Shown here in pieces: positions 1 to 20,000 of a DNA stretch of 20,000 nt (its first letter is position 1; each line of letters starts with the position of its first letter). This stretch comes from an uncultured virus (IMG/VR IMGVR_UViG_3300020048_000034) (Duplodnaviria > Heunggongvirae > Uroviricota > Caudoviricetes), in IMG/VR virus record IMGVR_UViG_3300020048_000034, one strand, 5' to 3'. Under the pieces are notes generated by a model. That model saw nothing but the letters and a program-made list of their open reading frames with translations, had not been told where the DNA came from and ran no database searches. The position numbers and the translations under genes are program-made.

Positions 1-1
1 G

Positions 2-1804
2 TGTTCCATAACCCTCAGCATAGAATTCTCCACCAGTGCAAGAAGAATCTAAAACTATTTCTCCGCCTTTTAAATTTAATTCAATTAAACAGTTCTCTAC
101 TGCATTTTTAAATGTTATGATACCACTATTAACATCTAATGAAACAATTGTATTTTGGGAATTTTGTAAGTCAATAACTGTATTATCCCCCTCAATAACT
201 AGTTCAACACCAGATAATATATTTCCAGGTTCAACTGTTATTAAACCCTCTACTCTTCCACCAATTATTTCACCAGAAATATTAGTAACATTACTAATAT
301 AACAATTATTAAATAATGTACTTATTCCTGTCATCCTTCCATAAATGAATAAATTATTAAATGTTACATTATTTAATACTCTATTATTTAAATTAATTTT
401 ATCAATTAAAAAAGTTCTAGCTGAATATAAAACAAATGTATCTAAATTCTGTGTTAGAGTAATATCTCCAGTTATATGAAAAGCGTTAAATTTATATTTT
501 TCATTAATAATTAACGCATCATCTAAATTATTAACTGGATAATTATGAGTACCAACAAGAGGTAAATCTGTACCAGAAACTCCAATTATAGAATTAATAC
601 AAACAGCTTCTTTAAATTCAGAAGTAGAGAATGTTTTACCTGTACTTCCAATTAAAATATGATTAATTAAAGGTTCATCCCAAACTGCTTCAGCAATATT
701 ATCTTTAGATATTAACTCATTTAAAACTTGCATATTATTATACATACCAGTTTTAACATGGTTATGAGTAATAATATCCATACATTTACCGATACCAGTT
801 ATCCTAAATAATCCGTCAGTCATAGAAAGTAAATCAGCAAATACGTTACCACTATTTAAATCAATAGTTATAGCTTCTGGTCCACGTTTATTTTTAATCT
901 TAAATGATCCATTAAAATTTCTAATAGCTAAACTTTGACCTATTCCACCCATATCAATAAGTGGTAAATCTAATGTAGCATTTAATGCACCACTCCAACA
1001 ATTAAGAAATGTAGCTTCTGAACCTCCACCTATAATAATAACTCCAGGTGCTAAAATACATTCTTCTATAAAACCTGTTATATATAGTAAATCAGAAATC
1101 ATACAATTCTTTAAAGTAGATTCTCCATCTAGTACTCCAGTAACAAATGCTTCATAAAATTCACATTTATTAACATTAGCTGAATCTAAAATATGGATAG
1201 TAGTTTTAGTTTTGGATTCTCCAATAAATATCATACTACTAAAATTTAATGCGTCTTCAATTACTATATTACTAATTATAAAGAAAGTTGTAAAACCTCT
1301 ATATTTAGCAATTAATAAGGCATCTCGTAAGTTATTAACTGGTTGTTGTGGTGTTCCAACTGGGTAAGTAGTTCCTACATATTTAGAATTAATATCTACA
1401 GTTACTCCCCCATTAAAACTAGCATATTCTATTGCTGAGTTACTAGTCATACCAGCACTATTGTTACTTCTAACAGATACTCTATTTACATTTACATAAT
1501 CACCTACATTAGAATTTGCACCAGTTAGATTAACTGCATACTGTCCATCTTCGAAAGTTATTGTATAACCATTAGTTATTTCTATAACTCTAGCTAGAAT
1601 TAGACCACTAACTTGAACCTCTGGATAATGTATATGAGTATCTGGAAAAAACATACCATCTTCTGTATCTTCTAATGCTTTTAGTTGAAGTCTAAACCAA
1701 TTTAAATTTAATTCTCTAATTTCTGTTGGTATAGATTGAACTAAGGTAAGATCTTCTTTTGGAATATATATTATCTTTTCTTTCCAATCTATAGTAATAG
1801 ACAT
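2..1804 (-). CDS. Putative virion structural / tail-appendage protein with a duplicated beta-solenoid-like module (3'-truncated by the window edge, >=601 aa)
   Basis: Missing from the ORF track because it runs off the left edge. ATG at 1804 gives MSITIDWKEKIIYIPKEDLTLVQSIP..., and my hand translation stays open to position 2. It is Ile/Asn/Gly-rich with two copies of a GT.YP.GT...PVNNL.DAL motif. Function is inferred from context. Confidence 0.8.
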   Translation of the reverse strand, partial: MSITIDWKEKIIYIPKEDLTLVQSIPTEIRELNLNWFRLQLKALEDTEDGMFFPDTHIHYPEVQVSGLILARVIEITNGYTITFEDGQYAVNLTGANSNVGDYVNVNRVSVRSNNSAGMTSNSAIEYASFNGGVTVDINSKYVGTTYPVGTPQQPVNNLRDALLIAKYRGFTTFFIISNIVIEDALNFSSMIFIGESKTKTTIHILDSANVNKCEFYEAFVTGVLDGESTLKNCMISDLLYITGFIEECILAPGVIIIGGGSEATFLNCWSGALNATLDLPLIDMGGIGQSLAIRNFNGSFKIKNKRGPEAITIDLNSGNVFADLLSMTDGLFRITGIGKCMDIITHNHVKTGMYNNMQVLNELISKDNIAEAVWDEPLINHILIGSTGKTFSTSEFKEAVCINSIIGVSGTDLPLVGTHNYPVNNLDDALIINEKYKFNAFHITGDITLTQNLDTFVLYSARTFLIDKINLNNRVLNNVTFNNLFIYGRMTGISTLFNNCYISNVTNISGEIIGGRVEGLITVEPGNILSGVELVIEGDNTVIDLQNSQNTIVSLDVNSGIITFKNAVENCLIELNLKGGEIVLDSSCTGGEFYAEGYGT

Positions 1805-1819
1805 AGTATATTCTCACAA

Positions 1820-2095
1820 TTAAATTTTTTGGTTTACGGATTTTAACTGGCTTCTTAATACTTGAATTTCTTTACCATATTCTTCTTGGATTCTATTTTG
1901 TTCCAATAATGCATTTCTCATTATTTCTTTATTAATTTCTAATGCATTTTGGCAATTTATTAATTTAGCATCCCTCATAGCTATTTCAGTTTGCAAAAGT
2001 TTAACTTGCTCTTGTAGATTAGAAACAGCTTCATTAGTTGATTCATGCAACCTTCTCAAACTATTATATTTTTCCTCTAATGTTGCTTCTGACAT
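1820..2095 (-). CDS. Small coiled-coil protein (91 aa), possible fibre chaperone or assembly factor
   Basis: Heptad-like Leu/Ile/Glu/Gln/Lys pattern, GAGGA RBS upstream, tightly packed in the operon. Function unknown. Confidence 0.7.
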   Translation of the reverse strand: MSEATLEEKYNSLRRLHESTNEAVSNLQEQVKLLQTEIAMRDAKLINCQNALEINKEIMRNALLEQNRIQEEYGKEIQVLRSQLKSVNQKI

Positions 2096-2107
2096 TATTT
2101 TTCCTCT

Positions 2108-4093
2108 TTAATCTGGTATCAACTGAACTGTAGTAGTAAATCCATTACTAGAGCTTATTGTACCATTAATGGGTGAAGTTTTATAATAACTTCCCAAAAC
2201 TGATTTTCGTACTCTTCCAGTAATAGGTTGATCAGAAATTAATGATCTAGAATCAGAAATTAATCCATTACTATCTGTTTCACCCTCAATTATAACTGTA
2301 GTTGCTTTTATTGTACCAGTAGCTGGAGTTGATACTGCATCACTAATTGTGAATGAATAAGAATTTGCACTTATATAAGTAATAGTTTTAATTCCATTAT
2401 ATTCTGGTTGTGTTGCCCCAGATATTTGTACTTTAGCTCCAGTTGAATAACCGTGAGAGGTATGAGTTACTGTTGCAGTAGTACTAGTTCTACTGATTGT
2501 TACAGTTACATTATAAGGAAGTGATCCACCTGTATAAGCTAATACTAAAACTCTAGCACTTTGAATATTTGAAAGGGTTACTGCATCTATAACTTTAATC
2601 GTAGTAGTTACTGAAGCAGTTGACAAAATAGTTGTAGCATTAGTACCATTTCTAATAGATAATGTTCCAGTAATATTAGAAACATTTAATATTACAGTTC
2701 CTCCAGAATTATTATACAATACTTCATTTCCAGTTGATCCACTAGAACTAGCATATCCGGTTATTATATCTATAACTTTAATTATAGTAGTTACTGAAGC
2801 AGTTAATAGAATAGTTGTAGCATTAGTACCATTTCTAACTGAGAGAACCCCAGTTACATTAGAAACATTTAATGTAACAGTTCCTCCCGAATTATTATAT
2901 AATACTTCATTTCCAGTTGATCCATTTACTGTTGCATAATTTGTAAAAGAATTACCTGTAAAATTATATGTATTACCAGCACATGAGGAGGATAATTCAA
3001 TAGCATGTTTTGTACCACTAGAAATAAAGGTACAATTAGATATATTAGAGGGATTATTACTTAATAATGTTTTAACTGTGTCTGTAGTTGAGTCAAAAAT
3101 ACATTTAGAAAATATACTACTATTTTGAGTAATCAATTTACAACTTCTAAAGGTAGTATTTGTAATTGTACTATTTGAAGCAAATCCAAAGGTTCCCATA
3201 TTAATAAAGAAACAACTTAATATGTTCTGAGTAGCATTATCAGTTGTTACCCAATTACCAGGAGAAGCTGTACCTAATGCAGAAATAGTTATTGCTGTCA
3301 AATCAATTCTACTAGTACTTTGTCTAACTTCAAATCCATTAAAATTAGATGAAACTCTTCTGGTATTATCTATAATTATATTTTTATTACTATCTCTAAA
3401 ATCTACTGCTGATCCATATCCAAATATAATTAAACCTTTAGATAAGTAACTTCCATTTACTGCTTGAAGTAAGCCCCACCTATTAATTTGTAAATCATTA
3501 ACTGCTGAAAATCCATCAAAAGTAGCATATCCATTTGCTAAATCTCCACCAGAAAGTCTAGACTCACATCTTCCATATCTAACACAATCAACACCATAAG
3601 GATTACCTTTAGTTGGTACTCCTGTAGTAGCATTATAAGCCCAACCTAAATATCTTCTTGTAGAAGTAGGAGAACCTACTGTATAATCAGGTGTTTGTGA
3701 TGGGTCACAAGCAATATTTATCCAACCTCCATAGGTGTATGTATCCACACCACCTATCTTCCATCCATAAAAAGCATTTAAAGCACTTCCTACCACAAAT
3801 CTAATTCCACCATTAGTTTCAGTGTAAAGACAATTAGGAGCATCCCATTTCAACCATAGAAGTATTGCCCCATCAGTAGGAATGGTTAAACTTGTAGCAT
3901 CATATAATAATCCACCAACTCCAGATTTAACTGTAGCTGAGTTACAAGCAGAACCTTGAATATAATAATCAGTTTCACCTCCAGTTACTGAATTTATTGA
4001 AGTCCATCCAGTAGCAGTTGGTTCTGCCCAACCAGTAGCAGTTTGACAATCATGTATTAATATTAAATCAGTTGTGTATGATGGGGCAGCCAT
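2108..4093 (-). CDS. Putative tail-fibre/appendage protein (661 aa): N-terminal beta-sandwich, central beta-helix, 61-aa internal duplication, C-terminal small beta-barrel
   Basis: Thr/Ser/Gly/Asn-rich with beta-helix-type motifs (ITNTTF, FSKCIF, ISNCTF, FTGNSF). The C-terminal ATVTHTSHGYSTGAKVQISGATQPEYNGIKTIT resembles the E1-FCCH-like barrel seen in phage tail proteins. AGAGG RBS. Confidence 0.7.
   Translation of the reverse strand: MAAPSYTTDLILIHDCQTATGWAEPTATGWTSINSVTGGETDYYIQGSACNSATVKSGVGGLLYDATSLTIPTDGAILLWLKWDAPNCLYTETNGGIRFVVGSALNAFYGWKIGGVDTYTYGGWINIACDPSQTPDYTVGSPTSTRRYLGWAYNATTGVPTKGNPYGVDCVRYGRCESRLSGGDLANGYATFDGFSAVNDLQINRWGLLQAVNGSYLSKGLIIFGYGSAVDFRDSNKNIIIDNTRRVSSNFNGFEVRQSTSRIDLTAITISALGTASPGNWVTTDNATQNILSCFFINMGTFGFASNSTITNTTFRSCKLITQNSSIFSKCIFDSTTDTVKTLLSNNPSNISNCTFISSGTKHAIELSSSCAGNTYNFTGNSFTNYATVNGSTGNEVLYNNSGGTVTLNVSNVTGVLSVRNGTNATTILLTASVTTIIKVIDIITGYASSSGSTGNEVLYNNSGGTVILNVSNITGTLSIRNGTNATTILSTASVTTTIKVIDAVTLSNIQSARVLVLAYTGGSLPYNVTVTISRTSTTATVTHTSHGYSTGAKVQISGATQPEYNGIKTITYISANSYSFTISDAVSTPATGTIKATTVIIEGETDSNGLISDSRSLISDQPITGRVRKSVLGSYYKTSPINGTISSSNGFTTTVQLIPD
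2585..2924. repeat. In-frame direct repeat, 157-bp copies at a 183-bp period (2585-2741 and 2768-2924)
   Basis: Both copies encode GSTGNEVLYNNSGGTV.LNVSN.TG.LS.RNGTNATTIL.TASVTT.IKVID, with scattered substitutions. Confidence 0.95.
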
Positions 4094-4538
4094 TATTCTT
4101 ACCTCTAAGCAAATCCCGGTAGTATAGAATTGAATTTAGTACATTTTCTTTTGTTTGACCTCTAGGTATAAAAAATTGTTCTAGTTTATAGTTATTTCTA
4201 ATTACCACTGCATAATTAGTTTGCACCATTTCATTTATTAACTTTAAAATTAATCTATCTTTCCAAGAATCGGGGTATTTTGGATCCACTAAAGCTATAA
4301 AGATTGGATTAACTGGAAGTTTTTCAAATATAATATGACATATATTAGGCTTTAATTCAATACTTAAATTATACTCTAACCATGCACATTTAAAATTTCT
4401 ACAAGATATAGGTCTATTATTGTAGATTAAACAATTTAATTTACAATATATACAATTTTTATTGATAGGTTTGTTTAATTCCGGAACTTCCAACAATGTA
4501 CAACAAAGAATACATTCAGAACAAGTATTTTTATCCAT
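4068..4538 (-). CDS. CxxCxxCC (YkgJ-like) putative Zn/Fe-chelating protein (156 aa)
   Basis: N-terminal CSECILCC followed by C..C...CLIYNNRPISCRNFKC matches the CxxCxxCC family signature (C.IY..RP..CR.F.C). It ends in TGA and overlaps the next gene by 26 bp. Confidence 0.8.
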   Translation of the reverse strand: MDKNTCSECILCCTLLEVPELNKPINKNCIYCKLNCLIYNNRPISCRNFKCAWLEYNLSIELKPNICHIIFEKLPVNPIFIALVDPKYPDSWKDRLILKLINEMVQTNYAVVIRNNYKLEQFFIPRGQTKENVLNSILYYRDLLRGKNNGCPIIHN

Positions 4539-4560
4539 TTTTTAATATTTATTAAGAGGT

Positions 4561-4604
4561 TTAAAATAGAGAACTATCTATTTCTAAATAGTTCTCTATT
4601 TTAA
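4561..4604 (-). terminator. Long hairpin with a GAAA tetraloop, putative terminator or processing site
   Basis: Perfect 17-bp inverted repeat at 4561-4577 / 4588-4604. On the minus-strand RNA it extends to 20 bp (one G-U pair) around a GAAA loop, 8 nt after the stop of 4613-6304. Confidence 0.65.
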
Positions 4605-4612
4605 TAATTTAA

Positions 4613-6304
4613 TTATGCATCAGTGATTCGTGATGCAACAGCACTTCCACCAGCAGAACCCAACATAGCTGGGGATTCGAAAGTTTTAATAGGTGTTGAA
4701 CCACCATCTCTAACTCTAACAAACAAGTTTCTTGCACTACTAAAGATAGTTGTAAATGACTCGAAGTTATCCGCTGCTATTGTATCAATATAAGTAATCA
4801 TTAAATTATTATTAGCAGTAGCAATATTATCTCCAGAAAAATCAGTTGATGCAATAGTAAATGTATCAGTTGCCCATGAAGTATAGACAATTTTTCTATA
4901 TACCCCACTATCTAATTGAACACGAATTGTTCCAGTTGAGGGTGTATCTGCTGGTATATTTGTATTACATGCAATTGATGTAACTGTTGCCCCATCTAAT
5001 GTTGTTTTAACAGTTAATTGATCAAACTTAAAGTTGTTGCCAGTATCTTTTGGTCCAACTAAAATATAATCTTCACTTGCAACTAGACCAGATACAGTAA
5101 ACACAACATTGTTTGGCGGAATTTGTGTTACACCATTCAAATCCTGAATAGTATCAGATGAAGTTAAATCACTAGCTTTCACACCAATACCAAATGCACC
5201 AATCAGTGTACCAGTATATGATCCAAGAAATACTTTAGGAACAGTTCTAGAAACCACTGATCCAGATACTTCACACATTATTGCACCACTACTAATAGTC
5301 ATACCAGTAATAGGAGCTACTCCAGTGAGTAACTGTACCCACATTGTACCTGTATCTCCATCATCCTTTAAAGCTATCAACAAAGCTGTTCCTGCTGTTA
5401 ATCCACTTCCCCAAGAAATGATAGAGTTTTGAACAAATGGACCATCAACTTCATTATCATAAGCCCACTGATGTGTTACACCTAAGAAAAGTTCACCATT
5501 AATTCCGTGAATAGTTTTTGCTGTTCCAGAACGAACAACATCTTTAACATATTCCCAGATACTTTTTAATTTATCGCCAGTAGTATTATCACCATAAGAC
5601 CAAAGTGAATAATATGGTTGTAAACCATTACCATTATTCAAATTAATTGTCTGATAACCTTCGGCATTAGTTACATGAGTGTAAGCTGTAACTGTAGCTT
5701 GAAGAGAGTTGTTCTGAGCATCAGGAGTAGTACCAATTGCCGCAACTGATTCACCTTCACCTAGTGTTACGTTGAAGAAATCATAAGTGTCACCCCAATG
5801 TCTAGCTTGTACACGAACTCTCTTACCATCAATATCTTGACCATTAACTCTAGATTTAACAAGTACTCTAAAAAGAACACCAGATGTTACATCACCATTG
5901 TAACCGCCACTAGCCTGAGTTCCCCAGAAAGGTGTTTCTTGATACAATGCATTATTCTGAATAAGTTGAATTTGGGTAGCAGTGTTATTAACTGCACCAA
6001 GTACCTTCAAACCGGAATAAATAATTTCTGTTGCCCCAGCACCTTGTTTAATTGATCCAGCATATAAATATTCTGCTGCATTATCATCAATATTATAAGT
6101 TCCTAGAAGTGTAATAATGTTATCAGTTGATCTTTCAGATGGTGTACTCGATGTAATATCTAAGAGATCATCACTAGAAGCAACAGCATTAGCAGCTAAA
6201 TCCTGAAGAAATCTGTGCATTTCTAAAACAGTATAATGACTTGTTCCAGAAGCATGTCTAATATCACCATCAATTGAAACAGTAAAATCATTTTGAATCG
6301 CCAT
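4613..6304 (-). CDS. Putative virion structural protein (563 aa)
   Basis: Long ORF with a strong AAGGAG RBS, Gly/Thr/Ser/Asp-rich and beta-strand-like, located in the tail module and followed by a hairpin. No specific family recognised. Confidence 0.7.
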   Translation of the reverse strand: MAIQNDFTVSIDGDIRHASGTSHYTVLEMHRFLQDLAANAVASSDDLLDITSSTPSERSTDNIITLLGTYNIDDNAAEYLYAGSIKQGAGATEIIYSGLKVLGAVNNTATQIQLIQNNALYQETPFWGTQASGGYNGDVTSGVLFRVLVKSRVNGQDIDGKRVRVQARHWGDTYDFFNVTLGEGESVAAIGTTPDAQNNSLQATVTAYTHVTNAEGYQTINLNNGNGLQPYYSLWSYGDNTTGDKLKSIWEYVKDVVRSGTAKTIHGINGELFLGVTHQWAYDNEVDGPFVQNSIISWGSGLTAGTALLIALKDDGDTGTMWVQLLTGVAPITGMTISSGAIMCEVSGSVVSRTVPKVFLGSYTGTLIGAFGIGVKASDLTSSDTIQDLNGVTQIPPNNVVFTVSGLVASEDYILVGPKDTGNNFKFDQLTVKTTLDGATVTSIACNTNIPADTPSTGTIRVQLDSGVYRKIVYTSWATDTFTIASTDFSGDNIATANNNLMITYIDTIAADNFESFTTIFSSARNLFVRVRDGGSTPIKTFESPAMLGSAGGSAVASRITDA

Positions 6305-6323
6305 TTAAATAACTCCTTTTTGT

Positions 6324-6755
6324 TTAAATTAATCTTATTCCTATTATATTACCATTAATATCTCTATCTAGAACTTTAGTCTTGGTTAGAACATTAGCAT
6401 TATCATAATAGGATAAAGATAGGAGTTCTTCGTCAGTATCTCTGTTTAAAATAATTTTTGCAGTTAATGAATTATCAACATATTTTTTAATATTTGATAT
6501 ACTATCATTCTCTCTTTCAACTTCTATTAAAGAATATTCTACTTCAGGTGTACCAGGAGGCCCTGGTTCTCCCTGAATTCCTGGTTCACCTTTATCTCCT
6601 TTTGGGGGAGAAGTTTCAAAAGTATTAACAATTTCTTTCTGTGTTTCAAATATAACAACTTTATCACTAATGGTATTTACATCAATTGTTTGTGGTTTCT
6701 CTACTTCTATAGAATTTATTTGCTCATCTTCTAGTGTTTGAATGGTAATTGGCAT
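6324..6755 (-). CDS. Small protein with a short collagen-like Gly-X-Y run (143 aa)
   Basis: KGDKGEPGIQGEPGPPGTP motif and GAGG RBS. It follows an adaptor-like gene, an arrangement common in phage tail-fibre cassettes. Confidence 0.75.
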   Translation of the reverse strand: MPITIQTLEDEQINSIEVEKPQTIDVNTISDKVVIFETQKEIVNTFETSPPKGDKGEPGIQGEPGPPGTPEVEYSLIEVERENDSISNIKKYVDNSLTAKIILNRDTDEELLSLSYYDNANVLTKTKVLDRDINGNIIGIRLI

Positions 6756-6763
6756 AGTACCTC

Positions 6764-7162
6764 TTATCTAGTAACAGCAGCTACTATACTAGCTGAACCA
6801 TATTGTTTAAGGACTGATTCTCCACTAGGATTATACAGAAATAAATTATATGTTCCATTTATATTTTTATGATTTACACATAGTCCTAATGTATCTTCAT
6901 CTTTTATATAAATTCTATATCTATCATCAACACCTACATCCATCATATAAATACCAGAAGTAGCATCTGGTTGCCACGCAACTTGTACTGGTAATAAACT
7001 TAGTAATGGTGCAGAATCAGTTATTTTCTGTCTAACTTGCATTTTACCAGTAAACCCAGTTAATGAAACAGGTGTTCCATCTACTAACCATCTAAACCAT
7101 TTATCAAATGTACCACCCTCATAGATAGTTATGTTATATTCATAAGCTATAACTCCAGACAT
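6764..7162 (-). CDS. Tail-fibre adaptor / baseplate-upper-like beta-sandwich protein (132 aa)
   Basis: NITIYEGGTF...DGTPVSLTGFTGKMQVR...GTYNL...G pattern resembles small phage fibre-anchoring proteins (LtfC/BppU-N-like). AAGGAG RBS. Confidence 0.6.
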   Translation of the reverse strand: MSGVIAYEYNITIYEGGTFDKWFRWLVDGTPVSLTGFTGKMQVRQKITDSAPLLSLLPVQVAWQPDATSGIYMMDVGVDDRYRIYIKDEDTLGLCVNHKNINGTYNLFLYNPSGESVLKQYGSASIVAAVTR

Positions 7163-7179
7163 AATATTTCTCCTTGAGA

Positions 7180-7201
7180 ATTCCCTATATAAATAGGGAA
7201 T
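7180..7201 (-). terminator. Intergenic 9-bp hairpin, possible terminator or RNA stability element
   Basis: attccctat-ataa-atagggaat lies between the stop at 7211 and the RBS of 6764-7162. There is no clear U-tract. Confidence 0.4.
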
Positions 7202-7210
7202 CCCTAACTA

Positions 7211-10200
7211 TTAGCCACTAATATAAACTGATGAATCAGGTAAAGAACTATTTTTCATATATGAATAAAATAAAATTATCTTAGCAGGTACAGCTTTTTC
7301 TTTAACTATAAGTTCACCAACTTTTAAATTAGTTCCAACTTTAACTAGCTCTAATTTATTTTCATATAAAGTTACTGTTTGTAATGAAAAAGGATCTGGA
7401 ATTGGTGTCATTAATACTTTTATACTATTATTTCCAGAATCAACTGTTATAATATTATTTTTATAATTAATAACAAATGGGGATAAATATTTTTTTAATA
7501 ATTCAATAAATAGTAAAGGTGTAATTTGAATTTTATCTAAAGGTAAAGGAATTTCAATTATTCCATGATAACTAGAATAAAATACATATTTTCTCCCATT
7601 TATTCCAGATAATGGGTAACAATCAATTAATGACGATGATTTAATAGTGTACTTATTACTTATAGTATTCTTTAAATAGAAAACTATTTCCTCATTAGCA
7701 TAATCTAAAATAAATTTTCTTGAGGGATTTAAAAAATCATCATTTATGTCAATACCCATTATTACTTGCGTTTCTTCTAGTGGAATAGTAGTAATTAATT
7801 CATCTAATGGTTGTTTATCAATAATACTTATTATTTCTGGGAATCTCTCTACTAATTTAGGTAAAATAGTTATTAGTGGGAGTAATCCTATTAATTCTTG
7901 AGGTATATCATTTCTTCCTGGAAATTTGTCAACTAGGTTTGATAGTAACTCTATTACAGGAAGTGTTTCTATTAATTCAGGTAAAACTTCTTTTATTTCT
8001 GGAAATAATTCAACTAGTTTAGGTAAAATTTCATTTTCTGGGAGTGTTTCTATTAATTCTGGTAAAACTTCATTTATTTCTGGAAATTTTTCAACTAGTT
8101 TAGGTAAAATATCTGTTAGAGGAAGTATTTCTGGCAAAACTTCTTTTATTTCTGGAAATTTTTCAACTAATTTAGGTAAAATGTCTGTTATAGGAATTGT
8201 ATTTACCAATTCCGTTAAAACTTCTTTTATCTCTGGAAATTTTTCAGACAACTCTGGTAACTTTGTTACCACTTCTGGAAATGTATTTATCAATTCTGGT
8301 AAAATATCTACTATTTCTGGAAATAACTCTGATAGCTCTGGTAGATTCTCTTTTATTTCAGGAATTCTAATATTATTATTAAATTCTTTATCTAAAAATA
8401 TTTCTGGGTCTTCTATCGGTGTAACAGTAGTTATTAACTCATTAGGTGATATAATGTCATACTTTATAGTAAGTTCCGGTATTTCTGGATTATAATCTAC
8501 AGAAGTAATAGGAGTATAAATAGAAGTTAATGGGTCAAGTATAAAAGGGTTAGGACTGTAAAAAGTTGGAGGATCTAGTGGTTCTGGTTTCTCTGGTTCA
8601 TCTATATCTCCATCTATAATAGAACAAGCTAAATCTAATAATTCAATGCTTCCTTTAGTAGATGATATAGGAGGAGAACAAGGACTACATTTCGGTTCAG
8701 AAACACTTCCTATTTCTTCACAATCTGGATTTATATCAATAATTTCAGATTTTATTTGTTCCGCAATTGTTGTTAATGTTTCTTCTACACTATACCAAGG
8801 TAAATCATAATTCAATACATCCTGATCTGAAGGTATGCCAGTTTCAATAAAATTAGATAAGTTAGGAAATTCTGGAAATTCTTGCTCCAATAAGTAAATA
8901 AAATCTTCATAAGTATTTATAGGGGGTTCAATTGTAGTAATAGTATTAACAGTAACTTCTTTTGGTGGGGTTACTGTCCCACCTTTAGGGAAAGTAATAG
9001 GTGTTGCTTTTTTCTCAATACCTATATCCCCTCCATCAGTGATAGGTGGTATTTTAACAATAACTTCTCCCCCGTCAACAATAGTTACAGGTATAAGTGG
9101 CTCTAAAGGTATTTCTTTACCTCCAGGAATTGTTATAGTACCAGTTGTTCCAGGTATTTTTATAGTACTTATTGGTACTATAACAATTGGTTCTAAGGGA
9201 ATAATAATACCCTTTCTAGGAACTATTATTGTCCCACCATTTGGTACAGCAGGTGTTCCACCTTTACCTATTGGTGTAACAACTTTTGGTGGAATTTTAA
9301 CAACAATTACCTCACCGCTAGGAGGTAAATCTCCACCTTTTCTAATCGGGCATAGTGCTGCAAACATTCTTTCAATTACGTCTAGATAATAATCTACAAC
9401 GGTTGATTGTTTTAATGGTGCATATCCACATATATTCCAGGAATATGAATCCTTTAATGGAATTCCCTCACTATAGAATACTTCCCTTGCCTCGCTATAT
9501 ACTTCTTTATATCTATTAATCTTTGCTTCATGGTAGGTTGGAAAAATACTTCTAACAGAGGGATGAACATCTTTAGTTACAAATGCATCTAGTGAATAAG
9601 TATAAGTATAATAAGGTCCTTTTGGTGATTTAACTCTGTCACCTAATTCACCTAATGGGTTCCACCCAAAAATAGTATTAGCATAACAATTTTCTGGAAT
9701 TCCACCTATTCTAATCCTAAAATCAAAATCTATACTAGTTTTTATTTGTAAAAATCCATTATAATTAACTATTTGATAAGTAGATTGATGCTCCCCAGAA
9801 GAATTTCTAAAAATAATATAATTATACTTATTCAAATAAGTAGTACTTTGAGTCCAACTCATTTTAGATTTATTTTGTCTAAGCCAATTTCCATCCCTTT
9901 GCATAGCTTTAATTATTTCATCAACTGTACCACTACCGAAAGGTAATTCTATGTAACTCCAATCATCTAACTGCATTATCTCAGGATTACTAAAATCAAT
10001 CCAATAACCGATAGTTAAGGTATCTCCAGAATGTCCAAAAGGATTTATAGTACAAGAAAGATAACTTGTACCAATTCCTTCCCACACACCTGTCAGTGAG
10101 ACTGCTTGACCATTACTCCAAGTAGCATAAGGTGTAGAGAGTATTTTCGGCGTAAATTTAGGTTTAAGCGGATTAGAAAGATATCCTACATTAATTTGTA

Positions 10201-10240
10201 CTTTTTGATTAGAAGGATTATATAAAATTATATAAAACAT
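7211..10240 (-). CDS. C-terminal fragment of the giant protein (1009 aa): Pro/Gly/Ile-rich segment and acidic helical repeats
   Basis: From the ORF track. It has no good RBS, and its start abuts the 10-bp duplication. Confidence 0.7.
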   Translation of the reverse strand: MFYIILYNPSNQKVQINVGYLSNPLKPKFTPKILSTPYATWSNGQAVSLTGVWEGIGTSYLSCTINPFGHSGDTLTIGYWIDFSNPEIMQLDDWSYIELPFGSGTVDEIIKAMQRDGNWLRQNKSKMSWTQSTTYLNKYNYIIFRNSSGEHQSTYQIVNYNGFLQIKTSIDFDFRIRIGGIPENCYANTIFGWNPLGELGDRVKSPKGPYYTYTYSLDAFVTKDVHPSVRSIFPTYHEAKINRYKEVYSEAREVFYSEGIPLKDSYSWNICGYAPLKQSTVVDYYLDVIERMFAALCPIRKGGDLPPSGEVIVVKIPPKVVTPIGKGGTPAVPNGGTIIVPRKGIIIPLEPIVIVPISTIKIPGTTGTITIPGGKEIPLEPLIPVTIVDGGEVIVKIPPITDGGDIGIEKKATPITFPKGGTVTPPKEVTVNTITTIEPPINTYEDFIYLLEQEFPEFPNLSNFIETGIPSDQDVLNYDLPWYSVEETLTTIAEQIKSEIIDINPDCEEIGSVSEPKCSPCSPPISSTKGSIELLDLACSIIDGDIDEPEKPEPLDPPTFYSPNPFILDPLTSIYTPITSVDYNPEIPELTIKYDIISPNELITTVTPIEDPEIFLDKEFNNNIRIPEIKENLPELSELFPEIVDILPELINTFPEVVTKLPELSEKFPEIKEVLTELVNTIPITDILPKLVEKFPEIKEVLPEILPLTDILPKLVEKFPEINEVLPELIETLPENEILPKLVELFPEIKEVLPELIETLPVIELLSNLVDKFPGRNDIPQELIGLLPLITILPKLVERFPEIISIIDKQPLDELITTIPLEETQVIMGIDINDDFLNPSRKFILDYANEEIVFYLKNTISNKYTIKSSSLIDCYPLSGINGRKYVFYSSYHGIIEIPLPLDKIQITPLLFIELLKKYLSPFVINYKNNIITVDSGNNSIKVLMTPIPDPFSLQTVTLYENKLELVKVGTNLKVGELIVKEKAVPAKIILFYSYMKNSSLPDSSVYISG
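7830..8350 (-). repeat. Coding tandem repeats LP[KE]L.E.FPEI.EVLPEL (mostly ~27-aa / 81-bp period)
   Basis: About 7-8 FPEI/FPEV/FPG units in the protein. The DNA repeats tttatttctggaaa...tcaactagtttaggtaaaat. Confidence 0.9.
10218..10237. repeat. Perfect 10-bp tandem duplication (ttatataaaa x2) at the junction of two ORFs
   Basis: 10218-10227 is identical to 10228-10237. Collapsing it gives ...VDYVLYNPSNQKVQ... Confidence 0.85.
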
Positions 10241-12332
10241 AATCTACTGATGGAGAATTAAAATCTCCTTCTTTGACAGTAACAGCATAATATTCATTAG
10301 ATATAGCCAATTGTCTAATAGCTATAACTCTATTTTTTCCAGGTTCTAATGGTAATTCATAGGGTCCAGCTTTTTTAGCAGTTACTTGATTCTTAATCAC
10401 TGGACTAGGAGCCATAAAATCATAATTACCAACTATTTCTAAACAATTATTTCTAGTATTTAGAGAATTACTAACATAAAATCGTTTATCATCCCCTTCA
10501 GTCCATAAATCAATATTAGCAGGATAGCTATCAGAATTACAAATCATTCCTACCCAATAAGGTGAAAACAAACTTTTAGAATTAGCTATAGCAGGACTCC
10601 AAGTAGCAGCTTTAGATTCTATTTGTGAGGTATAGCATCCAGGCTCATTAAAATATCCACTTGTGAGTTCTCTAGATTCTAAGGGTATGTCAGTTGTTGC
10701 TTCTATATTAGAAAGGGTTATCTCTGAATGATGAATATATCTATGTCCTGGTGGTAAGAATATTCTATTATTTATAACAGATGGGTAATTTCCATATACT
10801 GCCTCAAAGTAATTTGGGGATACAACTTTAAATTCACTTTTAATAAGTCTATGCTTTCCAATAACTTTATTAATTGCATATTCTGTATAAGGACTAGATC
10901 CTTCATTAACAACGCAAGCTAAGTATAAAGCTACCTTATACTTAACATTGGAACCACCTAATAATGGAACACCTAGATCTCCTAACGAATTAAATCCAAA
11001 AATACTATTAGCAGTGGATCCTTCTGAAACACTTAAAATTCTAATAGCTTTATCTGTTAAAGATGCAAAAATTGGCCTATTATAAGAATCTGGGTAAACT
11101 ATAGCTTGACTTTTATCTATTGCAGAATTTAAAATATTACAGATTTCTAGAGTTGTGTAAGAAGTAACTCCATTCCAAGTAGTAGAAGTTTTTCCATTCA
11201 TTTGTATTCCGGTTTTATCAAAAACTGGAAAATTAACTAATATGATACTTTTATCAGATAATTCTAATCCCAATGTATTTTTATCTTTTGAAAATAAATA
11301 TGGAGGTTTACATTTTGCAATTATTAAGTTAGAGTTACAAGGTGACGGAAATGCAGTTCTAGTATTAAAAGTTAATTTAATAGAATAGGGGTCAGTATGA
11401 ATTTCTTCATATTTAATCAGACCAGTTTCATTCCATTTAACATCATCTCCTATCTTTATAGGTACAGAATATTTACCAGCTCCATCTATTTCAATATATT
11501 TTAAATCAATAACTGCGACTGGTTTTAAATCTTTTGGTAAATATTGAGCATCTGAAGCTACATCTATTGAACATTTATCCCTAAAACTTTCAAATGAAAA
11601 AATTAATTTTTGAAGTGTAACACCTATAAGCATATCATAAGAAAAATTAAATTTTTCTAATATTGTTATTACAATATCTACTGTTACTCTTAGTTCAAAG
11701 CACTCCCATGTTTCAATGGACCAGTCTGCTTTATAAGTATTTGAATCACTAGTCTTAGAATTTTTAATTGTTAAAGATACAGTAAAACTTCCAGGTTTTG
11801 TGTAAGTATGTTCAGGATTTAATTCAGTACTTCCTTTTCCATCCCCAAAATTCCAAACAATAGAATCAAATAAACCAACACATTTCTGATAAAACTTAAT
11901 AGTTAATGGAATTTGCCCTTCTTTTATTTGAGTGGTAAATCCAGCTTGAAGTGGAGTTATGTATATAGATCCAAGTGCTATATCTTGCTGGTAAGTATCA
12001 GAATACCATTCAGTAGAAGTACTACCAACTAATGCTCTTAGAATAACAGTATATTTTCCATTTTCAGTATAAGAATGAGTTGGACTAGTTTCTTGACTAA
12101 ATGTACCATCTCCAAAACTCCAATCATAAATTGCTCCAGTTTGTACCTGATTGGTAAAAGTTACTGTTTGTGGTGCATCCAAACCAGTTACATCCGTCAT
12201 AGTAAACTTAGCTGTAGGTTTAAAAGGTTTTACAATTATTTCATTTATTTTCTTTACAATTTTTACAGCTACAGCCTCTTTAGCTTCAGCAGCATTACTT
12301 ACTTGAATGAAGGAACCTTTAGTGTTTTGCAC
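10218..12332 (-). CDS. Middle fragment of the giant protein (704 aa) with two PKD domains
   Basis: Two canonical PKD signatures: WSFGDGTFSQETSPTHSYTENGKYTVIL and WNFGDGKGSTELNPEHTYTKPGSFTVSLTI. The GTG start lies inside the 32-bp duplication and has no RBS. Confidence 0.8.
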   Translation of the reverse strand: MQNTKGSFIQVSNAAEAKEAVAVKIVKKINEIIVKPFKPTAKFTMTDVTGLDAPQTVTFTNQVQTGAIYDWSFGDGTFSQETSPTHSYTENGKYTVILRALVGSTSTEWYSDTYQQDIALGSIYITPLQAGFTTQIKEGQIPLTIKFYQKCVGLFDSIVWNFGDGKGSTELNPEHTYTKPGSFTVSLTIKNSKTSDSNTYKADWSIETWECFELRVTVDIVITILEKFNFSYDMLIGVTLQKLIFSFESFRDKCSIDVASDAQYLPKDLKPVAVIDLKYIEIDGAGKYSVPIKIGDDVKWNETGLIKYEEIHTDPYSIKLTFNTRTAFPSPCNSNLIIAKCKPPYLFSKDKNTLGLELSDKSIILVNFPVFDKTGIQMNGKTSTTWNGVTSYTTLEICNILNSAIDKSQAIVYPDSYNRPIFASLTDKAIRILSVSEGSTANSIFGFNSLGDLGVPLLGGSNVKYKVALYLACVVNEGSSPYTEYAINKVIGKHRLIKSEFKVVSPNYFEAVYGNYPSVINNRIFLPPGHRYIHHSEITLSNIEATTDIPLESRELTSGYFNEPGCYTSQIESKAATWSPAIANSKSLFSPYWVGMICNSDSYPANIDLWTEGDDKRFYVSNSLNTRNNCLEIVGNYDFMAPSPVIKNQVTAKKAGPYELPLEPGKNRVIAIRQLAISNEYYAVTVKEGDFNSPSVDYVLYNFI

Positions 12333-12375
12333 TAAAGTTGTTAGGAACCTTTAGTGTTTTGCACTAAAGTTGTTA
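12312..12375. repeat. Perfect 32-bp tandem duplication, each unit containing an 8-bp hairpin
   Basis: ggaacctttagtgttttgcactaaagttgtta at 12312-12343 and 12344-12375, with internal ctttagtg-ttttg-cactaaag. Confidence 0.97.
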
Positions 12376-13870
12376 AATCTTTACTAGACACAGAACTAAC
12401 AACATGTAAAATTAAATTATTATCTTTAATTTTTTGAAGTAATTGTGCTCTATAATCTACTCTACTGTAAGTATCTGGAATTAATGAGGGATCAGTTATC
12501 CATTTTCCATTATAATGCATCCATCCCCAAGTATCAGATGCTGCCCAACCCCATGCCCCGTGAGTAACAATAACTACATGTCTTCCACCAGCGTGTTCCA
12601 AAACATTTGCTGCTAATGCTTGATCAACTGCTATATTTAATCCCCAATAAATATCATACCCACAAAAATGATTACATTTCTGAAAATTCAATAAAGTTTT
12701 AGCATGACTCATTTTCTTTATTGTAAGACCACCATTAGTTCTAATTGATAATGAATGAGAGTCACAATCTGTTAATACTTCTTTAACTAATAATTCTGCT
12801 CCCTCTGCACCACCCCAATAAGTATAATCAGTTGCTTTTCCAGAACAATCAAAATAAAATGCAACTGCAATACAACCAGATAATGGCACAGTTTTTGGAT
12901 CTGGTATCTTTACAGGAGGGTGAACTTTAGGAGGATTAACTATAGGGGTTGGAATAAAAGGAGGAAGAGGTTTTTGTTTAACACATATTTTTACACCTTC
13001 ATATTCCTTTAATCTTAGAGAAGCAGAATCTGAACATTTCTCTAATTCTGTTTCGACAGTAACTTCAGGAGTCCCACAAGTATCCTCAGCTATAGCATAA
13101 TCAATATCTGTAATGTAAAATTTACTATTTGGGTAACTACTACTTAATTTATTTAAGGGGGCTTTTATATCTACATAACCATATTCATCAAATTTTACTT
13201 TTTCTTTTTTAATTTGATGAATAGCTATACCAACTGGTTCAGCATCTAATAAAGCTTTTATTTTTCCATCTAAAGCATAAAAATAAATTTGTTCAAAAAG
13301 TTTATTATAAAAATCATCTATATCATCCTCAAAATCCACTGGTCCCCATTTAGTAGATAAAAAAGCAATTGTACTAGCACCTATTTGAACTGTTTCAGAA
13401 TATTTCCTATGATGAAGGAATAAAGCCCAGGTACTAATATTTCTACAAACATTTATATAATCATTAAAAGATGTTTCTAAAGAAGAAGTTAAATCTTCAC
13501 CTAGTTCATCCTTATTTATATAACCCCAAACAGATTTCAGCATAAATTTTTGATTAATAATATTTGAAGCTATATTAGATACTCTTAGTTCTGAGTTAAC
13601 AGTGGATTCACTGCCACTAAACCTGTGTAAATCCTCATCGGCAGTAGCAAAAGCATTTAAATCTCTTAAAATAGTATCTATTTTTTTAGTGAAATATGGA
13701 TCTATTGAAGGTTGTTGACCCTCATCAACTTCTTTAACTGTTTTTGGAGTACTATAAGGTTGAACAGCTCTTTTTATAGAATTTATTATTAATCCTTTAT
13801 TAATTAATAGCTCATTAATATGGGAAAGAATTAAAAACCTAAATGTATTTTGTTTGAGGTCAACAAGCAT
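12341..13870 (-). CDS. N-terminal fragment of the giant protein (509 aa) ending in a von Willebrand A-like domain
   Basis: After a Pro-rich linker come IAVAFYFDCSG, RHVVIVTHG, KIKDNNLILHVV and LTTLVQNTKGS, in vWA strand/helix order. The last vWA strand (FIQVSN) is in the next ORF. Confidence 0.75.
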   Translation of the reverse strand: MLVDLKQNTFRFLILSHINELLINKGLIINSIKRAVQPYSTPKTVKEVDEGQQPSIDPYFTKKIDTILRDLNAFATADEDLHRFSGSESTVNSELRVSNIASNIINQKFMLKSVWGYINKDELGEDLTSSLETSFNDYINVCRNISTWALFLHHRKYSETVQIGASTIAFLSTKWGPVDFEDDIDDFYNKLFEQIYFYALDGKIKALLDAEPVGIAIHQIKKEKVKFDEYGYVDIKAPLNKLSSSYPNSKFYITDIDYAIAEDTCGTPEVTVETELEKCSDSASLRLKEYEGVKICVKQKPLPPFIPTPIVNPPKVHPPVKIPDPKTVPLSGCIAVAFYFDCSGKATDYTYWGGAEGAELLVKEVLTDCDSHSLSIRTNGGLTIKKMSHAKTLLNFQKCNHFCGYDIYWGLNIAVDQALAANVLEHAGGRHVVIVTHGAWGWAASDTWGWMHYNGKWITDPSLIPDTYSRVDYRAQLLQKIKDNNLILHVVSSVSSKDLTTLVQNTKGS

Positions 13871-13881
13871 AATTATTCCTC

Positions 13882-14952
13882 TTATCTAGCATAAGTTCTA
13901 ATCATTGGATACATAGTAGAAACAGTAGATAATTTATGTTTTAAGTTTGTCTCTAATTGTACTAATAATTCATTTTTTGGAAATTTTATATACATATCAG
14001 AAAGTTTTCTTAATGCTATATTAGCTTTTGCTAAAAAAGCCATCATACCAGTTTGATCTGTTGGAAAAGGATCATCTAATACATCCTCTACCGCAATTAT
14101 TAAGGCATTATAATCTGCATGATTTGAAACTTCTATAGTTGGAATTTCTCCATTATTAGTTTTTATTTCATTTAAATGGGATTTCCAATTCATAAAAATG
14201 GGATTATCAGAAAACTCTGACTCATAAATACTAATTTTAAATTTAGCGTAATCAATATTATATTTATATCTAGTTCTACTAGATAAATCTATAGGAGCAG
14301 CTTGTCTCATAGCAAACATAACTACGTCTTTTATATTAGATGAAATGTGAACACCTAAACAAGTAACACTAGTAATTGGGGGGTCTCTAGGAGGAGCTAC
14401 AGGAAAAGCTATTCTGGCATTTAGGCTAATAACCGTATCAGTAACAGATTTAACTGGATATACACCATCTATTAAAGGATTTCCCTCTAATAAAATTACA
14501 TCATCAGCTTTAACGAAACTAGTATACTTAGTTAATCTTTCATTAACACCCTCTAAAGTATTAGTAATTATTGTTCTTCCACCAGGGTTTGTTAATATAA
14601 CTTTATGCGTTCTAGATACTTTCTTAGGATTGCAAAAATAGGGGTGCTTTAAAAGTACATTTTTAGATAATTCAGCAACTAAAATCTTCCAGCTAGCTGT
14701 TACTTTTAATATTTCATTAGCTTTTTCTTGCTCTTGTTTAGTTACTGCTTGTAAAAGCACTGTGTTAGCATTTTTTTCTAATTCCATTATATCTGGTAAA
14801 ATACCTTCAACTCCAGAAGCCTCATTTGTTTTTGAAGTACTTAATACATCTGTAGGAAAAGTTTTAACTTCACAAGTATCAGTAAGTAACTTTATTTTAT
14901 AACATAAATCAGAAAACAATGTGTAATCAAGTGTTTCTTTAGGTGCTATCAT
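13882..14952 (-). CDS. Hypothetical protein (356 aa), probably baseplate/virion-associated
   Basis: Long ORF packed directly after the PAAR gene. The central FVKADDVILLEGNPLIDGVYPVKSVTDTVISL suggests a small beta-barrel. Confidence 0.65.
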   Translation of the reverse strand: MIAPKETLDYTLFSDLCYKIKLLTDTCEVKTFPTDVLSTSKTNEASGVEGILPDIMELEKNANTVLLQAVTKQEQEKANEILKVTASWKILVAELSKNVLLKHPYFCNPKKVSRTHKVILTNPGGRTIITNTLEGVNERLTKYTSFVKADDVILLEGNPLIDGVYPVKSVTDTVISLNARIAFPVAPPRDPPITSVTCLGVHISSNIKDVVMFAMRQAAPIDLSSRTRYKYNIDYAKFKISIYESEFSDNPIFMNWKSHLNEIKTNNGEIPTIEVSNHADYNALIIAVEDVLDDPFPTDQTGMMAFLAKANIALRKLSDMYIKFPKNELLVQLETNLKHKLSTVSTMYPMIRTYAR

Positions 14953-14955
14953 AAT

Positions 14956-15204
14956 TTATTTTCCATTCACAAAAACAGTAGTTGATCCTGATCCAGCTGT
15001 TCCGCCACAACTAATTCCATCGCCTTCCCTATGAACAGCCTTACCCTCTACAAATACATTAGAAGAACCTTCAGACGCAGCTCCAGGACAAGCATAAGTA
15101 TCACCTACTCTAGCAATACCTTTCCCATTAACAAAAACTGTCTTAGAAGCTCCATCTATCGGTAAAGCATGTAATGAACATACATCCCCTTCTCTCATAA
15201 CCAT
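14956..15204 (-). CDS. PAAR-repeat spike-tip protein (T4 gp5.4-like, 82 aa)
   Basis: Three R.GD repeats (MREGD, IARVGD, VHREGD), GS..VFV[NE]GK motifs, and Cys/His metal ligands. Confidence 0.92.
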   Translation of the reverse strand: MVMREGDVCSLHALPIDGASKTVFVNGKGIARVGDTYACPGAASEGSSNVFVEGKAVHREGDGISCGGTAGSGSTTVFVNGK

Positions 15205-15227
15205 AATAGTAACCCCGTGATTTTCAA

Positions 15228-15518
15228 TTATGCTGAAGCTGCCGCAAGAGCTGCATTTGCAGTAGCCTGAGCTGCGTCCGCAGCTGCTTTAGCTGCTCCT
15301 ATTGCAGCCCACAATGCCGCAATTTCGGCTACTAAACTAGGAACAGTATTTAATTTTATATCTCCAACTATTTCAAAAACTGGTACAGTTATTTGATATT
15401 CACCATTTACAGTAGATTTAATATCTCCTACTTGATATGATTCTGAACTTCCTTCTACATCAGAATGAATACACCCGCCAGTCTTATAGTATGAGTCAGA
15501 ATGAAATCCATTTGGCAT
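15228..15518 (-). CDS. Small spike-associated protein (96 aa): gp5-C-like beta repeats plus an Ala-rich helix
   Basis: V.GD repeats (VEGSSE, VGDIKS, VNGEYQ, IVGDIKLN) and an AKAAADAAQATANAALAAASA tail. AAGGA RBS. Confidence 0.6.
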   Translation of the reverse strand: MPNGFHSDSYYKTGGCIHSDVEGSSESYQVGDIKSTVNGEYQITVPVFEIVGDIKLNTVPSLVAEIAALWAAIGAAKAAADAAQATANAALAAASA

Positions 15519-15521
15519 AAA

Positions 15522-18155
15522 TTATCCTTTATTAAAGTGAATTTCAGTGCCATCTATTTTATACTGAGCATCACTTTTTATTTTAACATCTTCTTTAGAA
15601 TGTTCTTCAATACCTTTGTTAGTTAAATTAACTAGATTTCCAGACATAATACAAGTCATGTCACCAGAAAGTGCTTTAGAATCAACTGATCCAGATAATG
15701 ATCCACTACAACCAGAAGCTTCAACTCTGCTGTTATCATCAACTGTTAAATTACCAGTTGCTTGACACATTTTAACACTAGAGTTAGAAATAGACACATC
15801 ACCAACATTTCCGCCAGCAATTGTTAAGGAAGAGCTATCCACAGAAACACTAGATGTTGTACAACCAGAGAATTCTCCAACTGATTGAGCAATAGAAATT
15901 GCCTCAGAAGTTGTTCCAAATATTTTTCCAGTTGATTGGTTAGATATAGTTAATTCTTTAATAGAGGAAGCTTTTAATTCATAATGTGTTTTATCAATAG
16001 ACGCAGTTTGAATATCACTATTATGGGTTGATAAACTAGAATTAGTTAGTGTAGCAGTATTAACTGTACATCCTTCATATTCACCGCTAGAATCATCTGA
16101 TGTTACAGTCTCTAATGTTACTCTAGAAAGTTTTCCTTGTGACTTACTATCTATAGTTAATTCTTTTATTGATCCTTTTCTAAAATCATAAGTACTTTTA
16201 GAAAGTGTTGCTGTTTCAATTGTTGTATTATGTGTTAATAAACTTGAATTATTTAAAGTCACTTTTTGGAAAGTACAATTCTCAAATTCTCCATGAGAAT
16301 CATCCATAGTTACCTCTTCACAAGTAACTTGGAATAATCTACCCATAGATTTATTAGTTATTGTAATTTTCTTTACAGTTGCGTTTTGTAAGTCATAAAT
16401 TACATTATCAAAATCCCCATTTACAACTTCTGTAGAAGCACTTGCTTGAACAGTAGAGGAACTAGCACTAACTTTCTTATCTCCATCAAAAGTAGCTTCA
16501 TCTATCTTCATAGTAGTACCAGATAAATCCATCTCTTTAGTTCCTTTCATAGATGATTTATTATCTACTGAACTACAATTAGTTAATTTCATAGAAGTTA
16601 CTTTTGGGTCTAAAGTTAGTTCCTTAGTTATCATTTTACAATTTTCAGCAGTATAAGCATTAGCACTTTTTGACTTATGACTTGATCCAGTATCAGTTAC
16701 TTTACACTCTTTAAAGTTAGATACATCTTGTTCTACTTCTATAGTATTTTTATTTTCTTCATAAGTACATTTTTCAGCTAATCTACCCATACCAGTATCA
16801 TTTTTTATCTCAGATGAGATAAGCCTAACAATATCTTCTTTAGTATTTAATGTATGAGGAACTGGACCCTTAAATATAGAAGAAATTAAAGCTAACTCAC
16901 ATTTTTTAGTTTCTACATTATCCTGTCCACCTTTTACTTCATGTTCAGTGTTGGTAGCATTTATATGCGATTCCTCAGCATGATAGTTCCATCCATTAGT
17001 AGAAAACAATGTTGAATTAGTAGAAATAATTGTGCATTTAGATATATCTGTGTAATTTGTTTCATTATTATGAAACTTTCCATCTAGCATTATAAATGTA
17101 GATTCTTCCCCACCTTCTACTGAATGGTCTGCTCTAAGTCCATCATCACTCCAGCCTTTTAAATCATTTGAACTAGTTGATGCTTCTGTATCAACATAAA
17201 TATCCCACGATTTATCATTGTACCAATCCCACGCTGATTCACTTTTAGATGCTACAGTACTATCTGAATTAGTTTCTGTTGCTTTATCTACTCTATCTCC
17301 CTCTTCTGCATCAGGAGACTCTTCTATTCTAGAAGTATAGTTTTTAGAAGCATAAAGTTTAGTACTAGAGGAAGTATCCTCCCCACCAGTATAACTAGTT
17401 CCTTCATTGATTGCTTTATCATTAATGTAACATTGAGAGGTACCTACCCCTGTAAAATTCTGTCACCTAGCAATCATATCTGTTCCAAAGATAGATATAA
17501 TGCAATCAGTAACACCTTTAAAATTAGCTGTATGATCATTCCCAGAAATCCAACGATTACTTTTAACAATAATCTTACATTTTTTTATTTTGTAAAGATT
17601 ATTTATTCCTGTACTACAAATCCATTTTTTAGTCATTTTAAAATGCATTTCACAACATTCTATTTCTTTAAACTCATCTAAATAAGTTTCACCCTCAAAT
17701 GTCATAAAATAATTCTTACAATTATAAACATAAGGAAGTCTACAATGAATAAATGTCATTTGTGCCCTATCTTTAGGCTCACAGCACTCTTCATCTAACT
17801 TTGTAAGTTTATCTATGTTGCAATCTATGAATGTTGCCCATGCAGTTTGTTCTGCTTTTAATTCAATTATTCTACACCTAAATATTCTGTAAAAGTAACC
17901 AGCTTTTAAAGTTAATGTTCCAGTTCTATCCCAGATTGAAACATGTGCCCACTTATGCTCTAGAAATTTACCAGGATATGGTCTATCAGCTACCCATTTA
18001 TTATCAAATTCTTTATTTATTGCTTCATTTAATTTTTCATTGTCATCCTTATCATCTCTAGGGATACCTTCTTCCGTTCTATCTTCTATGTTCCATTCTA
18101 ACTCAGTTTCCTTATCTCCATAGGGATAAGGGTTCTTGTCCATGTATTCAGCCAT
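15522..18155 (-). CDS. Cys/Ser/Thr-rich beta-solenoid protein (877 codons including one in-frame TGA at 17463-17465) with a spike-like C-terminus
   Basis: The frame continues past TGA through 124 sense codons (QNFTGVGTSQCYIND...EESTFI) straight into the 522-aa ORF. It has solenoid repeats (GEFENCTFQKVTLNNSSL / GEYEGCTVNTATLTNSSL / GEFSGCTTSSVSVDSSSL) and ends in IKSDAQYKIDGTEIHFN, like gp5/VgrG termini. GAAGGA RBS at 18155. Confidence 0.8.
17427..17466 (-). promoter_or_regulatory. Candidate bacterial SECIS-like recoding hairpin
   Basis: UGA, an 11-nt spacer, then AGGGGU-AGGU-ACCUCU (17451-17436). A lower stem GUGACA/UGUUAC is possible. Confidence 0.45.
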
Positions 18156-18157
18156 AA

Positions 18158-18898
18158 TTAATTTCCTTCAGGTACAGGTACAGTTAAAGGTGGTGTACAA
18201 ATTGAACCAAGTAAGGACATATCTGGAGATTTAATTGTCATTCCAGTATCGGATTTAATTATTATTCCTTTAGTATTTCTAATAATTATTTTTGGACAAA
18301 ATATTTCTATTGTGTCTTTTTTAAAAGAAATAGTCATATCTCCATATTTTAATTCAAATTCTTGAGTTTTTCTATCTGCTTTAAAGTATGTACCAAAATA
18401 ATCTTTAAATTGATTAACTGATTCCTTAGAATCTTGCATTGAGAATGAACCATCACTCCATCTAACTTCAATAGTATTTACATCCTTATCTTTGTTAGTG
18501 ATGTATTTATTTTCTTTAGAATCAATAAAACCATATCTTTCTGGATACTCAGAATGAAAATCTTGTAATCTATTCAATCTATCTGTTTTGTGCCAAACAT
18601 AATACATTTTATAGATTGAACACTCTGGAGAAATTACAATTACATTACTATCTTTTTCAGGTACATTAAACTGTGATGTTAGTGGTCCTTCCCCTAAACC
18701 AACTGGGTAAAGTGGGAATATCCAAGGAAGTTTTTCCTCATCATCCCAGGGTAACAAATCTGGGACATTACATTTAATTCTACCTAGAAGGGAAGGATCA
18801 TGATTGTGAACTACCTTACATTGTAACAACCTAAAACCATGACCAAAAGGTTTGTACGGTTGAAACGAAGAAAGTGGATTAACATGACTAGCGTTCAA
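18158..18898 (-). CDS. Baseplate central spike, gp5/gpV-like OB-fold protein (246 aa)
   Basis: CKVVHNHDPSLLGRIKCNVP...LPWIFP...FNVPEKDSNVIV matches the Gp5/VgrG OB-fold motif (V....DP...GR.....P...W....P.....V.V), followed by beta repeats. TTG start with AGGAGA RBS. No lysozyme domain. Confidence 0.88.
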   Translation of the reverse strand: MNASHVNPLSSFQPYKPFGHGFRLLQCKVVHNHDPSLLGRIKCNVPDLLPWDDEEKLPWIFPLYPVGLGEGPLTSQFNVPEKDSNVIVISPECSIYKMYYVWHKTDRLNRLQDFHSEYPERYGFIDSKENKYITNKDKDVNTIEVRWSDGSFSMQDSKESVNQFKDYFGTYFKADRKTQEFELKYGDMTISFKKDTIEIFCPKIIIRNTKGIIIKSDTGMTIKSPDMSLLGSICTPPLTVPVPEGN

Positions 18899-20000
18899 GT
18901 TTTATCTCCTACTAAACATTAGTGTTAAATAACTATTATTCATAGTTAGTGTATTTTATAAAGATGCTTAAATATGGGCTTTTTTATTAAAAATCGTTAT
19001 AAAATGGGGTAAAAAAAGGGGCTTTTTTAACAACACGTTTTTCCTTATAGAAACAATTTATTATAAAAAATAAGCCCATTTTTATTAATTATGAATCAGA
19101 GGTAAATATCTGTATTTTAATACAAAAAATGATGATTAGAAACCAGAGTAAAATTAGTAAATAAAATATTAGTTCTTTATCAATGTGTAGTTAACTTAAT
19201 ATAGATCATAGTAGAGACTATTATTCATATTTTAAAATATTTAAAAACACTACTCTCTAATTAAAGTATTTAATAGTCAAATATACATAGTTTACTCCAC
19301 TTGAAGCCATAAATAGGGTGTGGTAAGAAAAAACCGCAAAAAAATAGAAAAAACTTTTGTATTATAATAAGCCATTCTCATTTTTTTGCGGTAAAATTCT
19401 GGGTTTAAAACTAGTGTTTTTTACAAAACATCTGTAATTAGGAGGTAAAGTCTGTGATTTTTACCTATATTCTCTAAAGAATCTAAAATATCTTTTTTAG
19501 GATGTAAATAGTAACCTTTAAGAACTCTAATCTTTTCTCTACAATCCATATATGATTCTAGTTCAAAAAAGAGTTTTAAGAACTGTTTTGCTTCATAAAC
19601 TCTTTAATTAGTGATTTTAATGTAGATCATAATAGATACTATTGTTAATATTTTTAAAACACTTCTTGAGGAGCTATAATAAGCGTATTTTACGCATTTC
19701 TACAAATCATAGCAATATTATGTAATAATTTCAAATAGTTGTGAAAAGCGAAAACCGTGAGCGTAAAGTTTAGAGTTTTCTCTCTTTCTAGAGTGATTCT
19801 AGACTAGAATCTAGAATTAGGGTATGTGTGAAAAGCGGCAAAAAAAATACAGTATATAACACACGCTTTTCGCTTTTCACACATTCTTTAGTATTTTCAA
19901 TACTTTATAACCCTATTTTTACTTTCTTTAGTAATTTCAATACTTTATACTTACTATAATTACATAGAACTGTATACACTAATCCCTAGGATTTATATAT
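18899..20000. promoter_or_regulatory. AT-rich non-coding control region with several direct and inverted repeats
   Basis: No ORF in the supplied track. Inverted repeats at 19333-19345/19380-19392 and 19740-19759/19862-19881. Direct repeats at 19196-19251/19617-19663 and 19884-19909/19924-19949. Confidence 0.6.

Follow-up and report, generated by a model that had tools for sequence, protein, structure and literature searches.

A retained in-frame UGA with a downstream hairpin in a putative baseplate-module gene of an uncultured tailed phage, probably read through and perhaps as selenocysteine

We found that a gene of an uncultured virus of the class Caudoviricetes (IMG/VR record IMGVR_UViG_3300020048_000034) is interrupted by a single in-frame UGA, which is probably read through, perhaps as selenocysteine. 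The window that we analyzed is the whole stretch of 20,000 nucleotides available to us. Our leading interpretation, which we hold tentatively, is that the UGA is a retained recoding site where ordinary readthrough yields some full-length protein beside a 230-aa product. The gene and the features discussed below are located as follows.

15522..18155, minus strand: whole gene, 878 codons (877 plus TAA), encoding a two-domain beta-solenoid protein of a putative baseplate/spike module
17466..18155, minus strand: codons 1-230, the protein made when translation ends at the UGA (230 aa in the ORF list, 17463..18155 including the stop)
17463..17465, minus strand: in-frame TGA, codon 231, in the context AGG UGA C, aligned to a Cys (TGT) of the relative L001
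17427..17466, minus strand: extended structure with a lower helix GUGACA/UGUUAC around the hairpin, the UGA included (RNAfold minimum-energy structure)
17436..17451, minus strand: hairpin AGGGGU / AGGU / ACCUCU, beginning 11 nt past the UGA, upper stem -5.4 kcal/mol
17091..17462, minus strand: 124 intervening stop-free codons, running from the final strand of the N-domain through the linker into the opening strands of the C-domain
15522..17090, minus strand: the '522-aa ORF', codons 356-877 plus TAA, which gene callers begin at Met356
18158..18898, minus strand: upstream neighbour, a gp5/VgrG-like baseplate hub with an OB domain (Pfam Phage_base_V, E 4.5e-4, below the curated cut-off)
14956..15204, minus strand: downstream neighbour, a PAAR spike-tip protein (Pfam PAAR_motif, E 1.4e-15; phrog_281, E 2.7e-17)

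Translation of the minus strand from 18155 to 15522 gives one frame of 878 positions, in which the only stop before the terminal TAA is the TGA at codon 231 (17465..17463; GCT AGG TGA CAG). This agrees with an earlier note on the same DNA, according to which this TGA is the only break in 878 codons, the 230-aa and 522-aa ORFs share a frame with 372 bp open between them, and the protein is rich in Cys; we count 25 Cys codons among its 877. The 372 nt that separate the two ORFs (17462..17091) contain no in-frame stop, ATG, GTG or TTG. Since stop triplets make up about 8% of the triplet positions on the minus strand (1660 of ~20000), an open run of 124 codons would be expected by chance with a probability of the order of 1e-5. 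In every data set examined, gene callers divide this gene into two 'hypothetical proteins'.

The only relative available with its DNA (L001, ~50% identical) has a single ORF of 855 codons, colinear with the gene at 15522..18155 and with no gap across the UGA site, where it carries TGT (Cys) opposite the TGA. Within codons 232-355, which lie outside both called ORFs, 58 of 124 residues are identical to those of L001. Four further, more distant full-length homologs (P0004, P0005, P0006 and P0008) are each one protein across this site. Because L001 has a single ORF with TGT at the site and the four other homologs are uninterrupted there, the 230-aa and 522-aa ORFs are, by homology, one gene and not two. 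Relatives were otherwise scarce: with the read-through protein as query (X in place of the stop), tblastn found no match among 50,697 phage records, and neither the scans of IMG/VR with peptides from the N-terminal ORF and with alignments A3 and A5 nor a search of genome contigs with alignment A3 revealed any relatives. A short-fragment protein search across the stop junction returned a single protein, P0003.

P0003 belongs to a second lineage carrying the stop. It is 230 aa long, 95% identical at the protein level, and has the same last residues (...FGTDMIAR); a 522-aa protein (P0001) is 96% identical to the product of codons 356-877. A 16,416-nt contig from a run of a different study (X2) extends across the gene and differs there by 196 substitutions and a single insertion of 6 nt; this lineage diverges from the window by ~7% at the nucleotide level. 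All nine amino-acid changes of P0001 in codons 663-868 match the differences listed for X2. Judging from the end of the N-terminal protein in the second lineage, the stop is kept at the same residue. The earlier note had allowed for a sequencing error; this is now excluded, because an independent lineage from another study stops at the same residue. The documented stop-bearing lineages number only two, and a single event in their common ancestry could account for the stop in both. Contigs of another run (X1) show 0 differences from the window over 16911-17611, which is not independent support since X1 may be the source sample of the window. In two more runs (X11 and X6) the gene is covered in short pieces only. 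Contigs from X6, an RNA-library run, cross the UGA site; this shows neither translation nor even transcription.

Between the two stop-bearing lineages we counted 24 synonymous and 9 non-synonymous codon changes in codons 663-868 of the C-terminal part. The part of the gene downstream of the UGA is therefore, as measured over these codons, evidently under purifying selection, and decay after a fresh nonsense mutation, another alternative of the earlier note, is unlikely. The X2 contig has no frame-breaking indel across 2901 nt, and in the region of codons 232-355 the indels seen in two other lineages are 6-nt insertions only.

Four of the seven homologs in the alignment could be aligned at the UGA column. 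The two closest full-length homologs (L001 and P0004) have Cys, and the two more distant ones have Asp (P0005) and Ala (P0006). The earlier note had proposed that Cys or TGA at this position would support selenocysteine; the Cys residues of the two closest full-length homologs are compatible with this, and the Asp and Ala of the more distant ones count against it. Other cysteines of the gene also vary, with C193/S, C241/Y and C167/S in comparison with L001 and C696S in the X2 lineage. The residue at the UGA site falls in a repeated 'x-C-x-hydrophobic' structural motif of the beta-solenoid, and other such cysteines are exchanged for Ser or Tyr. From this variation the residue looks dispensable, and a substituted amino acid could therefore be tolerated. 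In addition, Cys codons account for 25 of the 127 sense codons of the gene (20%) that lie one step from TGA, so that the pairing of TGA with Cys is weak evidence.

The hairpin described in the earlier note is present in the sequence and in the minimum-energy fold predicted by RNAfold. It comprises an 11-nt spacer (17462..17452), the stem AGGGGU (17451..17446) with its partner ACCUCU (17441..17436), 6 bp in all, and the loop AGGU (17445..17442). The upper stem has a folding energy of -5.4 kcal/mol; the structure reaches -5.9 to -6.4 kcal/mol when folded from the UGA and -8.6 kcal/mol with the G that precedes the UGA counted in. Its stability is thus weak. The bSECIS model, as given in the available text of PMC13188914, has a loop of 3-9 nt with G in its first two positions, an upper stem of 4-16 bp, a UGA-to-loop distance of 16-37 nt and an energy limit of -7.5 kcal/mol. 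The geometry of the phage hairpin falls within these ranges (a 4-nt loop with G at position 2 followed by another G, a 6-bp stem and a spacing of 17 nt), whereas the energy from the UGA does not reach the limit and only the value with the preceding G does.

We compared the hairpin with several backgrounds. Among 5924 in-frame codons of the genes in the window, 741 also precede a hairpin of SECIS geometry; 236 (4.0%) precede one whose overall stability is equal or greater, and 126 (2.1%) one with an equally stable upper stem. By this test of position, with 2-4% of codons doing as well, the significance of the hairpin is only moderate. Synonymous recoding with the peptide fixed gave an equally good hairpin in 9 of 4000 cases and an equally low minimum free energy in 31 of 4000; in the calibration of this test, p<=0.01 was reached at 1.5% of 130 random positions. 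The hairpin includes the rare codons GGG (7.5% of Gly codons) and ACC (5.1% of Thr codons). It is thus moderately more than chance and looks selected. Dinucleotide shuffling of the region gave z -0.61, with 51 of 200 shuffles equally good; we rejected this test because the true fdhF SECIS of Escherichia coli itself scores z 0.04. The equivalent region of L001 shows no significant structure (z 0.37; 124 of 200 shuffles equally good). A search of Rfam with positions 17000-17800 at E<=10 gave no SECIS match and one irrelevant match to a lncRNA, and at the gathering score nothing was found over the whole window.

The protein was modelled with AF2 as two confident beta-rich domains (residues 70-248 and 335-820) joined by a disordered linker (249-334). 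Foldseek returned weak beta-helix matches only, with no PDB fold match at E<=0.001, and searches of Pfam and PHROG assigned the protein to no family. Codon 231 lies inside the N-domain of the model, and the strand 241-245 comes after it. The genes are arranged in the order OB-fold hub, solenoid gene, small ORF and PAAR. The product of the upstream gene (18158..18898) matches 35 phage records by tblastn, some of them annotated as baseplate hub or tail lysozyme (best E 2e-13), and a 509-aa neighbour has no tblastn match among the 50,697 phage records. From the gene order we infer that the solenoid protein belongs to the baseplate/central-spike module and has its place there in the virion.

The explanation that we tentatively place first is ordinary readthrough. 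The frame after the stop is homologous to the uninterrupted gene of L001 and bears the mark of purifying selection in codons 663-868, the stop has the UGA-C context, and for this peptide and codon usage such a hairpin is unusual. A survey (PMC7918605), in its available text, describes TGA as leaky and finds that in-frame stops which are conserved, with dN/dS below 1, occur widely among bacteria. The following course of events can be proposed. A Cys codon (TGT in L001), specifying one of many interchangeable structural cysteines, would have changed to TGA before at least two freshwater phage lineages diverged from their common ancestor, and would then have been kept. Most ribosomes would terminate at the TGA and release the N-terminal product of 230 residues, while a fraction would read through the intrinsically weak UGA-C signal. 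With the UGA in the A site, the hairpin, which begins 11 nt further on, would lie outside the ribosome in its folded state and would probably assist. Few copies of the resulting full-length protein per virion may be enough if it is part of the central spike complex. For the inserted residue a near-cognate tRNA (Trp or Cys) would be the first choice, with selenocysteine as its rival. What the data show is the single-gene ancestry, the shared stop, purifying selection on the downstream part and an unusual hairpin; that readthrough takes place, how often, and whether it regulates anything are inferred.

UGA-C is reportedly the weakest termination signal in E. coli. Leaky readthrough at this context giving short and long isoforms had been listed by the earlier note among its alternatives, and it fits the data at least as well as selenocysteine. 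To our knowledge, there is no bacterial case of a simple downstream hairpin that stimulates near-cognate readthrough of UGA. The known bacterial role of a hairpin at such a spacing is recruitment of SelB, which favours selenocysteine.

If selenocysteine is indeed encoded, the UGA would be decoded by SelB and tRNA-Sec of the host, with the hairpin as a bacterial SECIS, and selenocysteine would replace a structural Cys. This was the reading put forward in the earlier note. We do not consider it the most likely one and would call it possible but on the unlikely side. The E. coli K-12 fdhF sequence is UGA CACGGCCCAUC GGUUGC AGGUCU GCACC, as the earlier note had given it, with the placement of AGGU that it had described. 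Both genes have an in-frame UGA, an 11-nt spacer and a small hairpin, and the two agree in letters and positions alike at A21 G22 G23 U24, numbered from the U of UGA. Fitting the bSECIS geometry of PMC13188914, as available to us in its text, the phage element resembles the bacterial SelB/SECIS system, and like bacterial Sec sites it has Cys in homologs, here the two closest full-length ones. The keeping of the stop in the second lineage and the rarity of equally good hairpins among the recodings speak for this reading as well. Its weak hairpin statistics are no argument against a SECIS, since the true fdhF SECIS does no better in the shuffle and recoding tests (z 0.04; 228 of 3000).

On the other hand, several features distinguish the phage site from fdhF. 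The hairpin has 6 bp and a 4-nt loop and, as the earlier note had already remarked, is devoid of the bulged U of fdhF; computed with the same script, its energy is -5.4 kcal/mol against -15.8 kcal/mol. Its energy from the UGA stays short of the -7.5 kcal/mol limit unless the preceding G is counted, and it lacks a SECIS match in the Rfam search described above. The phage protein is a structural beta-solenoid and not an oxidoreductase of the fdhF type, and the residue aligned with its UGA is not conserved in distant homologs. The pipeline used for the Sargasso Sea data, as its available text (PMC1088965) describes it, required Cys in at least two homologs and in >50% of homologs; here two Cys homologs are present, but their share is 50% (2 of the 4 alignable). 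Selenocysteine is described in the available text of PMC13188914 as sitting in active sites, whereas here the residue belongs to a repeated motif of a non-redox solenoid, with no redox domain found in Pfam. The frequency of Cys codons among the one-step neighbours of TGA also weighs against this reading, as does the finding of no tRNA or Sec gene within the 20-kb window. The selenoprotein reading is thus partly supported: the geometry and the Cys in the two closest homologs speak for it, and the weakness of the hairpin, the Asp and Ala residues and the non-redox site speak against it. Our literature search turned up no previously described phage selenoprotein, and the words phage, virus and viral have 0 occurrences in the available text of the 2026 selenoproteome review (PMC13188914). 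Should selenocysteine be inserted here, the phage would encode a structural, non-redox selenoprotein, with a minimal SECIS that has an fdhF-like placement of G23 and U24. Selenocysteine would then be usable at a purely structural cysteine, and a baseplate protein would depend on the SelB, tRNA-Sec and selenium supply of its host.

A split gene appears improbable to us. Termination at the UGA would be complete, and two subunits would be made: the 230-aa piece, and a C-terminal one with a start of its own at Met356 or at a non-canonical codon. In both lineages gene callers do predict separate proteins of 230 and 522 aa and Met356 is conserved, and purifying selection on the C-terminal ORF would be accounted for as well. 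The linker is long and disordered in the AF2 model, and the domains might therefore fold apart. However, an independent start after the UGA is unlikely. The ATG at 17090 is without an SD-like motif at the usual distance: its best SD-like match begins 22 nt upstream, whereas a match scoring -5.5 kcal/mol or lower lies at 9-16 nt for 10 of the window's 15 gene starts. L001 has Leu at the position of Met356. In the model, the stop lies inside the N-domain and Met356 inside the C-domain, where a start would remove the strands 340-357. Moreover, the 124 codons would be non-coding and yet have stayed open with nothing but 6-nt indels in two other lineages, and the hairpin would be left unexplained.

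We give very little credence to a defective allele or pseudogene, in which a nonsense mutation would have knocked out the gene and the phage lineage would be decaying or dependent on a helper. TGT is one step from TGA, and according to the available text of PMC7918605 the mobilome is the category richest in in-frame stops. Against this, the stop is common to two lineages ~7% apart, synonymous changes prevail downstream, the sole indel in the X2 contig is of 6 nt, and all adjacent genes are intact; neither relaxed selection nor decay of the frame is seen after the stop.

Equally remote is a changed decoding of TGA, either as a sense codon (code 4 or 25, late-gene recoding) or by a phage suppressor tRNA(UCA). 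Stop recoding in late or lytic phage genes and suppressor tRNAs are described in the available text of bioRxiv 10.1101/2021.08.26.457843, and TGA is a rare terminator in the window (2 of 15 ORFs). But instead of many in-frame TGAs there is one in ~5,900 codons, against 74 TGG, and TGA does serve as a terminator: it ends the gene at 4068..4538 in the context TGA-T, another in-frame TGA follows six codons later, and the next gene overlaps. No tRNA was found in the 20-kb window or in L001. Finally, we rejected reinitiation after the stop on reading the sequence by eye: the AUG 8 nt past the AGGU loop is out of frame and begins an ORF of 3 codons, and the AUG that follows it is out of frame as well, in the remaining reading frame.

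For the most part, the recoding known in tailed phages is either frameshifting in tail-chaperone genes or wholesale reassignment of stop codons. A single retained UGA in a baseplate gene, with a hairpin that looks dedicated to it, would be a different recoding device. Such a UGA could fix how much of the virion protein is truncated and how much is full-length, or make virion assembly depend on the decoding state of the host.

The central spike complex of the T4 type consists of the gp5 hub and the gp5.4 PAAR tip, with VgrG-PAAR as its counterpart in T6SS. The gene order from hub to PAAR and the beta-helical protein described here resemble these complexes, from which the solenoid protein differs in being without a detectable Pfam or PHROG family or PDB fold match. 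In the RNA phage Q-beta, readthrough of a UGA extends the coat protein to the minor virion protein A1. The proposed readthrough is similar in that it would concern a phage structural gene, a leaky UGA, and an abundant short product with a rare long one present in few copies. Unlike Q-beta, the phage studied here is tailed, with a dsDNA genome and with genes for a baseplate hub and a PAAR protein nearby, its stop is inside a folded domain and not at the end of a complete protein, and a hairpin lies downstream.

Phages with stop recoding (codes 4 and 15, suppressor tRNAs), as described in the available texts of bioRxiv 10.1101/2021.08.26.457843 and PMC9523058, likewise have a stop inside a late structural gene; they carry many in-frame stops across their late genes, whereas here there is one and TGA still terminates another gene. 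There is also a likeness to the conserved in-frame stops in bacterial genes of PMC7918605 (Belinky et al. 2021): as far as its available text goes, (i) the stop is at an orthologous site in the lineages compared, with purifying selection after it, as in our gene, and (ii) the mobilome category is over-represented. No RNA structure is reported there in association with the stops, whereas the hairpin and the alignment to Cys suggest a more specific mechanism in the phage.

Two ORFs of the window, whose G+C content is 30.5% and whose long ORFs all lie on the minus strand, belong to a single reading frame:

17463..18155, minus strand, 230-aa ORF (ORF listing)
15522..17090, minus strand, 522-aa ORF in the same frame (ORF listing)

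Translation of 18155..15522 gave 878 positions with a sole internal stop, the TGA at codon 231 (17465..17463), as the earlier note had described. The 124 codons between the ORFs contain no stops and no in-frame ATG, GTG or TTG; since stop triplets occupy about 8% of minus-strand triplet positions, such an open run is non-random. The claim that the two ORFs are one gene was borne out by the related metagenome locus L001, where an uninterrupted 855-codon ORF aligns colinearly with the window frame over its full length (~50% identity, MAFFT). Judged from this alignment, the ancestral gene is single, and the best reading is that the gene is single and functional, the UGA being a retained recoding site.

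Large-database searches revealed few relatives: P0001 (522 aa, 96% identity) and P0003 (230 aa, 95%), both from Logan assemblies, and P0002 (679 aa, 41%, JGI metagenome), encoded by the L001 gene. P0002 takes as its start a Met inside the 855-codon ORF (6659-9226), so at least one public gene call lacks the N-terminal 176 residues of this family. HMMER, run exhaustively against 1.84 billion representatives, gave nine proteins at E<=0.001.

Among the 12 sequencing runs listed, X1 contains 91% of the words sampled, and the window may derive from it; three runs of another study contain 19%, as expected at ~5% divergence. We compared contigs of four runs with the window gene. Those of X1, one spanning 16911-17611, showed no differences. 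A 16,416-nt contig of X2 covers all 2901 nt of the stretch compared, differing by 196 substitutions and a single 6-nt insertion (behind 17295). The RNA library X6 gave short contigs over 17235-17423 and 17411-17720, one X6 contig having a 6-nt insertion behind 17301. The window lineage is thus 6 nt shorter than X2 and X6 at 17295-17301, in the linker-coding part, where L001 too is two residues longer after ESP; the 6 nt were apparently lost in frame, downstream of the stop. Because the X2 differences listed account for every one of the nine residue changes that P0001 shows in codons 663-868, P0001 represents the X2 lineage; P0003 was assigned to it on the Logan source and longest-contig figure (19,762 nt) common to both proteins. 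The C-terminus of P0003 is MIAR, the same residue as in the window 230-aa ORF, so that the second-lineage stop is known from the protein end. Over codons 663-868 (206 codons) the two lineages differ by 24 synonymous and nine non-synonymous codon changes, a clear sign of purifying selection downstream of the stop between two stop-bearing lineages. Together these observations exclude sequencing error and argue against a decaying pseudogene, two of the explanations (the latter as a nonsense mutation) that had been left standing before.

The UGA is followed by a putative structured element, in which the spacer, stem and loop reported earlier were all recovered:

first 11 nt after the UGA, minus strand, spacer (sequence)
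17451..17436, minus strand, hairpin AGGGGU / AGGU / ACCUCU (sequence)
taking in the UGA, minus strand, outer helix GUGACA/UGUUAC (predicted fold)

In the excerpted text of PMC13188914 (Fig. 2), the bacterial SECIS (bSECIS) consensus has a loop of 3-9 nt with a G within its first two positions, an upper stem of 4-16 bp, 16-37 nt from UGA to loop and an MFE <= -7.5 kcal/mol. The site has the loop AGGU, a 6-bp stem and a spacing of 17 nt; its energy is borderline (-5.4 kcal/mol for the upper stem, -5.9 to -6.4 from the UGA, -8.6 with the preceding G), and Rfam gave no SECIS match there. A hairpin of SECIS geometry follows 741 of the 5924 in-frame codons of window genes; 340 are followed by one of <= -7.5 kcal/mol, 236 (4.0%) by one of <= -8.6 kcal/mol and 126 (2.1%) by an upper stem as stable as that of the site. 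The stem includes the rare codons GGG (7.5% of those for Gly) and ACC (5.1% of those for Thr), and in G+C the 16 nt fall among the highest 1.8% of the gene. With the 20-residue peptide kept constant and its codons redrawn among synonyms at the frequencies that the phage uses, only 9/4000 recodings formed a hairpin of SECIS geometry with equal stability, and 31/4000 reached an MFE as low; in calibration, p<=0.01 was reached at 1.5% of 130 random positions. At the corresponding site of the Cys-bearing L001 no significant structure was found. On balance, selection on the hairpin is probable, at about the 1% level.

The adjoining genes mark a baseplate/central-spike module. The upstream gene encodes a gp5/VgrG-like OB-fold hub (weak Pfam match to Phage_base_V), for which tblastn matched 35 phage records, some annotated as baseplate hub or tail lysozyme (best E 2e-13), and a PAAR protein (E 1.4e-15) is encoded two genes downstream of the 878-codon frame. 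The gene at 15522..18155 itself matched no Pfam or PHROG family. An AlphaFold2 model of the full-length protein (8-sequence alignment, mean pLDDT 75.3) contains two confident all-beta domains, ~70-248 and 335-820, joined by a disordered linker (249-334). Foldseek gave no match to it at E<=0.001; its best weak hits were to proteins with a parallel beta-helix (PL6 alginate lyases, a staphylococcal phage tail protein, autotransporter adhesins). The protein has many short 'x-C-x-hydrophobic' motifs, e.g., FRCRII, IDCNID, KKCKII, TDCIIS and SQCYIN, and codon 231 (AR-X-QNF) falls within one of them.

It should be added that the 1.1 kb upstream of the gp5-like gene (18899-20000) has no ORF of >=60 aa on either strand. 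Its repeats are a direct one of 50 nt (82% identity; 19188 and 19609), a 29-nt sequence present twice at a distance of 40 nt (19881 and 19921) and an inverted one of 20 nt with 95% complementarity (19740 / 19862); the stretch is a candidate promoter or regulatory region preceding the late operon. Elsewhere, a 704-aa PKD-domain gene (listed GTG start 12332) overlaps the start of the gene after it (1009 aa) by 23 nt (10218-10240). In L001 (9805-15642) the homolog of the solenoid gene is followed by ORFs of 179 and 1945 aa, and in the window by a 96-aa ORF, PAAR and baseplate genes; the downstream module is therefore not syntenic.

We tentatively favour, at somewhat less than an even chance, an alternative that the earlier note had offered: readthrough of the weak UGA-C by ordinary tRNAs. 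Some ribosomes would decode the UGA with the help of the hairpin, so that both a short and a long isoform would be made. The excerpted text of PMC7918605 describes TGA as leaky and conserved in-frame stops with dN/dS below 1 as common in bacteria, above all in the mobilome category.

Decoding as selenocysteine (Sec), the note's own preference, ranks lower and appears rather unlikely. Part of its basis stood: the stop is common to two lineages, the hairpin lies in its geometry within the bSECIS consensus and is built of rare codons, G23/U24 are placed identically to those of E. coli fdhF, and the TGA pairs with Cys in near relatives. In BLASTP the stop is opposite a Cys of L001 (FGTDMIAR-X-QNFTGV vs FGTDMVGR-C-NNHTGV; codon TGT). 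The homolog alignment that had been proposed gave a divided answer: of seven homologs, L001 and P0004 (35% identical) have Cys, but P0005 has Asp, P0006 has Ala and three have a gap. The site is thus Cys in near relatives, yet by this alignment no conserved Cys; the comparison as a whole draws on two stop-bearing lineages and one Cys homolog known at the DNA level. Cysteines vary elsewhere as well (C193/S, C241/Y and C167/S vs L001; C696S in the second lineage), and the pairing is weaker evidence than it appears because, among the 127 sense codons in the gene that are one step from TGA, 25 (20%) are Cys codons. Against Sec stand also a structural, dispensable and non-redox site, the marginal hairpin energy and the lack of visible Sec machinery. 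Neither is there a phage precedent: the literature searched contained no report of a phage selenoprotein, and the words phage, virus and viral occur 0 times in the excerpted text of a 2026 review of prokaryotic selenoproteomes (PMC13188914).

A true split into two subunits, with the UGA terminating the first, is improbable. An independent start of the C-terminal part is unlikely, given the 124 codons lacking a canonical start. The best SD-like match of ATG 17090 begins 22 nt upstream; a match <= -5.5 kcal/mol at 9-16 nt precedes 10 of the window's 15 gene starts. Such sites say no more of the host than that it uses SD-led initiation. Met356, encoded by this ATG, is Leu in L001, and in the model it lies inside the C-domain and the stop inside the N-domain. 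Reinitiation was rejected: the AUGs that closely follow the hairpin are in wrong frames and lead into short ORFs only.

Altered decoding or a suppressor tRNA is very doubtful; general reassignment is excluded by one in-frame TGA vs 74 TGG in ~5,900 codons, and gene 4068..4538 is terminated by TGA (TGA-T), with a second in-frame TGA six codons on and the next gene overlapping. This gene, the only other one terminated by TGA, shares 26 nt with the start of gene 2108..4093. Neither the window nor L001 contains a tRNA. A defective allele is equally hard to credit beside the purifying selection over codons 663-868.

UGA readthrough has a classic case in the RNA phage Q-beta, where it yields a minor virion protein. 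As to Sec, the retrieved E. coli K-12 fdhF sequence (UGA, 11 nt, GGUUGC AGGUCU GCACC) confirmed the SECIS cited in the earlier note. This genuine element (L002, codon 140 region) scored z 0.04 in the dinucleotide-shuffle test and 228/3000 in synonymous recoding; the archetype does not stand out in either. Both tests are low in power: a poor score does not count against a SECIS, and the tests are unfit for dismissing candidates. Because fdhF has the same 11-nt spacer and AGGU placement, A21, G22, G23 and U24 coincide in the fdhF SECIS and the phage site.
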